Virus record (IMG/VR): IMGVR_UViG_3300030616_000001
Location: 30,959 to 94,958 of that record
From: a virus
Length of the DNA: 64,000 bases
Reading direction: 5' to 3' (one strand)
Below the pieces are notes generated by a model. The model saw nothing but the letters and a program-made list of their open reading frames with translations, was not told the origin of the DNA and did not search any database. How positions within the stretch are numbered: the stretch's first letter is position 1; the number at the start of each line of letters is the position of its first letter. This document shows, one piece after another, positions 1 through 64,000 of this stretch. A program made the translations under genes and the position numbers.

Positions 1-1
1 C

Positions 2-118
2 GATGGCCACGGCCGCCTTGTACAGTGCGTCCAGGATCTGCGCGTCGCTCATCCCGAAGAACGAGATCGGCACGCCGTCGTCGTTCTCCTGGCTCGATGT
101 GAAGATTCCGATTTCCAC
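2..118 (-). CDS. 5' part of a head-region protein running off the window (VEIGIFTSSQENDDG...)
   Basis: GGGAGG RBS then GTG at 118; frame open to the window edge. Confidence 0.6.
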   Translation of the reverse strand, partial: MEIGIFTSSQENDDGVPISFFGMSDAQILDALYKAAVAI

Positions 119-144
119 GGTGTACCTCCCAGGGGATCAGCGGG

Positions 145-1068
145 CTAGTCGCGGCCGCGCTCCTTCGCCTTGCGGATCTGCGAGGCCTGCTCCTCGGGTG
201 TCTGGTTCTTGGCCGCCAGGTCGCGCCCGCCGAGCCACGCGCTCGAGGCCTTGCTGACGTCGCCGTCGCCGTCCCCCTCGTCGCCGTCGCCGTCGCCGTC
301 GCCACCCTCGTCGCCCTCGTCACCGTCGCCGTCGTCCAGCTTCTCCAGCTCGGGCAACACCGCCTCGGCCGCGGCCTTGAGCTCGTCGCACTTGGCCATG
401 ATCGCGGCGCTGGTGCGGATCGCGTCCTTGAGGGGCCAGTCGTCCCACAGGGAGTCCAGCTGGTCCTTGGTCAGTTCCCCGGACTCGATCGCGGCCTTGA
501 TCTTGCCGTACTTCTCCAGGAGGGTGTCGATGGCCTCCATGGCGAGGGCCTGGGCCGTTGGCTTGTCGCCCTGCTTGCCCGCCGCCGGTTCGACCGAACC
601 GTCCCCGTCGCCGCTGTCACCGGTCCCCTCGTCCCCCGCGCCCTCGTCACCTTCGCCGGCGCCGTCCATGTCGTCCTGCTTGGCGGCCTCCAGGGCAGCG
701 ATCCGATCCTCCAGTGCGGCGATCACGTCGGCCTCGGACTTCTCCACGGGGAGTTCCACCGCGACCAGGCCCTCGGAGTCGGTGACCCCCTGGGCCTTGA
801 CCGCGGCCAGGTTCTTCTTGACCAGTGGCAGCAGGTCCATGTCGCCGTCCTCGATCTTCTGGACCGCGTCCTCGTGCCACGCCTTGAACTCGGCCAGGGT
901 CATGGTCTTGAGGGTGGTCGCGGCCTCCTCGTCGGCCTCGGTCGCGGCCTTGATCGCCGCGCTGATCTTCGCCAACTCGGCGGCCTCCTCCTTGGACAGC
1001 TTGTCCTTGGCGCTCTTGGCCGCGAGAACGGCCTGACGCTTCACCAGCTCGAGAAATTTCTTGTTCAT
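145..1068 (-). CDS. Acidic, helical scaffold-like head protein
   Basis: 307 aa coiled-coil with GDGD-rich linkers; lies downstream of portal/MuF; RBS GGAGA; function inferred from position. Confidence 0.55.
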   Translation of the reverse strand: MNKKFLELVKRQAVLAAKSAKDKLSKEEAAELAKISAAIKAATEADEEAATTLKTMTLAEFKAWHEDAVQKIEDGDMDLLPLVKKNLAAVKAQGVTDSEGLVAVELPVEKSEADVIAALEDRIAALEAAKQDDMDGAGEGDEGAGDEGTGDSGDGDGSVEPAAGKQGDKPTAQALAMEAIDTLLEKYGKIKAAIESGELTKDQLDSLWDDWPLKDAIRTSAAIMAKCDELKAAAEAVLPELEKLDDGDGDEGDEGGDGDGDGDEGDGDGDVSKASSAWLGGRDLAAKNQTPEEQASQIRKAKERGRD

Positions 1069-1433
1069 TGGGTGTCTCCTTCCGGCACGCCGTAGGAACC
1101 CCTCGCAGGAGCCGGCGTGTAGATTCCTCCGTCCAGTTCACAGCGCAACGCGCGTCCCATCTCGGCCTCGATCCTGGAGATGGAGTATCCAAGATCGCCG
1201 CGGAACACGCGGAACCAACGCGCCATCTTCTCGGCGCGTCTCTTCATCTCTGACCCGGTCTGAACCCGTTCCCGGAAGGCCTTGCCCATGACCTTCTCGT
1301 CGTGGTCGAACGACTCGCGGAGGACCCTCTCGAACATGGCCATCGCTCGCTTCGCCTGGTGCGGTTGCAGCATCAGGTCCGCGAATGGACCGCCCGTCGC
1401 CGAGCCAATGGGCTTTGGGATTAGCACTTCCAT
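1065..1433 (-). CDS. Hypothetical protein
   Basis: 122 aa ORF with ATGA overlap to the next gene. Confidence 0.75.
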   Translation of the reverse strand: MEVLIPKPIGSATGGPFADLMLQPHQAKRAMAMFERVLRESFDHDEKVMGKAFRERVQTGSEMKRRAEKMARWFRVFRGDLGYSISRIEAEMGRALRCELDGGIYTPAPARGSYGVPEGDTQ

Positions 1434-1440
1434 TTTCTAC

Positions 1441-1470
1441 AGCCTACTCCTTTCTGCTGGATCTCGTCAA
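1441..1470 (-). promoter_or_regulatory. Possible sigma70-type promoter TTGACG-N18-TAGGCT
   Basis: Intergenic, 7 nt before the ATG at 1433. Confidence 0.4.
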
Positions 1471-1478
1471 CTCTATCG

Positions 1479-1781
1479 TCAACTCGGCCAGTCGACGTGT
1501 TCGTCGTCAACGTCCAGCCCGATGCTGGGCAGCGCCAAGCAGAGCGCCTGGTAGTTGCCCGAGAAACCCTTCCACCCCTTGACCACGCCGGCGTCCATGC
1601 TCATGTCCGAGAACGTCACCGCTCCCAGATCGGCGCGGACCTCGAGCAGCCTCGTGATCGCCTTCTCCGTCTCCTTGGTGGCGTACCACCACTCACCCTT
1701 GCCTGTTCTGTCCCCGCCCTTCCAGCGCAGGATCGCCGCCACGTTGCCGTTGCGGTCCGTGATCGGAATCTGACCCGTCAT
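1479..1781 (-). CDS. Hypothetical protein, candidate immunity partner of the MuF C-terminal domain
   Basis: 100 aa; ATGA overlap with the MuF stop. Confidence 0.6.
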   Translation of the reverse strand: MTGQIPITDRNGNVAAILRWKGGDRTGKGEWWYATKETEKAITRLLEVRADLGAVTFSDMSMDAGVVKGWKGFSGNYQALCLALPSIGLDVDDEHVDWPS

Positions 1782-4700
1782 GGAATGAAGCTCCCCTTGG
1801 CCTGGGCCATGTAGTAGCCGACGTGATCCGGGTTGGCCTCGTACATCACGTTGAGCTTGGGGTTAACGGCGGTGTCGGCGGCGAACGACTCCGACATCAC
1901 CGAGTTGGTTTCCGCGCCACGGTGGCTGTAGACGCGGCCGCAGTACGAGTCACCCCACTTCCCGCGCTTGTACCGGTAGGAGTAGCCGCTGGAGTACGTC
2001 TTGGTGAACACCTTGCCACCGTGCGTGGCGTATGTATCGCGGAACGCCAGTGCCGCATCGAGTCCCTTGCCCAACGTGTCCACGTAGTGCCCGAACTCGT
2101 GGCGGAAGATCGCGGACAACCGGGTCGCGCTCGCATCGGCGGGCAGCACGATCACGTTCAGGCTCTGCATGTAGTAGGCGCCGTCGTAGGCGTGCGTGGC
2201 CTTGAAGATCCTGGGCAGTCCCCTTTTCAGCGCCTCGTCCATAACCCGCTGGGACAGGTGCTCGAACGCCTCGTTGTACAGCTTGGCGGCGGCGTCGTGG
2301 GACACCTTGCGCAGCCCCACCTTGGACGGGGCGACGAACGCTCCCATCGACCCCTCCTTGACCGACCGCTGCGTGGCCTTGCGCACAACGTCCGTCTCGA
2401 CCTGGAACACCTTGTCCGTGTGCTTGCTGACGATCCCCTTGTTGAACCGCCTCACCTTGCCCGTCTCGGCCTGGACGAAGTCGCGGATCCTGGCGGCACG
2501 TTCGTGCTTATGGAGGTTGCGGCCGAACCGCCGCTGCATCTTGGCCGTCTCGGTGGCCAGGTAGTCGGACAGCCGTGCGCTCTCCCGCTTGATCCGCTCC
2601 TTCAGCTGCTTCTTCACAGACACCCCATCGAGGAGGCCATACTCGCTGTAGTCGGCAGCCTTCCCGGCGCCGGGCTGTTGCGGCTTGGGTGGCGCAGGCG
2701 GCTTCTTCTTCGGCTTCTTCTTTTTCGGCCCCTCGATCTTGGGCTTGGGCTTCGGCCTGACCGTGGGATCGGTGGGCTTCTTTTTCGGCTTCTTCTTGGG
2801 CGGCGTGGTGGGACGCTTGGGACCTGGGCCGGACTTGGGCGCCATCTTGGGCGCGGGTTTGCCGAACGTGACCTTGGAGGGATCGGTGGTGCGCTGAATG
2901 TATCCACGCTTCTCCATCCTGCCCAGGACCGTCTCGATCCGCTCGTCGGTGGCGGCCTTCCTCAGCGCCTTGATGTCGTGGCGTGCCGCGACCCGCAGAT
3001 CGCTGTTGAACTTGATGTACTGGAGGTCCCCGGTGGTGCTGCTGCGCAGGGTGTAGACCCGGTGGGCCGCGGGTTGTGCCGTCTCGGCGAGCACCACCTC
3101 GCGCGTGGTCGCGCTGCCCAACCTCTCGATGTGCATCACCACGCCGTTGGTGTCTGCGGACAGGTTGAGCTTCTTGGACAGGTCGGACAGCACGTCCTTG
3201 ACCGGGTCCTTCGCCTTGGCCACCTGGGCCGGTTTCGCCATGCCGCGGATCACCCGGTACTCCGGGTCGTACTGGTATCGCTGATAGACCGCCGCCGGTT
3301 TCATCTCGCCCGTTGCCGGGTTGGAGAACCACCGCTTGTGCAGCCGTCCCGGCGCCACGAAGTCCTCGGTGAACGGATACCGTTCGATCAGGTCGGGATC
3401 GCCCACCGACACGGGCTTGTCCTGGGACGGAACGGGGTGACCGATCTGCGGCCGCGGCCCGACCCCGCTCGGCACCTTGCCGCCCTTGGGCACGATCTTC
3501 GGCGCCACTGGAGCTCCGCCGCCTGCACGGGGCATCTGGTTGCGCGGCACCGACACCGTGGTGGTGACCGGGATCGTCCACGACCTGCAGAGGTGGTGGT
3601 ACGGTGGCGGCCCGATGTTGGCGTCGGCCAGTTGGTTGCCGGCCTTGTAGTATTTGAAGATCCCTCTGTCATCGAGGCGCCCCATGCCGCTGCGGACCAC
3701 GTCCGCGATCTTGGTGCCGTTGTTGGCCGTGACGATGGACTTGACCCCGGTCTTCTGGTCCACACGCTCACGGAGGAACGGCGATGCGTCTCGGATGTCC
3801 TCGGGACGTGCCACGTTCATCGCGCCTATGATCTGCTGGCTCACAACGTGCGTCTCGATGATCTGGCCGTCCAGGCACCGGCAGATTTCTGTGGTGCGTT
3901 CGTCCAGAACCGCCTGGACCTCGAGCGCCTCTATGCCCACCTCGATGTAGCCGCTGACCTCGGCGTAGGAACGGGCGCGGTTGATCGCCGCCGACGCCAC
4001 CGCTGTGAAGTACCTGGCCCCCATCGCCTGCCACGCCTGGGGGATCGCCTTCTGGAGCGCGGCACCGATCTCGGTGCGGCCCAACCCGTCCCGCAATCCC
4101 TGTTGCACCACGTTCCGCGCACGTGCGGTCAACCTGTCCGACCGGACACCGGCGGCGTCCCGCATCCACCACCCGTTCTGATCCGCGATGGTCTGGATCG
4201 CCACGAGGTCGGGCTGGCGCAGGGACATGCCCACCGACGGCAGGAAGTTGGACCGCACCACCTTGCGTGCGTTGGTGAACACACCCTGGAGCTTGGTTTC
4301 CACCTTGGTGCGCCACGTCGGCATCACGTCCTTCGCAGCTGCCCCCAGCATCTTGCGGAGATCGCCACGGATCATCGCCAGCTTCTTCGCGCTGTCCTGG
4401 GCGGACAGGTTGGGCCAGTCGATGTTGAGGCGCCGAACGTACTTCTCCAGCTTGGGCGCCAGGATCTCCCGCTCGGCGAATCGCAGCTGCCCGGCGAGTC
4501 GTTGGGCGATCAGGCGCGAGTCCACTGGATCCTGCGGGGACAGGGCCTTCTCCACCAGCACACCACTCGGCCCAACCATCGACGCCGCGGCGTTGAGCTC
4601 GGCCTCGGCGGGTCGCATCGGGGTGATCGTCTCCACCCTCTCAAACACCGTGCGCCGTCCCCTGAACCGGGAACGGAGGATCGTGACCTCCCCCATAGGG

Positions 4701-4930
4701 AGACACTTCACGGCCTCCTGGCGGACATGCTGCATGGTGCGTGCGTCGACGTGGACCGGGACCACCCCGGCCCCGCCCATAACGACCATCGCGTACCCTT
4801 CGGCCTTGACCAGTGGCGCCTTGCCCCGCACGCCCACCTTCCACAGCGCCACAACGGGGTCGGTCCCCAGGTCAGCGACCGGATCCAAGGTCATGAACCC
4901 GCTCGCGGGCGTGGAGTACGCGCCGAGCAT
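1778..4930 (-). CDS. MuF / SPP1 gp7-family minor head protein with Pro/Lys linker and C-terminal HExxH metallopeptidase-like domain
   Basis: MuF motifs LDERTTEICRCLDG and PPYHHLCRS; HEFGH near the C-terminus; start re-picked at MLGAYS (4930). Confidence 0.88.
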   Translation of the reverse strand: MLGAYSTPASGFMTLDPVADLGTDPVVALWKVGVRGKAPLVKAEGYAMVVMGGAGVVPVHVDARTMQHVRQEAVKCLPMGEVTILRSRFRGRRTVFERVETITPMRPAEAELNAAASMVGPSGVLVEKALSPQDPVDSRLIAQRLAGQLRFAEREILAPKLEKYVRRLNIDWPNLSAQDSAKKLAMIRGDLRKMLGAAAKDVMPTWRTKVETKLQGVFTNARKVVRSNFLPSVGMSLRQPDLVAIQTIADQNGWWMRDAAGVRSDRLTARARNVVQQGLRDGLGRTEIGAALQKAIPQAWQAMGARYFTAVASAAINRARSYAEVSGYIEVGIEALEVQAVLDERTTEICRCLDGQIIETHVVSQQIIGAMNVARPEDIRDASPFLRERVDQKTGVKSIVTANNGTKIADVVRSGMGRLDDRGIFKYYKAGNQLADANIGPPPYHHLCRSWTIPVTTTVSVPRNQMPRAGGGAPVAPKIVPKGGKVPSGVGPRPQIGHPVPSQDKPVSVGDPDLIERYPFTEDFVAPGRLHKRWFSNPATGEMKPAAVYQRYQYDPEYRVIRGMAKPAQVAKAKDPVKDVLSDLSKKLNLSADTNGVVMHIERLGSATTREVVLAETAQPAAHRVYTLRSSTTGDLQYIKFNSDLRVAARHDIKALRKAATDERIETVLGRMEKRGYIQRTTDPSKVTFGKPAPKMAPKSGPGPKRPTTPPKKKPKKKPTDPTVRPKPKPKIEGPKKKKPKKKPPAPPKPQQPGAGKAADYSEYGLLDGVSVKKQLKERIKRESARLSDYLATETAKMQRRFGRNLHKHERAARIRDFVQAETGKVRRFNKGIVSKHTDKVFQVETDVVRKATQRSVKEGSMGAFVAPSKVGLRKVSHDAAAKLYNEAFEHLSQRVMDEALKRGLPRIFKATHAYDGAYYMQSLNVIVLPADASATRLSAIFRHEFGHYVDTLGKGLDAALAFRDTYATHGGKVFTKTYSSGYSYRYKRGKWGDSYCGRVYSHRGAETNSVMSESFAADTAVNPKLNVMYEANPDHVGYYMAQAKGSFIP

Positions 4931-5307
4931 TAGGACTCCGAGGGTTCGATCTCGAGCTTGGGCGGCGGCTTGACGCCTGCCTTGGCCAGCTTCTTCGGGA
5001 TGGGCCTGGACGGGCGCACCGGAGGTTCGCACTCGGTGGCTCGCCCGTTCTTGATCGTGAACCAGATCCCGCACTTCTTGCAGTGGCCGCTGCCGCAGTG
5101 GATCGGGCGGTCCAGGGTGGGCGAGGACTTGGCGTTGTACACCTCGGCCCTGGTGAACTGCATCGCGTGGCACTTGGGACACCGGAGGATCACGGCGCCG
5201 CTACGGTGGGCCATGATGTCACCGAGGGCGGGGTGGGGACGGCGCCCAAGGGTGTCCACGCCGTCGATCACCTTGTACGGTCCGTCGTACCATTCCCGCT
5301 CGGTCAT
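4930..5307 (-). CDS. Zn-binding protein, DUF6527-like
   Basis: CPKC and PTLDRPIHCGSGHCKKCGIWFTIKNG; GGAGG RBS before MTEREW. Confidence 0.5.
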   Translation of the reverse strand: MTEREWYDGPYKVIDGVDTLGRRPHPALGDIMAHRSGAVILRCPKCHAMQFTRAEVYNAKSSPTLDRPIHCGSGHCKKCGIWFTIKNGRATECEPPVRPSRPIPKKLAKAGVKPPPKLEIEPSES

Positions 5308-5828
5308 CTGTCCCCTCCAGGTGGGCGCCCCTTGGCCCACAGCGGCCCGAACTGGACGTCCACGGTGCCGACCGCGTCCGGGTCCAGTGAGTGGACGCCG
5401 GCGCAGAACCCACGGAACGCGGCGGTGCCGTCGAGCACGGTCAGGACCTCGGTGGAGAACGGGGTGAACGCCCCGGGGTTGGCCGGGACGGGCTGCGGCG
5501 GCTCCTGCTTGGTGTACGCCAGATAGAACGCCGCGTACTTCGCAGCCGCGTTGGCGATCATGGCCAGGGCGCCTTCCAGCTTGCCGGTCTTCTGGTTGAC
5601 GACCAGACCGAACGAGTTGGCAGCGACCTCACACGCCCAGTCGTACCTGGCGGCGGCCATCGACTCGCCGAGTTCACCGCCGCCGTACTGGCGCTCCAGT
5701 CCCTTGGTGAATGTGAACTTGAGCTCCACGAGGTCGTCCTCGCGCGGCCGAGGGATCGGGATCGGCAACGGAACCGTGATCGGGTCCAGTTCGTCGGGGA
5801 ATGTGTCCCCACCACCACCGCTTGCCAT
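5304..5828 (-). CDS. Hypothetical virion-region protein
   Basis: 174 aa; RBS GAGGA; ATGA overlap. Confidence 0.75.
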   Translation of the reverse strand: MASGGGGDTFPDELDPITVPLPIPIPRPREDDLVELKFTFTKGLERQYGGGELGESMAAARYDWACEVAANSFGLVVNQKTGKLEGALAMIANAAAKYAAFYLAYTKQEPPQPVPANPGAFTPFSTEVLTVLDGTAAFRGFCAGVHSLDPDAVGTVDVQFGPLWAKGRPPGGDR

Positions 5829-5897
5829 CTAGTCCTCGTCCTTCGGCGGCCAGTCCTTGGGTACTGGGCGCGGTTTCGGTTTGTCGTCGGATCGCAT
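5829..5897 (-). CDS. 22-aa small protein MRSDDKPKPRPVPKDWPPKDED
   Basis: RBS GAAAGGA; fills the gap and its stop abuts the next ATG. Confidence 0.45.
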   Translation of the reverse strand: MRSDDKPKPRPVPKDWPPKDED

Positions 5898-5916
5898 GTC
5901 GTGTCCTTTCCGCCGT

Positions 5917-7035
5917 CTACGCGGGTGCGCCTGTCGCGTCTACCCAACCGGCGCCGGCCCACCAGATAGGCATGCCGAGTGTCGTGTCGAAATACTGCTT
6001 GCCGGTGTCTGTCGCTCCCAGGGCACCGGGCCTGTCGCCCGTGACGCCGTAACCCAGGTGCATCGACACCGCGCCCTTGTCCACGTACTTCGTCTCCTTG
6101 GTGGCGGGGTCGCGTGCCAGGATGTGTGTCAGGACGTCGTCCTGGGCCGGGTCGTCCCAGATGTTGAGGTTGCGCTGGTACACCTTGTCGGGGTCGGTGA
6201 TCGTGACGCCGTTCAGTCCGATGGCCACCGACCTGTCGGCGGTCGCTTCCATCACCACCGTCCGGCCGCCGATGATCTGCGCCTCGGTGGCGCCGGCCTT
6301 GATCTCGTGGTTGAGGCCACCCCAGATCCCGCACCGTGTCGCCGCCGCGCCGGTCTGGGTCGCACCGTAGGACCCGTTGACCGTGGAGAAGTTGTACGAA
6401 CCCTGCCCGCGTGCCTGGAGGTAGCGGATCGTGGCGCCGCTCCAGTATCCGTTGCCGATCGCGACGGCCGTGGCGGCGGTCGCCTTGCAGAATCCGCCGA
6501 TCGCCACCGCGCTCCAGTACGTCGCCTCACACTCCATGCCGATGGCGAGCGCGTACCCCTCGTTGGCCTTGGACTTGTAGCCGAGGGCGGTGGCTCCCCA
6601 CCCCTTGGCCTCGTTCTCCTCGCCTCGGGTCATCGCGTAGGATCCAGACGCTTCGGACTGGCCGGCCAACGCGGCCGCGGCGTACCCCGACACGTCGTTG
6701 AGGAATCCGGCCGCGAACGAGGACGGCCCAAGGGTGGCGCCTGGATCCCGTGGCGGGTATGCCGGGCCGTACGCGTCGATGCTCGAGATGTCGAACGCCC
6801 CGTGGACCGTTCCGAGTCCCGCGATCAGGTCGAGCGCGTTGAGTGCGCCGATGTCGATGTCCAGTGGCATGGACATGACCGCCGAACTGCCCACGTCCAG
6901 GACGCTCTGGAGATCCTGCATGATCCCGCCGGCGTTCACGAGGTCCACAAGCTCGTTGATCTTCTCCACCACGGGATGGTCCATCCCGTTGAGGATCCCT
7001 TGGATGTCGTCACTGGTGAGTTTCTCCGCTGTCAT
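5917..7035 (-). CDS. Fibre/spike-like protein with YadA-like beta-roll repeats
   Basis: Repeats ATALG/ALAIG/AVAIG; C-terminal YFDTTLGMPIWWAGAGWVDATG motif typical of phage spike ends. Confidence 0.7.
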   Translation of the reverse strand: MTAEKLTSDDIQGILNGMDHPVVEKINELVDLVNAGGIMQDLQSVLDVGSSAVMSMPLDIDIGALNALDLIAGLGTVHGAFDISSIDAYGPAYPPRDPGATLGPSSFAAGFLNDVSGYAAAALAGQSEASGSYAMTRGEENEAKGWGATALGYKSKANEGYALAIGMECEATYWSAVAIGGFCKATAATAVAIGNGYWSGATIRYLQARGQGSYNFSTVNGSYGATQTGAAATRCGIWGGLNHEIKAGATEAQIIGGRTVVMEATADRSVAIGLNGVTITDPDKVYQRNLNIWDDPAQDDVLTHILARDPATKETKYVDKGAVSMHLGYGVTGDRPGALGATDTGKQYFDTTLGMPIWWAGAGWVDATGAPA

Positions 7036-7262
7036 TGATCTCTCCTGTATTCGCGGCCCAGCGTGGCGGGAGAGACGACCCGCTCCATACCGCCGAGGCC
7101 AGAGATGGCGGACGTGAGGCGGATCATGCCTGTGTCGTCCACCTCGGCGACACGGACGCGGCGCATCGGGTGCGGTTCGCCGGCCTCGTCGATCGCCAGG
7201 TTGATGAAGTAGTCCCCGACGTGGACTGACGGATCCTTTGCGGCGTCGAACAGGCTACCCAT
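7032..7262 (-). CDS. Hypothetical protein
   Basis: 76 aa, overlaps both neighbours. Confidence 0.7.
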   Translation of the reverse strand: MGSLFDAAKDPSVHVGDYFINLAIDEAGEPHPMRRVRVAEVDDTGMIRLTSAISGLGGMERVVSPATLGREYRRDQ

Positions 7263-9213
7263 CGTCCTCCTCCGCCTCCAGGTCGTCCACGTCCCGGAAC
7301 TCCGCGGACAGGTCCATGTCGAACCCGGCCTGGCGCAACTCGTCGGTGAGGATCGCCTCGACCCGCTTCGCCAACTGGTTCAGCTGGTTGGTCAGCTGCG
7401 CCATCGTCGCCACCTGCTCCTCGTCCCCCTCCTCGGGTACGACCTGGCCGCCCTCGCCGATCCCAGCGAGGGTCATCGGCATCGGCCACCGGCTCCACTC
7501 CTCCTCGACCTTGGCCAGGCCGCGGTTGAGCGCGTCGCCGAGCAACGTGCGGATCTCGTAGGGCAAGAGGCCGCCGTGGGGCGCCGCCACCTTGATCAGA
7601 TCAGCGATCTCCTCGGGGCTACGGGTCGGCGGGGAGTTGGACCGGAACTTGTGCAGGCCGACGCCGATCCTGGGCAGGATGTACTTGTTCACAACCCAGT
7701 CGATGTCCTCGCGCTCAGGCTCGAAAACCTGTTCCTCCGCGAACGACAACGCCGCGATGGCCGTGGCACGGTTGAGGTTCTTCGGGGTGTAGCCCCGCAG
7801 CATCGGTGGCAACCGGAACGAGGCGCCGATCCGATCCGCGCTGCGCTCGTCGTAGTTGGTGAAGGTGGCGTCGTTCTGCTGGGCGGACCGAAGGGACTCG
7901 AACTCCATCGTGGGCATCAGGGTGCGCTCCTCACCCTTCTGCTTCATGGGGTGCGCCTCCACGACCAGGATCTTGTGGCGGTTCTCGGACCCGCCGAACT
8001 CCTGGGTCATCCGCTGCTCGAGGCGGTCCTTCATGTCCCGGGGCACCTTGCCGCCGCCGACGAACAGGATCCCAGGCGGGATCGCGCTGCTGTCCAGGTA
8101 GAAGTAGTTCGTCTCGTCGGCCTCGCGCACTCCCAGAACGGCCAGGAGGTTGCCGATCCAGCGTGGCGGCGGACACGGGCTACGCGGGTCGTGGAGCGGG
8201 ATGTAGATCAGCTCGTTGGCTTCCTTCGCGTCCTTGCCCTCGCCGCCGTCTTCCTCTGGGCGCCGCATCTCCTGGACCGACTTGTAGATCGTGCCCGTGG
8301 TGGCGCTGATCACCCGTGGATCCCCGGGGGACTTGTAGTAGGACTTGCGGTCGCCGACGATCTGGACGTACCTGCGGAACCGACGGTGCACCAGGACCTC
8401 GCGTCCTTCGGACAGCGGTGTGACAGGATCCGGCTCGGTGACCTCGACCAGTTCGCCCTCGTCCCGTAGCGGCCGCACCGTGTAGCCCGGGATGTAGTTG
8501 AGGCGCTTCAACCGGTCGTAGCCGTCGGTCAGCATCTCCCACGCGCCCCACCCGTGCGCCTCGATGTCGTACCTGGTGACCCGGCGGAGTTTGATGAACG
8601 ACATCGCGCTGCAGCACGTCTTGAAGAACGCCTCGAACAGGAACTGCTCTCGGCGCAACGCAACGCGCAACTGCTCGCGGACGTCGTCGATCTCCTGGTC
8701 GGTGATCTCCCCGTCGTCGTCCTCGTCCACCGGCTCGCCGGCGTCGGGATCCAGTTCAGGATCCGGCTCGTCCTCGTCGGCCTTCTCCGCGGCGTCCAGG
8801 GCGGCTTCCTCCTCCTCGACCCACCGCTCGATCTGGAGCGCGTTGCGGATCGCCTCGGTGGCCTCCTCGCTGTCCAGGTCCTCCATCCACGACTCGCACA
8901 CCACGGCCTGGAAACCATATCCCTCGATGTTGGTCTGATAGGCGGCGATGTTGGGCGCGACGTGGGGCGTCAGCTCGATGTAGTTGAGAAGGGACTCGGG
9001 GTCGTAGGGTGGTTCCACCGCGCCGGCGTCACCGTACACCTCGCGCCGACGGTCCAGGGCGCCGATCGCCTGACTCTCGTCGACGGAACGGCCGGTCATC
9101 ACCGCTGCCTTGGCCAGGACCTCCCGGATGTCCACCACGAACCCGGTGTCGTCCGTCTTGCCCTTGGTGGTGTGCCCGCCCTTGGCCCCGCCTCTTTTCG
9201 CGGGACCCCCCAT
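7255..9213 (-). CDS. Portal protein (PBSX-like family)
   Basis: VEPPYD, IPPGILFVGGG and IGASFRLPP..NRATA..FAEEQVFEP motifs; between TerL and MuF; acidic insertion. Confidence 0.9.
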   Translation of the reverse strand: MGGPAKRGGAKGGHTTKGKTDDTGFVVDIREVLAKAAVMTGRSVDESQAIGALDRRREVYGDAGAVEPPYDPESLLNYIELTPHVAPNIAAYQTNIEGYGFQAVVCESWMEDLDSEEATEAIRNALQIERWVEEEEAALDAAEKADEDEPDPELDPDAGEPVDEDDDGEITDQEIDDVREQLRVALRREQFLFEAFFKTCCSAMSFIKLRRVTRYDIEAHGWGAWEMLTDGYDRLKRLNYIPGYTVRPLRDEGELVEVTEPDPVTPLSEGREVLVHRRFRRYVQIVGDRKSYYKSPGDPRVISATTGTIYKSVQEMRRPEEDGGEGKDAKEANELIYIPLHDPRSPCPPPRWIGNLLAVLGVREADETNYFYLDSSAIPPGILFVGGGKVPRDMKDRLEQRMTQEFGGSENRHKILVVEAHPMKQKGEERTLMPTMEFESLRSAQQNDATFTNYDERSADRIGASFRLPPMLRGYTPKNLNRATAIAALSFAEEQVFEPEREDIDWVVNKYILPRIGVGLHKFRSNSPPTRSPEEIADLIKVAAPHGGLLPYEIRTLLGDALNRGLAKVEEEWSRWPMPMTLAGIGEGGQVVPEEGDEEQVATMAQLTNQLNQLAKRVEAILTDELRQAGFDMDLSAEFRDVDDLEAEEDDG

Positions 9214-9530
9214 CACAGAACCTTGCCGGCGATCTTGAGCTCGGCGCTGTTGAGGACCCCGGCGTTGGTGCCGTTGACCCGCACGTAGTTGTACTGCGCG
9301 GGGATCACCCCCTGTGCGTCCGCCGGTCCCAGGCCCGCCTGGATCGCGGTCCACACGTCGCCGGCCACCGAACCCTCCAGGGTGAACACAGCCACCACCC
9401 CCACGTCGGTCTGGTACTCGTACCCCTTGTCCGACATCTGGCGCACGTCGTGCTCGTGGCCGGCGCCCAGGGGCAGCGAACCTACCGGGTTCTCGTCGAA
9501 CGGATACACTCTGATCTCTGGCATCGCCAT
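9213..9530 (-). CDS. Hypothetical beta-rich virion protein
   Basis: 105 aa; GGAGGA RBS. Confidence 0.7.
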   Translation of the reverse strand: MAMPEIRVYPFDENPVGSLPLGAGHEHDVRQMSDKGYEYQTDVGVVAVFTLEGSVAGDVWTAIQAGLGPADAQGVIPAQYNYVRVNGTNAGVLNSAELKIAGKVL

Positions 9531-9540
9531 GTGGTCCTCC

Positions 9541-10080
9541 TCAGTTCATCGAAGCTCGGGACGCGGCCATCGCCTTTTGCGCCAGGTCCCGCGCGTCTTG
9601 GTCGGCCAGTGGGTCGGCGGCCTGTCGCATCAGGATCCGCGTCGCCGCCACCCGAAGGTCGTTCCAGTCCTTGCGTCGGTGCATCAGTTCCAGGACCTTG
9701 TTGACCGCGTCCTTGGACGCCTTGGCCTTGCGGTCGTCCACCACGTCCCGGAAGAACGCGGCCAGGATCCGGGGCTTCTGCTCGTCCGGTGCCGCGTGAA
9801 AGTCCGCGAGGAGGTGCTCATGGAACACCCCGTCGTCGATCTGCTGCGCCGCCTCTTTCATGATCCGGTCGAACTCGTCGGGCTGGACACCACCGTCGGC
9901 TCGGCTCACGCACCGGCAGATGATCGGGATCTGCTGCGGCCCGTTGCCGTCGCCCAGGTCGGCGTTCTTGTACCCCACGATCCCGCGGCCGTTGCACCGC
10001 TTGCACCCGGGCTTGGCCTTGGCCAGGTCCACGTGCTTGGCAAGCCGCACACGAGGCGGCGCCTGATCACGCTTGGTCAT
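9541..10080 (-). CDS. Zn-finger protein (CKRC...CRC)
   Basis: Start MTKRDQ with GAGGGG RBS. Confidence 0.7.
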   Translation of the reverse strand: MTKRDQAPPRVRLAKHVDLAKAKPGCKRCNGRGIVGYKNADLGDGNGPQQIPIICRCVSRADGGVQPDEFDRIMKEAAQQIDDGVFHEHLLADFHAAPDEQKPRILAAFFRDVVDDRKAKASKDAVNKVLELMHRRKDWNDLRVAATRILMRQAADPLADQDARDLAQKAMAASRASMN

Positions 10081-10633
10081 CGTCCCCCTCCAGTTCCTTG
10101 ACCCGTCCCTGCCACCACCGCCGCAGACAGCCGCGGCACTTGGTCTTGCCGAAGTCCTTGGGGTGGTGACGGCACTTCGTCTCCCTGTCCACGTGCGTCC
10201 CTGTGCCTGGTTCTGCCCGTTGGAAGTGGTCACGTAGGGTTCCGGTCGGGACCAGGACGCGGACAGGCGGCAGGTCCCCGTCTCGGACCACGCACGGCAC
10301 CAGGAGTTCCATGTGGTCGGGGCCGCCAGTGAACAGGTCCGGTCGGATCTCCACCGCCTCCTCCCACACCTCGTCGCACTCCTCGATGTCCTCGAGGGCG
10401 CGTTCGAGCTCGGCGTCGTCCACGTCCACCTCGGTGCCCCCGGGAAGGCCCAGGCGCAGACCCAGGACCCGCTCCCACTGGTCGTCGTTGACCGCGGCGA
10501 TCACGGTGTCGTTCAGGGTAACGAACGCCTTGCCCGCGAGGGCGCGGTATGGGTGCTGTGCAATCTCGGTGGTCACGGTCACGTCTCCGTTGTCGTAGCG
10601 GCTGTACTCCGCGCCGGTTTCCACATCGCGCAT
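10067..10633 (-). CDS. Hypothetical protein with C-terminal Cys/His cluster
   Basis: Start MRDVET; CRHH...CRGC. Confidence 0.65.
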   Translation of the reverse strand: MRDVETGAEYSRYDNGDVTVTTEIAQHPYRALAGKAFVTLNDTVIAAVNDDQWERVLGLRLGLPGGTEVDVDDAELERALEDIEECDEVWEEAVEIRPDLFTGGPDHMELLVPCVVRDGDLPPVRVLVPTGTLRDHFQRAEPGTGTHVDRETKCRHHPKDFGKTKCRGCLRRWWQGRVKELEGDDDQA

Positions 10634-10643
10634 GGTCGTGGAT

Positions 10644-12233
10644 TTAGAACGGGTACTCATGCTCGTCCTCGTCACCGATGTGGATCTCCATTACATCTTC
10701 CCCCCCGTCGGCGTCCACGTCAAGGAAGTGCGTCCGTGCAGCACCGACCAGCTGCGAAAAGGCGTCCACCATGTCGTCGTGCTTGCCGAACGGGAACTCG
10801 ATCAGTTCGTCCACGAGGCTGCCGCGGCTGCCGTCGAACAGGTCGCCGTTCGGGTCCAGGTGGGCCGAGAACACCACCTTGCCCTTTTCCAGCAACGGAG
10901 TGGCGCCGAGGAGGCGCATCTGCTTGCTGATCTTGGGCTTGGTGACCTTGATGTGGCCCTCCATCTCGGGGTGTTCGTTAATGACCCACTCGTCCACGGT
11001 GGACAGGCCGATCTTCTCGATCAGGACCAGCCACGGATCGTATGTCTGCGCCTCGGCGTGGATCACGTCGGCCAGGGTCTTGACCGACATCCGCTGGTGC
11101 CAGGCGTCCACGATGTACAGGACCCCGCGCTCCTGGTCGATCGCGCCGACGCAGCACCCAGTGTAGTCCTGCTGCTTGCTGGTCTTGGACCGTGGGTTGG
11201 GCGTGCCGGCGGGGTCGTAGCTGGTGAAGAACACCAACCGATCCTGCTCCACCAACTCGGCGAACCGTTGGTCCTGGCGCAGGTCGCTGAACTCGAACCA
11301 GTCCGGTCGGATCAGCGCGGACTCTATGTCGATCGCCTGGTTGCGGAAGGCCCGGTTGAACTCGATGCTCTGGATCTCGTCGAACCGCATCCGCAGCGCG
11401 GCCTCACTCCACTTGTCCGGCCAGATCGCGCCGAAGTTGGCGTCGATGTCGTACCGCAGCACCTTGTACGTGGTGCCGCCCATGATCTCGTGGGACAGGT
11501 CCCCGGGGTGCCACAACGTGCAGATGTACCAGACGCGGCTGTCCGGCTCGAGGAGGTTGGTCCAGTCCGCCTTCCACGCCTGCTTGATCTGCTCGCGGAG
11601 GGCCGGGAAGGTGAGGGCGTTGCGGCGGTCCACCACGTCGTCGGCGATCAGCAGGTCGGCGCGGCCGCCCGTCGCCGTGGAGGTGATGCCCAGTGCCTCC
11701 ACCGACGCGTCCCTGTGTCTCGCGGATCGCATCAGGACCAGACGGTGCGCGTTCCATGGCGCGTCAGGGTTCGGCCGTAGGTCGGGGAACACCTCCCGGA
11801 CACGCGGGTTCGTGGTGATGTGCTGGTCGATCTCGAACAGGCGTTCCTTGGCCCGCCCGTCGCTCGCGCACACCACCTTGGTCCGCAGGTTCGGGTTGTT
11901 GCCCAGTTCCCAGATCACGCGGCCCACCACGTTGCTGGTCTTGGCGTGGTCACGAGGCGCGATCACCATGACCCGCTGATACCGATCCCAGGCCTTATGC
12001 CACTCGTCGTGGAACCACTGCTGGGCGTAGGGAAGGCGGCTCGACTCGTCCAGGAACGCATACTCCATGAACGCCGACGCCGACTTGCGAGCGAGGGCGA
12101 CGTGGTGGTTGCGAATCGCCACGGCACGCTTGACCAGGCGCTCCCGGGACGGTGGTCGGATGAACTTGTCCGCGACCAGCCGCGGGAGGTGGCCCACCGG
12201 AGGGCGGAAGTCCTTGTGGATCGCGCCGTCCAC
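10644..12233 (-). CDS. terL: Terminase large subunit
   Basis: Walker A-like APRDHAKT, Walker B DLLIADD, nuclease motifs YDPAG and HDDMVDA. Confidence 0.95.
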   Translation of the reverse strand: MDGAIHKDFRPPVGHLPRLVADKFIRPPSRERLVKRAVAIRNHHVALARKSASAFMEYAFLDESSRLPYAQQWFHDEWHKAWDRYQRVMVIAPRDHAKTSNVVGRVIWELGNNPNLRTKVVCASDGRAKERLFEIDQHITTNPRVREVFPDLRPNPDAPWNAHRLVLMRSARHRDASVEALGITSTATGGRADLLIADDVVDRRNALTFPALREQIKQAWKADWTNLLEPDSRVWYICTLWHPGDLSHEIMGGTTYKVLRYDIDANFGAIWPDKWSEAALRMRFDEIQSIEFNRAFRNQAIDIESALIRPDWFEFSDLRQDQRFAELVEQDRLVFFTSYDPAGTPNPRSKTSKQQDYTGCCVGAIDQERGVLYIVDAWHQRMSVKTLADVIHAEAQTYDPWLVLIEKIGLSTVDEWVINEHPEMEGHIKVTKPKISKQMRLLGATPLLEKGKVVFSAHLDPNGDLFDGSRGSLVDELIEFPFGKHDDMVDAFSQLVGAARTHFLDVDADGGEDVMEIHIGDEDEHEYPF

Positions 12234-12234
12234 G

Positions 12235-12831
12235 CTACTTCTTCTTGCCGCTCACCTGGAACTTGTGGCCGCACTCGGGACACGTCGCCTCCACGGTGAT
12301 CGTCACGTTGGACTTCGCGTCCTTCTTCTCCTGGAGGGCCTTCAGCTGCTCGTCGTTGGCCTTCTTGAACGCGTTCCAGTCGAAGTCGACCATCTGGGAG
12401 AACCCCTCCAGGGTTTCCCGGTCGAACGGCATCGTGGTGTTGAGGTCGGCCACGTTGAACTCGGCGCCGCTGCCGCTGGTCATCTCCTTGATCAGGACCG
12501 CCAGCTTGGCGTCGTCGCGCTTGAACTTCGTCTCGTTCGTCTCGATGGCGATCCGCCACGCCTGGGAGTCGGTGATCGGGCCAAAGTTGAAGCACACCGC
12601 TTTCTTGATCCCCAGGTGGTTGAACGCGGCGAGGCGGTGGTTCCCGTTGATCACCTCGAAGAACCCCGTGTCCAACTCGCGCACTAGGATGTTCTCCACC
12701 TGACCGTTGCGCTTGATGTTGGCGATCAGCTTCTCGGCCTGGTCCGGGTCCTCCACCTTGTAGTTCCAATCGGCGCCTACGAGCTTGCCCACGGGCAACT
12801 CGATCCATCGCGGGTCATTGAGCTTGGCCAT
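12235..12831 (-). CDS. ParB/sulfiredoxin-like domain protein with C-terminal Zn ribbon
   Basis: IKRNGQVENILVR...VINGNHRL; CPECG; adjacent to dpdA as in many phage modification loci. Confidence 0.85.
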   Translation of the reverse strand: MAKLNDPRWIELPVGKLVGADWNYKVEDPDQAEKLIANIKRNGQVENILVRELDTGFFEVINGNHRLAAFNHLGIKKAVCFNFGPITDSQAWRIAIETNETKFKRDDAKLAVLIKEMTSGSGAEFNVADLNTTMPFDRETLEGFSQMVDFDWNAFKKANDEQLKALQEKKDAKSNVTITVEATCPECGHKFQVSGKKK

Positions 12832-13678
12832 CGCGCATCTCCTGTTGCGCCGTGTCGGCGCGTGTCTGGTCGTTCCACTCGATCCCGCGCTCGCGCCACA
12901 TCGACGTGACGGACTCCTGGAGGCGGTGTCGTTTCATCAGCCACCGCGTGAACCGCACCTTGCACTTCTCGGCGCCAGCCAGGTCCTCGCGTTGTTCAAC
13001 TTGGGCGGCGAGCACGGCCTCGACGGTGTTGAGTCCCTTCTCGGCCAGGTCCCGCAGCTTGTAGGTGCGCCCGTCCTGCATGTGCCACGTCTTGTTGCCC
13101 GCCTGGAGGGATCCGGCCGACGAGTCCGCGGAGTAGAACGGGTAGCGGCGCAGGATCTTCTCGCTGCCCACGCCGAACATATGGATCTTGCGGGTGTCCC
13201 GGTACTTGGCCAGGACGCGGGCGTATAGGTCGTCGAGCCAGATGATCTTCGCCGCGTCGCTCTTGCCCACCACGCCGCCCAGGCAGAAGAACTCGTACCG
13301 CTCGGCCAGTTCCTCGAGCACCGCGATCGGCTCCCCGAAGTGGTAGGTGGGCAACGGCGCGAACCCCGCCTCCTCCATGACCCGCTGGTTCTCCGCGCTG
13401 GCCACCGGGTCGCCGATCACGTCCAGCCCGGCGTACACGTCGATCAGGTGGGACCGGTCGGCGATGAACTTCATGTACTCGTCGATGTCGATCTCGATGC
13501 CCAGGGTGTTGGCGCTGTGGGCGCCGCTGTCCAGGAAGAAGTGGAACCTGTCGTCGAGCAGGTCCACGGTGGGCAGGAACCGCTGGGCGTAGACGTAGCT
13601 GATCAGGACGTTGGGATACAGCGTCTCGATCACCGCCTCGAGATCCTGGCGCTTGATCACGACCTCGAACACCCTCAT
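12815..13678 (-). CDS. dpdA: DNA 7-deazaguanine transglycosylase (TGT-fold DpdA)
   Basis: FLDSGAHS, LDVIGD, PTYHFGE, LGGVVG, IHMFGV, FYSADSS; ATGA overlap with queE. Confidence 0.85.
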   Translation of the reverse strand: MRVFEVVIKRQDLEAVIETLYPNVLISYVYAQRFLPTVDLLDDRFHFFLDSGAHSANTLGIEIDIDEYMKFIADRSHLIDVYAGLDVIGDPVASAENQRVMEEAGFAPLPTYHFGEPIAVLEELAERYEFFCLGGVVGKSDAAKIIWLDDLYARVLAKYRDTRKIHMFGVGSEKILRRYPFYSADSSAGSLQAGNKTWHMQDGRTYKLRDLAEKGLNTVEAVLAAQVEQREDLAGAEKCKVRFTRWLMKRHRLQESVTSMWRERGIEWNDQTRADTAQQEMRDGQAQ

Positions 13679-14265
13679 GACAGCCCCCATGCCTTGTGCG
13701 CCTGGACGTTGAGCCGCCAGGGAATCTCGCTGGTGTTCTCCTCGATCAGGTGGACCGCCCACCGCACGTTCTCGGGAACCAGGCGGTCCCCGTCGTACGC
13801 GGGGGACAGGAAGTAGTTGTCCGCGGCGATCAGTGGCACCGGGATCTTGCACCCGGCCTCCACGATGTACTTCAACTCGGCGACGGGGCGGCTGAAGTTC
13901 TCGATCAGGCGCGACGGGCCGACCTTGGGACTGACCACCACGTAGTCTATCCCCTCGGGCACGGCAAGCGTGCCGTTGGTTTCGATTGTGAGCATGGCGC
14001 CGAGCGCGTGGAGTGCGCGGACCAGAACGTTGTCGACCTGGAGCGCGGGTTCGCCGCCGCACAGGGACACAACGTCGGCCCCCAACTCCTCGACCTCGTC
14101 CAGGATCATCTGGAGGGACATCTCCCTGGCGTTGACGTGCTCCTTGGTGTCGCAGAACGGGCAGTTGAGGTTGCACCCGCTGAACCGCAGGAACGTGGTT
14201 GGGATGCCGATCCTGGCGCCCTCGCCCTGGATCGACCGCACGATCTCGTGGACCTTGTACAGCAT
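13675..14265 (-). CDS. queE: 7-carboxy-7-deazaguanine synthase (radical SAM)
   Basis: SIQGEG..G, GCNLNCPFCDT, GGEP, IETNG, VSPK, QAHK. Confidence 0.95.
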   Translation of the reverse strand: MLYKVHEIVRSIQGEGARIGIPTTFLRFSGCNLNCPFCDTKEHVNAREMSLQMILDEVEELGADVVSLCGGEPALQVDNVLVRALHALGAMLTIETNGTLAVPEGIDYVVVSPKVGPSRLIENFSRPVAELKYIVEAGCKIPVPLIAADNYFLSPAYDGDRLVPENVRWAVHLIEENTSEIPWRLNVQAHKAWGLS

Positions 14266-15020
14266 CAGTTGTGCCCCCTCTCGTCCCGGTGCGCCCGGTC
14301 GTAGGCCAGTTGCTCCGGGGTCTTGACATTCTGCTCCCCGTCGTACCAGCCGCCGGCCCACAACGCTTCCTCCCGCTGGCGGCATGAGTCGCACTCGCCG
14401 CAGTGGGCGTCGCCGTCCAGGTAGCACGACCACGTGGCGTCGTAGTCCACGCCCAGCTTGCGCCCCAGGTCCACGATCCTTGCCTTGGGCCAGGTGGCGA
14501 ACGGAGCACAGATCCGCGGGTGGAACGACGGGTCGGTGCCCTCCCGGGCCGCACGCTCCATCGCCTCCACGAACTCGAGACGGTCGTCCCAGTAGTTGCC
14601 GCTGTCCAGGCCGTTGGCGCCGAGGTAGATGCTGCTGATCCCGTGGGCCTCGGCGAACCCGACCGCGTAGGCCAGGAAGATCCCGTTGCGGAACGGGACG
14701 TAGCTGGCCGGCGTGCCGCCCTCCTCGATCTGGCCGCGACTGCGCCCCTTCGGAAGCCCCTGGACCGCGCTGGTGTTGGCCTTCAACAGGCCGCACTCCG
14801 GGGCCATCCACCCCATGTCCACCCGCACGATCTTGGTGGTGGCGCCGTACTTCTGCGCGTTGTCCACGGCAACGTCGAGCTCACGCCGCAGCGTCTGTCC
14901 GTAGTCGAAGATCAGTGCGACGATCTCCTCCGGGTTGAGCAGGTGCATGTTCTGCATCCGCGCCAGGCACGTGGTACTGTCGATCCCGCCTGACAGTAGG
15001 ATCACCGCTCCTCGATTCAT
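14265..15020 (-). CDS. queC: 7-cyano-7-deazaguanine (preQ0) synthase
   Basis: LSGGIDS, FDYGQ, YVPFRN, TWSCY...HCGECDSC. Confidence 0.96.
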   Translation of the reverse strand: MNRGAVILLSGGIDSTTCLARMQNMHLLNPEEIVALIFDYGQTLRRELDVAVDNAQKYGATTKIVRVDMGWMAPECGLLKANTSAVQGLPKGRSRGQIEEGGTPASYVPFRNGIFLAYAVGFAEAHGISSIYLGANGLDSGNYWDDRLEFVEAMERAAREGTDPSFHPRICAPFATWPKARIVDLGRKLGVDYDATWSCYLDGDAHCGECDSCRQREEALWAGGWYDGEQNVKTPEQLAYDRAHRDERGHN

Positions 15021-15023
15021 CTC

Positions 15024-15602
15024 CTACCCCTCCCGGCCCGCGAAGGCCATGAACTCGGCCCTGGTGCGCGGGTCCTCGAGGAACCGTCCACGCAGGGCCG
15101 TTGTGGTCATCCATGCTTCCCGTTTCTCCACACCCCTCGCCACCATGCACAGGTGACGACCACGGACCAGCACGCCCACGCCCAGAGCACCTGCGGTGGA
15201 CTCCACTACGTCCGCGATCTGGTCGGTCATCCGCTCCTGGATCTGGAGGCGGCGGGCGTACACCTCGACGGCACGCGCCAGCTTGGACACCCCCACCACC
15301 TTGCCGTTCTTGTCCGGCAGGTAGGCGACATAGACGTGGCCGTAGAACGGCAGGATGTGGTGCTCGCACGTGGACCAGTATTCGATGGGACCGAGGCACA
15401 CCATCTGGTTGTAGCTGTCACTGGCGAACGCGGTCTGGAGGATCCCCTGGGGCTCCTTGTCGTAGCCGCCGAACAGGTGCTTCCAGGACTTGACCACGCG
15501 CTTCGGCGTGTCCTTCAACCCCTCCCGGTCCGGGTCCTCACCGATGTACTCCAGCATGGTCCGAACCGCGGCGAGCGCGTCTGCTTCTGTCGGCCTGGTC
15601 AT
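15024..15602 (-). CDS. folE: GTP cyclohydrolase I
   Basis: [52 protein letters not shown]. Confidence 0.96.
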
Positions 15603-16087
15603 TGGATCGCCTCCTCGTAGTCCGCCTCCCACGTGGCGCACGACTTCTCCGTCTCCCACACGTCCACCCTGATCACGTCCGCGCCGACCACCGGGATCTC
15701 GGCCAGGCCCCGGGCGATCATCGACGCGAGCAGGGTGGCCATGTTCTCGGCGGTGGGCATGTTGATCATCACCACGACCCGCAGGTCCAGGTCCGCGGCA
15801 CGGAGCACCTCCAGGAGCGGATCCTGCTCCCACAGGATCACGGCGTGGTCCCACGGCACCGTGTCCGCGCCGCACCACTTCCCCTCGTCCAGGATCCCGC
15901 GCACCACCGTGGACAGGTCCTTGAAGTCGGCGACCATGCCGGTGGAGGGACCGACGCGGCGCAACTCGGCCCCCTCGAGATGGGCGACGACGCGGTAGCT
16001 GTGGCCGTGCAGGTTGCGGCATCCACCCTCGTGGAGTGGCAGTCGGTGTGCCGCCTCGAATTTGAATTCCTTGCTGATACTGTGCAT
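15599..16087 (-). CDS. queD: 6-carboxytetrahydropterin synthase
   Basis: FEAAHRL..C..LHGHSY, DF, PTAEN, VWET. Confidence 0.95.
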
Positions 16088-16561
16088 CTAGTCCTCCACC
16101 TCGTCTGGTCCGTCGAACGCGACCGGGCCGACGTCATCGCCGCCGTCGAGCGGCAACTGTTCAAGATCCTCATGGGCCGCGCCGGTCAGGGCGAACTCCA
16201 CCAGCTGACCCGGGACCAGTGGGCCGCCGCACCCCTTGCACTCCTCACCAACGCGCTGTCCCGTGTTGGCCCGGAGTCCGCACTTCTGACACGTCACATC
16301 GTAGATGGCCGCGATGGCGCCGACGCCCGTCTTGTCCTGTACACCGAACAGGCCGTTGAGCAAGCCCAACGTGCCCAGCAGGTACAGGGTGCGCCCGTCG
16401 TCCGCCTTGTGGAACAGCACCTGGACCGTGGGGTGGTGAGCCACCGGCGGCTCCACCGCGATCCGCGTGTTGACCAGGACCCCCATGCCGTCCCGGTCAC
16501 GCTCCACCAAGTCGTTGAGCAGTTCGATCACCTCGTGCACACTGACATTCGCCTTGATCAT
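16088..16561 (-). CDS. Hypothetical protein with Zn ribbon
   Basis: Start MIKANV with GGGAGAGG RBS; CQKC...CKGC. Confidence 0.7.
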
Positions 16562-16578
16562 CGCGCCTCTCCCGTTGT

Positions 16579-16755
16579 TTATTCGGCCACCTGGGGCCGT
16601 TGATCGTCCGCCGCGGTGACCCGGATCCCCGGGGCTGCTTCTTGCCGCACCGAACACTGTTCGTTCCACGCCACCCGCAACAGCCGGTCCACGGTCCACG
16701 GCCACCGGCCGCGTTCCACTCGGATCGTGAATGTTCCCGCGTCCTTGGACGGCAT
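16579..16755 (-). CDS. 58-aa hypothetical protein (MPSKDAGTF...)
   Basis: Fills the gap; absent from the ORF track because it is under 60 aa. Confidence 0.5.
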   Translation of the reverse strand: MPSKDAGTFTIRVERGRWPWTVDRLLRVAWNEQCSVRQEAAPGIRVTAADDQRPQVAE

Positions 16756-16758
16756 CAC

Positions 16759-17247
16759 CTATCCCTCCTGAACCTCGCGCTTGAGGTCGACCAGGACACG
16801 ACGCAACGCGTCCCGTTCGTCACGGACATCGCACAGGTAGGTCACGATCTCCTTGAGGCGTCCGAGCATCTCCTGGCGCTCGACCCGCTGTTCCTCGATC
16901 CTGTTCACCGCCTCGGCCCGACGCGCCCTGGTCTGGCCCAGCTCCTCCTCGAGCGCGGCCACGCGGCGGCACAGGTAGTCCACCACCGCCGTGGGCGGCA
17001 CCTCGTTGTCGGTGGCGCACGTCTCCGGGGTGGTGAACACGACGCGCTCGTCCAGGTTGCGGACGGTGGCGTGGTCCGGGATCCCCAGGAACCGCCGCAA
17101 CCGGCCCCGTTCGGCGCTGTCCTCGATCAGTGCACCAAACCGCCGCGCGATCTCTGGGTGCTTGGTGGTCAGGATCTGCGCGTCCTTGGCGCCCATGACC
17201 TCCCACAGCATCTCCAGGGCCACGTTCTTGCCTGGTCCCTCGCCCAT
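16759..17247 (-). CDS. Coiled-coil hypothetical protein
   Basis: Start MGEGPG directly after the upstream stop. Confidence 0.7.
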   Translation of the reverse strand: MGEGPGKNVALEMLWEVMGAKDAQILTTKHPEIARRFGALIEDSAERGRLRRFLGIPDHATVRNLDERVVFTTPETCATDNEVPPTAVVDYLCRRVAALEEELGQTRARRAEAVNRIEEQRVERQEMLGRLKEIVTYLCDVRDERDALRRVLVDLKREVQEG

Positions 17248-17248
17248 C

Positions 17249-17731
17249 TTACTGCTCCACCCTGGCGCACCGGAGGAGCATCCGCACCGTGAACATCCGC
17301 ACCTCGCCGGCGACGCCCACGTCGGTGGCGCCGCACTCCCCGGCGGTGACCACCCCGATCTTGATCGGCACCTTGGACGCGATGCACGGCCGCCCGCCCT
17401 CGGGACCGGGCAACTCGTTGGGGTATTCCAGCATGTCCGCCGCCGCACCGCCTAGCAGCATGTCGATCATCGACTTGGCCGCCACCTCGGGCATGCCCAT
17501 CGCGGCCTCCACGGTTAGGTTGGCCTCGGCGATGAAGTCCCTGCCGTCCTCGAGCTCCGCGACGACGCCCATCCCCACGTCGCCGGCCACGTCCTGGTCG
17601 CCGTCGATGGGGTGGATCAGGTCCTCCATCGCGTAGCCGCTGCACTGCACGTCCACGGGGCACCAGTGGACCTCGCCGTCGAACACGTTGGCGCCGTCCA
17701 CAAACTTCTTGAGTAGTTCCCTTGGCTCCAT
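17249..17731 (-). CDS. Hypothetical protein
   Basis: 160 aa; AGGAGG RBS. Confidence 0.75.
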   Translation of the reverse strand: MEPRELLKKFVDGANVFDGEVHWCPVDVQCSGYAMEDLIHPIDGDQDVAGDVGMGVVAELEDGRDFIAEANLTVEAAMGMPEVAAKSMIDMLLGGAAADMLEYPNELPGPEGGRPCIASKVPIKIGVVTAGECGATDVGVAGEVRMFTVRMLLRCARVEQ

Positions 17732-17745
17732 CTCGGCCTCCTGCC

Positions 17746-18390
17746 CTATCGGGCGTGATCGGGCATCTTGCCCGTCGTCATGAACTCCACCACCTCGTCC
17801 TCGGTCCAGTCCCGGAACGGGTCGTCGCCGCGGTGCTCGTGGATCTGGTCCGGTCCGCCCAGGAACCGCTCCATCAGCCGCGCCCCGCGCTCGTAGGTCG
17901 CCAGGGCCGACGCCAGCGACGCGCCGGTCTTGATCTTCTTGCCGTCGCTGTCCTGGTACTCCTTGACCCGCACCAGGATCTCCGCCTTGATCAGCCGCAA
18001 CTCGGCCAGGCTCACCTGGATGATCTCGTCCAACTCCTCGGCCTGTTCCTCGTGGAACCTGATCAGGGACAGCTGCTTCCGCTCCTGCGCCTCGGCCTGG
18101 ACGTCCAGGAACGCCTTCCGAATCGGCGCCATGCCCTCGTTCGGCCGCCCCGCACCGTCGATGTAGAATTTCGCCGTGGACCAGCCGACGCCCGCCGCCT
18201 TCGCCGCCTTCTCGATGTTCTGGTCCTTGAAGAACGCGTCCTGGAGCTTATTGAAGGTGGCGACGTTGATCCGCGGTGCCCGGACTTTCCCCGGCTTCTT
18301 CGGTGGCTTGCCCTGGCCGGGCGACTTGCCCCTACTAGCCTTTGCCGGCGGTTTGGCCGAACCACCACTGCCCTTGCCCTTCGCTGTCAT
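17746..18390 (-). CDS. Putative terminase small subunit (HTH + helical oligomerisation region)
   Basis: NIEKAAKAAGVGWSTAKFY HTH, ERFLGGPDQ..EH tail typical of TerS; start of the operon containing terL. Confidence 0.6.
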   Translation of the reverse strand: MTAKGKGSGGSAKPPAKASRGKSPGQGKPPKKPGKVRAPRINVATFNKLQDAFFKDQNIEKAAKAAGVGWSTAKFYIDGAGRPNEGMAPIRKAFLDVQAEAQERKQLSLIRFHEEQAEELDEIIQVSLAELRLIKAEILVRVKEYQDSDGKKIKTGASLASALATYERGARLMERFLGGPDQIHEHRGDDPFRDWTEDEVVEFMTTGKMPDHAR

Positions 18391-18593
18391 GAGCCGTGCT
18401 CCTGGAGGAGACGCCGGAGCGTCCCCTTGAACTGGGACCCGTCTTGACCATTGATCTTGTCAAGGGTGGCGCCCACCATCAACTCGGTCACGGTGACATC
18501 GAGCGCAGTCGCGGCGTTGCGGATCGCGGTCAGCTCCTCCGGTGTGAGTCGGAGGTTGACCTGGGCAGTGCGCCGTTTCTCGCGTATAGACAT
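18387..18593 (-). CDS. Ribbon-helix-helix DNA-binding protein (DUF1778/MobC-like)
   Basis: VNLRLTPEELTAIRNAATALDVTVTELM. Confidence 0.75.
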   Translation of the reverse strand: MSIREKRRTAQVNLRLTPEELTAIRNAATALDVTVTELMVGATLDKINGQDGSQFKGTLRRLLQEHGS

Positions 18594-18603
18594 CGTTGCC
18601 TCT

Positions 18604-18644
18604 GTATATACGGGATCGCGGCGGCGCCTGTCAAGTATATATAC
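18604..18644 (-). promoter_or_regulatory. Promoter TTGACA-N18-TATATA flanked by GTATATAC / GTATATATAC palindromes
   Basis: -35 at 18629-18634, -10 at 18605-18610; palindromes at 18604-18611 and 18635-18644. Confidence 0.7.
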
Positions 18645-18652
18645 GCCTGGGA

Positions 18653-18889
18653 TTACTGAGGCCCGAAGTCGTCGCGCTGAAGGATCCGCACCTTGCCCTG
18701 GCAGAACATGGGGTGAGCGTTCTCCAGCATCGCGTCCGCCCAGGTGTAGCCGGGAGGTTCCCCGGGGTACTGGTGAGACTTCTCCTCGCGGAACGCGGCC
18801 AGTTCGGCGTCGGTGAGCTCGCGGCACTCGGTGCCGGCGGGGATCGTGAACCCGTAGAAGCGCAGATCCCTGGTGAGTTGATGGGTCAT
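18653..18889 (-). CDS. Hypothetical protein
   Basis: 78 aa, ATGA overlap. Confidence 0.65.
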   Translation of the reverse strand: MTHQLTRDLRFYGFTIPAGTECRELTDAELAAFREEKSHQYPGEPPGYTWADAMLENAHPMFCQGKVRILQRDDFGPQ

Positions 18890-19224
18890 CGGTCGCCTAT
18901 CCTCTCCGGGCGCAGATTAACGGATTGCGCCACACAGCTGCGCCGACCACGGGGCGGATCCCCGAACCCTCCCAGGACCAGTGGGTTGATCAGGCGCATG
19001 TACCTCCCGTCCTCGTTGCGGATCTCCATGTCGGGCAGTCGCCGCCGCACCACGTCGGTCAGCGCGTAGAACAGGTCCCGGTCCCTGGTGCGGACGCACC
19101 GGATCGACACGTCCCCGGGGCGGGCCGTGAACCGCTCGCACTTGATCGTGGTGGTGTGGACCAGGGGCGGCGTGACCGTCCCAACCTCCTTGCCGTCGAT
19201 CAGCAGCTGGCTCTTGTACGACAT
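18886..19224 (-). CDS. Hypothetical protein
   Basis: 112 aa, RBS present. Confidence 0.65.
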   Translation of the reverse strand: MSYKSQLLIDGKEVGTVTPPLVHTTTIKCERFTARPGDVSIRCVRTRDRDLFYALTDVVRRRLPDMEIRNEDGRYMRLINPLVLGGFGDPPRGRRSCVAQSVNLRPERIGDR

Positions 19225-19227
19225 CGC

Positions 19228-19506
19228 CTACTCCTCCACCGCCTCGACCCGGAGGCCGTTGAGCGCCATGTGGGTGAACCCGGCCGGGTCGTCGTGGGCC
19301 TTGTCGCCGGCGCCACGCAACAGGACCTTGACCACCCCGGGGATCGGCTCGGGGAACCGGGTACGGAACCGCATCGTGCCGGCCTCGACACGCCGCACCT
19401 CGTCCCGGATCGCCTCGATGGGAACGGCCGTGCCGCCGCTGCCCTGGAGGTAGCCCACCGCCTCGGCGCCGGTGAGGACGTTGGTGAACTTGTACAGGTA
19501 CGCCAT
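19228..19506 (-). CDS. Hypothetical protein
   Basis: Start MAYLYK via TGATG overlap. Confidence 0.65.
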   Translation of the reverse strand: MAYLYKFTNVLTGAEAVGYLQGSGGTAVPIEAIRDEVRRVEAGTMRFRTRFPEPIPGVVKVLLRGAGDKAHDDPAGFTHMALNGLRVEAVEE

Positions 19507-20075
19507 CACCTGTCCTCCGTGGCGTCGTGGACCGGGTTCTGGCAGTCGTCGCACCTGTACCGTCCCGGCTCGAGTTCGGCGCCGCACGTGCAACGACTGG
19601 GTGGCGCGTCGTCCCGCTCGTGGGCGACGATGTGGCTCAGGGCCATCTCGGTCAGGACTTGGCCCAGGGAGATCCCGGTGGCCTCCGTGATCGTGCCCAC
19701 CTCCGTGGCCAGGATCTCCAGGAGGTCGTCCTGGTTGAGCGGATCGCTGCCCTGCTCAAGCTCCACCGTGGACTCGGTGATCATCGACACCCCTTCCTCG
19801 GGGGACTTGTTCCGCTCGAACTGGATCACGACGCGCCCCTTCTGGCGCTGCCGCTCCGGTGGCACCTGGACGAGGTCCACCGCGAACCGCATCGTCCACT
19901 CGTTCTCGCAGTGGCCGCAGTACACGTCGATCTCCCAGTACCCCTCCTCCGGGTTCGGTTCGCCGCACTCCACGTCGAACTGGTCGGCCAGTGTTGGTGT
20001 CGCCGCACCGCACCTGGGGCACTCCAGGATCTTCGGCAGGCCGAGCATCTTGTTGAGGTCCAAGTTGTTGCCCAT
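19506..20075 (-). CDS. Zn-ribbon protein
   Basis: CPRC/CGHC and CTC/CDDC pairs. Confidence 0.7.
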   Translation of the reverse strand: MGNNLDLNKMLGLPKILECPRCGAATPTLADQFDVECGEPNPEEGYWEIDVYCGHCENEWTMRFAVDLVQVPPERQRQKGRVVIQFERNKSPEEGVSMITESTVELEQGSDPLNQDDLLEILATEVGTITEATGISLGQVLTEMALSHIVAHERDDAPPSRCTCGAELEPGRYRCDDCQNPVHDATEDR

Positions 20076-20091
20076 CGGATTACCCTTTCCT

Positions 20092-20274
20092 CTAAAACAT
20101 CACCACGGTGACCACGGTGATGAACCCGGCGATCCCGGCGCCCAGGGCGAGCGAGATCAAGACCAGGCGCCTGTTCCAGCGCACGTTGCGCTCCACCGAC
20201 CGCTTCCACTCCATCTCCGGCTCGTACCACGGGGACTCGTTCTGGCCGGGGTGTCGTGCGAACTTCATGGTCAC
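20092..20274 (-). CDS. Small membrane protein
   Basis: One C-terminal hydrophobic helix. Confidence 0.6.
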   Translation of the reverse strand: MTMKFARHPGQNESPWYEPEMEWKRSVERNVRWNRRLVLISLALGAGIAGFITVVTVVMF

Positions 20275-20570
20275 CCCCTTCTCTGCGGCACGATGCCCAT
20301 CATGGACTCGACCGCGTCCTGTTCTTCTTGCGCCTCAATCCACTGCTCCACGTCCGGGAGTTCGCGCTGTGCACGGTACAAGGCGTCGGCGGTCTGACGC
20401 ATCAGGTCCAGCTTGGCCGCTCCCCGTCGGTAGAGGCTCGGATCGAAGATCGGCGCGACCGTCTGGCTGCGCTGGATCGCGTTCAGGAAGCCCGCGAGAT
20501 CCAGATCGCGCAACACCGCGGCGATGGCGGTGATCTTTGTCTGGGTCGCCGTATATTCGGAAGGATCCAT
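20271..20570 (-). CDS. Hypothetical protein
   Basis: 99 aa, RBS present. Confidence 0.7.
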   Translation of the reverse strand: MDPSEYTATQTKITAIAAVLRDLDLAGFLNAIQRSQTVAPIFDPSLYRRGAAKLDLMRQTADALYRAQRELPDVEQWIEAQEEQDAVESMMGIVPQRRG

Positions 20571-20573
20571 CGG

Positions 20574-20816
20574 TCACCCCCTCCCTGTCAGAACCCGGTC
20601 CAGGCGTCGGGCCACGCGCAACATGCCCACGCCGATCCCGTGGGCGAAGATCGCCGGGACGGAACTGGGCTGCCGTTCCTGGAGTTGGACCATCGCCGTG
20701 CCCGGGACGACCGTGTCCAGGACGTTGACTTGGATTGTGAACGGCAGGTCACCACGGTGCTGGTCCAGGAACTCCTCGACGGCCCGCTTCAAGTCGCTGT
20801 TGGTGATGATCCTCAC
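20574..20816 (-). CDS. Hypothetical protein
   Basis: 80 aa, GTGA overlap. Confidence 0.65.
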   Translation of the reverse strand: MRIITNSDLKRAVEEFLDQHRGDLPFTIQVNVLDTVVPGTAMVQLQERQPSSVPAIFAHGIGVGMLRVARRLDRVLTGRG

Positions 20817-21199
20817 GGCTCACCTCCTTGGCGCGTCTCCGCCGCGATCTGCTTGTACCGCTGGAGGAGGTGGTCAAGCTCGTTGACCTTGCCCCGGATC
20901 GCGTCCAGCGCCTTCTCGGTGGCCATGACTGGATCTGCGAAGACCCGGTCCACCGGCCAGTTCACCACGTGGCCGAGATGGGTGGCCAGGCGCATCCCCT
21001 TGATCGGAGGGGACTCGCCGCCGCGCTCCGACGGGGGGTACTTGACCTCGGACAGGAACACGAGCCGCTGAACGCGGATCCGCTCGTTGTACACGGCGTC
21101 GTCGTGGCGCGACGTGATTCCGCACCACTCGGGCCACGGGTCCACGATCCACACCTCCTGGCCGAACTTGAACTGGGGAACTTTCTGTGCCTCTTCCAT
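20813..21199 (-). CDS. Hypothetical protein
   Basis: Start MEEAQK. Confidence 0.6.
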   Translation of the reverse strand: MEEAQKVPQFKFGQEVWIVDPWPEWCGITSRHDDAVYNERIRVQRLVFLSEVKYPPSERGGESPPIKGMRLATHLGHVVNWPVDRVFADPVMATEKALDAIRGKVNELDHLLQRYKQIAAETRQGGEP

Positions 21200-21234
21200 C
21201 CGCTTACCCTTTCTGCGCCTGGCTGCGGCGCGTT

Positions 21235-21609
21235 TCAAATCGACAACTCCCCGTCGTCGGACACGGCCCGGCGCATATCGGGAAGTAGTTTCCTGTCCAG
21301 CGTCGCCCACAAGTGGCGACAGAACTCGTGGTGGTTGACGTGCTCGTCCTTTGGCGCGTGGATCTCCACCGCGGTCGCTTCCGCGCCGAACCAGTGCCGC
21401 TTGAGGTAGCAAAGCTCGTCGTAGGTCGGGAGGCGCCGAGGATGGGACAGGGACACGTGGAGCCACCGCTCGCCCTCGATCTCGTCCACCGACGCCAGGA
21501 CCCGCAGCTTCTTCTTGCGGTTGTACCAGGCGACGGCGTTGCCCCACGTGCCCACCACCTTCCAACCTGGCGGCTTGTCCCTCCAGCACTGGTCCTCGAT
21601 CTTGGTCAC
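21235..21609 (-). CDS. Conserved phage protein (DUF7694-like)
   Basis: WLHVSLS..RLPTYDEL..LK..WFG and HVNHHEFCRHLW. Confidence 0.7.
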   Translation of the reverse strand: MTKIEDQCWRDKPPGWKVVGTWGNAVAWYNRKKKLRVLASVDEIEGERWLHVSLSHPRRLPTYDELCYLKRHWFGAEATAVEIHAPKDEHVNHHEFCRHLWATLDRKLLPDMRRAVSDDGELSI

Positions 21610-22121
21610 TTCTCGCCCTCCGCCTCCGCGATGGCCCGCGCCGCCTCCTCGTGCGTCGCTCCCCAGTACAGAGGTTCACCACGCACCTTGGCGACGACGT
21701 GACCCGCGCCGATCACAGCCGGGAACGCGCCGAACCACACCAGCGATCCGATCCACGCGCCGACCTCGAGCGTACCGACTGCGGCGAACCCGATGAACAC
21801 GATTAGGCCCAGGACCGCGCCGGCCAGGGCCATCGCCTCGTACTGCTCCACGTGGACACCCTCGTGCCGCTCGGTGCGTGTGGTGTCCTGTCGCGTACCG
21901 AACGCCTCGGCGGTCAACACGCCGCCGTGCCCCAGGGTGACTCCAAGCCACACGCCCAGGTCGTGCCGCCGGTACTGTCGCCCCGGGAGGACGGCCCAGA
22001 CCCCCATGTCCTGCCAGGCCAGCTTGCCGCGGGTCACGAGCGCGACCACCACGGCCGCGAGCCACACCAGCAGATCCCACGGCAGGGTCCACAGGTAGGT
22101 GAAGATTCTTGTCCATCTCAT
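21606..22121 (-). CDS. Membrane protein with HExxH motif
   Basis: GVTLGH..RHEGVHVEQY...HEEAAR; several hydrophobic helices. Confidence 0.65.
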   Translation of the reverse strand: MRWTRIFTYLWTLPWDLLVWLAAVVVALVTRGKLAWQDMGVWAVLPGRQYRRHDLGVWLGVTLGHGGVLTAEAFGTRQDTTRTERHEGVHVEQYEAMALAGAVLGLIVFIGFAAVGTLEVGAWIGSLVWFGAFPAVIGAGHVVAKVRGEPLYWGATHEEAARAIAEAEGEK

Positions 22122-22137
22122 CGGAGAGTCCTTTCTG

Positions 22138-22545
22138 CTACTTGGCCCACGGGGAGTCCCCGGTGGGCCACGTCTTCGGAATCCAGATCCTTCCTTCCAG
22201 GACACCCCAACCTCCCAGGACGCGCTGTCCATGGCGCACCAGGGTTTCGCCCCAACCATCGTTCTCCTCCGCGACCGCGAACCCGGCCGGATCCTCCTCC
22301 AGGCAGCACGGCCCGGGCAGATCCCCGAACGTGCCATTCATCCCCACCATGTACCCGTCCTCGTCGGCCGTGTCGTACCGGTAGAAGTACGCGTACAGCC
22401 TGGCCAGGTAGCGAGCGCCGCACTTCCCGCACCGCAGTCGCTGAGCGCAACAATCGCACCCGGTGTGATCCTCGTCGTCCATGACCGGCCCCTTGTGGAC
22501 CGTGCCCGCCGCCGCCGCCGCCTTGAGCTCGAGCGCGAGTTGCAT
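22138..22545 (-). CDS. Cys-rich hypothetical protein
   Basis: Start MQLALE via TGATG overlap. Confidence 0.6.
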   Translation of the reverse strand: MQLALELKAAAAAGTVHKGPVMDDEDHTGCDCCAQRLRCGKCGARYLARLYAYFYRYDTADEDGYMVGMNGTFGDLPGPCCLEEDPAGFAVAEENDGWGETLVRHGQRVLGGWGVLEGRIWIPKTWPTGDSPWAK

Positions 22546-22724
22546 CACCTGCTCCACGCTGGGTTCCAGAACGCGTTCCAGCCGCGGTTCCACCACTGCC
22601 ACTGGCTCCGCTCGTTCACCACGTGGTACGGATTACGCACCATCGCCGGATCCCCGTCTGCCGCGCGGCACGCGTCCCGTCCCTCCCTGAATGCGCGTAG
22701 GTGCTGTTCTGTGGTCGGTTGCAT
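22545..22724 (-). CDS. 59-aa Rmf/CrpP-like protein
   Basis: AFREGRDA...NPY...QWQWWNRGW pattern; GGAGG upstream; TGATG overlap with the next gene. Confidence 0.55.
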   Translation of the reverse strand: MQPTTEQHLRAFREGRDACRAADGDPAMVRNPYHVVNERSQWQWWNRGWNAFWNPAWSR

Positions 22725-23085
22725 CGATCATATCCTCCGTCTCGGCGAGCCGTTTCTGTGCCCGCCGCAATCTCGCCTTGACTCGTCGTTCCTCGCGCTT
22801 CAACTCCTGGACCTGGCCTTCGTACCGCCGCACCTCCTTGCGCGAGTAGTAGAGGTTGCGCTCCTTGTGGGCCAGTTCGAGCAGCACGGCGATCGGATCA
22901 AGCTCCACGTCACATTCGCCGCAGTAGCACCGCCGATCCTCCGCGCTCACCACGACCTGCAGGTGGTGGCACTTCTCCCGCTTATGGTACTCCCTGCGCA
23001 GCCACGGTTGCTCGGGCCTGTCGCGCCCTGGGTCGAACGGGATCACGTTGTTCGGTTCGTCCGGTTTTGGTCCGTCGATCTTCAT
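22633..23085 (-). CDS. Zn-finger + coiled-coil protein
   Basis: CHH...CYCGEC followed by a coiled coil. Confidence 0.7.
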   Translation of the reverse strand: MKIDGPKPDEPNNVIPFDPGRDRPEQPWLRREYHKREKCHHLQVVVSAEDRRCYCGECDVELDPIAVLLELAHKERNLYYSRKEVRRYEGQVQELKREERRVKARLRRAQKRLAETEDMIDATDHRTAPTRIQGGTGRVPRGRRGSGDGA

Positions 23086-23471
23086 TCACCTCTCCTGGAG
23101 CACACCTCCACGACGCGCCGACACTGGTCCACGTCGAACATGCCGATGTGGCAGCGGTGTTCCTCGATTCCCAACGTGTCGGCGAGCCACCGATACCCAA
23201 GCCTGCGGGCGATCCCCTTCGAGTATCCGGTCGCCATCTTGGCCTTCCACAACACGTCGAACGCGTCGTGTGCCCGCCGCTTCCACTGGCGCAGTTCGGC
23301 GTCGGCGAGTCGGCCCAACGGTTCCCACTTGAGGGGTCCGGCCTTGTGGACACCGACCCAGGCCTGGCACGGGCGGCACAGATAGATCGGGCCGTAGCTG
23401 CGCCCGTCGTACACCTCGGCGCTATCGACAAGCTCGGCGTCGCCGCCGCAGTAGGGGCACGTCACGGTCAT
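23082..23471 (-). CDS. DUF3268-family zinc-finger protein
   Basis: CPYCG...YLC.PC.AWVGVH...PLGRLADAELR...AHDAFD.LW...CHIGMFD. Confidence 0.85.
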   Translation of the reverse strand: MTVTCPYCGGDAELVDSAEVYDGRSYGPIYLCRPCQAWVGVHKAGPLKWEPLGRLADAELRQWKRRAHDAFDVLWKAKMATGYSKGIARRLGYRWLADTLGIEEHRCHIGMFDVDQCRRVVEVCSRRGE

Positions 23472-24433
23472 GGCCTGTCCCTCCGTCGCCGCTCCCACTT
23501 GTCGATCCACCGCTTGGAGTCGTACTTCGCCGCCATCTCGGACAGTTCGGCCTTCATGATCTTCTCGTCGTTGACCGCCTCGTCCCACAGGTCCTCGTCG
23601 CGCAGATCGATGATCTTGCGCTTCACCATGTCGGCGAGGACGCGCGGCTCCAGTGCGTCGAGCTCCCACGACTCGTCACCGTGCTTCTTGCGGTAGTCGG
23701 CGAACCTGCTGTCCGTGACCTTGGCCGGGTTCGGCGGCGGTCCGTAGTTGTTGATCTGGGTCATGGTGAGGGCGACGCGCCGCACGTCCACGTCGCGCAC
23801 GTCCGTTGCCGCGAACATCCACAGCCGCTCCTGGACGTCCCGGTCCATGTCCAGGCCGGACGGGTCGTGATCGCCCAGGTAGAGCACCACCACCTTCTTC
23901 CCGTCCCGGATCGCGCCGTCGATCTCCTTGCCCTTGCGGTACATGAACGACTGGGACGCGTACCCCTTGTTGCTGGTGAACGGCACGTCCAAACCAAGGC
24001 ACACCGGCACCAGCACGCCCTCGAGCGCCTGTTTTTCGCACATGACCTCGACGTGGATCGGCTGGTCCTTCCACTTGTCGATTGTGAACCACCTCGATGC
24101 GGCGAACAGGATCCCCCCGGGGTGGGACCAGTGGGAATTGGCCTCGGTTTCGCGGCCGCGATCCACGATCACGTCCCAGTCCAGCAGACCAGCTAGCCGG
24201 GCGTCGTTCACAATGTTGCCAAGGCGGGTGTAGTTCTTCTGGCGGTTCTTCGTGCCCGTCTTCGGATCCGCCCACGACGCTGGGAACAGATCCCGCGCCA
24301 CCAGTTGGTAGTACAGCTGCCGCAGCGTCAGGTCGTACCCCTCGGCCGCATACTCGTCCAGGATCTCCTCGCAGATTTCGATCACCGCCAACGTCTCGGG
24401 TCTGAACCCCTTCTCCTTGAAACGCTCCTTCAT
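23468..24433 (-). CDS. Topoisomerase VI-A/Spo11-like winged-helix + TOPRIM protein
   Basis: TLRQLYYQL, EKQAL, GDHDPSG, WELDAL. Confidence 0.8.
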   Translation of the reverse strand: MKERFKEKGFRPETLAVIEICEEILDEYAAEGYDLTLRQLYYQLVARDLFPASWADPKTGTKNRQKNYTRLGNIVNDARLAGLLDWDVIVDRGRETEANSHWSHPGGILFAASRWFTIDKWKDQPIHVEVMCEKQALEGVLVPVCLGLDVPFTSNKGYASQSFMYRKGKEIDGAIRDGKKVVVLYLGDHDPSGLDMDRDVQERLWMFAATDVRDVDVRRVALTMTQINNYGPPPNPAKVTDSRFADYRKKHGDESWELDALEPRVLADMVKRKIIDLRDEDLWDEAVNDEKIMKAELSEMAAKYDSKRWIDKWERRRRDRP

Positions 24434-25179
24434 TGTGCCTCTCCCTGGGGCGCCCGTCCGCGCCCGCGTACCCTGGGTGGGTCCTTCTTCGGCCACAGGG
24501 TCCACGCCCTGCCGTCCCGCCGTGCCTCGATCCCGGGCACCACGCCGCGCTCGATCAGGTTGATCATGCTCGACTTGGCCCCCTTGTCCGACGCGTAGTG
24601 GTGGTCCACCGCCGCGACGATCTCCTTGAGCGTGCATCCTGGGTGGGCCTCGACGTGTCGCCGCCACGCCTCGCACGTTCCCTTGAACGGCGTCCAGTAC
24701 CGGTTGTGCGCGTTCCCGGCCTCGCCCCACTCCTTATGCTCCTCGCGCAGCGATGACCGGAGGTGGTCACCGACGCGCCGACGCAACCGTGCCCCCTCTG
24801 TTTCGGTGACCCGGATCCCTGCCTGGTACTCGCCGGCGATGTACTTATGCGCCTCGTCGACACCGTACACGCCGATCCCCTGCTCGCGGCAGAAGTGCTT
24901 GAGAATGGAACGGCCGCGGACGCGGGACGAAGTCTTCTCGGTCGGAACGGCGACGTGGACGAGGTTGGCGTAGTTGGTCCAGAACCAGGCCTGCTCGAGG
25001 AGCGCCGCGGTGAACGACGTCTTGACCTCGATGACGCGCACCACCGGTCCCTGGACGGCCACGATGTCCGCACGGTTGCCGCCACAGTTGACCTGCACCT
25101 CCTGGTACACGTCCCACCCCAGCTGCTGGAGGTACGTGACGACAACGCCCGCGATGTGCTGTTCGCTGACATTGGCCAC
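24430..25179 (-). CDS. PD-(D/E)XK nuclease (MmcB-like) with C-terminal winged helix
   Basis: QEV...RADIVA...IEVK...EQA. Confidence 0.75.
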   Translation of the reverse strand: MANVSEQHIAGVVVTYLQQLGWDVYQEVQVNCGGNRADIVAVQGPVVRVIEVKTSFTAALLEQAWFWTNYANLVHVAVPTEKTSSRVRGRSILKHFCREQGIGVYGVDEAHKYIAGEYQAGIRVTETEGARLRRRVGDHLRSSLREEHKEWGEAGNAHNRYWTPFKGTCEAWRRHVEAHPGCTLKEIVAAVDHHYASDKGAKSSMINLIERGVVPGIEARRDGRAWTLWPKKDPPRVRGRGRAPQGEAQ

Positions 25180-25187
25180 GTCTCCTC

Positions 25188-26093
25188 CTACTCCCCTATG
25201 CAGATCGCACGTGCGCTGTAGGTGAGGAAGTTGATCCCCACCGGCGCCCCAGTGTCGAAATTCATGCCGATGGTCTGGTGCAGCGGATCCTCCGGGTCGT
25301 ATGGTGCGGTCCAGAAGATCATCGGCGAGCACGTCGTCCCGAACACCGACTCCTGCCAGTGGCAGCCCGACGCACCCTCCGGTTCGATCAGGGTGTTGAG
25401 TTCCCCGTAGTAGGCGGGGATCCGCCAGGATAGGCCGCCGATGGTGAGTGCGCCGCACCTGGCCTCGGTGACGTAGTAGCCCGCGTTCGGATAGGTCGGC
25501 CCGTCCACCTCCCACACCAAGCCGGACTCGGGATCGCACCACAACCCAGGATCCGCCGGGGCCGTGGCGCACAGGTCCGGCCCAGCGTCTACGTCCGATA
25601 GGGTGTCCGTCTCCGTGTCGGTGTCCGTCTCGCTGCCCGTGTCCGTATCGGCATCGGCGTCGGTGTCGGTGTCGGCGTCGGTGTCCGTGTCGGTATCGGT
25701 GTCCGCGTCCGTGTCGGTGTCCGCGTCGGTGTCTTGGCCGCCATCCGGCCAATCATCTGTTTCAGTGTCGGTGTCGGCCACGGTGTCAGTGTCGGCATCC
25801 GCGTCGGTGTCCGTATCTGCATCGCCGCCTCCCCCATCTGGCGCACCGCTGTCTTCATCATCTCCAGCGTCAGTGCCGCTGCCCGTCCCAGTCTCGGTAT
25901 CAGTGTCCGCGTCGGTGTCGCTATCGCAGTCGCTATCGCCGTCGCCATCCGCGTCCGTGTCTGCGTCCGTGTCGGTGTCCCCATCGGCATCGCCCCCTCC
26001 ATCCATCTGGTCGTCCTGGTCCTGGCCGTAGTTGACCTGCGCCGACTCGCACCCTGCGAGCGCGACTAGTATCAGTGCGATGACTCTAACCAT
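25188..26093 (-). CDS. Lipoprotein with Asp/Thr repeats and DUF1566-like domain
   Basis: Lipobox LAGC; long (DTDA)n tract; DPESGLVWE...WRIP...EL. Confidence 0.8.
   Translation of the reverse strand: MVRVIALILVALAGCESAQVNYGQDQDDQMDGGGDADGDTDTDADTDADGDGDSDCDSDTDADTDTETGTGSGTDAGDDEDSGAPDGGGGDADTDTDADADTDTVADTDTETDDWPDGGQDTDADTDTDADTDTDTDTDADTDTDADADTDTGSETDTDTETDTLSDVDAGPDLCATAPADPGLWCDPESGLVWEVDGPTYPNAGYYVTEARCGALTIGGLSWRIPAYYGELNTLIEPEGASGCHWQESVFGTTCSPMIFWTAPYDPEDPLHQTIGMNFDTGAPVGINFLTYSARAICIGE
25600..26000 (-). repeat. Coding low-complexity repeat (GACACC/GACGCG hexamers, DTDAD)
   Basis: Imperfect tandem 6-bp units visible in the sequence. Confidence 0.85.
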
Positions 26094-26448
26094 TGCGTCT
26101 CCTGTACACCTTGGCCTTGATGTCGATCTTGCTCCCAGGCTCGCGCTTGATCTGGTTCGACGTGTGCACGTAGCCGTAGGCCGCCAGGATCTCCTCGGCC
26201 CGCTTGCGCTTCACCCACCGATCCAACCCTGGATCGCGGGACGAGTGGGACCTGGCGTTGCAGATGTGCGGATTCGCGCCCCACAGGAAGATCAGGCACT
26301 CCTCCTGATCGCACCACTCCTCCAGAACGACGTGGGGATCGCGGCCGTCTGGTTTCGGCGCGACCTTGGGCGCGTTGGCCGGCGCCGGTGACCTGCCGCG
26401 GCCTGTCGTAGTCGGCGGCTCGAGGCCCAGTGAAAGCTGGCCGGTCAC
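26086..26448 (-). CDS. Hypothetical protein
   Basis: GTGA overlap start VTGQLSL. Confidence 0.6.
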   Translation of the reverse strand: MTGQLSLGLEPPTTTGRGRSPAPANAPKVAPKPDGRDPHVVLEEWCDQEECLIFLWGANPHICNARSHSSRDPGLDRWVKRKRAEEILAAYGYVHTSNQIKREPGSKIDIKAKVYRRRNG

Positions 26449-26663
26449 GCCGCCACCTTGCGGAAGTTGCACTCCGACTCCACGAGGACCAGGGCGCCGC
26501 ACTTGGGGCAATCCGCGCTGTCCTTCCACCACCAGCCCCAGACGTGGACTGGGGAAACCAACTCCTCCCCGTTCTCGTCCTCCTCGACGAACGGGGCAAC
26601 GTAGTCCTCGCACACCACCTCCGACCACTGGCCGCAGTATGGGCACTGCCCTTCTTCTTTCAT
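26445..26663 (-). CDS. Zn-ribbon protein
   Basis: CPYC...CPKC. Confidence 0.7.
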   Translation of the reverse strand: MKEEGQCPYCGQWSEVVCEDYVAPFVEEDENGEELVSPVHVWGWWWKDSADCPKCGALVLVESECNFRKVAA

Positions 26664-26827
26664 CGATCACTCTCCCTCACCGATGCTCGCCGGCGCAACG
26701 CGCGTCGGCGCAGGTACTCGGACACGGTCAGTCCTTCGCGCTCCGCGAGCTCACGGAGCCGCTCCGCCTCCTCCTCGGTGACCCGCACCTTGACCATCTG
26801 ATCCTTGTTGACCTTCTTCCCTGTCAC
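26660..26827 (-). CDS. Ribbon-helix-helix protein (MobC/CopG-like)
   Basis: VKVRVTEEE..RLRELAEREGLTVSEYLR. Confidence 0.8.
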   Translation of the reverse strand: MTGKKVNKDQMVKVRVTEEEAERLRELAEREGLTVSEYLRRRALRRRASVRESDR

Positions 26828-27078
26828 CGTCGCCTCCGCCGGCCCCGCTCTGGCCGCACCTTGATCCGCCACTGGTCCGGGGTGGTCCCCTCACGCTTAC
26901 GCAGCCGGTCCGTGAGGTCCCTTTCGGCTTCCTCCCTCCCCACCCCTGCCGCGTCTATACGGACGTTGCAGTGGACGCACCGGGTGAGCAGGTACACAAG
27001 ACCGGCCTCCCGTTGTTTCGCCGTGGTCGTCTCCCCCACCACGATGGGCCGACCACAGAATGGACAGCGTGCGTTCAT
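26824..27078 (-). CDS. Lar-like Zn-ribbon protein
   Basis: CPFCG...CVHC...EEAE. Confidence 0.55.
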   Translation of the reverse strand: MNARCPFCGRPIVVGETTTAKQREAGLVYLLTRCVHCNVRIDAAGVGREEAERDLTDRLRKREGTTPDQWRIKVRPERGRRRRR

Positions 27079-27587
27079 CGTTTGCGGCGGAGGTTGCGAT
27101 AGGCCTCCCGGATCGCGTGGTAGCGGCCGATCAGTGCCGCGTCCGCCGCGTCCTCCCCGACCTTCTGATCCCACAGGCCGCGCGTCTTCATGGCGCATCT
27201 GCGCTTGACCTCCTTGCTGTCGATCTTCGCGGTCCCAAGCTCCGCGGTCTGCCATGTCTGGGGGTTGATCCAGACCACCGGAATGCCGCGGCTGCGGAAC
27301 GCCTCCTCCCACCGACCGCCGTTGCGGGCCAGCTTCTTGAGGGTGTTGACGTTGAGGCCCAGGAATTGGTCCTCGATGGCCGCACAAACGATGGTATGAT
27401 CGAACCGACCGACGGACTCGATCACGTTGCCCACGACGGCGTGCGGCGTGTTGGCCGCCAGGTCCTTCTTCGTCCCAGGCTTGGGCCACTGCACCGCGTC
27501 GTGCAGCAGCAGCTTGGGGTTCGGATCCACCGTAACGACCGCCCACCCCGACCGCGATCCGGGGTCGATTCCCATGATGCAATCCAT
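27075..27587 (-). CDS. ruvC: Holliday junction resolvase
   Basis: MGIDPG..SGWAV, IEDQF, P.TWQ, DAADAALI. Confidence 0.88.
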   Translation of the reverse strand: MDCIMGIDPGSRSGWAVVTVDPNPKLLLHDAVQWPKPGTKKDLAANTPHAVVGNVIESVGRFDHTIVCAAIEDQFLGLNVNTLKKLARNGGRWEEAFRSRGIPVVWINPQTWQTAELGTAKIDSKEVKRRCAMKTRGLWDQKVGEDAADAALIGRYHAIREAYRNLRRKR

Positions 27588-27605
27588 GTGGATCACGGTA
27601 GCAAG

Positions 27606-27617
27606 TTGTGGCCACAA
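27606..27617. promoter_or_regulatory. Palindromic operator-like site TTGTGGCCACAA (copy 1)
   Basis: Perfect 12-bp palindrome, intergenic upstream of ruvC; identical copy at 32330. Confidence 0.6.
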
Positions 27618-27641
27618 ACACAAGCATCGAACGCGCCGAAA

Positions 27642-28169
27642 CTACGCGCCACCGAGACGCGTCACAACCGCGTCCCGGACGTCCTGGGGAAGTCGCCACA
27701 GCCGCTGTCTGCCGCGGCACATCACCCCGTTGGTCAGTGGTCGGATGTTGCGAAGGCGCCACCCGAACTGCTCCGGGACCCACCACGGCCACTCCCTGGG
27801 ATCGTCCACCCCGGGCACGAGGAGGCTGTCGAACTCGGCCACCGCGACCACGTACCCCTGATCGATCGCCAGCATCCGATCCTGGATCACCACTGGCGCC
27901 TCTACGGAGTAGGCCTTGATCATGTTGGACGCCACGTCGTACCCGACGCGCCACCCCGCCCTGCGGGCCATCTGCGCCACCGGGTCGAACACCCTCTCCA
28001 CGCTGAACTTGCCCTTGAGCTGGCCGCCGCCGAACGTCGCCCCGGCGTGGATCGCGATCCTGGTGCCCTCCACCACCGAGGACGGGGGGCGCCACGTGCG
28101 GTTCTCCACGTCCTTGCCGAGGCGCCGCACAGCCCAGGCCCACTCGGGCCACAGGGTCAGGGCCTTCAT
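27642..28169 (-). CDS. ASCH domain protein
   Basis: KALTLWPEWA..GKDVENRTW..IAIHAG...GRQRLW. Confidence 0.88.
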   Translation of the reverse strand: MKALTLWPEWAWAVRRLGKDVENRTWRPPSSVVEGTRIAIHAGATFGGGQLKGKFSVERVFDPVAQMARRAGWRVGYDVASNMIKAYSVEAPVVIQDRMLAIDQGYVVAVAEFDSLLVPGVDDPREWPWWVPEQFGWRLRNIRPLTNGVMCRGRQRLWRLPQDVRDAVVTRLGGA

Positions 28170-28573
28170 CTCGCCGCCTCCTGGCACGTGGACTCGTTGT
28201 CCAGGATCCACTGGTACGGGTTCTGGAGATAGGTCGGCGGCGCGTCGTCGGGGATCGCGGTCTTGACCACGCGCCATCCGAGACGCTCCACCACCTTCGT
28301 GGCGTCGTCGGCCTCCATCTCCACCTTGGCCACGATCCTGCCGCGTCCGGGCGCGGCCATCAGGATCTTGTCGGCGTGGGAGTTGTATCCCACCGTGACC
28401 AAGTCCCCGGTCTGGTACTTGCCGCCGGCGACGGCCTGGGCGATCTTCGCCGCGGCGAACACCCGCTCCCGGTATCCATCGCACGTGCGGAGCCACTTGA
28501 AGATCACGATCTCCTTGTCCACGCACTGGGACTCGGCCTCGATGATCGCCGCCACTGTCTCTGTTCTGGTCAT
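28166..28573 (-). CDS. Hypothetical protein
   Basis: Start MTRTET, ATGA overlap. Confidence 0.65.
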   Translation of the reverse strand: MTRTETVAAIIEAESQCVDKEIVIFKWLRTCDGYRERVFAAAKIAQAVAGGKYQTGDLVTVGYNSHADKILMAAPGRGRIVAKVEMEADDATKVVERLGWRVVKTAIPDDAPPTYLQNPYQWILDNESTCQEAAR

Positions 28574-29571
28574 CCTTCCTCCGTTGGTTTGCGGCGCCGC
28601 CCGGTGCGCTTGCACTGGGTGCACCTGTTGTCCATGTAGCCGTCCATGTGGTCCGCCAGGACCGTGGACAGGCGGTTCCTGAATCGCTTGTTGTCACCTG
28701 CCTTGTACATGAGATCGTCGCTGATCCTGAACGCGACGGGACGGCCGCAGATCGGACACTCCCAGTTGAACAGGGTGCCGCCAGCGATCACGTCCCTAGT
28801 TGCGGATCGCAGTCGCACGTGACCGTAGGAACCGGGACGCCGCCGCGCTCGCCGCAGTTCCGCGTCCTCGATGAACCAGTCCACGTCTCGCTGGTTCGGC
28901 ATCCTGGTCCTGTCGTACTCGGGACCGCCGCGAGCTCGAGCGCGACAACTCTCGCACCTGTTGTCCGACCTGCCGTCCCACATGGCGAACAGTCGATCCA
29001 GCAACGTCTCCATCGCGGCTGGTTCCTGGGCGGCGTAGCCCGCCTCCTTCCAGCTGATCGTGTACTGGACCCGGGTGCCGCAGTGGGGACACGGCCACGT
29101 GAACGTCGCCACGTCGTCGAACGGCCCCTTTGGGATCACGTGGGGCACCCGACCGAACGGTCCCGGAGGCGCGGAGTGGGCCGCCCACCGGCCCGCCACG
29201 TACGCCGCGAACTCGCTGAGCTTCCGTCCCCGGAACTTGGTGCCTGGGTCTATGGGATCGAACCCGCTCGCGGCCTCCCTGGTCCCCCTGTTGAAGTCCC
29301 TCCCAGCCTGGGCAGCACGCCAGAATGCGTCGGCGAAGTCATCCATGACCGACGAGAAGTGGACCGACCAGCCGCCGAACCCGGTGGAACAGCCGGTGGA
29401 ACGGTACGTGTGACCACTGGACGACCGTGTTGAAGATGGCCGCGGCGCCGCCCCGTACTTCTTCTCGTGTTCCGCGATCCGCCGACGGGCGTTCTCCCGC
29501 TCGGCCTCTGTGGCGCCTTGATCGGCGGCGAGTCGCCGCAACGCGTCGATCCTGGCGCGAGGCGTGGTCAC
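28570..29571 (-). CDS. DUF2786-like N-terminus + tandem Zn-ribbon domains
   Basis: RIDALRRLA..GATEAE..NAR; FTWPCPHCG..DNRCESC and FNWECPICG..DNRCTQC. Confidence 0.65.
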   Translation of the reverse strand: MTTPRARIDALRRLAADQGATEAERENARRRIAEHEKKYGAAPRPSSTRSSSGHTYRSTGCSTGFGGWSVHFSSVMDDFADAFWRAAQAGRDFNRGTREAASGFDPIDPGTKFRGRKLSEFAAYVAGRWAAHSAPPGPFGRVPHVIPKGPFDDVATFTWPCPHCGTRVQYTISWKEAGYAAQEPAAMETLLDRLFAMWDGRSDNRCESCRARARGGPEYDRTRMPNQRDVDWFIEDAELRRARRRPGSYGHVRLRSATRDVIAGGTLFNWECPICGRPVAFRISDDLMYKAGDNKRFRNRLSTVLADHMDGYMDNRCTQCKRTGRRRKPTEEG

Positions 29572-29798
29572 TGCTCGATCCTCACCGTCCCAACGGTGTT
29601 GCCGTTGGTATCCAGGAGGGCGTCGCTGATCTGGCGCTTGGACAGGACCCCCATGTGGTAGGCGACGTGCGCCGATGTCGTGTCCACGGCCCTGGCGAGC
29701 ACGTGTCCCACCTCCTCGCGCACACCATCGACGCCGCCGAGATGGGCCGCGTCGGTGAACGCCGCGTTGTCCACGCTGAATTCGATGATCACTTTCAT
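29568..29798 (-). CDS. Hypothetical protein
   Basis: 76 aa; DNAAF...DTNGNTVG motif common in phage small proteins. Confidence 0.7.
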   Translation of the reverse strand: MKVIIEFSVDNAAFTDAAHLGGVDGVREEVGHVLARAVDTTSAHVAYHMGVLSKRQISDALLDTNGNTVGTVRIEQ

Positions 29799-30235
29799 AG
29801 GCCAGTTGTCCTTTCAAACGACGCCATCGCGTGTTGGATCGTGGCGATCTCGTCCCGTGCGATCACGAGGACAGCGTTGATCGCGGCCTGTGGTGTCGGT
29901 CCGTCGGCGTGCCAGTTGCCCCTGGCCATCTGGATGTTTGGTGTCTTCGACCGTTCGAAGAACGCGGTGTAGCTTTTGCCGCCATGGACCGGCGGGTGGA
30001 CGCTCATGGTGCCATCCTCCGACTCGGCCTTGAAGAACCACCCCAGGTTCTCCCACACCTCCGGGCGCCAACCATTCCCGAGGGACTCGGCCAACTCCTC
30101 AGCCCCCCTCAACGCGGCCTGGTACTCCTCCCACGTGCATCCTCGGCCGCACCCTGGTGAACAGTAGGTCACGCCGTCGCGCAACACCGGCTTCCAGCGG
30201 TTCCTGGACTCCGCGCTTGTTCCTGTGTCGTTCAT
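29795..30235 (-). CDS. Hypothetical protein
   Basis: 146 aa; GGAGG RBS. Confidence 0.7.
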   Translation of the reverse strand: MNDTGTSAESRNRWKPVLRDGVTYCSPGCGRGCTWEEYQAALRGAEELAESLGNGWRPEVWENLGWFFKAESEDGTMSVHPPVHGGKSYTAFFERSKTPNIQMARGNWHADGPTPQAAINAVLVIARDEIATIQHAMASFERTTGL

Positions 30236-30236
30236 C

Positions 30237-30665
30237 TCACACCTCCGCGTCTGGGTCGTCCTGGCGCAGGACCACGACCAGCTTGCTTGCCGTGTACACC
30301 TTGCACGCGGGCTTCTGCTTGGGATGACACGCGATCGGCAGGAGCCGCTTCTCGTCTACCCACTCCTGGAGGTAGGCCTGGATCGCAGCGGCCTGATCCT
30401 CCACGGTCTGATCGGCGGCGGCGACGGCATTGTCCAGGCCCTCCCGGTACTCGTCCCGGTCGTCCTTGTCGCGCAGGGCCAACCGTGAGAGGATGTATTC
30501 CTCTCCCGACTCCCCATCAATCCTCGTCATCCGACGGCGGCGGGCCTGCTCCTGCAGGGTTCGGCGCGTCTGGTCCCGGTGCCACGCGTCCAGGTTCCGG
30601 TGCTGTCTGTGACCGCGCACCTTCTTCTTGTGGGCGCCCTTCTGCTTGATCTTGCGCCTACCCAT
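30237..30665 (-). CDS. Hypothetical protein
   Basis: 142 aa with basic N-terminus. Confidence 0.6.
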   Translation of the reverse strand: MGRRKIKQKGAHKKKVRGHRQHRNLDAWHRDQTRRTLQEQARRRRMTRIDGESGEEYILSRLALRDKDDRDEYREGLDNAVAAADQTVEDQAAAIQAYLQEWVDEKRLLPIACHPKQKPACKVYTASKLVVVLRQDDPDAEV

Positions 30666-30996
30666 TGTCGGCCTCGCTGGCGCGGAGATAGAAGAACCCC
30701 TCGAGGCGCGGCTCGTTGGCCATCAGCATCCGCGAGTAGAACGGTTTGTGGTTGTTGTTGAGCTTGAACGGATCCGCGGAATCGGTGTCCATCGCACGGT
30801 GCCAGCGCAGAACCTCGAACAGGCCCGCGATCCCGTAGTGCTTGAACCCACGGTCCACGAGATCCAGGGCAAGGCGCCGCAGTTCCCGGTAGACCCACGG
30901 GTTGTCCCGGTGGAACTGGCGGAACGCCTTCCCCATGTCGGACTCGTCGTCCCGTGTCGCCGCGTCGAGCTCGGGCAGCGTCATCTGGTCATCCAT
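30658..30996 (-). CDS. Conserved phage protein
   Basis: FHRDNPWVY...EVLRW...FKLNNNHKPFYSR. Confidence 0.75.
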   Translation of the reverse strand: MDDQMTLPELDAATRDDESDMGKAFRQFHRDNPWVYRELRRLALDLVDRGFKHYGIAGLFEVLRWHRAMDTDSADPFKLNNNHKPFYSRMLMANEPRLEGFFYLRASEADNG

Positions 30997-31669
30997 CGGC
31001 GTCCTCCTTCTCGATCCGCACTCGCGGTTTCGCCTCCTCCTCTGTCATGAGTGGCTTGTTGTCGATCCAGTGGATCCTGGTCTGGCCCTCCCACTTGCGG
31101 CGCATCTCGTCCAACGCCGCACCGACCCAGAAGATGAAGCAGTATTCCTGGGCCATGTCTGTCTTGCCGTCCCCGGTGAACGAGGGCCGGGCCGTGAGGA
31201 TCCACACCTCCGCCGGCGGCCGCTCCAGGTACAACTTGCTGCGATCCTGGGTGCCCAGGAACGCCATCTTGGTGAGGAACGCCGCCGCACCGTAGGGGCA
31301 CAGAAGTTCCAGGGATCGCCGGATCACCGACTCGCCGATGCGGAACGGGGGGTTCGTTGCGATCACGTCGAACCGCGGCTGGTCCCACCACACCTCGTCG
31401 AACTCGGCGGCCGATGTCTCCCTGTAGAGGTGATCGGGATCCTGATCCCGCCACAGAGGCGGGTCCACGGGCCGCACGTCGTAGCCGTGTGGACGCAGGC
31501 CCATCTCACGACCGGCCGACGCGAAAGGCGCCGTGTCGCCGCAGCACGGTTCCAAGATCCTGGCCAGATGGTTGTCGCTGATCGCCGCCAACTCGATGGC
31601 GTGCCGTACCGCCCACCTGGCCAGGCCAGTGTGGGTGCCGTAGTTGTCGAAGTCTCGTCGCTTGCCCAT
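30989..31669 (-). CDS. DNA amino-methyltransferase (N6-adenine type)
   Basis: D.Y.T, ILEPCCG, TNPPF, RPSF. Confidence 0.85.
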   Translation of the reverse strand: MGKRRDFDNYGTHTGLARWAVRHAIELAAISDNHLARILEPCCGDTAPFASAGREMGLRPHGYDVRPVDPPLWRDQDPDHLYRETSAAEFDEVWWDQPRFDVIATNPPFRIGESVIRRSLELLCPYGAAAFLTKMAFLGTQDRSKLYLERPPAEVWILTARPSFTGDGKTDMAQEYCFIFWVGAALDEMRRKWEGQTRIHWIDNKPLMTEEEAKPRVRIEKEDADG

Positions 31670-31678
31670 CGGTGCCTC

Positions 31679-32164
31679 CTAGAAGGGAATGTCGTCGTCG
31701 TCGGGACCGTAGCCGCCGCCCTGGTTACCACCACCGCCGCCGCCCTGGTCCCCGCCACCACTGGGTCCGCCGCCGCCCTGGTAACCGCCGCCGTCCTGGT
31801 TACCAGATCCCTGGCGACCCTGGCCGCCCTGGTTGCCGCCGCCCAGGAAGATCACGCGCATCGCCTTGATCTCGGTGATCCACTTCTTCTGACCGGTGTT
31901 CTGGTCCTCCCAGCTGCGCGTCTCGATCTTGCCCTCGACGCACACCTCCCGACCTTTCTCCAGGTACTTCCCGGCGGACTCGGCCTGCTTGCCCCACACC
32001 ACCACGTTGTGCCAGTCGGTCTTCTCCTGGCGCTCGTTGTTGCGGTCGAAGTACACCTCCGACGTGGCGACGGAGAACCGACACCGTGCGGTGCCGCTCT
32101 GCGTGTAGGACAGTTCGGGATCCTTCCCGAGCCGTCCGATGATGATCGCCTTGTTCAGTGACAT
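31679..32164 (-). CDS. ssb: Single-stranded DNA-binding protein
   Basis: LNKAIIIGRLGKDPEL...TDWHNVV; Gly-rich tail ending DDDDIPF. Confidence 0.97.
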   Translation of the reverse strand: MSLNKAIIIGRLGKDPELSYTQSGTARCRFSVATSEVYFDRNNERQEKTDWHNVVVWGKQAESAGKYLEKGREVCVEGKIETRSWEDQNTGQKKWITEIKAMRVIFLGGGNQGGQGRQGSGNQDGGGYQGGGGPSGGGDQGGGGGGNQGGGYGPDDDDIPF

Positions 32165-32295
32165 GCGGATCTCCTTCCCCGGATCACAGGTCCGGTGCTT
32201 GAGCCGTTCGGCCCGTAACTGCACTTCCTGGCGGGGGATCTGTCCGCGTCGGTGTTGGTCAATCCGCCCCGCCCAGGAACGGTGTCAACACTGAG

Positions 32296-32324
32296 ATCCT
32301 ACCCCGACCCGCGGCGGATCTCAA
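32296..32324 (-). promoter_or_regulatory. Promoter TTGAGA-N17-TAGGAT for the ssb operon
   Basis: Intergenic, consensus spacing. Confidence 0.7.
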
Positions 32325-32329
32325 GATAA

Positions 32330-32341
32330 TTGTGGCCACAA
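32330..32341. promoter_or_regulatory. Palindromic operator-like site TTGTGGCCACAA (copy 2)
   Basis: 5 bp upstream of the -35 of the ssb promoter. Confidence 0.65.
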
Positions 32342-32363
32342 AATTTGTGCGAAGTAGTCGCGC

Positions 32364-32663
32364 CTAGGACCGCGCGTCCTTGTTGTAGCCGAAGGCGCGG
32401 AGGGCATCGTCGCCGGTGAGGCGGATCGAGATCACGCCGGGCACTTCAAGCTCGATGCACGGCGCATCCGTGGACTCTGGAGACAGTGGTGCATCGCCGC
32501 CAGCCTTGATCTTGGCGAGTTCGTTGCGCCAATTCTCGTGGGCGCGTTCGTATCGCTCGTTCGCCGCCGCGACCTGTGCCTGGAGCCGGTCGTTGGACTC
32601 CAGGGCAGCGTGGAGCTCGCGCTCGAGTCGGGCATTTTCCGCCTGGATTTCCTCGGAGGTCAT
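32364..32663 (-). CDS. Coiled-coil hypothetical protein
   Basis: Start MTSEEI with RBS. Confidence 0.65.
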   Translation of the reverse strand: MTSEEIQAENARLERELHAALESNDRLQAQVAAANERYERAHENWRNELAKIKAGGDAPLSPESTDAPCIELEVPGVISIRLTGDDALRAFGYNKDARS

Positions 32664-32689
32664 GGTGTCCCCCTTGTTCTCCCCGACCG

Positions 32690-33148
32690 TCATTCGGCCG
32701 CGATCCTGGTCTTGCCCAAGGTGATCGGCATCAGCCCCGGGTCAATCCCAGCCGTGGGCATGTGCACGTCCACGGGTCCTTCCTTCATCTGGTTCGCCGC
32801 GTCCAGGGCGCGTCGTCTCGCCGCCTCCCTGAGTCGCTCACCCTTGCCACCTCGTTGCTCCTCGACGGCTTCCGTCGCGGCCTTGGTCTGCCCGGAGATG
32901 CACAGCAACCCCTTGCACCTGGGGCACGTGAGGTTGTGTCCGTCCCCCTGCATCTTCTGGGGCAACCGGTACTCCTCCAGGAGCGGCCGGAACCCCGACC
33001 ACACCGACCGGGACGAGAGGAGGAACCCCTTGTCCCCGACGTTGGCGGGCACCTGGATGCGTCCCACAACCTTGTTCTCGTTGGCGCACGTCACGTCCAC
33101 TTGGACGCCCCGCGCCGAATCCTGTTCGTCAACCCTTGCCTTGTCCAT
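32690..33148 (-). CDS. Hypothetical protein
   Basis: Start MDKARV with AAGGAG RBS; CPRC. Confidence 0.65.
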   Translation of the reverse strand: MDKARVDEQDSARGVQVDVTCANENKVVGRIQVPANVGDKGFLLSSRSVWSGFRPLLEEYRLPQKMQGDGHNLTCPRCKGLLCISGQTKAATEAVEEQRGGKGERLREAARRRALDAANQMKEGPVDVHMPTAGIDPGLMPITLGKTRIAAE

Positions 33149-33662
33149 CGTCTTCTCCTTTGCCTGTTCCTTCGCCTTGTAAAATGGCCCGGGCGGGAGC
33201 AGCCATCCCGTCCGGGCCGGAAGAGGCACCGGCGGACGTCTGGTCCGCCAGGAGCGACCCCATTGTATCAGCGGCGCTGCCGGGCTGCAAGCCTCGTGGT
33301 TTGAACCCCACTCCCCGCCACATCCCGAACGTCAACGCCATCAGCATGGTGTGCCGCGCCTCGGTGCTGTTGTTTTCGAGCCACCCCGTGCCGTCGCACT
33401 TGGGGCACGGCCCCGGATCTTGTTCGGCCCGCAACCGCCCCAGGATCTCCCGCACCTTCGCGTACGCCTCGCGGAACCTGGGGTGACACCCGTGGCGCGG
33501 ATGGTCGCAACCCAGGGCCACAACGGCCCCGTCGCGGATCCTGGCCAACGGCATCCCTTCCACGGTGACGTCCGCGTCCTCGGCGCACACGTGTTCCGCG
33601 CCCATCAGGTAGTCGGGGATCGTCTCCGGGTCGGTGACCTCGATCTGGCGGACCTCACCCAC
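33129..33662 (-). CDS. Hypothetical protein (3' tail overlaps the putative sRNA)
   Basis: GGGAGG RBS + GTG; CPKCDGTG. Confidence 0.6.
   Translation of the reverse strand: MGEVRQIEVTDPETIPDYLMGAEHVCAEDADVTVEGMPLARIRDGAVVALGCDHPRHGCHPRFREAYAKVREILGRLRAEQDPGPCPKCDGTGWLENNSTEARHTMLMALTFGMWRGVGFKPRGLQPGSAADTMGSLLADQTSAGASSGPDGMAAPARAILQGEGTGKGEDDGQGKG
33181..33255 (-). ncRNA. Putative ~75-nt anti-Shine-Dalgarno sRNA (hairpin - UGCCUCUUCC linker - terminator hairpin)
   Basis: Follows promoter 33262-33290; stem CUGGCGGAC/GUCCGCCGG with loop CAGAC; 13-bp stem 33186-33218 (one mismatch) then AUUUU. Confidence 0.55.
33262..33290 (-). promoter_or_regulatory. Promoter TTGCAG-N17-TACAAT with extended TGn
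   Basis: -35 at 33285-33290, -10 at 33262-33267. Confidence 0.65.
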
Positions 33663-34329
33663 AGCCGCGCTCCTCCCAAATCTGCTCCAGCTTCTCCACC
33701 TGCTTCTCGGTGAGGTGGGCCGTCTCGTTGGTGTCCGCCGCTTCCTCGATGAACTGCAACTCCCACGCGGTGAAGTCGTCACCCCGTTCCTCCACCGCCT
33801 CCTGACAGTCCTCGAGCATCGACTCGATCTCTGCCTCGGTGTACGCGTGTGCCATCTTCTCCTCCCACTCGGCGCCCTTGAGCTTGATCAGCTTGGCCAC
33901 CGCATCGAGGGGACCGGCAACCCGGTCGCCCAGTTCGTCCTTGACCTGCGGGCAGTTGCCCTTCGGCTCGGTCTTGGTCATGCGCCACATATCGGCGATG
34001 TCCGCGAGCCGTGACCGGCGCGTGGTGAGGAGCAACGACGCCTCGCGGCAGATCAGCTCCAACGAGGTGCGGGTCATGTCGATGATCCGCTGGCGCAGCG
34101 ACACGATCAGGGGCAACGCCGACTCGTGGACGTCCAACGTGTCCCCGGATCCCTCGGTGGAGTGCCGCGCCTTGGTGATGTCGATCCACGTGGGCCGGCC
34201 GCGCCACCATCCGATCTTGAGGTAGAAGTCGTGCTCGTGTTTGTCCTGGTCGATGATCGTGAACTTGTGGACCAGGGTCTGCACTCCGTCCCTGCCGAAC
34301 GCTTCCGCGACGCGGTCCCAGTACATCAT
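33655..34329 (-). CDS. TSCPD-like domain protein with small C-terminal helical domain
   Basis: FYLKIG..GRP..IDI..LELICREASLLL...GPLDAVAKLI resembles the NrdJ TSCPD domain. Confidence 0.55.
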   Translation of the reverse strand: MMYWDRVAEAFGRDGVQTLVHKFTIIDQDKHEHDFYLKIGWWRGRPTWIDITKARHSTEGSGDTLDVHESALPLIVSLRQRIIDMTRTSLELICREASLLLTTRRSRLADIADMWRMTKTEPKGNCPQVKDELGDRVAGPLDAVAKLIKLKGAEWEEKMAHAYTEAEIESMLEDCQEAVEERGDDFTAWELQFIEEAADTNETAHLTEKQVEKLEQIWEERGCG

Positions 34330-34931
34330 CGTGATCGCTCCACTCCCCAGGCGGCGCCGAACGCCCCCGTCGCTACCAACGCCACCACGGTGGCGATGCG
34401 CCACCCCCACAACTCCAGGTCGGCGCGTGCCGCCACATTGAGCCGGGCGTCGTGTTCCTTGTCCAGCAGATTGGTGATCGACACCAGACCGTTGCGAGTC
34501 GCAGCGTGCGTGTCCTCCCACACCTTGATCTGCAGCTGGAGGTTGCCGATCTGTTGCTCGAATAGCTGGAGCTTAGTTTCCATGCGAATCGCGTAGTACC
34601 ACAGCCACCGGTAGTCGGTGATCAGGTCGCCCATCTGCGCCCACTGGTCCACGGGGAAGCACTTGTACTCCTGGTCCGGGCGGAACGTGACACGGCGCCC
34701 GTTCTCGTCCCTGGGTTCCAGGATCACCCCAGGTGGCACGTCGATCAGGTGGGCCGGTCGCACCCGATCCGCGTCGGTGTCGTCCACATTGGGCTGCGGC
34801 CCAGTGCTGGCGGTGTCGGCGCCGTGGACTACTTCTGCCGCGTCCTCAGTTGGTTCGTCCGCTGACGCCTGGAATCCCACGCTTGAGAATGCGATCCACG
34901 TCACGAATGCTGCGAGCGTTGCTGAGCGCAT
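34326..34931 (-). CDS. Secreted coiled-coil protein with C-terminal TM (spanin-like partner)
   Basis: AxA signal peptide, coiled coil, C-terminal hydrophobic helix; overlaps the upstream gene by 86 nt. Confidence 0.5.
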   Translation of the reverse strand: MRSATLAAFVTWIAFSSVGFQASADEPTEDAAEVVHGADTASTGPQPNVDDTDADRVRPAHLIDVPPGVILEPRDENGRRVTFRPDQEYKCFPVDQWAQMGDLITDYRWLWYYAIRMETKLQLFEQQIGNLQLQIKVWEDTHAATRNGLVSITNLLDKEHDARLNVAARADLELWGWRIATVVALVATGAFGAAWGVERSR

Positions 34932-35247
34932 CGTGTATCTCCTTCCTCTCCCGGACGCTGTCCGCTATCTCCTCGTCCAGGACACGGACCTGCTCGCGCA
35001 GGTCGAACATCTCGGCCTCGAGCGCGTCGATGCGCTCCTCACGGTCCTTCTCGGCGGCATCCACGTCGGCCAGGATCTTGTCCCGGAGTTCCTGGATGTA
35101 GTCCGGGCCGTCGTCGGCCTGGGGCGCGTCGCACCTGTTGACGCCGAACGCGATCCCTGCCGCGACGATCACCACTGCCACCACAACGAACGCCAGCGCG
35201 GGCCAGGCCATCTTGAGCAGTTCCTTGGTCGGAATCGGCGGCACCAT
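34846..35247 (-). CDS. Putative i-spanin (N-terminal TM + coiled coil)
   Basis: Topology and position after the holin. Confidence 0.55.
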   Translation of the reverse strand: MVPPIPTKELLKMAWPALAFVVVAVVIVAAGIAFGVNRCDAPQADDGPDYIQELRDKILADVDAAEKDREERIDALEAEMFDLREQVRVLDEEIADSVRERKEIHDALSNARSIRDVDRILKRGIPGVSGRTN

Positions 35248-35627
35248 CAGAGTTCACCGTCCTCTCCGCCGCAGACCATCGTGCTTTCCAGCGCAGGATC
35301 AGGCGGCACGAGCTTGCGCCCGTCCACGTGCACCTCCAGGTCGCCGTTGAGCTTCTTCGGCACCCCACCGGTCAAGGCCATGGCACGGACGTACATATCC
35401 AGCTGGGCCTGCTTGCCGTTGAAGGCGAGCGCGAGGAACCCCATCGCCACCACGATGCCGGTCATGAACGCGGCCAGTGGCCACCCGAGATCCCGCTGGG
35501 TGAACAGGGCCACCATCGCCATCGCGCAGAACACGACCTCCATGATCAGAAACGCGATGAACTTCTTGCTGCGGAACCACTGCTTCTCGTAGGTCGCCGC
35601 CAGGTCCTTCCTTTCCTTGTCGGTCAT
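35247..35627 (-). CDS. Putative holin (2 TM)
   Basis: WFRSKKF then two hydrophobic helices. Confidence 0.6.
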   Translation of the reverse strand: MTDKERKDLAATYEKQWFRSKKFIAFLIMEVVFCAMAMVALFTQRDLGWPLAAFMTGIVVAMGFLALAFNGKQAQLDMYVRAMALTGGVPKKLNGDLEVHVDGRKLVPPDPALESTMVCGGEDGEL

Positions 35628-35628
35628 G

Positions 35629-36471
35629 TCACCTCCAATCCGCGGGATACTGCCGCGGCCAGTCGCGATCCGGGTCGTGCCGGATCAGGTTGTCCTTGAT
35701 GAAGCACGGCATCTTCTCGCGGGCGCACCGATCCGCGATCCGCGCCGCCGCCCCTGCGATGAACTGTCCCAGGGTTTTGTCCTGGGCCTTGCCGTCCTCC
35801 CGTTCCCACCCCACGATCCGATCGAGCTTCTTGGAACCAGTGCCAGTCTGGGCGCCGACGATGACCCAGTCCAGCCCGCGCAGGAAGAAGTCCTCGTCGA
35901 AGTCGGGGTCCATAAGCGGCTCCACGCTGACACCGAGCAACGGCCCACCCCGGGAGATGTACACCCGCTCCTGGAGTTCGCGGATCCTGGACGCGTCGTC
36001 GTTGGACGTGACGCTGACCCCAAGACACACGTTGCTCGGCCACGGTCCCTGGAGCAGGTTGTCGGGTCGCTTGGTCAACAGGACGAACCGGTGACGCGGC
36101 AGCTTCGCCGCGAACGCGACCAGCATCTCCTGGACCCACGTGTCCGCCGCCTCCTGGTGAGCGCCGCCGCGGCCGGTCCCGTCCAGGTACAGCCACGGCC
36201 CCGGGTTGGCCGGTTCGGACATGGAACCGAGGAACACGATCCTGGGCTTGGTGGCGCGGTCGAGGCGGTCGAGCTCGCGCAGCATGATGTGGTGGTGGTA
36301 TGCCGGGTGGAACGGATCCCCAGTGCACTTCTCCACCTCGATGTACCTGGCCACGCCCCTACGCACGTTCGACGCCGCCGTCCCCCTCGCGTAGCAGAAC
36401 GAGCACTTGCCGCGGCAACCGGTGATGAAGTTCACCGTCTCATCGCACCATTCGATCTTCGTCTTGGCCAT
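35629..36471 (-). CDS. Phage Gp37/Gp68 (DUF5131) radical-SAM-like protein
   Basis: KTKIEWCD..N.ITGC..C..CYA, F.GSMSE, LLTKRP, SVEPL, LDWVIVG. Confidence 0.9.
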   Translation of the reverse strand: MAKTKIEWCDETVNFITGCRGKCSFCYARGTAASNVRRGVARYIEVEKCTGDPFHPAYHHHIMLRELDRLDRATKPRIVFLGSMSEPANPGPWLYLDGTGRGGAHQEAADTWVQEMLVAFAAKLPRHRFVLLTKRPDNLLQGPWPSNVCLGVSVTSNDDASRIRELQERVYISRGGPLLGVSVEPLMDPDFDEDFFLRGLDWVIVGAQTGTGSKKLDRIVGWEREDGKAQDKTLGQFIAGAAARIADRCAREKMPCFIKDNLIRHDPDRDWPRQYPADWR

Positions 36472-37108
36472 CTTCTACCCCTTCCAGGCACCCCGTCCGC
36501 AGGGCGCGTCTCGCCACGAACCGTGACGACTTGTCGTTGGACTCGGCGGCGATCTCCCGCATCGGATCTGCCAGGAACTCGATCACGTTCGCCGATCGCC
36601 TGTTGGACCAGGCCAGCAACCAGTCGCGCTGCTCGTCCGGCCCAAGTGCCGCAGCCTCCGTGACCAACCACAGGTTGAGTTCCTCAAGGGCGCAGTCGGC
36701 GGGAGGCTCCACGTGGTCCAGTTCGGCCCGGCACCCACCGCTGCCATCGGACATGGCGCACCCGCCGCACCTGCTTGCCGGCAGCTTGCCGCGCTTCTGC
36801 TCCTCGAGGAACCGCATGTACTCCCTGTTGAGGATCAGGGCGTCCCGCTCGAACGCGAGGAGGACGTCGTCGCGCCCGTTCTTGATTAGGGCGCGGCGCT
36901 TTTGGTCGTTCTCCATGTGGCAGTCCAGGCACACCCTGGCCACCTCGTTGTCGGAAGGCTTGAGGCCCCGGCCGCCGTCGTCACCGAAGTGGTGAAGCTG
37001 GACCCAGGGGCGCGAGTTGCACAGGCAACACGGCACGTCGGCTGTGCGCTCGTGGCAGAACCGCAGGAACGCCTTGGACCGGTACGGCCTGGACTTGTGG
37101 ATCACCAT
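36440..37108 (-). CDS. DUF968/HNH-like Zn-binding nuclease-family protein
   Basis: YRSKAFLRF..PCCLC..HH...KPSD...VCLDCH. Confidence 0.7.
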   Translation of the reverse strand: MVIHKSRPYRSKAFLRFCHERTADVPCCLCNSRPWVQLHHFGDDGGRGLKPSDNEVARVCLDCHMENDQKRRALIKNGRDDVLLAFERDALILNREYMRFLEEQKRGKLPASRCGGCAMSDGSGGCRAELDHVEPPADCALEELNLWLVTEAAALGPDEQRDWLLAWSNRRSANVIEFLADPMREIAAESNDKSSRFVARRALRTGCLEGVEDGQDEDRMVR

Positions 37109-37605
37109 GTCCACCACCCGTCCACCCCGTTGCCGACGAGGCGCACCGCCCCCATCGGAGCCACGGCCAGCGGACCGGCGGCGCCGTCGATTGTTTCGCC
37201 TCCAGACGTGGCGATTGAGCTCGGTGCGACGGCCACGTTCTTGACCACGATCTGGCGGCCGATAGGGATCGACGTGGACAACGGCAGGGTGCCGATGATC
37301 CCCGGGTTGGCGAACACCACCAACTCCGCACCGTCCACGATGTTGCCGCTGGCCGCCATGGGCTGGATCGTGTTGAACTGGGCGCTGCCGCCGACGTTCT
37401 TGGAGTCGAGCCAGGCCGCGATCCCCTCCACCACGACGGGCCACGTCTTGGGTTCCGGTTCCCACGCGCCGCCAGTCGGCTGCGTCTCGCCGATGCTGTT
37501 CTCCACGTGGTCCCCGGGGGCACCGATCGCGATCCGCAGGTTGCCGTCGTCGGTCGCGTCGGCGACACCCTGGATCGCAGCTATGATGTCTGTTTTGGTG
37601 GTCAT
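37102..37605 (-). CDS. Fibre-domain paralog
   Basis: C-terminal TLP..GRQIVVKN..GGETIDGA..GW matches the repeats in 59842..60906. Confidence 0.65.
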   Translation of the reverse strand: MTTKTDIIAAIQGVADATDDGNLRIAIGAPGDHVENSIGETQPTGGAWEPEPKTWPVVVEGIAAWLDSKNVGGSAQFNTIQPMAASGNIVDGAELVVFANPGIIGTLPLSTSIPIGRQIVVKNVAVAPSSIATSGGETIDGAAGPLAVAPMGAVRLVGNGVDGWWTW

Positions 37606-37633
37606 CTACTTCTACCCCTTCCGCCCGGCCGCT

Positions 37634-38446
37634 TCAGCGCGGCGGGTTGAGTTCGCGGAACGCCTTCTTGAACAGGTGGTTCCACACGCGCAGATCCGAG
37701 GCCGTGACCAGGCCCTCAGCGCCGAAAAACTTCTGGTCGATGTACTGGACGTCGTGGTCCATCGGCAGTTCCCCGTGGAACAAGCCACGCGACCACCGAC
37801 CCACGACGGTGCCGCTCCTCGCCCCCATCTCTCGCGCCCACATGGTCACCGCTTCGTGGTCACCGTCGATGGAGGTGACGGACACGAGATGGGACACCGA
37901 GATCCCGTCGTAGCTGCGGGTCTTGGTCACCGTTTGCGGCGTTTCAGCCGCGGATGTAGCTCGAGGCCCCTCTGCTTCTTCGCCCTGGTCACCTGATCCA
38001 CCAGACCGAGCAGGACGAACGCGATCAGTGGTATCCCCATCAGAATCAGCCACACCATCGGCACCTCCGCTGCAGATCGGGTGGTAGGCCTTCCCGTCCC
38101 GGATCCTGGCCTGTCCCTCTGGGATCTGGCCGAGACACGCCGCGCACGTGGACTGGTCCACAGGTTCCGGGGCCTTGGAGGGCACGGCCTTGCGGGTCAA
38201 CTCCACCGCCTCGCCGTCCCCCATCTCGGCGACGACACGATAGATGCGGATCTTCTGGCGGCGGTCCGTTGACGGATCGGACGCGGCGAGCTCCACGCGC
38301 TGAACCAGGATCCGATCAGGCTCGACAAGCTCCGACGACTGGATCACCGCGTCGGGGTATCCTGGGCCGCCCTGGTAGGCGTCACCACGTTGCATCACCA
38401 GGGGCAGGTCGTACTCGACCGACCCGAACAGGTCCAGCCAGTTCAT
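37634..38446 (-). CDS. Hypothetical protein with CxxC..HxxC finger
   Basis: 270 aa; CAAC...YHPIC. Confidence 0.7.
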   Translation of the reverse strand: MNWLDLFGSVEYDLPLVMQRGDAYQGGPGYPDAVIQSSELVEPDRILVQRVELAASDPSTDRRQKIRIYRVVAEMGDGEAVELTRKAVPSKAPEPVDQSTCAACLGQIPEGQARIRDGKAYHPICSGGADGVADSDGDTTDRVRPARSGGSGDQGEEAEGPRATSAAETPQTVTKTRSYDGISVSHLVSVTSIDGDHEAVTMWAREMGARSGTVVGRWSRGLFHGELPMDHDVQYIDQKFFGAEGLVTASDLRVWNHLFKKAFRELNPPR

Positions 38447-38808
38447 TGCTGCGCCTTCGCCGCCCTGCGCTTCGCCGCCATCGTCTTGCCGGTCTTGATC
38501 GGCCCCTCCTTGGCGCGGCCTCCCACGGTGACGGCCTTGCGCCGCTCGCCGAATCTGGCAGGTTTCTTGGCCACGGTCATGGCGATGTCCACGTCCAGGT
38601 CGCCGCCGCTGTGGACCACGCTGACGGACAGGACCTCGAACCCGCGTTCCGTCGCGGCGGCACTAACCCTGTCCTTCCAACCCTTGCGACGCACCAGGGC
38701 CTTGACCGGCGCGTCCAGCTCCACGCGCTCGACAAGGGTAGTCGCCCCGCCGCCGCGTCCCTCTGCGTCGTGGCGGTAGATCCCCACCACTGCGTTTTTC
38801 TCGGTCAT
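38443..38808 (-). CDS. Basic hypothetical protein
   Basis: 121 aa, ATGA overlaps. Confidence 0.7.
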   Translation of the reverse strand: MTEKNAVVGIYRHDAEGRGGGATTLVERVELDAPVKALVRRKGWKDRVSAAATERGFEVLSVSVVHSGGDLDVDIAMTVAKKPARFGERRKAVTVGGRAKEGPIKTGKTMAAKRRAAKAQQ

Positions 38809-39107
38809 CCGTACCTCCGCTTCCTATGTGGTCGTGAGGGATCGTAGATCGGGCACGACCCGTTGTCTTCCAGATGATCGCAAGCACGCTTTTTCTCGCG
38901 GCACACACCGCGCCCGGTGAGGTGGCGACATTCGATGTTGTCGTCCAACTTCTCCACCAAGCCGCGGATGTACCGCAGCACCGACGGCCCCAGGAAGACG
39001 TTGCGCTCCAGCTGATCGCGGTACTTGAGCAGTCGCTTGTGGGCCTGGCCGCCGGGTCGTGCCTGCTTGATCAGGCGGTCCACCGTTTCGATCAGAGGAT
39101 CCGCCAC
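38805..39107 (-). CDS. Hypothetical protein with Cys cluster
   Basis: Start VADPLI with GGAGG RBS. Confidence 0.6.
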   Translation of the reverse strand: MADPLIETVDRLIKQARPGGQAHKRLLKYRDQLERNVFLGPSVLRYIRGLVEKLDDNIECRHLTGRGVCREKKRACDHLEDNGSCPIYDPSRPHRKRRYG

Positions 39108-39108
39108 G

Positions 39109-39930
39109 TCACTCCTCCCAGCTTTCGAGCGCCCTGTCGATCCTGGCGCGGTAGAACCGCACCGCGTCGATCCGCTCCCGCACCTTACCGAATCGGGCGC
39201 ACTTGCCGTTCTTCTTGAGCGCGTTGGGACCGCCCGCGTACACGGACATGGGACCGATCCAGTCCGCGTCCTCCCACGCGAACTGGTCCCCGTAGACGCC
39301 GCCGGCGCCGTCCTGTTTGCACTTTGGGATCTGCGATGCGATCCAGCGCGTCCCCAGCAACACACAGAGGCGCGGGTTGTGAAGCACCTTCTCAGGTGAG
39401 TAACCGGCCAGGGCATTGCCGTGCAGTTGCATCAGGCACACCTCGCCCCTGCCGTTCTCCCCGTCGTTGACCACGTCCGGCGTCACCGACGATTCCTTGG
39501 CGATCCAGTATCCGACGACGAGGTGATCGTTGAGTGCGCCAGGCAACTGGCCGCCGATGTCGGTCGGCCCGTCCTGGTACATCCGCACCGCGTCCACCAC
39601 GTACTCGGCGAACTCCGGGAACCGTTCACGGCGCGGATCCGTGTCCTTCGCGTTCTCGTCGTCGAACCACATCTCCCACAACTGGACGACCTCCTCGACC
39701 ATCCGTTCCTCGCTGGGCATGTACTCGGGCTGCTCAACAGCCTCCACCGCCACCTCGAGGTCCAGGGCCGCCGCCTCGTCGCACGAGCAGCAGTGCTCGT
39801 CGATCACAAGGACCGGGGGTTGCTCCACCATCCAGGGGCGCGTCTCCGCCTCGCCGCGGTCCGTGGACCCGGCGAGCAAGAATACCGCCGCAACGATACC
39901 GATCAGGGCGTAGGTAAGAACGTGTCGCAT
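39109..39930 (-). CDS. Secreted lytic transglycosylase-like (SLT fold) protein
   Basis: N-terminal signal/TM; AKESS...GEVCLMQL...SVYAGG resembles SLT motifs I-III. Confidence 0.6.
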   Translation of the reverse strand: MRHVLTYALIGIVAAVFLLAGSTDRGEAETRPWMVEQPPVLVIDEHCCSCDEAAALDLEVAVEAVEQPEYMPSEERMVEEVVQLWEMWFDDENAKDTDPRRERFPEFAEYVVDAVRMYQDGPTDIGGQLPGALNDHLVVGYWIAKESSVTPDVVNDGENGRGEVCLMQLHGNALAGYSPEKVLHNPRLCVLLGTRWIASQIPKCKQDGAGGVYGDQFAWEDADWIGPMSVYAGGPNALKKNGKCARFGKVRERIDAVRFYRARIDRALESWEE

Positions 39931-39931
39931 G

Positions 39932-40846
39932 TTATCTCCTTCCGATAGGCCACCCCTCTGCGAACTGCCAGAAAAGGTGACCGACTCTTTCCTCGAACTT
40001 CTCCCACGGGAACCCGGCCGGGTCCCACTTGCGCTTGGAGCACTGGAGGTGCCCGATCAGGCCGACGTGATCAGCGTGGCGGCCGAACACCTCGCGCGGG
40101 ATCTCGCCCTTGATGTTCCGTGGGAACTTGGGCGCCATCTTGAACATCTGCGCCAACTCCACGGCTGGGTTGAAGCCGACGTTGTACTTGCCGGTGCGGC
40201 GGCCGCCCAACATGCACACCGCTAACCAGATCCCAGCGGCCCACCTCGCCGTCGCCTCGACCTGGGGCTGCGGGAAACAGAACACCCGCTTCTTCATCCC
40301 CTGGAGCACCTGGGTTTCGACCTTGTGGGGCAGATTGCCGGTGCGCTTGCGGTTCGCCGGTGAGTAGTAATTGGGTCGCGCCGCCGCGTCGGGCCACAAA
40401 CAGCACTCGGCCCCGACGCTGATCTTGTTGTGGACCTTGCCCGCGTGGAACGCCATCTCCGCGGCGTTGAGGAACTGGTAGATCCTGCCGTCGTCCTCGA
40501 TGGCGAACTGAACGGACAGGCCCCGCTGGTTGTGGAGCACCTCCCGCATGATCGCCGGGTCGGCCCTGTCAGCGCCGCTGTGGTGGATCAGCACCTGGCG
40601 GATCCCCGCCACACCTCCGGGGCGCGACTTGTACCGCTTGCCCTGGATCACGCGGGTCCTGACCTTGCCGGTCTTCATGTCCTCGGTGGTGACCGTGACG
40701 CGGTTCTGCTCGTACTGGCCGAACCCGTCCTCCTCGTACCACTTGATCACCCTGGTGCCGATGTCGATCGCGGCCTCACCGATGATCAGCGCGTTGTCCG
40801 CGTTGAATGGTCCGCCCGCGAGCGCAATCTTCTTCGTGACTGGCAT
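39932..40846 (-). CDS. N-acetylmuramoyl-L-alanine amidase (Amidase_2) endolysin
   Basis: LIHHS, SVQFAI..DG.IYQ, AFHAG..N..SVGAE, IGH..K.DP. Confidence 0.9.
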   Translation of the reverse strand: MPVTKKIALAGGPFNADNALIIGEAAIDIGTRVIKWYEEDGFGQYEQNRVTVTTEDMKTGKVRTRVIQGKRYKSRPGGVAGIRQVLIHHSGADRADPAIMREVLHNQRGLSVQFAIEDDGRIYQFLNAAEMAFHAGKVHNKISVGAECCLWPDAAARPNYYSPANRKRTGNLPHKVETQVLQGMKKRVFCFPQPQVEATARWAAGIWLAVCMLGGRRTGKYNVGFNPAVELAQMFKMAPKFPRNIKGEIPREVFGRHADHVGLIGHLQCSKRKWDPAGFPWEKFEERVGHLFWQFAEGWPIGRR

Positions 40847-40879
40847 CGCGACATCCTCCTCTCTGGTTTCTACCGCCGA

Positions 40880-40888
40880 AGCATACCA
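40880..40888 (-). promoter_or_regulatory. Possible extended -10 promoter TGGTATGCT
   Basis: Intergenic upstream of the amidase; no clear -35. Confidence 0.35.
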
Positions 40889-40891
40889 CGA

Positions 40892-41278
40892 TCAGCCGTC
40901 GGACGGCGATTCCTGTCCCGGCCTGGATCCCTTGCGCACGATCTCGTCCAGGTCGCCTGGTCGTTGCGGCCCACCGGGGACGCGCCCCTGCGGCCCCTGA
41001 CCGCGCATCGCCGTGTTGACCACGGACGCCAGCGCAGCGGTCTGGATCGCCATCTCCACCTGGATTCCGTACACCTCGGCCCGCGCCTTGGTGGACGCGA
41101 TGGCCTCGATCGCGTGACAGTATCCCTCCGTGTCGTTGCGCTCCTGCATCGACTCGGCCAGCACCTCGAGCCGTTTGAGCTCGGGCGCGATGGCCGCGGC
41201 GATCCGGTCCTTGACCTTCTGCTCCATCGAGGACGACGCCTCCTGGGGCTGTTCCTTGTTCTCGGTGTTGTCGCTCAC
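40892..41278 (-). CDS. Hypothetical protein
   Basis: Start VSDNTE, GTGA overlap. Confidence 0.65.
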   Translation of the reverse strand: MSDNTENKEQPQEASSSMEQKVKDRIAAAIAPELKRLEVLAESMQERNDTEGYCHAIEAIASTKARAEVYGIQVEMAIQTAALASVVNTAMRGQGPQGRVPGGPQRPGDLDEIVRKGSRPGQESPSDG

Positions 41279-42594
41279 AGCTTCTCCCTCCTGTCCGCGA
41301 AGTGCGGCTGGTTCCACGGGTCGATCTCGTCGTAGTCGGGCGGCAGCAGTTCCACCACCTCCACCTCGCCGTTTGGCAAGACGTCGTCCACGGCGTCGTC
41401 GTACTCCATGCCGAAGTCCAGGGCCAACTCGGCCGGCTCAACGGAGATCCACGCGCACACCGCTGCCCGGTCACCGTTGGCGTCTATGGTCCGCTTGTCC
41501 CCGAGGATGCGGATCAAGTAGCCGCCGCCGCCGGTCCACTTCTCCACCAAGTCGGTCGGGGGCACCGACCCGTCGCGCACCACGAACTGTGGCACGTCCG
41601 TCCCCTCCAGGCCCGCGTTGATCGCCTCGGTGTTGTACTCCTCCAGGGTAGCCGACACGGCACGAAGCAGGCGTCCCTGGTCCGGGACCGGCTCCGGTTC
41701 CTCGTTCGTGTCCTCGTCGTGGTCCTGGTCCGGTTCCTCGGGAGGCTGCGGGGAATCTGCGTCCTTGTCCAGCCCGGGGATCTCCAGGGTCTTGACGTCG
41801 GCGCCGACCTGATCGGCTGTGAGGTAGCCCGACTCGTACGCGAGCTTGTCCCGGACGGTCGCCCGCAGGTCACGGATCTTGCGAGCCGTGGGTTCGGGCT
41901 TGGAGTCCTGTGCGGCGATCCGTTTCGCGTCCGCCTCGGCCGCCTCGCACGCCTCGAAAATCTGGAGCGCGTCCTGGGGGGCACCGGACAGGAAGTCGGC
42001 GCAGATCCACTCCAGCGCGTGGCCCTGCCACGTTTGTTCGCGGAACCGGTCCTCGCCGCACTGCATGATGCGGATCACCTCCATCGCCTTGTCGATCACG
42101 TCCTTCTGGTCACCCTTCATGATGCGGAACCGCAGGGTCACGTACTGCGCCCCGACGCCGCCCGTCCCGTCCCCAACCTTCTCCCCCGGGGCGTCTCCGG
42201 CCTCGTCCGGGGTGTCATCCGGCGTGATCACTGTGTTGGCCAGGGCGTACAGGACCTCCTGCTTGCCCACCCGCACCTGGGCCACGTTGCCCTTGACGCT
42301 CGCCCGCAGTCCGCACTTGGCGCAGACCAGGGAGATCGCGGTCTTGGTGCGCTTCTTGACCTCGTATCGAGTGGAGCCACACTGGCACGCCACGATCATC
42401 GACTCCATCGTGGGCTTGCCCGTCTTGGGGGGCTTCTCCGGGTGGTTGTCCTTCTTCTCCTCGGGCGCCGTGGTCGGCGCGTCCTTCTTCGCCGCCTCCT
42501 TCTTCGCCGGGGTCTTTTCCGCCACCTTCTTGGTGGCGCCCTTCTTCGCCGCAGGCTTCGCGGCGGCCTTCTTCTTCTTCTGTGCCTTTGCCAT
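41275..42594 (-). CDS. Hypothetical protein with histone H1-like K/A/P-rich N-terminus and Zn ribbon
   Basis: MAKAQKKKKAAAKPAAKK...; CQC/CAKC; ALEWICADFL. Confidence 0.75.
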   Translation of the reverse strand: MAKAQKKKKAAAKPAAKKGATKKVAEKTPAKKEAAKKDAPTTAPEEKKDNHPEKPPKTGKPTMESMIVACQCGSTRYEVKKRTKTAISLVCAKCGLRASVKGNVAQVRVGKQEVLYALANTVITPDDTPDEAGDAPGEKVGDGTGGVGAQYVTLRFRIMKGDQKDVIDKAMEVIRIMQCGEDRFREQTWQGHALEWICADFLSGAPQDALQIFEACEAAEADAKRIAAQDSKPEPTARKIRDLRATVRDKLAYESGYLTADQVGADVKTLEIPGLDKDADSPQPPEEPDQDHDEDTNEEPEPVPDQGRLLRAVSATLEEYNTEAINAGLEGTDVPQFVVRDGSVPPTDLVEKWTGGGGYLIRILGDKRTIDANGDRAAVCAWISVEPAELALDFGMEYDDAVDDVLPNGEVEVVELLPPDYDEIDPWNQPHFADRREKL

Positions 42595-42611
42595 TCCTGT
42601 CCTTCTCCTTC

Positions 42612-44081
42612 CTAGTAGTCGTCCGTCCAGTGGCGCGGGGTATCCTGCGCCGGTTTCTCTCTGTCGTTGAAGAAGTCGTCCTGTGCGGGCGCCGGTGCCG
42701 CGTCGGGCGGCGGCGCTCCGTCGTGCTTGGGTGCCACGTACTTCCCGGACTTCTCGTCGGGGAATGGGCCGTCCCGGTCTACCTCCCATGACCGAATGTA
42801 CATCCGAGTCATGTCCGACCACAACCTGATCGTGCCTGTCTTGCCGTGAGTGGCCTTCGCCACGATCAGCTGCATGTCCGGGTCCTCCTCGCAGCCTTGC
42901 TTGTAGTAGCCGCGGCGGTACACGAACCACACCACACGAGCAGCCTGCTCGATGGCGCCGCTCTGGCGCAGATCGTGCAGGGAAGGGCGCCGATCCCGGC
43001 GGTGCTCGACCTCGCGGTTCAGCTGGCACGCGAGCACCACGGGGATGTCCAGTTCCTTGGCGATGTCACGGCACCCCTTCGCCGCGTTCTCGATGCTGTG
43101 TGTCTGGTTGTCCCCCTTGTCCGTCAACTCCCCGAGGTGGTCCACCACGAGAAGGTCCAGGCCGTGCAGTTGCTTGTGGAGCGCCGCGATCTGGCCGATG
43201 CGCTCCGAGGACAGGCCCGGGGTGTCGTCAACCCACAGGGGCAACCCGTGGATCTTGTTCGCCGCCGACATGATCGGCCGCCAGTCGTCGGGGTGGACGG
43301 TCCGCATCATCAGGTCGTTGAGGTCCACGTCGGCGAACCGGGCCAGTTCCCGCATCGTCACGTAGCGCCGAGCGTCCTCGGTTGGAATGTACAAGGTGTG
43401 GCGCCCGTCGAGCGCGGCGTTGGTGAGCATGTTGAGGACGAACGCCGACTTGCCCATGCCCGGTCTGCCGCCGACGATGGTGAGGAGGCCCGGCCACAGG
43501 CCGCCGGTGAGGGTGTCCACGTTCTCGATACCGGTGCGGACCAGGCCCGGCGGCATCTTGCCAGTCTCCAGGTCGCTGATCAGACCCGCCAACTCCTCAC
43601 CGATCTTGACCGGTCCTTCCATCGCCCCAGTGGTGGCCGCGATGGTGACCGACTTCCGTGCCGCGGCCAGGTACTCGGACACGTTCTCCACGCGCCCGAA
43701 TCCGCGAGCCACAATCTCCTGGGCCGCGTAGATCATCCGGCGCACCGCCGCCTGCTCCTTGACGATCTTGGCGTAGTGCTCCACGTTTGCCACCGTCGCC
43801 ACCGAGTCGGTGAGTTCCCCGATGATCATCGGGCCGCCGATCTTGTCCAGGTCCCCGCGCTTGATCAACTCGTTGCCCAGCGTCACCGCGTCGATCACCG
43901 ATCCGGCGCGGGAAAGCTCGAGCATTGCGTTGTAGATCCTGCGGTACGCGTCCACGTAGAAGTCGGACTGGTCCGAGATGGCGCCGCCGACGATGGGCAA
44001 CGCGTCGTTGTTGAGCAGAACCGCGCCGAGACACGCCCCTTCTGCTTGTTTGTCGTAAGGTGGCACTCGTCCCTCGATCAC
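42612..44081 (-). CDS. dnaB: Replicative DNA helicase
   Basis: PPYD..AE, GGRPGMGKS, LVVDHL, CQLNREVEHR..RP.L.DLRQSGAIEQ. Confidence 0.97.
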   Translation of the reverse strand: MIEGRVPPYDKQAEGACLGAVLLNNDALPIVGGAISDQSDFYVDAYRRIYNAMLELSRAGSVIDAVTLGNELIKRGDLDKIGGPMIIGELTDSVATVANVEHYAKIVKEQAAVRRMIYAAQEIVARGFGRVENVSEYLAAARKSVTIAATTGAMEGPVKIGEELAGLISDLETGKMPPGLVRTGIENVDTLTGGLWPGLLTIVGGRPGMGKSAFVLNMLTNAALDGRHTLYIPTEDARRYVTMRELARFADVDLNDLMMRTVHPDDWRPIMSAANKIHGLPLWVDDTPGLSSERIGQIAALHKQLHGLDLLVVDHLGELTDKGDNQTHSIENAAKGCRDIAKELDIPVVLACQLNREVEHRRDRRPSLHDLRQSGAIEQAARVVWFVYRRGYYKQGCEEDPDMQLIVAKATHGKTGTIRLWSDMTRMYIRSWEVDRDGPFPDEKSGKYVAPKHDGAPPPDAAPAPAQDDFFNDREKPAQDTPRHWTDDY

Positions 44082-45265
44082 CTCACTCCTCCTTTCCCAC
44101 GGCGGGTGGAGCGCACTCTCTCCTCCAGGTCCGTGCCGTGTCTGTATTGGTCGTCGTCGCTGCGACGGGCCGGTTTATCCTGGTCCCGCACCGCAGCGTT
44201 CCAGATGAATCGCCCGAGATCGCGCTTTGCCTTGCGCGGGTTTGCGTAGGTCCACCCAGCGAGCTTGTTGACCAGGGCGGCCACGTCCACGTTGGGACAG
44301 GAGTCATCGAGCTTGGCCGCAAGGCCGACGCCGCGCTTGTTGCCGATGTTCTCCCACATGGTCTGTTCGCCCGCGCCAGGCACGGTGAACTGGACAGTCT
44401 GCATCGCGTGGTAGATCGCCCGGAGCCTGTCCGATGCCCCGGGAGGTGGAGGTGGAGGACCAGGATCGCCGAGAGGGAGGGAAGGCGGATCCCGCCTGAC
44501 CTCACCACCTCTCTTCCCTGATCCTGATCCTGATCCCTGATCCTGATCCTGATCCTGGCTTCCCAAGGGTGGGACGTGACCCTTCTCAAGGGGTGGCACC
44601 TGACCCTTCTCAAGGGGTATCGGATCCACCGTCTGCCAGAACGCGGCCACGTCGGCTGCGATCTTCTCGGGGTGACACGCGACGCACAGGAATTGCAGGT
44701 TGGTCACGTCGTCGCTGCCGCCCAGGATCTTCGCCACCACGGTGTCCACTTCCAGGTCCTCCGTGGCGCCGCACCTGGCGCACTGGTTGCCGCTGCGCTT
44801 GATCAACTCGCGCATCGTCGAGATTTTCGGCCGCCAGCGATAGGCTTTCGGACGGACACCGTGCAAGTGATAGGCGTCACGGTACTTGGCGATGAACAGG
44901 GGCACCAGTGGTGAGACGATCCTCTCCAACTCCCTCACCACGGCGGTGCGCCGGTTGTCCTTCGGCGCGAGCTCCTCCGCGACTTGGAACCGCGCCATCT
45001 CGAGAACGAACACGGTTTCGGTGTCGTGGTCGTAGACGCAGAACCCCATGTCGCAGAGTCGCGCCATCGCGTCGGTCACGGCACCGATCGCCAGGCCCGT
45101 GTCCTGGGCGATGTACATGATCGGGCAGTAGTACAGGCCGGTCATTGACGAGTGAGGGGACGTGATCAGATAGAGGGCCAGAACCTGCGCGTCCCGGTCG
45201 TCGCGCAACTCCTTGCCCGTGTCCCCGATCCAGAACCGGCCCGAAACTATGGAGTAGTCGCGCAT
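44078..45265 (-). CDS. Phage replication initiator with inserted degenerate HNH domain
   Basis: FW...LALYLITSPH...GLY N-terminus typical of phage initiators; precedes dnaB; CARC..VDT..GG...NL..LC..CH. Confidence 0.75.
   Translation of the reverse strand: MRDYSIVSGRFWIGDTGKELRDDRDAQVLALYLITSPHSSMTGLYYCPIMYIAQDTGLAIGAVTDAMARLCDMGFCVYDHDTETVFVLEMARFQVAEELAPKDNRRTAVVRELERIVSPLVPLFIAKYRDAYHLHGVRPKAYRWRPKISTMRELIKRSGNQCARCGATEDLEVDTVVAKILGGSDDVTNLQFLCVACHPEKIAADVAAFWQTVDPIPLEKGQVPPLEKGHVPPLGSQDQDQDQGSGSGSGKRGGEVRRDPPSLPLGDPGPPPPPPGASDRLRAIYHAMQTVQFTVPGAGEQTMWENIGNKRGVGLAAKLDDSCPNVDVAALVNKLAGWTYANPRKAKRDLGRFIWNAAVRDQDKPARRSDDDQYRHGTDLEERVRSTRRGKGGVR
44516..44618. repeat. Iteron-like repeats TGACCCTTCTCAAGGGGT x2 plus tandem GATCCT array (candidate origin)
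   Basis: Copies at 44577-44594 and 44601-44618; six GATC sites in 44520-44554. Confidence 0.65.
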
Positions 45266-45268
45266 CGC

Positions 45269-46507
45269 CTAGTTTTTGCGGCGGCCGCGGCCCGTTCCGT
45301 TCTTCTTGGCTCCTCGGCGCCCACCGGATTGGTCACCGTCCCCGAAGAAGTCGTTCTTCTGCTTCTGCTGCTCGCGCTCGAACTCCTCGGCCTCGGCCCG
45401 CTCCCTGGCCAGGATCTCCTCCTGTTCCTCCGGGGTGGGTTCGTCGCCAGGTGCCTCAGATTGGTCCATGCCGTCCTCGTCGTCGGGACCGGGGTCCTGG
45501 TCGGGTTCCACGTGAGTGTCCTCCTCGCGTGGGGCGTCGTCCACCTGCACACCCGTCTCCGCCAGCATCTGCTGCTTGAGGCTGCCCATCCTGGTCAAGC
45601 TCACCCCCTGGGCCGCACCGTCGCCGGCGGCGGTGGGCTGGTCGTCGGCCTCGATGGAGGTGCCGACCACGTTGGTGGCCACATCGGCGAGGGACTGACC
45701 GCGCCCGGACTCGGCAAGGCTGATCAGGGCCGCGGCCTTGTCGAACTCGGGGGACAGGTCCCAGAACTTGGCGGACCAGCGGACAGCGGTCTTCTGCGCC
45801 ATCGCCTCGATGTAGGTGATCCACGGGACGCGGCGGATCGCCGCGGCGTTCATCTCCTTCTCCGGCTCGTTCTCCTTCCACCGCTTCCAGAACACCTCGG
45901 ACCCGTCGTCGCGCCGCTCCACGCGGATGTTCTTGTCGGCCAGGACCCGGTCCCGGTGTTTGAAGATCGCGGTCATGGGGTACGGCTGGCCGAAGTCGTA
46001 GAACCCGTCGTGGTAGCGGAGCGCGGCGTATACCGCGACCATCTTGCCCCGTGGCTTGCGCACGTCCCACGTGTGATTGAGGAACGGGTCGCTGCCCAGC
46101 TGGTGGGCGAACGAGTCGTGCTCGTGGACGATGATCGCCTCCACCTTGCGGACCAGGGGGTCGCGGCGGGCCAGCTTCATCAGGCCGCGGTACTGGACCT
46201 GCAATTGTGTCAGGCGCTGCCACTGCCAGGAGCCGTCGTCGGCCTTGTACTTGGACGACCTGGACTCCAGGTAGGCCTCGCCCAGCGGCCCCTCGAACCG
46301 CACGCCCAGGGTGGCCGCCTCCAGGACCGCGCCCAACGTGGACTCGGGGACGGCGTTGAGGACGTCCTTGTCGCTGCCGATGTGCGTCAGCGCGGAGTTG
46401 ATCCACGCGTCTGTGCTCATGCCGTCGGGCAGGGACTCGTCGATCATCTCCCTGATCCCGGCCGACTCGAGCCAGCCTTCGATCTTGCGGTAGTTCGGAT
46501 GTGCCAT
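45269..46507 (-). CDS. recT: RecT-family recombinase
   Basis: GAVLEAATLG...GEAYL...QVQYRGL.KLARR...EAMAQKTAVR. Confidence 0.9.
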   Translation of the reverse strand: MAHPNYRKIEGWLESAGIREMIDESLPDGMSTDAWINSALTHIGSDKDVLNAVPESTLGAVLEAATLGVRFEGPLGEAYLESRSSKYKADDGSWQWQRLTQLQVQYRGLMKLARRDPLVRKVEAIIVHEHDSFAHQLGSDPFLNHTWDVRKPRGKMVAVYAALRYHDGFYDFGQPYPMTAIFKHRDRVLADKNIRVERRDDGSEVFWKRWKENEPEKEMNAAAIRRVPWITYIEAMAQKTAVRWSAKFWDLSPEFDKAAALISLAESGRGQSLADVATNVVGTSIEADDQPTAAGDGAAQGVSLTRMGSLKQQMLAETGVQVDDAPREEDTHVEPDQDPGPDDEDGMDQSEAPGDEPTPEEQEEILARERAEAEEFEREQQKQKNDFFGDGDQSGGRRGAKKNGTGRGRRKN

Positions 46508-46535
46508 GTGCCTCTTCCTTCCCGGGGCTGCGCCC

Positions 46536-47759
46536 CTACTGTAGTTTGCCCGCCACGGCATCGGCTGCTTGCTCGATGGCGGCGCGTATCTCTCCCAGTT
46601 CCATCTCCAGCATCGCCGCGTACAGGTCGGCCCTGGCCCGCAGCTCGTCGAACGCCTCCACGCCGGCCTCCAGATCGAAGTCGGTGGTGGCGAACTCCTG
46701 GAGTTCCTTCTGCACGGTCATGACCCCGGCATCCGTTGCCTCGTCGCCCGTCTCGGCGCGGTCCTTCGGCCCGAAGTAGCGGAACGACTTGTACGGCTTG
46801 CCCTGCACCTCGTACTTGGACAGGTCCATGTTCGGGTGGTCCGCCTGGAGGGCCTTCTTGTCGAACACCTTACGACCTGCCTGCTCCCTGTGAAGGAATT
46901 TGTGGCGGCCGACTTGGACCGCGTCGATTCCGGCCTCGCCCATGACGTCCATGATCATCGCCTTGGCTGCGTCCATTGCCCGCTTCGCCGCGAGCTCACG
47001 CTCCTTGGCCAGCTTGTACGTGTCCACCGCGTCCTTCCACCCCTTGCCGTCCATCTGCTTGTAGACGGTCTTGCCGGCCTTCTTCGTCTCGGGCTGCTTG
47101 AACGCGACCGCCGCCGGAGGCACGTTCTTCTCCACGTGCTCGCGCCAGAACCTGCGGGCGTTGTCCTGGAGGATCGTGCTGACGTCCGGGTCCAGGGGCA
47201 ACTCCACGACCTGCAGGGCCACGTTCTCGCACTCGTAGATCACAACCCTGGTGCCCTTGATCTTGCCCTTCCACTCGTCACCCAGGTACGGCAGGGTGCA
47301 CACGTTGGCGCAGTGGGCGAGGTGGGCGGACTGGATCATGTAGTAGTCCCGGATCCCGCTGGTGCGGAACGAGTCGGCGACCCGCTGCATCGGGGACTTG
47401 ATCTCCAGGACCCACCCGTCGGCGCACAGTCCGTCGAAGTCGGCGAACATCGGCGAGTCTGGGTCGTCCACCTGGAAGCCGTGGTAGCGTTCCTGGTCTG
47501 TCTGCGGCGCGTACACCTTGATGCCCGACTGCGCCTCGTACATGGCGGCGGCCAGCGGCTCGTAGGTGTTGCCACGGCGCAGGTGCGGGTTGTCCTCCTC
47601 GGCGGCCACGTCCTCGGCGGTGATCGTCCGCTTCTTGGAGATGTACAGGTCCACCGGGGTCTTCTTGAACACCTCTCCCAGCGCCAGGATCGGCGAGTCC
47701 GAGGATCCCACTCCCCGCTGCCTGCCCTGGAGCCACTTGACTTTCTCTGCGATGTTCAT
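46536..47759 (-). CDS. YqaJ-like viral recombinase exonuclease
   Basis: WL..RQ.GVGSSD, RRGN.YEP, ADFDG, LEIK, YY.IQ. Confidence 0.9.
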   Translation of the reverse strand: MNIAEKVKWLQGRQRGVGSSDSPILALGEVFKKTPVDLYISKKRTITAEDVAAEEDNPHLRRGNTYEPLAAAMYEAQSGIKVYAPQTDQERYHGFQVDDPDSPMFADFDGLCADGWVLEIKSPMQRVADSFRTSGIRDYYMIQSAHLAHCANVCTLPYLGDEWKGKIKGTRVVIYECENVALQVVELPLDPDVSTILQDNARRFWREHVEKNVPPAAVAFKQPETKKAGKTVYKQMDGKGWKDAVDTYKLAKERELAAKRAMDAAKAMIMDVMGEAGIDAVQVGRHKFLHREQAGRKVFDKKALQADHPNMDLSKYEVQGKPYKSFRYFGPKDRAETGDEATDAGVMTVQKELQEFATTDFDLEAGVEAFDELRARADLYAAMLEMELGEIRAAIEQAADAVAGKLQ

Positions 47760-47771
47760 CGCTACTCCTTT

Positions 47772-48950
47772 CTACGCGAGGCCCGGGTATGGGTCCTCGT
47801 GCCGCACGAACGCGGCTACCTCGTCCGTCCCACCACGGTGGGAACACCCTTTCCGATACGGGCACTGGGACCCGTGACCACGACACGCCGCACCGTTGCG
47901 CGGCCAGATCCGCGCCGACCTGTGGTGCTCCTCCACGCCGATCAGCGCGTGGACGTCCGCGACCCACGCCTTGACGGCCTCCACGGTGGACTCCACACCG
48001 ACACGGTACGCGAACGTCTCGCCGCGGCCGATGATGCGCTCGAGCGCGGACGCGCACCGCTCGTTCTCCACGTCGGGATCCAGCCCGTTGGCGCGGACCG
48101 TCGCGTTCCACTGCTCCAGGGACGTGTCACACGCCGACCTGGACATGCCGCCGACGCCCGAACCGTTGCACTCGCCGCACTGCTTGGTGACCACCTCCCC
48201 GTCCTCGTCCTTCCGTGACGGGATCGTTCCCTTGCCCTTGCAGTTGCGGCACTTGATCGTCTCGGGGATCGCCGGGGCCTTGGTCCGCACCACCTCCACA
48301 GTGGCGGCGGTGATCGTGGTTTCCGCTGCCTTGGACGCGATCCACATCGCAGCGGCGAGCCACTGGTCGAGTTCCATGTCGTCGGCGACGGTCTGGGGGT
48401 CTGTGGTGGACGTGAACTTGCGGACCAGGACCGCCGGTCCCAGCTGGCCACGGTCCAGGACCCCGTCGATCCTGGCGGCGTAGGTGATGTCACCGAGGCC
48501 CAGCGGGAACTCGACCACCCTGTCCACGAGGGGGCGGCCGGTCTTGTCCACCATGAACTGCGGGTCGGAGATGCCGCCGAGGGTGTCCCCGTAGTGGGCC
48601 AGGATCCGCATCGCCTCGTCGGCGATCTCCTCGATGGTACAGGTCCACCGTTGCGCCTCGTCGCGCCCCATCTCACCGACCATCCGCAGCAGTTCGTGTC
48701 TGTACGCCATGACCACCGCGTCCGCGGCGGCCCGGGTCCTGATCGCGCTCAACCCGCGCACCACGGCCCGATCCCGCTCGTGGAGTGCGTCGGCGAGCAC
48801 CGACTTGATCCTGGGCGGCCACGGCGCGTGGCGGCGCCCTTTCAGTCTCCAGTTGTCCTCGTACTCGATGCGGAACCTGCGCGGGCACGTGGCCAGCGTG
48901 GTCAACATCGTCCTGGTCCGCCTGTTGGGCGGCCGTGTTTGGTTCTCCAA
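47772..48950 (-). CDS. AddB/Cas4-like PD-(D/E)XK protein with inserted DnaJ-type Zn finger
   Basis: TCPRRF at N-terminus, C...CPYRKGC at C-terminus, ARIDG; CRNCKGKG/CGECNGSG; TTG start after AGGAGGAGG. Confidence 0.75.
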   Translation of the reverse strand: MENQTRPPNRRTRTMLTTLATCPRRFRIEYEDNWRLKGRRHAPWPPRIKSVLADALHERDRAVVRGLSAIRTRAAADAVVMAYRHELLRMVGEMGRDEAQRWTCTIEEIADEAMRILAHYGDTLGGISDPQFMVDKTGRPLVDRVVEFPLGLGDITYAARIDGVLDRGQLGPAVLVRKFTSTTDPQTVADDMELDQWLAAAMWIASKAAETTITAATVEVVRTKAPAIPETIKCRNCKGKGTIPSRKDEDGEVVTKQCGECNGSGVGGMSRSACDTSLEQWNATVRANGLDPDVENERCASALERIIGRGETFAYRVGVESTVEAVKAWVADVHALIGVEEHHRSARIWPRNGAACRGHGSQCPYRKGCSHRGGTDEVAAFVRHEDPYPGLA

Positions 48951-48981
48951 GTGCCTCCTCCTTTCGGCCAATGGCTGCGGC

Positions 48982-49245
48982 CTACTGGGCGTCGGCGTCC
49001 ATCGTCGGCATGAACGCCTCACCGTACTCGTCCGGGCTGACCTCCTCCAGAATCTCGTCCGTGCCCACGTGGAGCGCGGAGCAAATGTCGCGCAGGAGCG
49101 ACGCCTTGGGGTCGCCGCGTTGGAGGATGTCGTGGAATCCCTGGGGGGTCTTCCCGACTCGCTCTGCAATCTCCCGCAGCGTCAGGCCGCGGCGCTTGCA
49201 CAGCAACTCCACACGCGCCTTGAAGTGGTTCACCTTCGTTCCCAT
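48982..49245 (-). CDS. XRE-family HTH regulator
   Basis: RGLTLREIAERVGKT...GDPKASLL..IC.AL. Confidence 0.88.
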   Translation of the reverse strand: MGTKVNHFKARVELLCKRRGLTLREIAERVGKTPQGFHDILQRGDPKASLLRDICSALHVGTDEILEEVSPDEYGEAFMPTMDADAQ

Positions 49246-49333
49246 CTGCACCTCCCGTTCAAAGGTTGTAGACACCGATCTGTTCAACTCTGTACATAAC
49301 ACGGTTGTTTTGACGCGTCAGTGTTTTTCGTGA

Positions 49334-50104
49334 CTATTTGTTGCGCCCGTACGACGCGGCGTGGGTTTCGAGGATCCGGGCCGCAGCAACCAACGCGGCT
49401 CGACCGATCGCGGTGTTCCCGTCACCGTCCGGCACCACCGACTTGGGGTCGATGGCGCGGACCAGCTTGGCCGCTCTGGCCAGGCCGCGGCGGACGTGGT
49501 GGGCGTCGGTGTGGGACTCGGTGCTGCCCTTGATCGCCAGGCGCAAGTGACCGGCGTTGGCGCCGCCGCCGAACGTGTCCCCGAGGCCGAAGTCAAGTCG
49601 GGATCCGTTCTCGGTGGTGAGGCAGATCGTGATCTCCCTCCCGTCCTCGGTGTGGCGCACATCCGGTTCCAGGGCGCGGATCCGCACGCCAGCGAGCGCC
49701 TCGTTGAGGTCCGCCAGTTCCCTGTCCAGAGCATCGATCATGGTGCCCGTGGTGTCCACCACTCCCTGGTCCGTGTCGGTGTCCGGGCACGGCGGCACCG
49801 CGTAGCCGTACCGCATCACGTTCGCCCGGTGCTCGTCGCAGAACACGGCCTGGCCCGCCACCTTGTCGCACCCGTCAACGGCGCAAGGAGTGGACCCGGA
49901 CACGGGGAACGGACCGCACAAGGCACGGCGCTGGTCCGGGGTCAACGGCCTTTCCCGTGGTTCCGTGTCGGTGTCTGGGACCGGCGCCATGGCGTGCTCG
50001 GCCAGCCGATCCGCGACCCGCTCCAGGGCGCCGATCAGCCTGGGCACGTCCGCGTCGTAGAACTTGGCCCCTCTCCTGGTCATGTGAAACGGTGTTCCAG
50101 TCAT
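49334..50104 (-). CDS. Hypothetical protein
   Basis: 256 aa; FH.T..G.KFY..DVP.L N-terminus; C..GC...C..H finger. Confidence 0.75.
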   Translation of the reverse strand: MTGTPFHMTRRGAKFYDADVPRLIGALERVADRLAEHAMAPVPDTDTEPRERPLTPDQRRALCGPFPVSGSTPCAVDGCDKVAGQAVFCDEHRANVMRYGYAVPPCPDTDTDQGVVDTTGTMIDALDRELADLNEALAGVRIRALEPDVRHTEDGREITICLTTENGSRLDFGLGDTFGGGANAGHLRLAIKGSTESHTDAHHVRRGLARAAKLVRAIDPKSVVPDGDGNTAIGRAALVAAARILETHAASYGRNK

Positions 50105-50156
50105 TGTGTAACTCCCTCCTGGTCAGTGATTCCGTTGCTACTAAACTACCCTGCGC

Positions 50157-50257
50157 CACAGCAGGCCCTCCAGCAGTGGACGCTACTGGCTCCCTTCACC
50201 GGCACCCCTACTAGCGAAGAAACCGGAGCAGCGTCCACTGCGGGAAGGCCTGCTGTG
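50157..50257 (-). ncRNA. ~100-nt long imperfect RNA hairpin (leader, processing site or ncRNA)
   Basis: Arms 50157-50167/50247-50257, 50173-50184/50230-50241, 50189-50193/50225-50229; extra G-U pairs form on the minus strand. Confidence 0.55.
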
Positions 50258-50268
50258 TGCTCTGTACG

Positions 50269-50598
50269 TCATTGATCGTGGGGTCCCTGGGGTCCCATGA
50301 TCCACGTGATCAGGGCGTCCCCGTCGATAACCCGGACCATGACAGGACCCCTGCGGTCCAGCGCGTGGAGAGCGGCTCCCATGCCCACTCCCAGACCATA
50401 CACAACCCTCCCGTGGTCCTCGGAACGGACTGGGGACCCGGCACGGACCGCCCGGAGGTACTCCCCGAACGCCTCGTATATCCGGGTCGCCCCGTCCCTG
50501 TCCTTGATCTGCTTGTCCCGGATCAAGTCGGCCAGCGCGTCCATCCGACGGGCCGCGTTGCTGGCTGCGAATTGATCCGGCGGTCGCTTGGTTCCCAT
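50269..50598 (-). CDS. Hypothetical protein
   Basis: Start MGTKRP. Confidence 0.65.
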   Translation of the reverse strand: MGTKRPPDQFAASNAARRMDALADLIRDKQIKDRDGATRIYEAFGEYLRAVRAGSPVRSEDHGRVVYGLGVGMGAALHALDRRGPVMVRVIDGDALITWIMGPQGPHDQ

Positions 50599-50603
50599 CG
50601 GCC

Positions 50604-52073
50604 TCACACCTTCCCGAAGAGGTGGTGCATGTCCCGCTCGTCCGCCATCGCGTCCCGCAGCACCACCGTCTCGTCGCTGAACTGCTCGTTGATCTCGGTC
50701 CTGGTCGCGGACCCGACGAGGATCGAGTTGCACGCGAAGTCCAACTCGTCCCGGTCCCGGTTCCACTTGGCCAGCCACTCGTCGGTGACCCTGGCCCGCC
50801 CGTCCGTCACCATGACGATGTCCGCCTGCTTGAACTCGCCCTGCTCGCGGATAACCTCGACGCACCGGTCCAGGCTGTCCATGAAGTTGGTCCCACCGTC
50901 GGCGGCGAAGAAGCTCACCGCGTCGGTGATCGCCTCGGGCGTCATCGCGTCCTTGCCGGGGAACTGGTCCACCCGGAGGACGCCGTGGCCGAAGTGCACG
51001 ATGGCGAAGCCGCGGTTCTGCTCCTTGGCAACCTGCATGAAGGCCAGGCAAACGGCGGCGGCCCACACGTCGGCGTCCCCCGCCCCCATCGAACCGGAGG
51101 AGTCGAGGCACATGATGATCGGCCCCTTGTGGTCCTTCTGCTTGTCGGCCTTCTCGGTGCAAGCGAGGGAACGCTCCGCGTACTTGGCGGCGAAAACGTG
51201 CCTCATGCCCGGGGTCCCGTAGACCAACTCCCGGAAGCACAGGTTCCCAAGGTCGTTCGAGAACCGGCGGCCCACCCGCTCGCCCGCGCCCTTGCGGGGC
51301 TTCCGGCGCTGCTGGTCACTGGCGATCCTGCGGAGGCGTCCGGCCAACTCCGCGATCTTGCGGAGGCGGGCGTTGTCGTTCACCACCTTGGCCAGTTGGT
51401 TGCCCACCGCCATCTGCGCCTTCCTGCCGCTGTGCACGTCCAGGCCGATCCCGTACGCGTCGATCATCGCCTGCATGGCCGCAATCTGGCCGTTTGCGTT
51501 GGCGGCGGCGTCACGGAGTGCCTGGCGCACCTGGGTCATGTCCAGCTCCTCGGCGGCACCCTCGGCCGCTTCCCGCTTCTCGCCCATGCCCTCCAGGACC
51601 TCGTCCAGGGTGTCCTCGATGGCCTCGCACTCCTCGTCGTCGCCCCGCTCCTCCGCGTCCGCCAACAGGCGCTCCAGGTACTCCACCACGTCGGCGTCGC
51701 TACGCACGTCCTCCACCGGCGTGGAGGGTGCGGTGACCTTCCGCAGCAGGTCGTCGATCATCGAGGAGGTTACCATCCCGGCCCACGTGTCGTTGCCCAC
51801 GGTCTGTGCCCGCAGGTCCGCCACCTCGGGAACCTCGCGCATCGCCGCGTCCAGGCGTTGGAACACCTCCGAACCCGCGGCCGGCTCCTCGAGCCGCTCC
51901 GGCGTGTCGGCGTGGAAGAAGTGGAACATCTCGGCGGCCCAGTCCGGGAACGCCTCGTAACGGTCGCGCCCGTCGGCCTCGGCACGGGCCGCGTTCTGGT
52001 CGGCCAGCGTGTGGTCGTTCCACAGGTGCCGCTGGAACTCGCTGGGCCGGTATATGAGGTTGTGTGTCGTCAT
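50604..52073 (-). CDS. VWA domain protein (ViaA-like)
   Basis: KGPIIMCLDSSGSM, GGTNF, ADIVMVTDG. Confidence 0.9.
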   Translation of the reverse strand: MTTHNLIYRPSEFQRHLWNDHTLADQNAARAEADGRDRYEAFPDWAAEMFHFFHADTPERLEEPAAGSEVFQRLDAAMREVPEVADLRAQTVGNDTWAGMVTSSMIDDLLRKVTAPSTPVEDVRSDADVVEYLERLLADAEERGDDEECEAIEDTLDEVLEGMGEKREAAEGAAEELDMTQVRQALRDAAANANGQIAAMQAMIDAYGIGLDVHSGRKAQMAVGNQLAKVVNDNARLRKIAELAGRLRRIASDQQRRKPRKGAGERVGRRFSNDLGNLCFRELVYGTPGMRHVFAAKYAERSLACTEKADKQKDHKGPIIMCLDSSGSMGAGDADVWAAAVCLAFMQVAKEQNRGFAIVHFGHGVLRVDQFPGKDAMTPEAITDAVSFFAADGGTNFMDSLDRCVEVIREQGEFKQADIVMVTDGRARVTDEWLAKWNRDRDELDFACNSILVGSATRTEINEQFSDETVVLRDAMADERDMHHLFGKV

Positions 52074-52085
52074 CGTCCGTTCCTC

Positions 52086-53276
52086 CTACAGGCTCGCCGG
52101 GCGGAACATGGTGATCTCGCGGCCCCGGTCCACCAAGGCCTTGATCGCGCTCTCCACCACGTCCACGGCCTCGTTGACCTGCTCGTTGTCCTCGCCCACC
52201 TTGTCCACGACCTCCATGATCGCGTCGCGCCGCCCCGCCAGCTTGCCCTGGATCTCGCCCAGGACCTTGGTGGCCGCGGTCTTGGTGAGGGTCCCGGTCT
52301 TGATGTCGTCCAGGGTGGGCAGTTCGCGCATCGCGATCCGCACCCCGTCGATGATCGAGGTGGCACGGGCACCGTAGGGGTCCGCCGCGTTCCCGATGGT
52401 CTTGAGGAGTTCGGGGCGGCCGTCGTGGGTCTTCCAGATCACGTCGGCCAGGACCAGGAAGTCGCCGGGCTGCACCGTGGCGTGGCCGTTGACCACCGCC
52501 CTGGCGCGTACCAGCTTCGGCGCCTTGCCGATCCACGTCCGGTCACTGGCCGTGAACCCCGCGTCCTCACAGGCCCGCTTGACCGCCAGGAGGATCTTGG
52601 CCTCGTCCAGGCCCCACGGGACCGCGGCGGCCGCGTCGCGGAGCTTGTCCAGATCGCCGCTCTCCATCTTCGCGGTGATCTCGGCCGGCCCGTCCACGAG
52701 CAGCTTGAGGAGGGCGTCCTGGTCGCCGATGTAGTCCAGCCAGAACTTGACGGCGAAGCGGTCGTAAAGGGCGTCCAGGCTGGCGTCCTCGGGGTATTCG
52801 TTGCTCGCCCCGATCACCGTCTCCAGGGGCAGGTCGATCATGTCCGCGCCGTTCCGCATCTTGCGCTGCTGCATGGCCAGGAGGAACCCGTTGAGGAGGG
52901 CGGAGTTGGACTTGAAAATCTCGTCCAGGAACCAGACTTGCCGGTCCGGGGCGCACCCGTCAACTCGCCGCTGGTAGCGGTCCTCCTCCATCATTGCCTT
53001 GGCCGAGAACATGCCGAACACCTCCTCCGGGGCGGTGTCCTTGGTCAGCTGGATCTCGAAAAACGAGGACTCGATGCAGCGGCTCAACGCCTCGGCGAAA
53101 TCGCTCTTGGCCGTCCCGGGAGGTCCCAGGAGTAGGCAGTGGTCCTTGGCCAGAAGGGCGGTGAGGACGCCGTCCACCGGCCCGCTGCGCTCCACGAACC
53201 TGGCCTTCAACTCGCGCCGGATCGCCTGGAACCGCTCGGCCGCCGTGGTGGTCTTGTTGGTCTTGGTCTTGGTCAT
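52086..53276 (-). CDS. MoxR-family AAA+ ATPase (RavA-like)
   Basis: GPPGTAKS, PEEVFG, FLDEIFK, ASNE, ALYDRF, SDR. Confidence 0.92.
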   Translation of the reverse strand: MTKTKTNKTTTAAERFQAIRRELKARFVERSGPVDGVLTALLAKDHCLLLGPPGTAKSDFAEALSRCIESSFFEIQLTKDTAPEEVFGMFSAKAMMEEDRYQRRVDGCAPDRQVWFLDEIFKSNSALLNGFLLAMQQRKMRNGADMIDLPLETVIGASNEYPEDASLDALYDRFAVKFWLDYIGDQDALLKLLVDGPAEITAKMESGDLDKLRDAAAAVPWGLDEAKILLAVKRACEDAGFTASDRTWIGKAPKLVRARAVVNGHATVQPGDFLVLADVIWKTHDGRPELLKTIGNAADPYGARATSIIDGVRIAMRELPTLDDIKTGTLTKTAATKVLGEIQGKLAGRRDAIMEVVDKVGEDNEQVNEAVDVVESAIKALVDRGREITMFRPASL

Positions 53277-53360
53277 GGGGGTGCCTCCGTTGCTGTGGGC
53301 CGTATCGGCCCGGGTTTGTGTGTCGTCCATCCTGTCTGCATACTTCGTCATTACCCCTTT

Positions 53361-53388
53361 ATAATACATATTTCAACGTACCGGTCAA
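53361..53388 (-). promoter_or_regulatory. Early promoter TTGACC-N16-TATTAT with upstream A-tract
   Basis: AT-rich island; TG before the -10. Confidence 0.8.
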
Positions 53389-53710
53389 GTTTTTTTGTAA
53401 CAATTTTGTGTTTCCTATTACGGGTCACGGCCTTTCATGATCCGTCACGTGCGCGTCCCTGCGCCACCCGCTGCTGGCCCTGGCCCGGGGTCCTCACCGA
53501 GGTATTGACCCGGTCCAGAACGTCCAGCTGGCTGGATTTCAACGCTGCGGCCCTGTGCGGCCCGTCAGGCCCCGTTCTCGCCGGGGGGTCCTGGGATATG
53601 GGTCCACCCCGAAAAGTCCAGCACGACCAGGAGCAGTGGACGCTGCGGCCATGCACAAGGGGCACCGACTCGGGGCGGATCGTGGCACGGTCTGGTGACT
53701 CGGTGACCGG

Positions 53711-53741
53711 AGAGAACGCCGCCCCCGTGGAGGGGGCGACG
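53711..53741 (-). terminator. Intrinsic terminator
   Basis: CGUCGCCCCU-CCAC-GGGGGCGGCG followed by UUCUCU, just after the stop at 53769. Confidence 0.6.
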
Positions 53742-53768
53742 GTGGGGCGGGGTTGCTGGGTTGGTCGG

Positions 53769-55286
53769 CTAGGCGGTCTTCTTGGTCTTCTTGGCGGCCT
53801 TGCGGCCCTTCCCGGCGGTGATCTCCTTCTCCTTGGCCGCGGCCTCGCGCTCGCGCTTCTTCGCGGCACGGGCCTTGTCCTTCTCGGCCTTGGCCTCGGC
53901 CTTGGCACGGGCCTCCTCCTCGGCCTTGATCTCCTCCTCGGCCTTCTTGCGCTCCAGGGTGGCCATGACGGTCTTGGCGGCGGCGTCCACCTTGGCGGTG
54001 AGGTCGTCCACGAGGGTGCCCAGGATGCTCTGGAACAACTCGGCGCGGTTGCGGAGGGTGTCGAACTCCTCGACCCGCTTCTCCAGGGTGTTGACCCGGA
54101 TCGTGTTCCACCCCTCGGCCTCGTACTGCTCCAGCTGTGCCGCCAACTCGCCCAGCTGGGACTCGAGGCCGTGCCGGGTCGCCTCCTGGAGGGACTCGAT
54201 CGTCTCGGCGGTGTCGAAGCACGGGATGATCACGGTGGTCTGCTTGAGCATCTTCATGAACCCGTTCCAGGCGCGGACCTGCTCGGCGTGCACGGCGGGG
54301 ACGAACCAGAGGCCGCCGTGGGGCAGGGACGGGACGGCGTGCCAGTTGCGGAACGCGAACTGGAAGGCGCTCCGCACGTCGCCGGTCAGATACGTGTAGG
54401 CCAGCTCCTCGTAGGCCTCGCGCAGGGCAACCGCCGCGGGGTGGGCGGGGTCCTGGAGCTTGAGGCAGTCCTTCGGCTCGGCGCCCTCGGCGTACTTGGC
54501 CCGGTCGAACCCGACCTTGGTCACGGTGGTGAAGGACGCGTCCTTCTTGCTGACCTTGTTCCCGGCGTCGTCCACGAGGTTGCGCTCCACGATGCTGTGC
54601 ACGATCCGGTTCTCGTTGTCCTCGACCACCACGGCGTCCTCGACGCGGCACTCCTTCCGGCCGGAGTTGAAGACCAGGCTGATCGCCTTCTTGTAGCACG
54701 CGATCGGGGTGTTCTTGGGCAGGCGCAGCTGGTCCAGGATGCCGCACGCCGTGGCCGCGGCCTCCACGTCGGCCTTGAGGTGCGTCCCGGACAGGCTCCA
54801 CCCCACGAGGTCACCGAGGTGCTTGCCGTTGTCCATCGAGATGGCCTCGGCGACCTTGCGGATCTTGCCCTTGGCCTCGATGCTGGGCTTCGGGGCGGCG
54901 GGCTTGGTCGTGTCCGGCTCGGGCGCGGCCTCTGGGGCGGGCTCGGCGGCGGGCTTGACGGCGCCCTTGGAGGGGGCGGGGCGGGTGGACTTGGTGCCCT
55001 TGTCCTCGGTGTCGGCGGGCACGGTGACCCCGGCCTTGCCCGGGTCCACGCCCCGGGCCTCCAGCTGGGCCAGGGTGATCGCGGCGGGCGTGTTGTCGCA
55101 CCCCAGCGCCTTGGCGGTGGCGGCGGCGTACTCGGTGGCCACCTTGTCCATGTCCCCGGACTTGGCGGTGGCGATGGCCTTCAGGTAGGCACGGGCGAGC
55201 TTGCGCGTCTCGGCGTCGAACACGTCGCGGGCGCGGCTGATGGCCTTGGCGTTACGGGTCATGGTCTTGATCTCGGCGTTGGTCAT
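53769..55286 (-). CDS. DUF6744-like protein with K/A-rich tails
   Basis: HLGDLVGWS..., GGLWFVP; upstream of MoxR/VWA; GAGGAGG RBS. Confidence 0.65.
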   Translation of the reverse strand: MTNAEIKTMTRNAKAISRARDVFDAETRKLARAYLKAIATAKSGDMDKVATEYAAATAKALGCDNTPAAITLAQLEARGVDPGKAGVTVPADTEDKGTKSTRPAPSKGAVKPAAEPAPEAAPEPDTTKPAAPKPSIEAKGKIRKVAEAISMDNGKHLGDLVGWSLSGTHLKADVEAAATACGILDQLRLPKNTPIACYKKAISLVFNSGRKECRVEDAVVVEDNENRIVHSIVERNLVDDAGNKVSKKDASFTTVTKVGFDRAKYAEGAEPKDCLKLQDPAHPAAVALREAYEELAYTYLTGDVRSAFQFAFRNWHAVPSLPHGGLWFVPAVHAEQVRAWNGFMKMLKQTTVIIPCFDTAETIESLQEATRHGLESQLGELAAQLEQYEAEGWNTIRVNTLEKRVEEFDTLRNRAELFQSILGTLVDDLTAKVDAAAKTVMATLERKKAEEEIKAEEEARAKAEAKAEKDKARAAKKREREAAAKEKEITAGKGRKAAKKTKKTA

Positions 55287-55392
55287 TGGGTCCTCCTCGG
55301 GGCTGTGCCCCTTGTTTGGGTTTACTGGACGGCAGCGGTTCGCCGTATCCCCGTCCAGTCGCTGCAATGTCAATATACTCACCATCACACTC

Positions 55393-55420
55393 ATTCTACA
55401 GGTTTCAAGTGCTGCGTAAA
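55393..55420 (-). promoter_or_regulatory. Early promoter TTTACG-N16-TAGAAT with upstream A-tract
   Basis: AT-rich island; TG before the -10. Confidence 0.75.
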
Positions 55421-55497
55421 CATTTTTTTTTAAAATAAATCACTTTCTTTATTCATGAGTGTTTACCTTTACTTGGCCCACCACTGGAAAGGGTGCT

Positions 55498-55692
55498 CTA
55501 CGGGAGGCACCACTCCTGGAGTGCCAGGAACCCAGGCGGCAGGGCCGCGGCCAGTTGGTCCAAGGGAAGCTCGCCCTCCACTGGGGCGCGGTCGGGGTCC
55601 GGCGCGAACTCGTCGATCAGCGCGGCCAGGGAGGACTCGGTGGCACGTGGGACGGCATGGATCGCCAGTGCCGGGTCCTCGTGGAGGATCAT
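55498..55692 (-). CDS. Hypothetical protein
   Basis: ATGA overlap start MILHED. Confidence 0.5.
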   Translation of the reverse strand: MILHEDPALAIHAVPRATESSLAALIDEFAPDPDRAPVEGELPLDQLAAALPPGFLALQEWCLP

Positions 55693-56111
55693 CGGGTCCC
55701 CCCGTGGACGATCTCCTGGACCTCCCATGCGGCGATCTCGTCCGTGACTTCGCGGCGGTGGAGCTCGGCGCGGCGCTTCTCCCGACGTGCCTTGTCCAGC
55801 CGCTTCTGGACGCGCTCGAGCGCCACGTTGACGGCGGCGGCCCGTTCCAGGTAGATGCGGAAGGCCACCATGCCGTGGCCGAAGTCGTACACAATCTCCC
55901 GGCGGCGCCGCAGTCGCTTGCCGGCGGCATCGGTCCGGCTCAGGATCATGGTGAACCGGTCGTAGCCGTCCCGTTCCACGTCCTCAACAACGCACCGGCG
56001 CACTCGGTTCTGGCCCGTGACCTGCCACAGCACGGTGCCCACCTCGGGAACGCCCGCGGCCGCCATCTCGGCGGCAACCGCGTCCAGGTTTGTCTCGTTG
56101 TTATTCGTCAT
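55689..56111 (-). CDS. Hypothetical early protein
   Basis: GAGGAGG RBS. Confidence 0.65.
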   Translation of the reverse strand: MTNNNETNLDAVAAEMAAAGVPEVGTVLWQVTGQNRVRRCVVEDVERDGYDRFTMILSRTDAAGKRLRRRREIVYDFGHGMVAFRIYLERAAAVNVALERVQKRLDKARREKRRAELHRREVTDEIAAWEVQEIVHGGTR

Positions 56112-56499
56112 CGTCATCCTCCTCATTGATTACCGTGCCGCACGCCTCCGGTCCTTCCCACGGTCCCCAGTGGCCAGTCTCGGTGACCCAGCGGGCCAGG
56201 TCGGGATAGGTGTAGCGGAAGCACTGGTCCGGGTCGATGTTGCCGAGGGCGTAGAACAGCGGCCGCGGCAGCGTGTTGCCACGGTCCACGTCCACGCACA
56301 TCACCAGGGAATCGGCGAACGGACCGCCGCCCTCGATGTCCACGCTGAACTCGATCCAGGCGTGGCCGTACTCGATGAACGGCGGCACCTGCAGTGTGGG
56401 CCGACCGTGCACCAGGGTGTACCCCGCGTGCTCGCCGTGGAAGGCCTTGTCCATCAGGAACTCGCCCGTCGCTTCGTAGCAGTTGCCCGTCGCTTCCAT
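56101..56499 (-). CDS. Transglutaminase/papain-like Cys-His protein
   Basis: GNCYE...LVHG...GHAWIE...D. Confidence 0.55.
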   Translation of the reverse strand: MEATGNCYEATGEFLMDKAFHGEHAGYTLVHGRPTLQVPPFIEYGHAWIEFSVDIEGGGPFADSLVMCVDVDRGNTLPRPLFYALGNIDPDQCFRYTYPDLARWVTETGHWGPWEGPEACGTVINEEDDDDE

Positions 56500-56500
56500 C

Positions 56501-56824
56501 TCAGTTGCCCTCCTGCCAGATCCCGCACCGGCGCAGGTAGTCGATGGCGGCGACCTTCATCTCGGTCCACGTCTCGCCACCGAACTCCCCCGGACCGATC
56601 CCGCCGTAGGCGTCGGCCAGGAACTTGATCGTCTCGTACACGAACCCGTCCCCCTGGTCGTCCTCGTCGCGCTCTATCGTGATCTCCACGTTGGATGGGC
56701 CGTAGTATTCCGCGCCCTTGGGACCGCAGCGGAACGTGTCCACCTGGACGTCGTAGGCCATCGCACGGATCTTCGCGGCGAACCGCTCCGCCGCCTGCTC
56801 CAGCTTGCCGATTGCAACCGCCAT
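56501..56824 (-). CDS. Hypothetical early protein
   Basis: 107 aa; GGAGG RBS. Confidence 0.7.
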   Translation of the reverse strand: MAVAIGKLEQAAERFAAKIRAMAYDVQVDTFRCGPKGAEYYGPSNVEITIERDEDDQGDGFVYETIKFLADAYGGIGPGEFGGETWTEMKVAAIDYLRRCGIWQEGN

Positions 56825-56825
56825 C

Positions 56826-57464
56826 TCAGCACCTCCCCGCCCTGGCGAGCGTGTTCTCGACCGCGGCCGCGACCTCCCGGGGCTTCCTGACCCGCAGGAT
56901 CACCGACGCCGGGATCCACCGCACCTCGCGCCGACGGGCCGTCTTGACCGGGCGCAGCTTCTCGTCGTAGCACCGCACCGGCCCCTCGGACTCGTCGAGC
57001 ATCTGGTTCCACTCAGCCGCGCCGGGCCGCACGATCCCGACCTTGCCGTTGCGCGGGTTGACCGGCTTGGCCACCGTCTCCCACGTGGGCTGTGCGTTGG
57101 AGTAGTTCACCAGCACCTCGTCCCCGGCCTTGACCTCGCCCAGGTTGGCGGCGAGCTCCATGCGCCGCTCCACCCTGGACTCCTTCCGGGCGTCCTCCTT
57201 GGTCTGCGTGATCGCGTGGGCGTCGATCGCGTTCTGGACCACGTCCTTGGTCCAGTGGCCCATCGGCGCCTTGAGCAGGCGCTCGCCGATCACGGTGTAC
57301 CCGAACGTGCGGCCCGACGCGATCATGGGGGCAAGCTGGTACTCGACGCGCCCCTTGTTGCGGCCGCGGCGGATCATCCTGGTCCCCACCACGACACAGT
57401 CCACCTTGCCCCGGCGCCCGTCCAGGCACACAACGTCGCCGATCCTCTTGGTCTTGGTCGTCAT
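56826..57464 (-). CDS. Hypothetical early protein
   Basis: Start MTTKTK after hairpin + GAGGAGG. Confidence 0.7.
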   Translation of the reverse strand: MTTKTKRIGDVVCLDGRRGKVDCVVVGTRMIRRGRNKGRVEYQLAPMIASGRTFGYTVIGERLLKAPMGHWTKDVVQNAIDAHAITQTKEDARKESRVERRMELAANLGEVKAGDEVLVNYSNAQPTWETVAKPVNPRNGKVGIVRPGAAEWNQMLDESEGPVRCYDEKLRPVKTARRREVRWIPASVILRVRKPREVAAAVENTLARAGRC

Positions 57465-57505
57465 CTCACTCACCTCCTCGCGCCCGCCCAGGGCGCGTGT
57501 CTGCG

Positions 57506-57982
57506 TTACCGGTTGGCGATCACGTGGTCGGTCCACGCCTTGTTCACGTCCGCGACGATCCTGCCGAACTCTGCCGCCGCCTCCTCGTAGTCGTCGTCCA
57601 GGATATGGCTCAGGACCAGGGACTTCAACCGCTCGTCGTAGGGGTCGGGGTCGAACCCGCGCATCTCCTCCGCGTCCTTCATCTTGCCGAACGCCTCGCC
57701 CACCACTGTCAACGCCGCGGCGCGGTTGCCGTCGCAGTCCTCGAGGGTGGCCTCGATCAGCGGGGGCACGTCGTAGTCGGGGGCGTCCACGGTCCGCGCC
57801 ACGCCGGCCAGGATCTCCCTGGCGGCGACGATCAGGCGGTCCGCCTCCTGGACCTTGACCAGCAGGTCCATGCGCTTGGTCTTGGCCAGGCCCACCTCCA
57901 CGGCGGTCAGGTCGGAATAGGTGGCCTGGAGGCTGCGGCACAGGCCCGCGATCCGGTCGTAGTTCGTGTCCTTGGTTCCCAT
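57506..57982 (-). CDS. Hypothetical early protein
   Basis: Start MGTKDT. Confidence 0.7.
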   Translation of the reverse strand: MGTKDTNYDRIAGLCRSLQATYSDLTAVEVGLAKTKRMDLLVKVQEADRLIVAAREILAGVARTVDAPDYDVPPLIEATLEDCDGNRAAALTVVGEAFGKMKDAEEMRGFDPDPYDERLKSLVLSHILDDDYEEAAAEFGRIVADVNKAWTDHVIANR

Positions 57983-58039
57983 CTCTGCCTTCCCTTCTCG
58001 CGGCCGCCCAGGCCGCGTGTCTGTGAGGTTCCGTGTCAC

Positions 58040-58579
58040 CTACTTCATCTCCCAGGCCGTGAGCTTGCCCAGGGCCGCGTCGGTCCACTTGATCTCGGCC
58101 TCGGGCGCGTCCTCGCCCTCCATGATCGCCATCGCCGCGTCCAGGATGTCCGCGTCCAGGTCCCGCACGTGCACGCGCTTGGCGATCCGCTCGGCGTCCG
58201 GTCCGAAGATGTCGAAGTCCGCGTCCACGTCGTTGAACTGGCGGCACTGGTCGGCGTCGGCGTACACATCGGTGCTGCCGCACTCCCACCGGCACACCAC
58301 CACGGTGAACCGCTCGGCCTCGGCCTGCTCGATGCTGCCGCGGATCATGGCGATCGTGTCGGTGAGGGTGTTGAACTCCACCGCCATCGCTGTGATCTTG
58401 GCCACGTCCACCCGGGGGCACTCGACCCGGTTCCCAGCGTCCCCGCGCACCGTGCGCAGGGCATCCTCCACGTCCTCCATGACCCCCTCCAGGGTGTCCC
58501 CCAGCATGGACGCCAGGGACAGGCGCCGGTTCGTGAGGGTGTCCAGGATCTGCTCCATCTGCTTGGTGTTCTCGTTCAT
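58040..58579 (-). CDS. Hypothetical early protein
   Basis: Start MNENTK. Confidence 0.7.
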   Translation of the reverse strand: MNENTKQMEQILDTLTNRRLSLASMLGDTLEGVMEDVEDALRTVRGDAGNRVECPRVDVAKITAMAVEFNTLTDTIAMIRGSIEQAEAERFTVVVCRWECGSTDVYADADQCRQFNDVDADFDIFGPDAERIAKRVHVRDLDADILDAAMAIMEGEDAPEAEIKWTDAALGKLTAWEMK

Positions 58580-58635
58580 GGGGTGCCTACCTTTCCGGCC
58601 CCGCCCAGGGGCCGCGTCTGTGTGGCCGTTGGCCA

Positions 58636-59016
58636 CTAGTTGCTCTCCGTGTTGAACGACCCGTCGAGGATCGCCTTGGCCATTTTCCGATACCGCTTCA
58701 ACGAGCGGCGGGTGTTGCGGCGAATGTGCTTGATCGCCTCGGGACCGGCGAACCGGGTCACCGGCGTGTCCTGGCGGGTACAGTTACAGGACCGGCACGC
58801 GGTCACGAGGTTGTGCTCGGAGTTGGTGCCGCCGTCCGCCTTGGGCTTGACGTGGTCCAACGTGACGTCGGTCGGGTCGGCGTCGCGCAGGTCCGCGAGG
58901 CAGTACAGGCACCGGAAGTCGTCCCGGAGGTAGATCGCCAGGCGCTTGTCGCTGCGGATCCACTGGCCTGCCGGTTGGTGCGGGGATCGTGCCCTCTTTC
59001 GCTCGCCGTTCGTCAT
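58636..59016 (-). CDS. HNH endonuclease
   Basis: RDDFRCLYC, TLDHV.P..GG...NLVTACRSCN. Confidence 0.9.
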   Translation of the reverse strand: MTNGERKRARSPHQPAGQWIRSDKRLAIYLRDDFRCLYCLADLRDADPTDVTLDHVKPKADGGTNSEHNLVTACRSCNCTRQDTPVTRFAGPEAIKHIRRNTRRSLKRYRKMAKAILDGSFNTESN

Positions 59017-59064
59017 CGTCCGTCCCTCCGTTTTCGTATCGTTCAACATAACCATCTCACCTTT

Positions 59065-59092
59065 ATTATACAAAATTCCCTGTACAGGTCAA
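59065..59092 (-). promoter_or_regulatory. Strong early promoter TTGACC-N16-TATAAT
   Basis: Near-consensus, AT-rich upstream region, TG before the -10. Confidence 0.85.
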
Positions 59093-59272
59093 TAAAAATC
59101 ACTACTTACACAACTTTTTTAGAAAAGTGAGTGTTTACGACGACTTACATCACATAAAAATGGGACCCGCCAGGGGTTGGCCGGGTCACGAGGTGTTACC
59201 AGGCGGTAAAATCGGGACCCCTTGCCAAGGGGTGGACCAGGACCTTGCGGAGGGGGCGGCTGCCGCCGCGCG

Positions 59273-59734
59273 TCACATCGAGGTGAGAAGGTGGATCACG
59301 TAGCCGCTGGCCGCGACCGCGGCGCCGATCAGCCCGCCGACCCACAGGACCGGGCGCGGGATCTCGTAGTGTCCGTTGGCGGAGTTGCGGATCAGGCCGC
59401 GCTGCGGCGTGATCTGGCCCGTGGGGTCGTCCCGGAAGTCACGGACGTCCACGGCGTCGTCACTGTCCGATTCGGCCCGGCGCATCGCCTTGCGGCGAGC
59501 CGGACACCGATCCCCGTGGGCGTTGATCGCGTCGCTGATCCGATCCGGCAGCCCCTGGACCGTGGGCTGGAGTTCGTCGCGGATCTCGTGCCATAAGCCC
59601 CGCGTCGATTGCTCAAGCGCGGCCTGGGACTTGCCGATCTCCCCGACTTCCGACCGCATCCCCTTCACGTCGGACCCGACAGCCTTCATGGTGGCCGTGA
59701 TCGACGCGAAGGCGGCGCTGCAGTCGGCCCGCAT
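59273..59734 (-). CDS. Coiled-coil protein with C-terminal TM (holin/XhlA-like)
   Basis: Topology; last gene of the structural block. Confidence 0.5.
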   Translation of the reverse strand: MRADCSAAFASITATMKAVGSDVKGMRSEVGEIGKSQAALEQSTRGLWHEIRDELQPTVQGLPDRISDAINAHGDRCPARRKAMRRAESDSDDAVDVRDFRDDPTGQITPQRGLIRNSANGHYEIPRPVLWVGGLIGAAVAASGYVIHLLTSM

Positions 59735-59841
59735 CGTGTGTTCTTCAGATTTACCGCCGGGCTTGAACGGCGGCGGTGAGTCGCTGGTGGTATGGGGCGG
59801 CACTGGGGACCTCCTTGACGCGCCTCGAGCGCGAGAGCGCG

Positions 59842-60906
59842 TTAGAAGGTCATCCACCCCGCCGGTGTCGCGTGGATCACCAGCTTGTCCCAGGCCACCA
59901 CGATCGCCGCGGGGCCGCCCGCGCCGTCGATGGTTTCGCCGCCGTTGGGCACCACGTTGATCGCGGCCACGCCGGCGTTGCCCATCGCGTCCTTGATCAC
60001 GTAAACCTTGCCCGGGGGCACGGTCGCCACTGCGGGCAGATCCACCTGGACCACACCACCCGTCGTGTCCACGTCCAGGATCACGTCGGCCGGCGCCGCC
60101 GGGTAGGGGGACATGCCGAAGTTGACCGTGGTCAACGCCATGACCCCCTCCACCAGCGACTGGACCGCGCTGTGGTCGGTGCCGTCACCGGTCCGGTGGG
60201 CGTCGTTCAGCGCGACGTTGGCGTGGTCGGAGCCGTCGCCCAGGGCGTGGGCGCGGTTGGACTTGACGAGACGGGCCGAGCTGAGGCTGAGCCAGCCCAC
60301 GCCGTCGCTGATGAAGGCCGCACCTTCGTTGTTTGAGGCGATGGTAAACGCGGCGGCCACGCCGTCGATGGTTTCCGCGCCGTCGGGGGTCACCGCGATC
60401 TGGTTGGCGCCGGCGCCCTGGGTGTGGTCCAGGACGCTGATCACGCGCCCCGTGCGGTTCGCCGCCGAGGGCAGGTTGACCACGGACGGGCCGCCGATCC
60501 CGGTCGTGTCGACGAGGACCGCGTCCACGCCGTCGGCGACGGCGTAGGGGGTTGCGGCCATCTCGTAGATCGCCCCGGTCGGGCCGAGCTTGGTCCAGTC
60601 CGCGCCGTTCCACGCGATCTCGTCGCCCGCCTCGAACTCCTGGCCCGTGTTGGTCTTGGTGGGGTCGTTGTCCACGACGTCGGCCTGGACCTCGTAGACC
60701 CAGCCGTTCTGCACGTCGCCGGGATCGGGGAAGTCCGCGGCCACCGCGACCGCCCCCTTGAACAGCATGGGGTTCGTCATCGTGGCGACGGCGGCCTCGT
60801 TCGCGTTGACCTGCGCGATGATCTCGTTCGTCTTGGTGACGAGCACGCTGTCGCTCGGCCCCATCACGCCCGAGGCCTGGTCCTGTGTGACCTGATCGAT
60901 TGCCAT
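59842..60906 (-). CDS. Fibre/decoration protein with duplicated beta domain
   Basis: FKGAV...GWVY...GDEIAWNG; two copies of PY...VDTT...V.LP...G...D..G.A...I..P.G.ETIDG. Confidence 0.7.
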   Translation of the reverse strand: MAIDQVTQDQASGVMGPSDSVLVTKTNEIIAQVNANEAAVATMTNPMLFKGAVAVAADFPDPGDVQNGWVYEVQADVVDNDPTKTNTGQEFEAGDEIAWNGADWTKLGPTGAIYEMAATPYAVADGVDAVLVDTTGIGGPSVVNLPSAANRTGRVISVLDHTQGAGANQIAVTPDGAETIDGVAAAFTIASNNEGAAFISDGVGWLSLSSARLVKSNRAHALGDGSDHANVALNDAHRTGDGTDHSAVQSLVEGVMALTTVNFGMSPYPAAPADVILDVDTTGGVVQVDLPAVATVPPGKVYVIKDAMGNAGVAAINVVPNGGETIDGAGGPAAIVVAWDKLVIHATPAGWMTF

Positions 60907-60957
60907 TTCGGATCTCCTTTCTTCGCGGCCTCGACCGCGTGTTTGGCTTGAGAAACC

Positions 60958-61167
60958 CTATCCCAGGCGCCCACCCCTGGTGTGCACCGTCACCCACTCC
61001 GCGCCGTCCCACGCCTTCACGACGTTGGCGGCTGTGTCCAGGACCGTGTCGTTGACGGCCGGGTCCTGGGGATACTCGTCCTCACCGGCCGCCTCCGTGG
61101 CGCCAAGGGCCGCCGCGACCTGGGCGGTGTAGTCGAGCCGCATCTTTCGCAATGAGAACATCGTCAC
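60958..61167 (-). CDS. Small fibre-associated protein
   Basis: P.DP..ND..LDT....KAWDGAEWV module. Confidence 0.6.
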   Translation of the reverse strand: MTMFSLRKMRLDYTAQVAAALGATEAAGEDEYPQDPAVNDTVLDTAANVVKAWDGAEWVTVHTRGGRLG

Positions 61168-61170
61168 CTC

Positions 61171-62370
61171 CTACGGAACCACGATACCGGTGGAGTCGAT
61201 CCACGCGCCACCGTTCCAAGTTAGCCACGCCCCTGGTCCCGGACCACCACCGGGCAGCAGATCCTGCGCCCAGAACCGGTACTGGACCGGCGGGTTGGCG
61301 GGCCGCGCATCGGGACCACCGACACCGGTCGTGCCCTGGCCCTGCTGTGCCGTGCCCAGGATGAACGAGGCGCCGTTCATGATCCAGTTGCCCATCGGCG
61401 GTGCGCCTGGGTTGTCCAGGATCAGGTTGCCCATCGCCAGGACGGTGCCGGCGTCGGCCTCGACAGCGTTACCTGCGAATCCGCCGAACGCGAACAGGTT
61501 GGCGCACATGGCGAAGGCCCCGTTCTTGAGGCGCAGTCCGTTGGTCGCGGACAGGGTGGCGCCGGTGAACACCGCGAACGCGCCATCGGCCTCGAGCGCC
61601 CACGCCGTGGGACTCGTCTCGCTCGCGTTGATCCCCACCGACGCGCCGAACATGCCGAACGCGCCGTTAAGCAGCTTGACCCCGCGCTCCGAGTCGCCGC
61701 CGCCGCCGCCCAGGAACCAGATGAATCCGGCCCCGTCGGCGACAACGCCCTCGCTTCCCGATCCCGCGTCCACCCCGGCGTAGATCATGATCAGGGACGC
61801 GCCATGAGGGTTCGGCTCGACGGAGACGGCACGTGCCACGCCCGTGGCCTTGCACTCCATGTTGAACAGGAACGTCTCGTAGGTGCCGGCGGCGAGGCCG
61901 TCGTCGACGTGGCGGACAGCGGAGTCGGTCGGCACCGCGCTGTTCGTCTCCACCCACAACCCGTTCACGAACGAGTCGAACGGCGGCACGGTCAAGGTGT
62001 GGCCCGAGCTCGAGCGGATCCTGGTCACGCCGGCAGGGCCAAACCGCGCCACATCGACGAGGCGTACGTGCCGCTTCAACACCACGTTCTCCACGTACAG
62101 GCCCGGTGCCACCTCGATGATGTACGGCTTGGTCGGGGAGGCGTCGGTGATGCCGTCGATCGCGGCCTGGATCTGCTTGAACGGACGCCCTGCCGATCCG
62201 TCTGGTGTGTACGAGTCCGTCCGTAGTCCATCGACGTGTACGATTGTCCCCGCGAGGGACATCAGATTGGACTCTGCGATCAGCTCGTTGATCCTGGTCG
62301 CAACGGGGTCGTCGTACCCGCTGAGGATGCCCTGGATGTCGTCCGCGGCGAGTCGTTTGATCTGCGTCAT
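61171..62370 (-). CDS. Spike/fibre with pectin-lyase-like beta-helix
   Basis: DGSAGRPFKQIQAAID...IEVAPGLYVE beta-helix start; WNGGAWIDSTG end. Confidence 0.75.
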   Translation of the reverse strand: MTQIKRLAADDIQGILSGYDDPVATRINELIAESNLMSLAGTIVHVDGLRTDSYTPDGSAGRPFKQIQAAIDGITDASPTKPYIIEVAPGLYVENVVLKRHVRLVDVARFGPAGVTRIRSSSGHTLTVPPFDSFVNGLWVETNSAVPTDSAVRHVDDGLAAGTYETFLFNMECKATGVARAVSVEPNPHGASLIMIYAGVDAGSGSEGVVADGAGFIWFLGGGGGDSERGVKLLNGAFGMFGASVGINASETSPTAWALEADGAFAVFTGATLSATNGLRLKNGAFAMCANLFAFGGFAGNAVEADAGTVLAMGNLILDNPGAPPMGNWIMNGASFILGTAQQGQGTTGVGGPDARPANPPVQYRFWAQDLLPGGGPGPGAWLTWNGGAWIDSTGIVVP

Positions 62371-62379
62371 CTTCTCCTC

Positions 62380-62676
62380 CTACTCCTCGAGGCCGAGAGG
62401 GAGCGGCCCTCTGCTATCGGGCAAGCTCGCAGCGGCTACCCAGCGAACGACTACGCGGTCGGGTGAGCCTCCCTGCGGGGCGTCCTTCAGAGCGACCGAA
62501 AAGGACGACTGCCCGACGTCTACCGCCTCGACCTCCACACCAGGCTCGGCCGTCAGCGCGACCTCGTATTCACCCGAGAACGGCTCGTCGAATGTGACCT
62601 CGGAGCGGTCCTGCCCGACGTCGATCAGCGCAGTCCCAAACCGCTGCGGGCCAGTCGTGATTTCGCCTCGTTCCAT
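62380..62676 (-). CDS. Small beta-sandwich fibre-associated protein
   Basis: VTFDEPF..Y.V.LT...SSFSV...VRWVA (gp53/H-lectin-like); GGAGGAG RBS. Confidence 0.55.
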   Translation of the reverse strand: MERGEITTGPQRFGTALIDVGQDRSEVTFDEPFSGEYEVALTAEPGVEVEAVDVGQSSFSVALKDAPQGGSPDRVVVRWVAAASLPDSRGPLPLGLEE

Positions 62677-62687
62677 AGCGACTCCTC

Positions 62688-63998
62688 CTAATCCTTGAAC
62701 AGCGACGGACCGGGCACGGCATTGATGGCGCCAGCCGCGTTGTTCCACCCGTAGAGGGTGAAGAGAAATCCGTCGTGGTAGAGCATCCGTCCAACGAACA
62801 AACCCGTCGGCAAAAGCTGGTCGTAGTCTTCCCTGCTGACGAAGTGCCTGATCCCAGGAATGAACGGAACACCGGTCGTCGCCGGCGTCGCCATCTCGAC
62901 GAACTGATCGCCGTAGAAGCTGGCGACGTACATGCGTCGCGCAGGGGTGCCAGGCATCGCAACGGACGGGTCGTGAACGAGGCCGAGCCACATCTTCCTG
63001 CCGTCGTGGCAAATCGCGGCCGCGTTGTTCGAGATGTCCGCGTTGGCGAGGGCAGCCATGTCGCCGTGTCCGCGGTTGGCCTGAAGTGCTGCCGAGGGTT
63101 CCCACATGAACAGAGAACCTGTGCTTGCTGTCTCGTCTACTACGCACCAGACACGACGACCATCGCAGGCGAAAGCTACCGGAGCACCCGACCCTGCGCT
63201 GGGGGTATACGGCCCGTCCGAGCCAGCTCCGCAGGTGACCACGCTCGCGCTACAGATTTGCGTCGTACCGCCGGTGACGCCGAACATGATCTCGTCTGCG
63301 AATTCGTTGTACACGAGGTCGGTGACGAACTCGTTGAGGCCGACGGCATTACCGATCCCTGTGGCGATAGCTCCACCTGTGCGCGGCACACTCCCGAGGA
63401 ACTGTCCACCTGAAAGCTGCTCGCCGCCGAAGCACATGATGAGGTAGTTGGAACGCGCGAGCTTGATCTTCGAGAAATAGTGCGTGGAGCCACCCGGTCC
63501 GCAGCTCGCCGCGACCGTTGACTGCCACTGCTTCGTCCACGTTGCGAGATCGAAGCAGTAGACGGTGGTGTTCACGTTGCCCGCGTCGCTGCACATGAGG
63601 TAGAAGAACGCCTCGTCCGCGACACAGCTCAACGGCTGGTCACCGACTGTCATCTGCGGACTCAGATCGTGCAACGTGAACAGGGTATCCGGCGGGATGC
63701 GCCGGAAAAACGTCTCAATCACAATCTGCGATGCTGACTGAATTCCGGTCAGCGTAGGCTCCCAAACGGTCCCTCCCTCCGCAGTCAGCGGACGCGCTGT
63801 TCTCGCGAAGTCCGTGTACGCACCAGAGAGGACCACGCCAGGGAGATCCATGTCCTGAGAGGCATCTCGATTAAGGACGTCCTGATACGTGACTTGCGGC
63901 AGGTAGTTTCCGCCGAGCACACCGCTGACGTGAAGGCCGTTGTGGAGACAGAGCGGCTTGATGTCGTGGTACCACCGCTGGCTGACCAGCTCGGACGA
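62688..63998 (-). CDS. C-terminal part of a tail fibre/receptor-binding protein (beta-propeller-like), 5'-truncated by the window
   Basis: Frame open to the window end; repeated D-G-x-x-V/M-W blade-like motifs; more A/T at third codon positions. Confidence 0.65.
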   Translation of the reverse strand, partial: SSELVSQRWYHDIKPLCLHNGLHVSGVLGGNYLPQVTYQDVLNRDASQDMDLPGVVLSGAYTDFARTARPLTAEGGTVWEPTLTGIQSASQIVIETFFRRIPPDTLFTLHDLSPQMTVGDQPLSCVADEAFFYLMCSDAGNVNTTVYCFDLATWTKQWQSTVAASCGPGGSTHYFSKIKLARSNYLIMCFGGEQLSGGQFLGSVPRTGGAIATGIGNAVGLNEFVTDLVYNEFADEIMFGVTGGTTQICSASVVTCGAGSDGPYTPSAGSGAPVAFACDGRRVWCVVDETASTGSLFMWEPSAALQANRGHGDMAALANADISNNAAAICHDGRKMWLGLVHDPSVAMPGTPARRMYVASFYGDQFVEMATPATTGVPFIPGIRHFVSREDYDQLLPTGLFVGRMLYHDGFLFTLYGWNNAAGAINAVPGPSLFKD

Positions 63999-64000
63999 TG

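Follow-up and report, generated by a model that had tools for sequence, protein, structure and literature searches.

A conserved two-hairpin RNA element nested in an orphan reading frame of uncultivated phages: a candidate antisense regulator of the recombination operon

Here we describe a predicted two-hairpin RNA element, nested in the 3' end of an orphan open reading frame of an uncultivated phage, which genome comparison indicates is conserved and has its structure under selection. The explanation towards which we lean, with modest confidence, is that the element acts as a c4-like antisense small RNA repressing the phage recombination operon. We infer from the nucleotide sequences that a discrete RNA is probably made, that it probably pairs in vivo and that its effect is probably repressive. 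An earlier note on this DNA had proposed an anti-Shine-Dalgarno small RNA with a multi-gene regulon; its two-hairpin RNA, its seed and the complementarity of that seed to recT and a nuclease gene hold up on comparison with relatives, and the multi-gene regulon does not.

The source record (G000) is 94,958 bp long, has a GC content of 66% and direct terminal repeats, and is rated complete; the window, meaning the whole stretch of DNA analysed here, is its final 64 kb. GC3-based gene calls placed 115 genes on the minus strand. No integrase or resolvase families were found in this 95-kb phage, which is therefore probably virulent. Strong sigma-70-like promoters are present in its early intergenic regions. 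Six related contigs were collected from IMG/VR by pattern and protein scans and each was fetched whole, so that the compared set comprises seven genomes (G000 to G006) in six lineages. The relatives, with mean protein identities to G000, are:

G004: 37.6 kb, 66% GC, 94% identity
G003: 55 kb, 65% GC, 62% identity
G001: 98 kb, 51% GC, 66% identity, with 87 of the 115 genes in common
G002: 100 kb, 55% GC, 55% identity
G005: 36 kb, 52% GC, 50% identity over 33 common genes
G006: 97 kb, 39.5% GC, 42% identity

The element is present in all six related contigs at the same site, the 3' end of the orthologue of its host reading frame (P0001). Pattern scans of metagenomes and bacterial genomes recovered these phages again and, apart from chance matches, nothing else, and DNA and protein searches of published phage records with P0001, the downstream gene P0002 and two distant homologues gave no match.

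Every sequence feature that had been described for the element was recovered where the earlier note had placed it, on the minus strand between 33290 and 33180. The parts of the element and the two genes around it are as follows:

33285..33290, minus strand: -35-like hexamer TTGCAG, formed by the Leu codon TTG and the CAG of the host reading frame
33262..33267, minus strand: -10-like hexamer TACAAT, 17 nt past the -35-like hexamer
33180..33255, minus strand: predicted small RNA of ~75 nt, delimited from the promoter and terminator positions
33231..33249, minus strand: hairpin 1, 7 bp with loop CAGAC
33219..33230, minus strand: linker carrying seed 1, GGUGCCUCUUCC, its CUCUUCC part predicted to be unpaired
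33186..33218, minus strand: hairpin 2, 7 + 5 bp with a 1x1 internal loop, GC-rich and terminator-like
33199..33205, minus strand: hairpin-2 loop carrying seed 2, UGGCUGC, invariant in six genomes
33180..33185, minus strand: U run AUUUUA, with 4 U in G000
33129..33662, minus strand: host reading frame P0001, a 177-aa orphan with a CDHPRHG motif and a CPKC zinc-ribbon-like motif
32690..33148, minus strand: downstream gene P0002, a 152-aa orphan whose leader contains the invariant 12-mer AGGCAAAGGAGA

With the 5' end assumed 7 nt past the -10-like hexamer and the 3' end placed in the U run, the predicted RNA measures 73-77 nt in G000-G005, with the same two-hairpin shape in all of them, and 55 nt in the divergent G006. 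The region folds better than its shuffled versions (z = -3.1). Hairpin 1 is possibly extended by pairing of 33255-33251 with 33230-33226. Hairpin 2, previously described as a 13-bp stem, is not continuous: a 1x1 internal loop interrupts its 12 pairs. The linker had been called essentially single-stranded, which is borne out for CUCUUCC, predicted to be unpaired at p > 0.9 in the versions of G000-G005, but less so for GGUGC, for which pairing with the RNA's 5' end is possible. A covariance model of the element finds exactly one copy per genome and misses the divergent version in G006. A search of the whole window against Rfam 15 at gathering thresholds gave no match, and an E-value search at the locus returned best matches of at most 18 bits, against gathering scores of 35-112.

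The whole element is contained in the last ~55 codons of P0001, the stop codon of which lies 51 nt past the terminator-like hairpin and overlaps the start of P0002; neither protein has a match in Pfam or PHROGs. The tail of P0001 had been regarded as junk-like, a description that the comparison contradicts: no relative has lost the reading frame of the tail, and a family of 24 proteins shares its motif GASSxPxGxAAPxRA. G006 keeps the tail residues ASS and encodes them with other codons, so that conservation of the tail is partly at the protein level. Since the peptide is constrained as well as the nucleotides, the tail of P0001 appears to be dual-coded rather than junk. It counts against the small-RNA reading that the terminator-like hairpin stands inside the reading frame, as efficient termination there would truncate the frame's own mRNA. 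A fusion of P0001 and P0002 by frameshifting was considered and rejected, being impossible in G004, G001, G005 and G006, where the P0002 frame is interrupted by stop codons after the linker and before the P0002 start.

Selection on the structure is indicated by the pattern of substitutions in the two stems. Across an ungapped alignment of G000-G005, pairing is kept in 93% of cells and double-sided changes affect 8 of the 19 pairs, a combination of pairing and double changes matched by none of 500 shuffles; controls with slid partners were 26-61% paired. In hairpin 1, double-sided changes are seen in 4 of the 7 pairs across relatives and the sequence of the loop is not conserved, while hairpin 2 has 95.8% of its cells paired and four pairs changed on both sides. 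G-U pairs occur in the hairpins of several relatives, which restricts the pairing to the transcribed strand. The linker core UGCCUCUUCC is invariant in G000-G005 and differs throughout in G006; the residue on its 5' side is G, except for an A in G005, and the next one in the 5' direction is again G, except for a U in G004.

The codons of P0001 allow selection on nucleotides to be separated from selection on the peptide. Among residues invariant in five diverged genomes, spanning 51-66% GC, identical degenerate codons are found at 0 of 26 positions in the core of the protein and at 5 of 10 in the tail (hypergeometric P from the codon counts of ~7e-4). The five frozen codons are the Leu codon TTG of the -35-like hexamer, the codons GCC, TCT and TCC of the linker and the GCT of the hairpin-2 loop. 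Residues encoded by hairpin 1 change freely with pairing kept. Frozen tail codons, together with free hairpin-1 residues whose pairing is maintained, argue for selection on the nucleotides and not on the peptide alone. We regard this codon test as the strongest single result of the analysis.

In the promoter-like site upstream of hairpin 1, the arrangement TTGnnn-N17-TAnnnT is kept in all seven genomes with differing encoded residues, the -10-like hexamer reading TACAAT, TATGAT, TACCAT or TACAGT; the Leu codon of the -35-like hexamer is TTG in every genome, other conserved Leu codons being variable. The site matches the consensus at 8 of 12 positions, with a -35 hexamer at 3 of 6, which is below the scan threshold. 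Neither promoter nor terminator is listed by a simple consensus scan, owing to this 3-of-6 hexamer and to the run of only 4 U. At the 3' end, the U run comprises 4 U in G000, 6 in G001 and 5 in G002, with at most 3 consecutive U in G003 and G005; from this variation, hairpin 2 may terminate transcription in some lineages and protect the 3' end in others.

The predicted targets lie in the recombination operon, the relevant features of which are:

47772..48950, minus strand: nuclease gene (target 1), encoding a 392-aa PD-(D/E)xK-like protein, first gene of the operon
48951..48961, minus strand: nuclease ribosome-binding region, complementary to the linker with one G-U pair; the start codon is TTG at 48950
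48966..48982, minus strand: small hairpin in the 31-nt nuclease leader, with loop GCAGCCA at 48978-48972
46536..47759, minus strand: YqaJ/RecE-like exonuclease gene, between the nuclease gene and recT
45269..46507, minus strand: recT (target 2), two positions downstream of the nuclease gene; Pfam RecT at 1.4e-21, PHROG RecT-like
46508..46518, minus strand: recT ribosome-binding region, complementary to the linker at 11 of 11 positions

The nuclease has no match in Pfam, and its protein grouped with PDDEXK_1 clusters in the ESM Atlas at 0.96. Its identification as a Q antiterminator was rejected, the weak match being only a shared CxxCxGxG zinc-ribbon motif.

The complementary sites that had been listed for recT (46518-46508, 11/11) and for the nuclease (48961-48951, one G-U) do exist, and the complementarity of the seed to both start regions proved to be conserved across relatives and top-ranked in five genomes. 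In the nuclease leader, GAGGAGGCA is common to four lineages; the recT leader carries GGAAGAGGCA in G000, G001, G002, G004 and G005 and GGAGAGGCA in G003; in the YqaJ exonuclease leader, complementarity to the seed is confined to G002 and G005. Because the linker is similar to the 16S anti-Shine-Dalgarno sequence, matches to purine-rich ribosome-binding sites of any gene are to be expected. Ranked by duplex energy, recT and the nuclease take the first two places in G000, G004, G003 and G001 and fall among the top four in G002, and on co-folding of the full-length RNA the two rank 1-3 among 33-115 genes in five of five genomes, with a third scorer that varies. A permutation test on rank products gave P = 6.5e-4 for the best gene and P < 5e-5 for the second, values inflated by common ancestry.

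Conservation of the leaders themselves points in the same direction. Over 77 ortholog groups, leaders typically share 3-5 nt, while the nuclease leader shares 9 nt and the recT leader 7, which puts the two with the best-conserved leaders of the set; both conserved stretches contain GAGGCA, and in both the distance from the match to the start codon shifts by 2-5 nt between genomes. Seed and targets are invariant in G000-G005, so that the evidence is of co-conservation, with no covariation between seed and target. The seed has changed only once, from G to A in G005, and a C-to-U change on the RNA's own 5' strand compensates for it; the recT base facing the changed residue in G005 has gone from C to A, and pairing is not restored there.

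A second contact, absent from the earlier note, is predicted between the loop of hairpin 2 and the nuclease leader: the loop UGGCUGC is the exact complement of GCAGCCA, the loop of the small leader hairpin. This leader loop is invariant in G000, G001, G002 and G003, and the stem that presents it differs among them yet always pairs. GCAGCCA stands 8-11 nt upstream of the ribosome-binding match, and in the four lineages the two sites follow each other as antiparallel pairing would require. With only 6-13 copies of GCAGCCA on the coding strand of each genome, its occurrence in a leader this short is unlikely to be due to chance. Two segments of the RNA are thus predicted to pair with two sites around the nuclease ribosome-binding site in four lineages. 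Complementarity of the loop to recT was also considered and set aside, as it is a 6-mer found in G000 and G004 only and is not conserved.

The most divergent relative behaves consistently at this locus. G006 has no nuclease gene between its HTH and exonuclease genes, GCAGCCA occurs nowhere in its genome, and its linker and loop differ; both partners are therefore absent together. No convincing target was found for the G006 element. A scan for the nuclease-leader motif returned no new lineage and no phage that has the leader and lacks the RNA.

These observations can be assembled into a mechanism, which we put forward as a model. A host sigma-70-type promoter inside P0001 would start the RNA, and it would be ended, or protected at its 3' end, by the GC-rich hairpin 2 and the short U run, with hairpin 1 serving as a structural module. 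Two exposed stretches would then contact phage mRNAs transcribed 13-16 kb upstream: the pyrimidine-rich linker (UGCCUCUUCC) would pair with the Shine-Dalgarno regions of the nuclease gene and recT, and in two lineages also with the leader of the YqaJ exonuclease, while the hairpin-2 loop UGGCUGC would form a kissing contact with the GCAGCCA loop of the nuclease leader. Translation initiation of the recombination module would be blocked, as may be expected if the paired region extends over the ribosome-binding site as far as the start codon.

The foremost alternative, which we hold to be possible but clearly less probable, is that the element works only in cis between P0001 and P0002, as a terminator, attenuator, processing site or 3'-end stability site, perhaps with a protein bound at the invariant linker and loop and with the complementarity to the recombination leaders unused. 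Hairpin 2 and the U run are indeed terminator-like, control points for read-through are expected where all genes lie on one strand, and the adjoining P0002 leader is unusually conserved, with its 12 invariant nucleotides and a 9/10 complement of the seed in G000, G004 and G005; P0002 also ranks 6-12 among the predicted targets in four genomes. Pairing of the linker with the P0002 ribosome-binding site is weak, however, and G001 and G003 have lost the 9/10 site by deletion; sequestration of that site in cis was rejected as being weakly paired and not conserved. A conserved promoter directly before a terminator suits a short RNA better than an attenuator. A function confined to cis also leaves unexplained why, in four lineages, a single leader contains matches to two separate exposed segments in the correct order and why recT and the nuclease constantly take the top ranks.

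A broad anti-Shine-Dalgarno regulon, in which the genes for a TOPRIM/topoisomerase-like protein, a methyltransferase and MoxR, the gene ending at window position 1 and others would be silenced through GAGGCAC, appears doubtful to us. It draws on G000, where GAGGCAC has 11 copies on the coding strand, six of them directly before long open reading frames, where, of the triplets after GAGG left unexplained by the 16S tail or by overlapping GAGGAGG repeats, CAC is the commonest, and where the best co-folding partner is the TOPRIM leader. The enrichment check suggested earlier gave 6 of 115 starts in G000 against 2.8 expected (P ~0.05) and no enrichment in four relatives. The matches reported for the TOPRIM, methyltransferase, MoxR, queE and 16088..16561 genes are absent from the orthologous leaders of relatives, those of G001, G002 and G003 having no match, as is the case for the gene ending at window position 1 too, and none of the leaders in question carries the second, loop-binding site. 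Nor does a shared GCAC set the targets apart, as had been argued, for they conserve only GGCA.

It is very improbable, in our view, that the signal resides in the DNA, with a protein binding the same double-stranded 10-mer in either orientation at the linker and the two leaders. On double-stranded DNA the linker and the leaders do amount to one motif in opposite orientation. The motif is placed exactly at ribosome-binding sites, though, in an operon with intergenic gaps of 12-31 nt, and its other sense-strand copies are randomly placed inside genes; in addition, the hairpins need G-U pairs that are present only on the transcribed strand, and stems covary around fixed loops. Least probable of all is that there is no RNA function and that the locus reflects only conservation of the P0001 C-terminal peptide or a programmed P0001-P0002 frameshift. 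In its favour, the tail motif is conserved in 24 proteins, ASS is kept with other codons in G006, and in G000 no stop codon interrupts the P0002 frame downstream of the linker. Against it, frozen synonymous positions are confined to linker, loop and -35, hairpin-1 residues are free to change with pairing kept, and stops close the P0002 frame in four of the seven genomes.

To our knowledge, few phage RNAs that regulate their own phage's genes by pairing in trans have been described, almost all of them from temperate coliphages. The c4 RNA is about 77 nt long, depends on its fold and recognizes its target in two parts; it is processed from the transcript of the operon it targets, controls an antirepressor and acts in immunity. 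In phages P1 and P7, short complementary segments exposed on c4 serve to block a ribosome-binding site (PMC12197685). Of the known systems, c4 comes nearest in its logic to the candidate antisense RNA described here, which resembles it in length, in fold and in having two exposed segments predicted to engage the nuclease leader. It differs in its position, 15.7 kb downstream of the nuclease start, inside a coding region and behind its own promoter-like site, and in its targets, which are recombination genes of a phage without integrase.

Further parallels concern single properties of the candidate. The CI RNA of satellite phage P4 and the CB RNAs have a conserved seed and repeated complementary sites in phage transcripts; P4 CI is cut from a leader transcript and causes premature termination of transcription. 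The likeness lies in a small phage RNA with a conserved seed, the difference in the sites, which here are ribosome-binding sites next to start codons. RsaE/RoxS of Firmicutes and 6C of Actinobacteria use C-rich seeds to occlude the Shine-Dalgarno sites of several mRNAs; they are chromosomal, are encoded by stand-alone genes and have their seeds in loops. An unpaired pyrimidine-rich motif mimicking the 16S anti-Shine-Dalgarno is common to these RNAs and to our candidate, which is a phage RNA nested in coding sequence, with a seed between hairpins, a predicted kissing loop and, unlike them, a single operon conserved as target. DapZ and MicL are small RNAs of gene 3' ends that arise from an internal promoter and share the terminator of the mRNA. 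Here, too, the promoter-like site lies in upstream coding sequence and the predicted RNA ends at a hairpin near the end of the gene, but the terminator-like hairpin falls inside the frame and the whole RNA is dual-coded. Finally, oop of phage lambda is a true cis-antisense RNA, and the 6S transcript from PR' to tR' is an antitermination leader. With these the candidate shares the arrangement of a short (here predicted) phage transcript, its promoter closely followed by a terminator, and it differs from them in showing no sign of antisense overlap or of a Q-type system.

A more far-reaching idea, which we consider unlikely, is that the RNA serves as a family-wide exclusion factor that cross-silences the recombination operon of co-infecting relatives. 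Seed, loop and target leaders are identical in phages with only 55-66% protein identity, so the RNA of a resident or first phage could silence the nuclease/RecET-type operon of its relatives. If true, a virulent phage would possess an RNA counterpart to c4/CI heteroimmunity, encoded by a truly dual-coded locus.

The candidate comes from uncultivated phages of ~95 kb, and the sequence by itself is enough to reveal its design. Its short seeds, together with the leaders, make up a reporter system that is directly testable and for which the host is not needed. If confirmed, the antisense RNA would amount to control of phage recombination functions at the RNA level, in their timing or dosage, and would offer a clear example of double selection on nucleotides that serve both an RNA gene and a protein tail.

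The leader of P0002, the orphan gene downstream of the predicted small RNA, is conserved among the relatives of this phage.

Window 33149-33175, minus strand: P0002 leader, with AGGCAAAGGAGA conserved

Across four lineages AGGCAAAGGAGA does not vary. In the phage studied here (G000) and two related contigs (G004 and G005) the same leader carries GGAACAGGCA, a 9/10 complement of the linker, the putative seed between hairpins 1 and 2 of the small RNA; G001 and G003 have lost this complementary stretch by deletion. P0002 could be a weak additional target of the small RNA, in cis or in trans. The linker itself contains a GTG (window 33229, minus strand) that lies in the P0002 frame and opens a 179-aa ORF in G000. 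It was rejected as a start codon, since it has no ribosome-binding site and its frame is closed by in-frame stops in four relatives. Immediately downstream of hairpin 2, a further sequence is common to G005 and G006 and absent from the high-GC relatives.

Contigs L134 3440-3452 and L135 3398-3410: TAATTCCATCAG, immediately downstream of hairpin 2

In a comparison of 77 ortholog groups, by far the most conserved of all leaders was that of gene 1068..145, which encodes a 307-aa protein unmatched in PHROGs.

Window 1069-1095, minus strand: leader of gene 1068..145, conserved across relatives

G000, G001, G002 and G003 share 17 nt of it without a single difference, and within this stretch GUGCC precedes a purine-rich ribosome-binding site. 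As a predicted partner of the small RNA, however, it scores poorly (ranks 22-81).

The nuclease-like protein, whose gene is a candidate target of the small RNA, carries a double zinc ribbon.

Window 48130-48290, minus strand: double CxxCxGxG zinc-ribbon segment, residues 222-274 of the 392-aa protein

This segment weakly matched a Q-like PHROG as well as structures of the lambda antiterminator Q (the latter at E about 0.003), a likeness limited to the Cys motif. CxxC motifs are also present in P0002 and in P0001, the ORF that hosts the small RNA.

Three strong sigma-70-like promoters with 16-nt spacers lie elsewhere in the window, in early intergenic regions.

Window 59092-59065, minus strand: sigma-70-like promoter
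Window 55420-55393, minus strand: sigma-70-like promoter
Window 53388-53361, minus strand: sigma-70-like promoter

Near position 67739 of the G001 contig (L024), a leader and start almost the same as those of the G000 methyltransferase gene were found (GGAGGCAC, two bases, then ATG GGC), followed by an open frame of only 20 codons, which may represent a disrupted or relocated gene. The seven phages, G000 to G006, have gene content and order in common, yet their whole-genome GC ranges from 39.5% to 66%, a span unusually wide within one phage group, and this breadth of composition suggests that they infect very different hosts.

Follow-up and report, generated by a model that had tools for sequence, protein, structure and literature searches.

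Four short elements in the genome of an uncultured phage are best explained as one small lineage-specific family of hairpins that acts on sense-strand mRNA. Three of them (hp1, hp2, and hp3) occupy successive gene junctions of a single operon, and the fourth (hp4) lies 26 kb away in a different transcription unit (Table 1). The 64,000-nucleotide window analyzed here forms the end of an IMG/VR virus record of 94,958 bp. The termini of that record overlap by 117 bp, which we read as the mark of a circular assembly. The GC content is ∼66%, and the minus strand carries essentially all of the genes. In minus-strand order, tail-fiber-like genes (64000 down to 59842) and a 194-residue gene are followed by two hairpins with U-tracts, then by an AT-rich stretch containing the TTGACC-16-TATAAT promoter, and then by the operon HNH-B-C-D-E-F-G. 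Because this is the first operon after the late-operon terminators and follows that promoter, we infer, reasonably in view of its position, that it is early. Genes D, E, F, and G are overlap-coupled with zero gap. A second promoter (55420 to 55393) lies beyond gene G and is followed by a gene for a DUF6744 protein, by two genes that, as read from sequence, would encode a MoxR-like ATPase and a neighboring vWA-like protein, and by recombination and replication genes.

Table 1. Hairpins and neighboring features, in minus-strand order, with positions numbered from the first letter of the window
Feature	Position	Strand	Basis or score
Two terminator-like hairpins with U-tracts, closing the preceding late operon	59150..59260	(-)	sequence read
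Strong sigma-70-type promoter, TTGACC-16-TATAAT, predicted to drive operon HNH-B-C-D-E-F-G	59065..59092	(-)	promoter scan
HNH endonuclease gene, first of the operon	58636..59016	(-)	PF01844, E 7e-11
Extra hairpin GUGGCC-AAC-GGCCAC, overlapping the HNH stop codon, just 5' of hp3	58622..58636	(-)	folding
hp3: CAGACG + CGGCCCC-UGGGC-GGGGCCG, between HNH stop and SD+ATG of gene B	58596..58620	(-)	50.4 bits
Gene B, 177 aa, acidic, no Pfam/PHROG family	58045..58579	(-)	
hp2: CAGACA + CGCGGCC-UGGGC-GGCCGCG, between stop of gene B and SD+ATG of gene C	57999..58023	(-)	49.3 bits
Gene C, 158 aa, acidic, no family, truncated in relative G001	57506..57982	(-)	
hp1: CAGACA + CGCGCCC-UGGGC-GGGCGCG, between stop of gene C and SD+ATG of gene D	57479..57503	(-)	48.6 bits
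Gene D, 212 aa, no family	56826..57464	(-)	
Promoter-like TTGAGA-17-TAGGAT	32296..32324	(-)	consensus match only
hp4: GACAC + CCGUUCC-UGGGC-GGGGCGG, two G·U pairs	32264..32286	(-)	39.4 bits, E 3e-7
SSB-like gene downstream of hp4	31679..32164	(-)	N-terminus MSLNKAIIIGRLGKDPELSYT

The earlier note had described three minus-strand elements with these stems and a UGGGC loop, set between consecutive early genes, and all three were present exactly as claimed, at junctions of the first promoter-proximal operon. Their stem-loops alone span 57479-57497 (hp1), 57999-58017 (hp2), and 58596-58614 (hp3) on the minus strand, and the stems are 7 bp long and entirely G-C. In each spacer the flank, 5' arm, loop, and 3' arm are followed by GAAAGGUAGGCACCCC (hp3), AGAAGGGAAGGCAGAG (hp2), or AGGAGGUGAGUGAG (hp1) and then AUG, so that a purine-rich SD begins 0 to 4 nt past the stem and the ATG stands 14 to 16 nt past it. 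When folded in context, the hairpins stayed formed and the SD remained largely open, with no extended helix added for hp1 to hp3. No promoter-like site adjoins these three copies. A pseudoknot or kissing partner for the UGGGC loop was rejected on inspection, no consistent GCCCA being present downstream. The pattern CAGACN8TGGGC gave three exact matches in the window, and the same three were all that the 94,958-bp genome contained. We also rejected a coding reading of the spacers: frames through hp3 and hp2 are indeed open, starting at a GTG next to the stop codon of the preceding gene, but their GC3 values are 79% and 68%, respectively, versus ∼90% in genes, hp1 falls in another frame, hp4 is non-coding, and the relative G001 has GTA in place of the GTG before gene C.

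The fourth copy was found by scanning for UGGGC loops with paired flanks. The hairpin proper (32264-32282) has in common with hp1 to hp3 the GACAC sequence and the CC/UGGGC/GG core in the same register, and it is enclosed by a longer helix (GUGUUG...CAACAC). It sits in a 200-nt gap, ∼95 nt upstream of the SD of a gene that we take to be SSB-like from the resemblance of its N-terminus to those of SSB proteins. The stem of hp4 begins ∼14 nt past the predicted -10 box of TTGAGA-17-TAGGAT, and the element starts ∼6 to 8 nt beyond the transcript start expected from it; hp4 would thus be located at the very 5' end of an ssb transcript made from this predicted promoter. By its position after TTGAGA-17-TAGGAT, then, the sole copy that is away from a gene junction is at a putative 5' end. 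The flank had been given in the earlier note as a constant CAGAC(A/G), which holds for hp1 to hp3 but not for hp4, where the sequence is UUGAC; the constant flank is therefore GAC(A/G)C. A suggested titration link to a candidate sRNA with a CAGAC loop is weak, and we do not consider it supported, because the sense strand contains 88 occurrences of CAGAC and the hp4 flank differs. The hairpin in question (33250-33232) does carry CAGAC in its loop (33238-33242) on a comparable stem, with ∼0.07 such loops expected by chance among 75 comparable hairpins.

Recurrence and covariation carry the case for a hairpin family. The relaxed core GACRCN4CCTGGGCGG matched exactly four times, compared to 0.32 matches expected even when one mismatch was allowed, and GACRC-N4-CCUGGGCGG occurred at four sense-strand sites and nowhere else. 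A covariance-model scan of this genome scored the four copies at 39.4 to 50.4 bits. In the covariation alignment, which comprised five rows (the four copies plus hp3 of G001), all 35 stem cells were paired (100%), double compensatory changes were seen in 4 of the 7 stem pairs, and 1 of 500 shuffles reached the covariation score; sliding the register reduced pairing to 31 to 63%. The two U·G pairs of hp4 become C·A mismatches if read on the opposite strand. Variation was confined to 9 of 25 columns, all of them the R position or stem pairs 2 to 5, and no change was seen in the five bases of the loop, in the two C-G pairs that close it, or in the GAC-C flank. Between hp1 and hp4, 7 of the 14 stem positions differ, but all four copies agree at the 13 positions of the loop, closing pairs, and flank. 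The chance that nine variable columns would spare all nine unpaired loop and flank columns is ∼0.006 (hypergeometric, alignment A2). This pattern argues for sequence-specific reading of the loop and flank, with the stem serving as a helix only. Thermodynamic z-scores (-0.7 to -1.8) were unremarkable for the GC content, so the case rests on recurrence and covariation rather than on stability. The compensatory changes, the sense-only G·U pairs of hp4, and the invariant loop and flank bear out the earlier suggestion of selection on a folded nucleic acid and assign it to the sense strand.

One close relative, G001 (IMGVR_UViG_3300018080_000342), is 92 to 98% identical to this phage. The motif was retained at some of its homologous loci but not at others: hp2 and hp4 are identical in G001, the hp3 loop reads UGGGG rather than UGGGC, and hp1 is absent, a 305-nt stretch containing the 3' two-thirds of gene C together with hp1 having been replaced by 25 nt. 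Homology resumes at most 3 nt from the 3' edge of hp1, and a CACAG...GCCCCTGGG remnant is left. Since G001 tolerates UGGGG in hp3 and does without hp1, single copies are dispensable. Between the two phages, the spacers show one difference in 56 positions and one in 62; the flanking genes are 97 to 98% identical as well, so the spacers are no better conserved than the genes around them and G001 gives no test of selection. A more distant relative, G002 (98 kb, 51% GC, with a DUF6744 protein that is 64% identical), has an early operon without the HNH gene and genes B to F and yielded no significant covariance-model match anywhere in its genome. A candidate in G002 (L306, 13117-13153) with a UGAGC loop was rejected because it falls within the part of a nuclease gene that encodes the conserved N-terminus (TRPPxRRT).

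Wider scans returned little else. Covariance model R1 detected nothing beyond the known copies in this genome, G001, G002, or the viral contigs L006 and L007, the last two of which carry distant homologues of gene B without such a hairpin. An exact-pattern search of metagenome and genome contigs gave 181 matches that included 2 perfect hairpins, namely the relative itself and one chance match, and among the matches listed for viral contigs there was none beyond G001. The covariance models of Rfam 15 produced only chance-level miRNA/snoRNA matches (E of at least 0.1). Because the pattern and model scans gave only the relative and chance matches, the hairpin family is, as judged from these sequences, private to the lineage of this phage and G001.

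The shared loop and flank set these copies apart within a broader habit of the phage. Almost every short non-overlapping junction, including those of late genes, has the order stop codon, GC hairpin, SD, and start, with a stem of 6 to 7 bp and a loop of 3 to 5 nt, and at junctions without a hairpin the genes overlap. Two such hairpins can be compared between this phage and G002. Before the 755/758-residue gene, GUUCCC-GUAG-GGGAGC corresponds to GCUUCC-GCAU-GGAAGC in G002, and before the fiber gene, CGCGGU-CGAG-GCCGCG corresponds to CGUGGC-AUAC-GCCACG. In both orthologous pairs the helix was kept by compensatory changes and the loop was altered, from which it follows that junction hairpins are generally under selection in this phage group. 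What distinguishes the UGGGC hairpins among them is that loop and flank sequence are shared as well. At the first early junction of G002, a U-tract hairpin immediately precedes the SD.

The element lacks defining features of each known family against which it was compared. It has the GC-rich hairpin of an intrinsic terminator, and canonical terminators were nevertheless rejected since no U-tract follows any copy, unlike the phage's own operon-end hairpins; the 3' flanks read AGGAGG, AGAAGG, GAAAGG, and AUUGAC, and a terminator scan called none of them. The early mRNA of T7 carries RNase III signals (R0.3, R0.5, R1, R1.1, and R1.3) at which individual cistrons are cut and capped. Here, as in T7, related hairpins are repeated between consecutive early genes of one promoter-driven message. 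The T7 helices, however, are at least ∼20 bp long with an internal loop, whereas the present stems of 7 bp are too short for RNase III and supply no two-turn duplex with an internal loop; moreover, the conserved part here is the pentaloop and the single-stranded 5' flank. GC-rich stem-loops between cistrons or at 5' ends, such as REP elements in Escherichia coli operons, the puf operon hairpins, and the 5'-terminal stem-loops of ompA, set segmental mRNA stability. They resemble the present hairpins in build and placement but need no fixed loop, and REPs are spread host-wide in many copies with a RAYT transposase, whereas the UGGGC hairpins number four in one phage.

Other phage repeats and recombination sites gave a similarly mixed picture. 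In Cluster K mycobacteriophages, the SAS is a 13-nt linear motif containing the SD (GGGATAGGAGCCC), and the ESAS has 17-bp sequence-conserved arms with variable spacers; copies number 11 to 19 (PMC3203893). Like the UGGGC hairpins, these are phage-private repeats at the translation starts of some non-structural genes, host genomes being without SAS, and the ESAS is an inverted repeat located just upstream of the SD (PMC3203893). They differ in that the UGGGC hairpins have the SD outside their conserved core, arms that co-vary without restriction, and an unvarying loop; the SAS itself is absent from the start sites read here. A boxA/boxB-like identity, raised in the earlier note, can be set aside on both loop and boxA sequence. 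The lambda nut site likewise combines a linear conserved box with a short stem and 5-nt loop, is promoter-proximal on early transcripts, and is read as RNA, but the loop here is UGGGC in all four copies and not of the GAAAA type or a GNRA-like purine pentaloop, no spacer separates box and stem, and one operon holds three copies. The flank, (C)ACAGAC(A/G) or GUUGACA, contains no boxA consensus (CGCUCUUA-like). PeSL cassettes of T4-type phages carry an early promoter per repeat, but here only hp4 follows a promoter-like site. Integron attC sites are imperfect palindromes of 57 to 141 nt with R''/R' core sites and an integrase, compared to 19 to 25 nt here, and neither RYYYAAC/GTTRRRY in the element nor a recombinase in the operon was found. 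On the whole, these comparisons suggest that the element works most like the T7 intercistronic processing sites and stabilizer hairpins, with some resemblance to the Cluster K repeats.

As a tentative proposal, to which we give less than even confidence, the element may be an mRNA hairpin that bears a sequence tag and punctuates the message, with roles in processing, capping, and insulation of the SD. The stem would be needed only as a helix, and one host or phage factor would recognize the sequence of the UGGGC loop, of the two C-G pairs closing it, and of the unpaired GAC(A/G)C flank. An endonuclease would cut the unpaired CA-rich flank of the early polycistronic message just 5' of the stem; an RNase E-type enzyme, cutting after a purine and any nucleotide and before C, would fit an actinobacterial host. 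The hairpin would be left as a protective 5' cap before the exposed SD of gene B, C, or D, and in the ssb transcript it would already be at the native 5' end. The same helix could shield the upstream cistron from 3'-exonucleases and prevent GC-rich coding sequence from pairing with the SD. The RNase E of mycobacteria cleaves at RN↓CNU, at sites that are overrepresented in leaders and in the spacers of operons (PMC10641625, PMC6448022). GA↓CAC is a partial fit to this site that lacks the U at +3, and the RNase E argument is only a lead. A sequence reader is postulated, rather than found, because a purely protective hairpin would not need a fixed loop.

Searches for such a reader and for the host gave few clues. 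No Pfam or PHROGs family was matched by genes B to G, family searches revealed no RNA-binding domain in the genes neighboring the hairpins, and a search of the ESM Atlas for a trans-acting partner was uninformative. Gene D had one other database member in a homologue search, and its AlphaFold model (pLDDT 38) was unusable. A sigma factor (PF04542) had no match in the genome, nor did a phage RNA polymerase (PF00940), the latter result being weak since the PF00940 control matched nowhere; with neither protein detected, promoters for a phage polymerase, whether T7-like or of the N4 hairpin kind, were rejected. TerL is at most 25% identical to that of cultured phages, the DUF6744 protein had no match in INPHARED, and WhiB and tRNA genes were not found in the phage genome. 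The TAGGAT/TAGAAT form of the -10 boxes, by comparison with Streptomyces promoters, hints at an actinobacterial host.

The element could instead consist of structure-only spacers without any sequence reader, which would stabilize or insulate the message as the other junction hairpins of this phage would; the shared loop and flank would then go back to a single ancestral spacer, copied when B and C joined the operon. We consider this fairly unlikely. The hairpin-then-SD build is general in the phage, the orthologous G002 hairpins vary their loops and keep their helices, the family is tiny and private, and the UGGGG loop is tolerated in G001, all of which such a reading accommodates. Duplication followed by drift, however, should diverge the unpaired loop and flank at least as fast as the stems, and here the stems are what diverged, by as many as 7 of 14 positions, with the 13 other positions unchanged across four copies; in addition, hp4 stands 26 kb off, beside an unrelated gene of another transcription unit. 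The three genes B, C, and D show no significant similarity to one another, and we therefore rejected the idea that they are paralogues whose duplication spread the hairpin. An invariant loop and flank on a co-varying stem is also the classic signature of a protein-binding hairpin, as in the MS2 coat protein-replicase operator or those of the T4 gp43/RegA type, and with the SD beginning so close to the stem in hp1 to hp3 a protein bound to the loop, closing pairs, and flank could block 30S entry and shut off B, C, and D coordinately. A translational operator of this sort seems to us slightly less likely still: hp4 is too distant from the ssb SD for steric occlusion, the neighboring genes yielded no RNA-binding domain, and G001 tolerates both the loop change and the loss of hp1.

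Control of transcription, in which the copies would be U-less attenuators that impose a stepwise fall after each early gene, or else a nut-like site at which an antitermination factor is loaded onto RNA polymerase, is quite unlikely in our judgment. The sites are promoter-proximal, with hp4 in a leader and hp3 after the first gene, their linear flank and short stem with a 5-nt loop resemble boxA/boxB, and the U-tract hairpin before the SD at the first early junction of G002 indicates that termination at early junctions exists in this phage group. Yet none of the copies is followed by the U-tract that the evident terminators of this phage have, the loop and flank depart from the GNRA-like and boxA sequences, and a nut site needs no three copies per operon. 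Family searches of the neighboring genes, which covered small basic peptides only in part, gave no match to an N-like arginine-rich protein, and no downstream terminator was identified. A DNA-level cassette joint, offering short homology or a folded single-strand site for gain and loss of early genes, would resemble the PeSL cassettes or, more loosely, attC sites; it could coexist with an RNA role but is improbable. The earlier note had raised such a boundary, and the support is anecdotal: copies flank genes B, C, and D, which G002 lacks, and the one indel between this phage and G001 ends at the 3' edge of hp1. It is a single event, though, whose left breakpoint falls inside gene C rather than at a copy. 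The homology available is only ∼9 + 5 nt, no recombinase is adjacent, the element includes no promoter, and the covariation and the G·U pairs of hp4 fit a folded single strand rather than duplex homology.

A further reading, which we regard as rather unlikely, is that of a private address tag with a dedicated reader, perhaps encoded by one of the orphan early genes. This hairpin-specific RNA-binding protein or endoribonuclease would cleave or clamp the first early message at every tag and link that message to ssb expression. RNA structures commonly punctuate the early operons of phages, and outside T7, T4, and lambda few of them are known to have readers. The practical scope of the present case is an uncultured phage, four copies, and essentially one relative. 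The element is a compact 25 nt, and its positions divide into those that appear to be read as sequence (loop, closing pairs, and flank) and those that appear to be read as structure (stem), so that it lends itself readily to mutational analysis. Should a specific reader exist, tag and reader together could be used as a new orthogonal RNA pair in high-GC hosts. The address-tag reading, if true, would give phages a natural equivalent of operon processing by Cas6/Csy4-style enzymes or of a regulon built on an MS2-like operator.

The GC hairpins that stand between a stop codon and the SD of the fibre gene and of the 755-aa gene have counterparts in G002, the more distant relative. The stems of both hairpins carry compensatory changes between the genome studied here (G000) and this phage, which is 64% related, and their loops differ between the two. 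One of them, at window 60924-60939 (-), reads CAAACA CGCGGU CGAG GCCGCG AAGAAAGGAG, with both flanks similar to those of hp2, the UGGGC-loop hairpin between genes B and C. In the nearest relative, 305 nt of the window (57478-57782), comprising hp1, the hairpin between genes C and D, together with the 3' two-thirds of gene C, are replaced by 25 nt (L004 3963-3987), and gene C is cut down to ~78 codons. The 25-nt remnant includes CACAG...GCCCCTGGG, a sequence resembling the 5' half of one hairpin copy.

Positions of the promoters and hairpin-like features in G000 and G002
Feature	Location	Strand	Remark
Two conserved junction hairpins, G000	window 60924-60939; genome 23029-23044 (window -7929..-7914)	-	compared with G002
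Their counterparts in G002	86144-86159 and 60538-60553
Hairpin + UUUUU at first early-operon junction	L306 7156-7224 (G002)		directly 5' of SD of gene G homologue
Sigma-70-type promoters, AT-rich (n=3)	window 53361-53388, 55393-55420, 59065-59092	-
TTGCAG-17-TACAAT, CAGAC-loop hairpin, CCUCUUCC linker, U-tailed hairpin, in that order	window 33181-33290	-
5' end of Cas4-like nuclease gene	window 48900-48955; L306 13111-13150	- (window)	TCPRRF/Y motif

A hairpin-like palindrome, GGCCGCC-N5-GGCGGAC, also lies within the 5' end of the Cas4-like nuclease gene, which has a TTG/GTG start codon and a strong SD; the palindrome is conserved in G002 as the peptide TRPPxRRT.

Two observations concern assembly. 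The 'direct terminal repeat' consists of an exact 117-bp overlap of the genome ends (1-117 = 94842-94958), and the tail-fibre ORF continues across their join; a circular-assembly artefact is more likely than a true terminal repeat. A contig of 191,388 bp encodes the DUF6744 protein of G000 and a 605-aa paralogue, 41% identical (P0007 and P0013); possible explanations are a concatemer, a chimeric assembly or a second related phage.

The three AT-rich promoters (-10 boxes TATAAT, TAGAAT and TATTAT) are conspicuous against the 66%-GC DNA and split the early region into units. The arrangement containing the CAGAC-loop hairpin, with a gene start directly downstream at 33148, might represent a leader or an attenuator just as well as a free sRNA. 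The early operon of G002 is much shorter than that of G000, and the element at its first junction is terminator-like, where G000 carries U-less hairpins.
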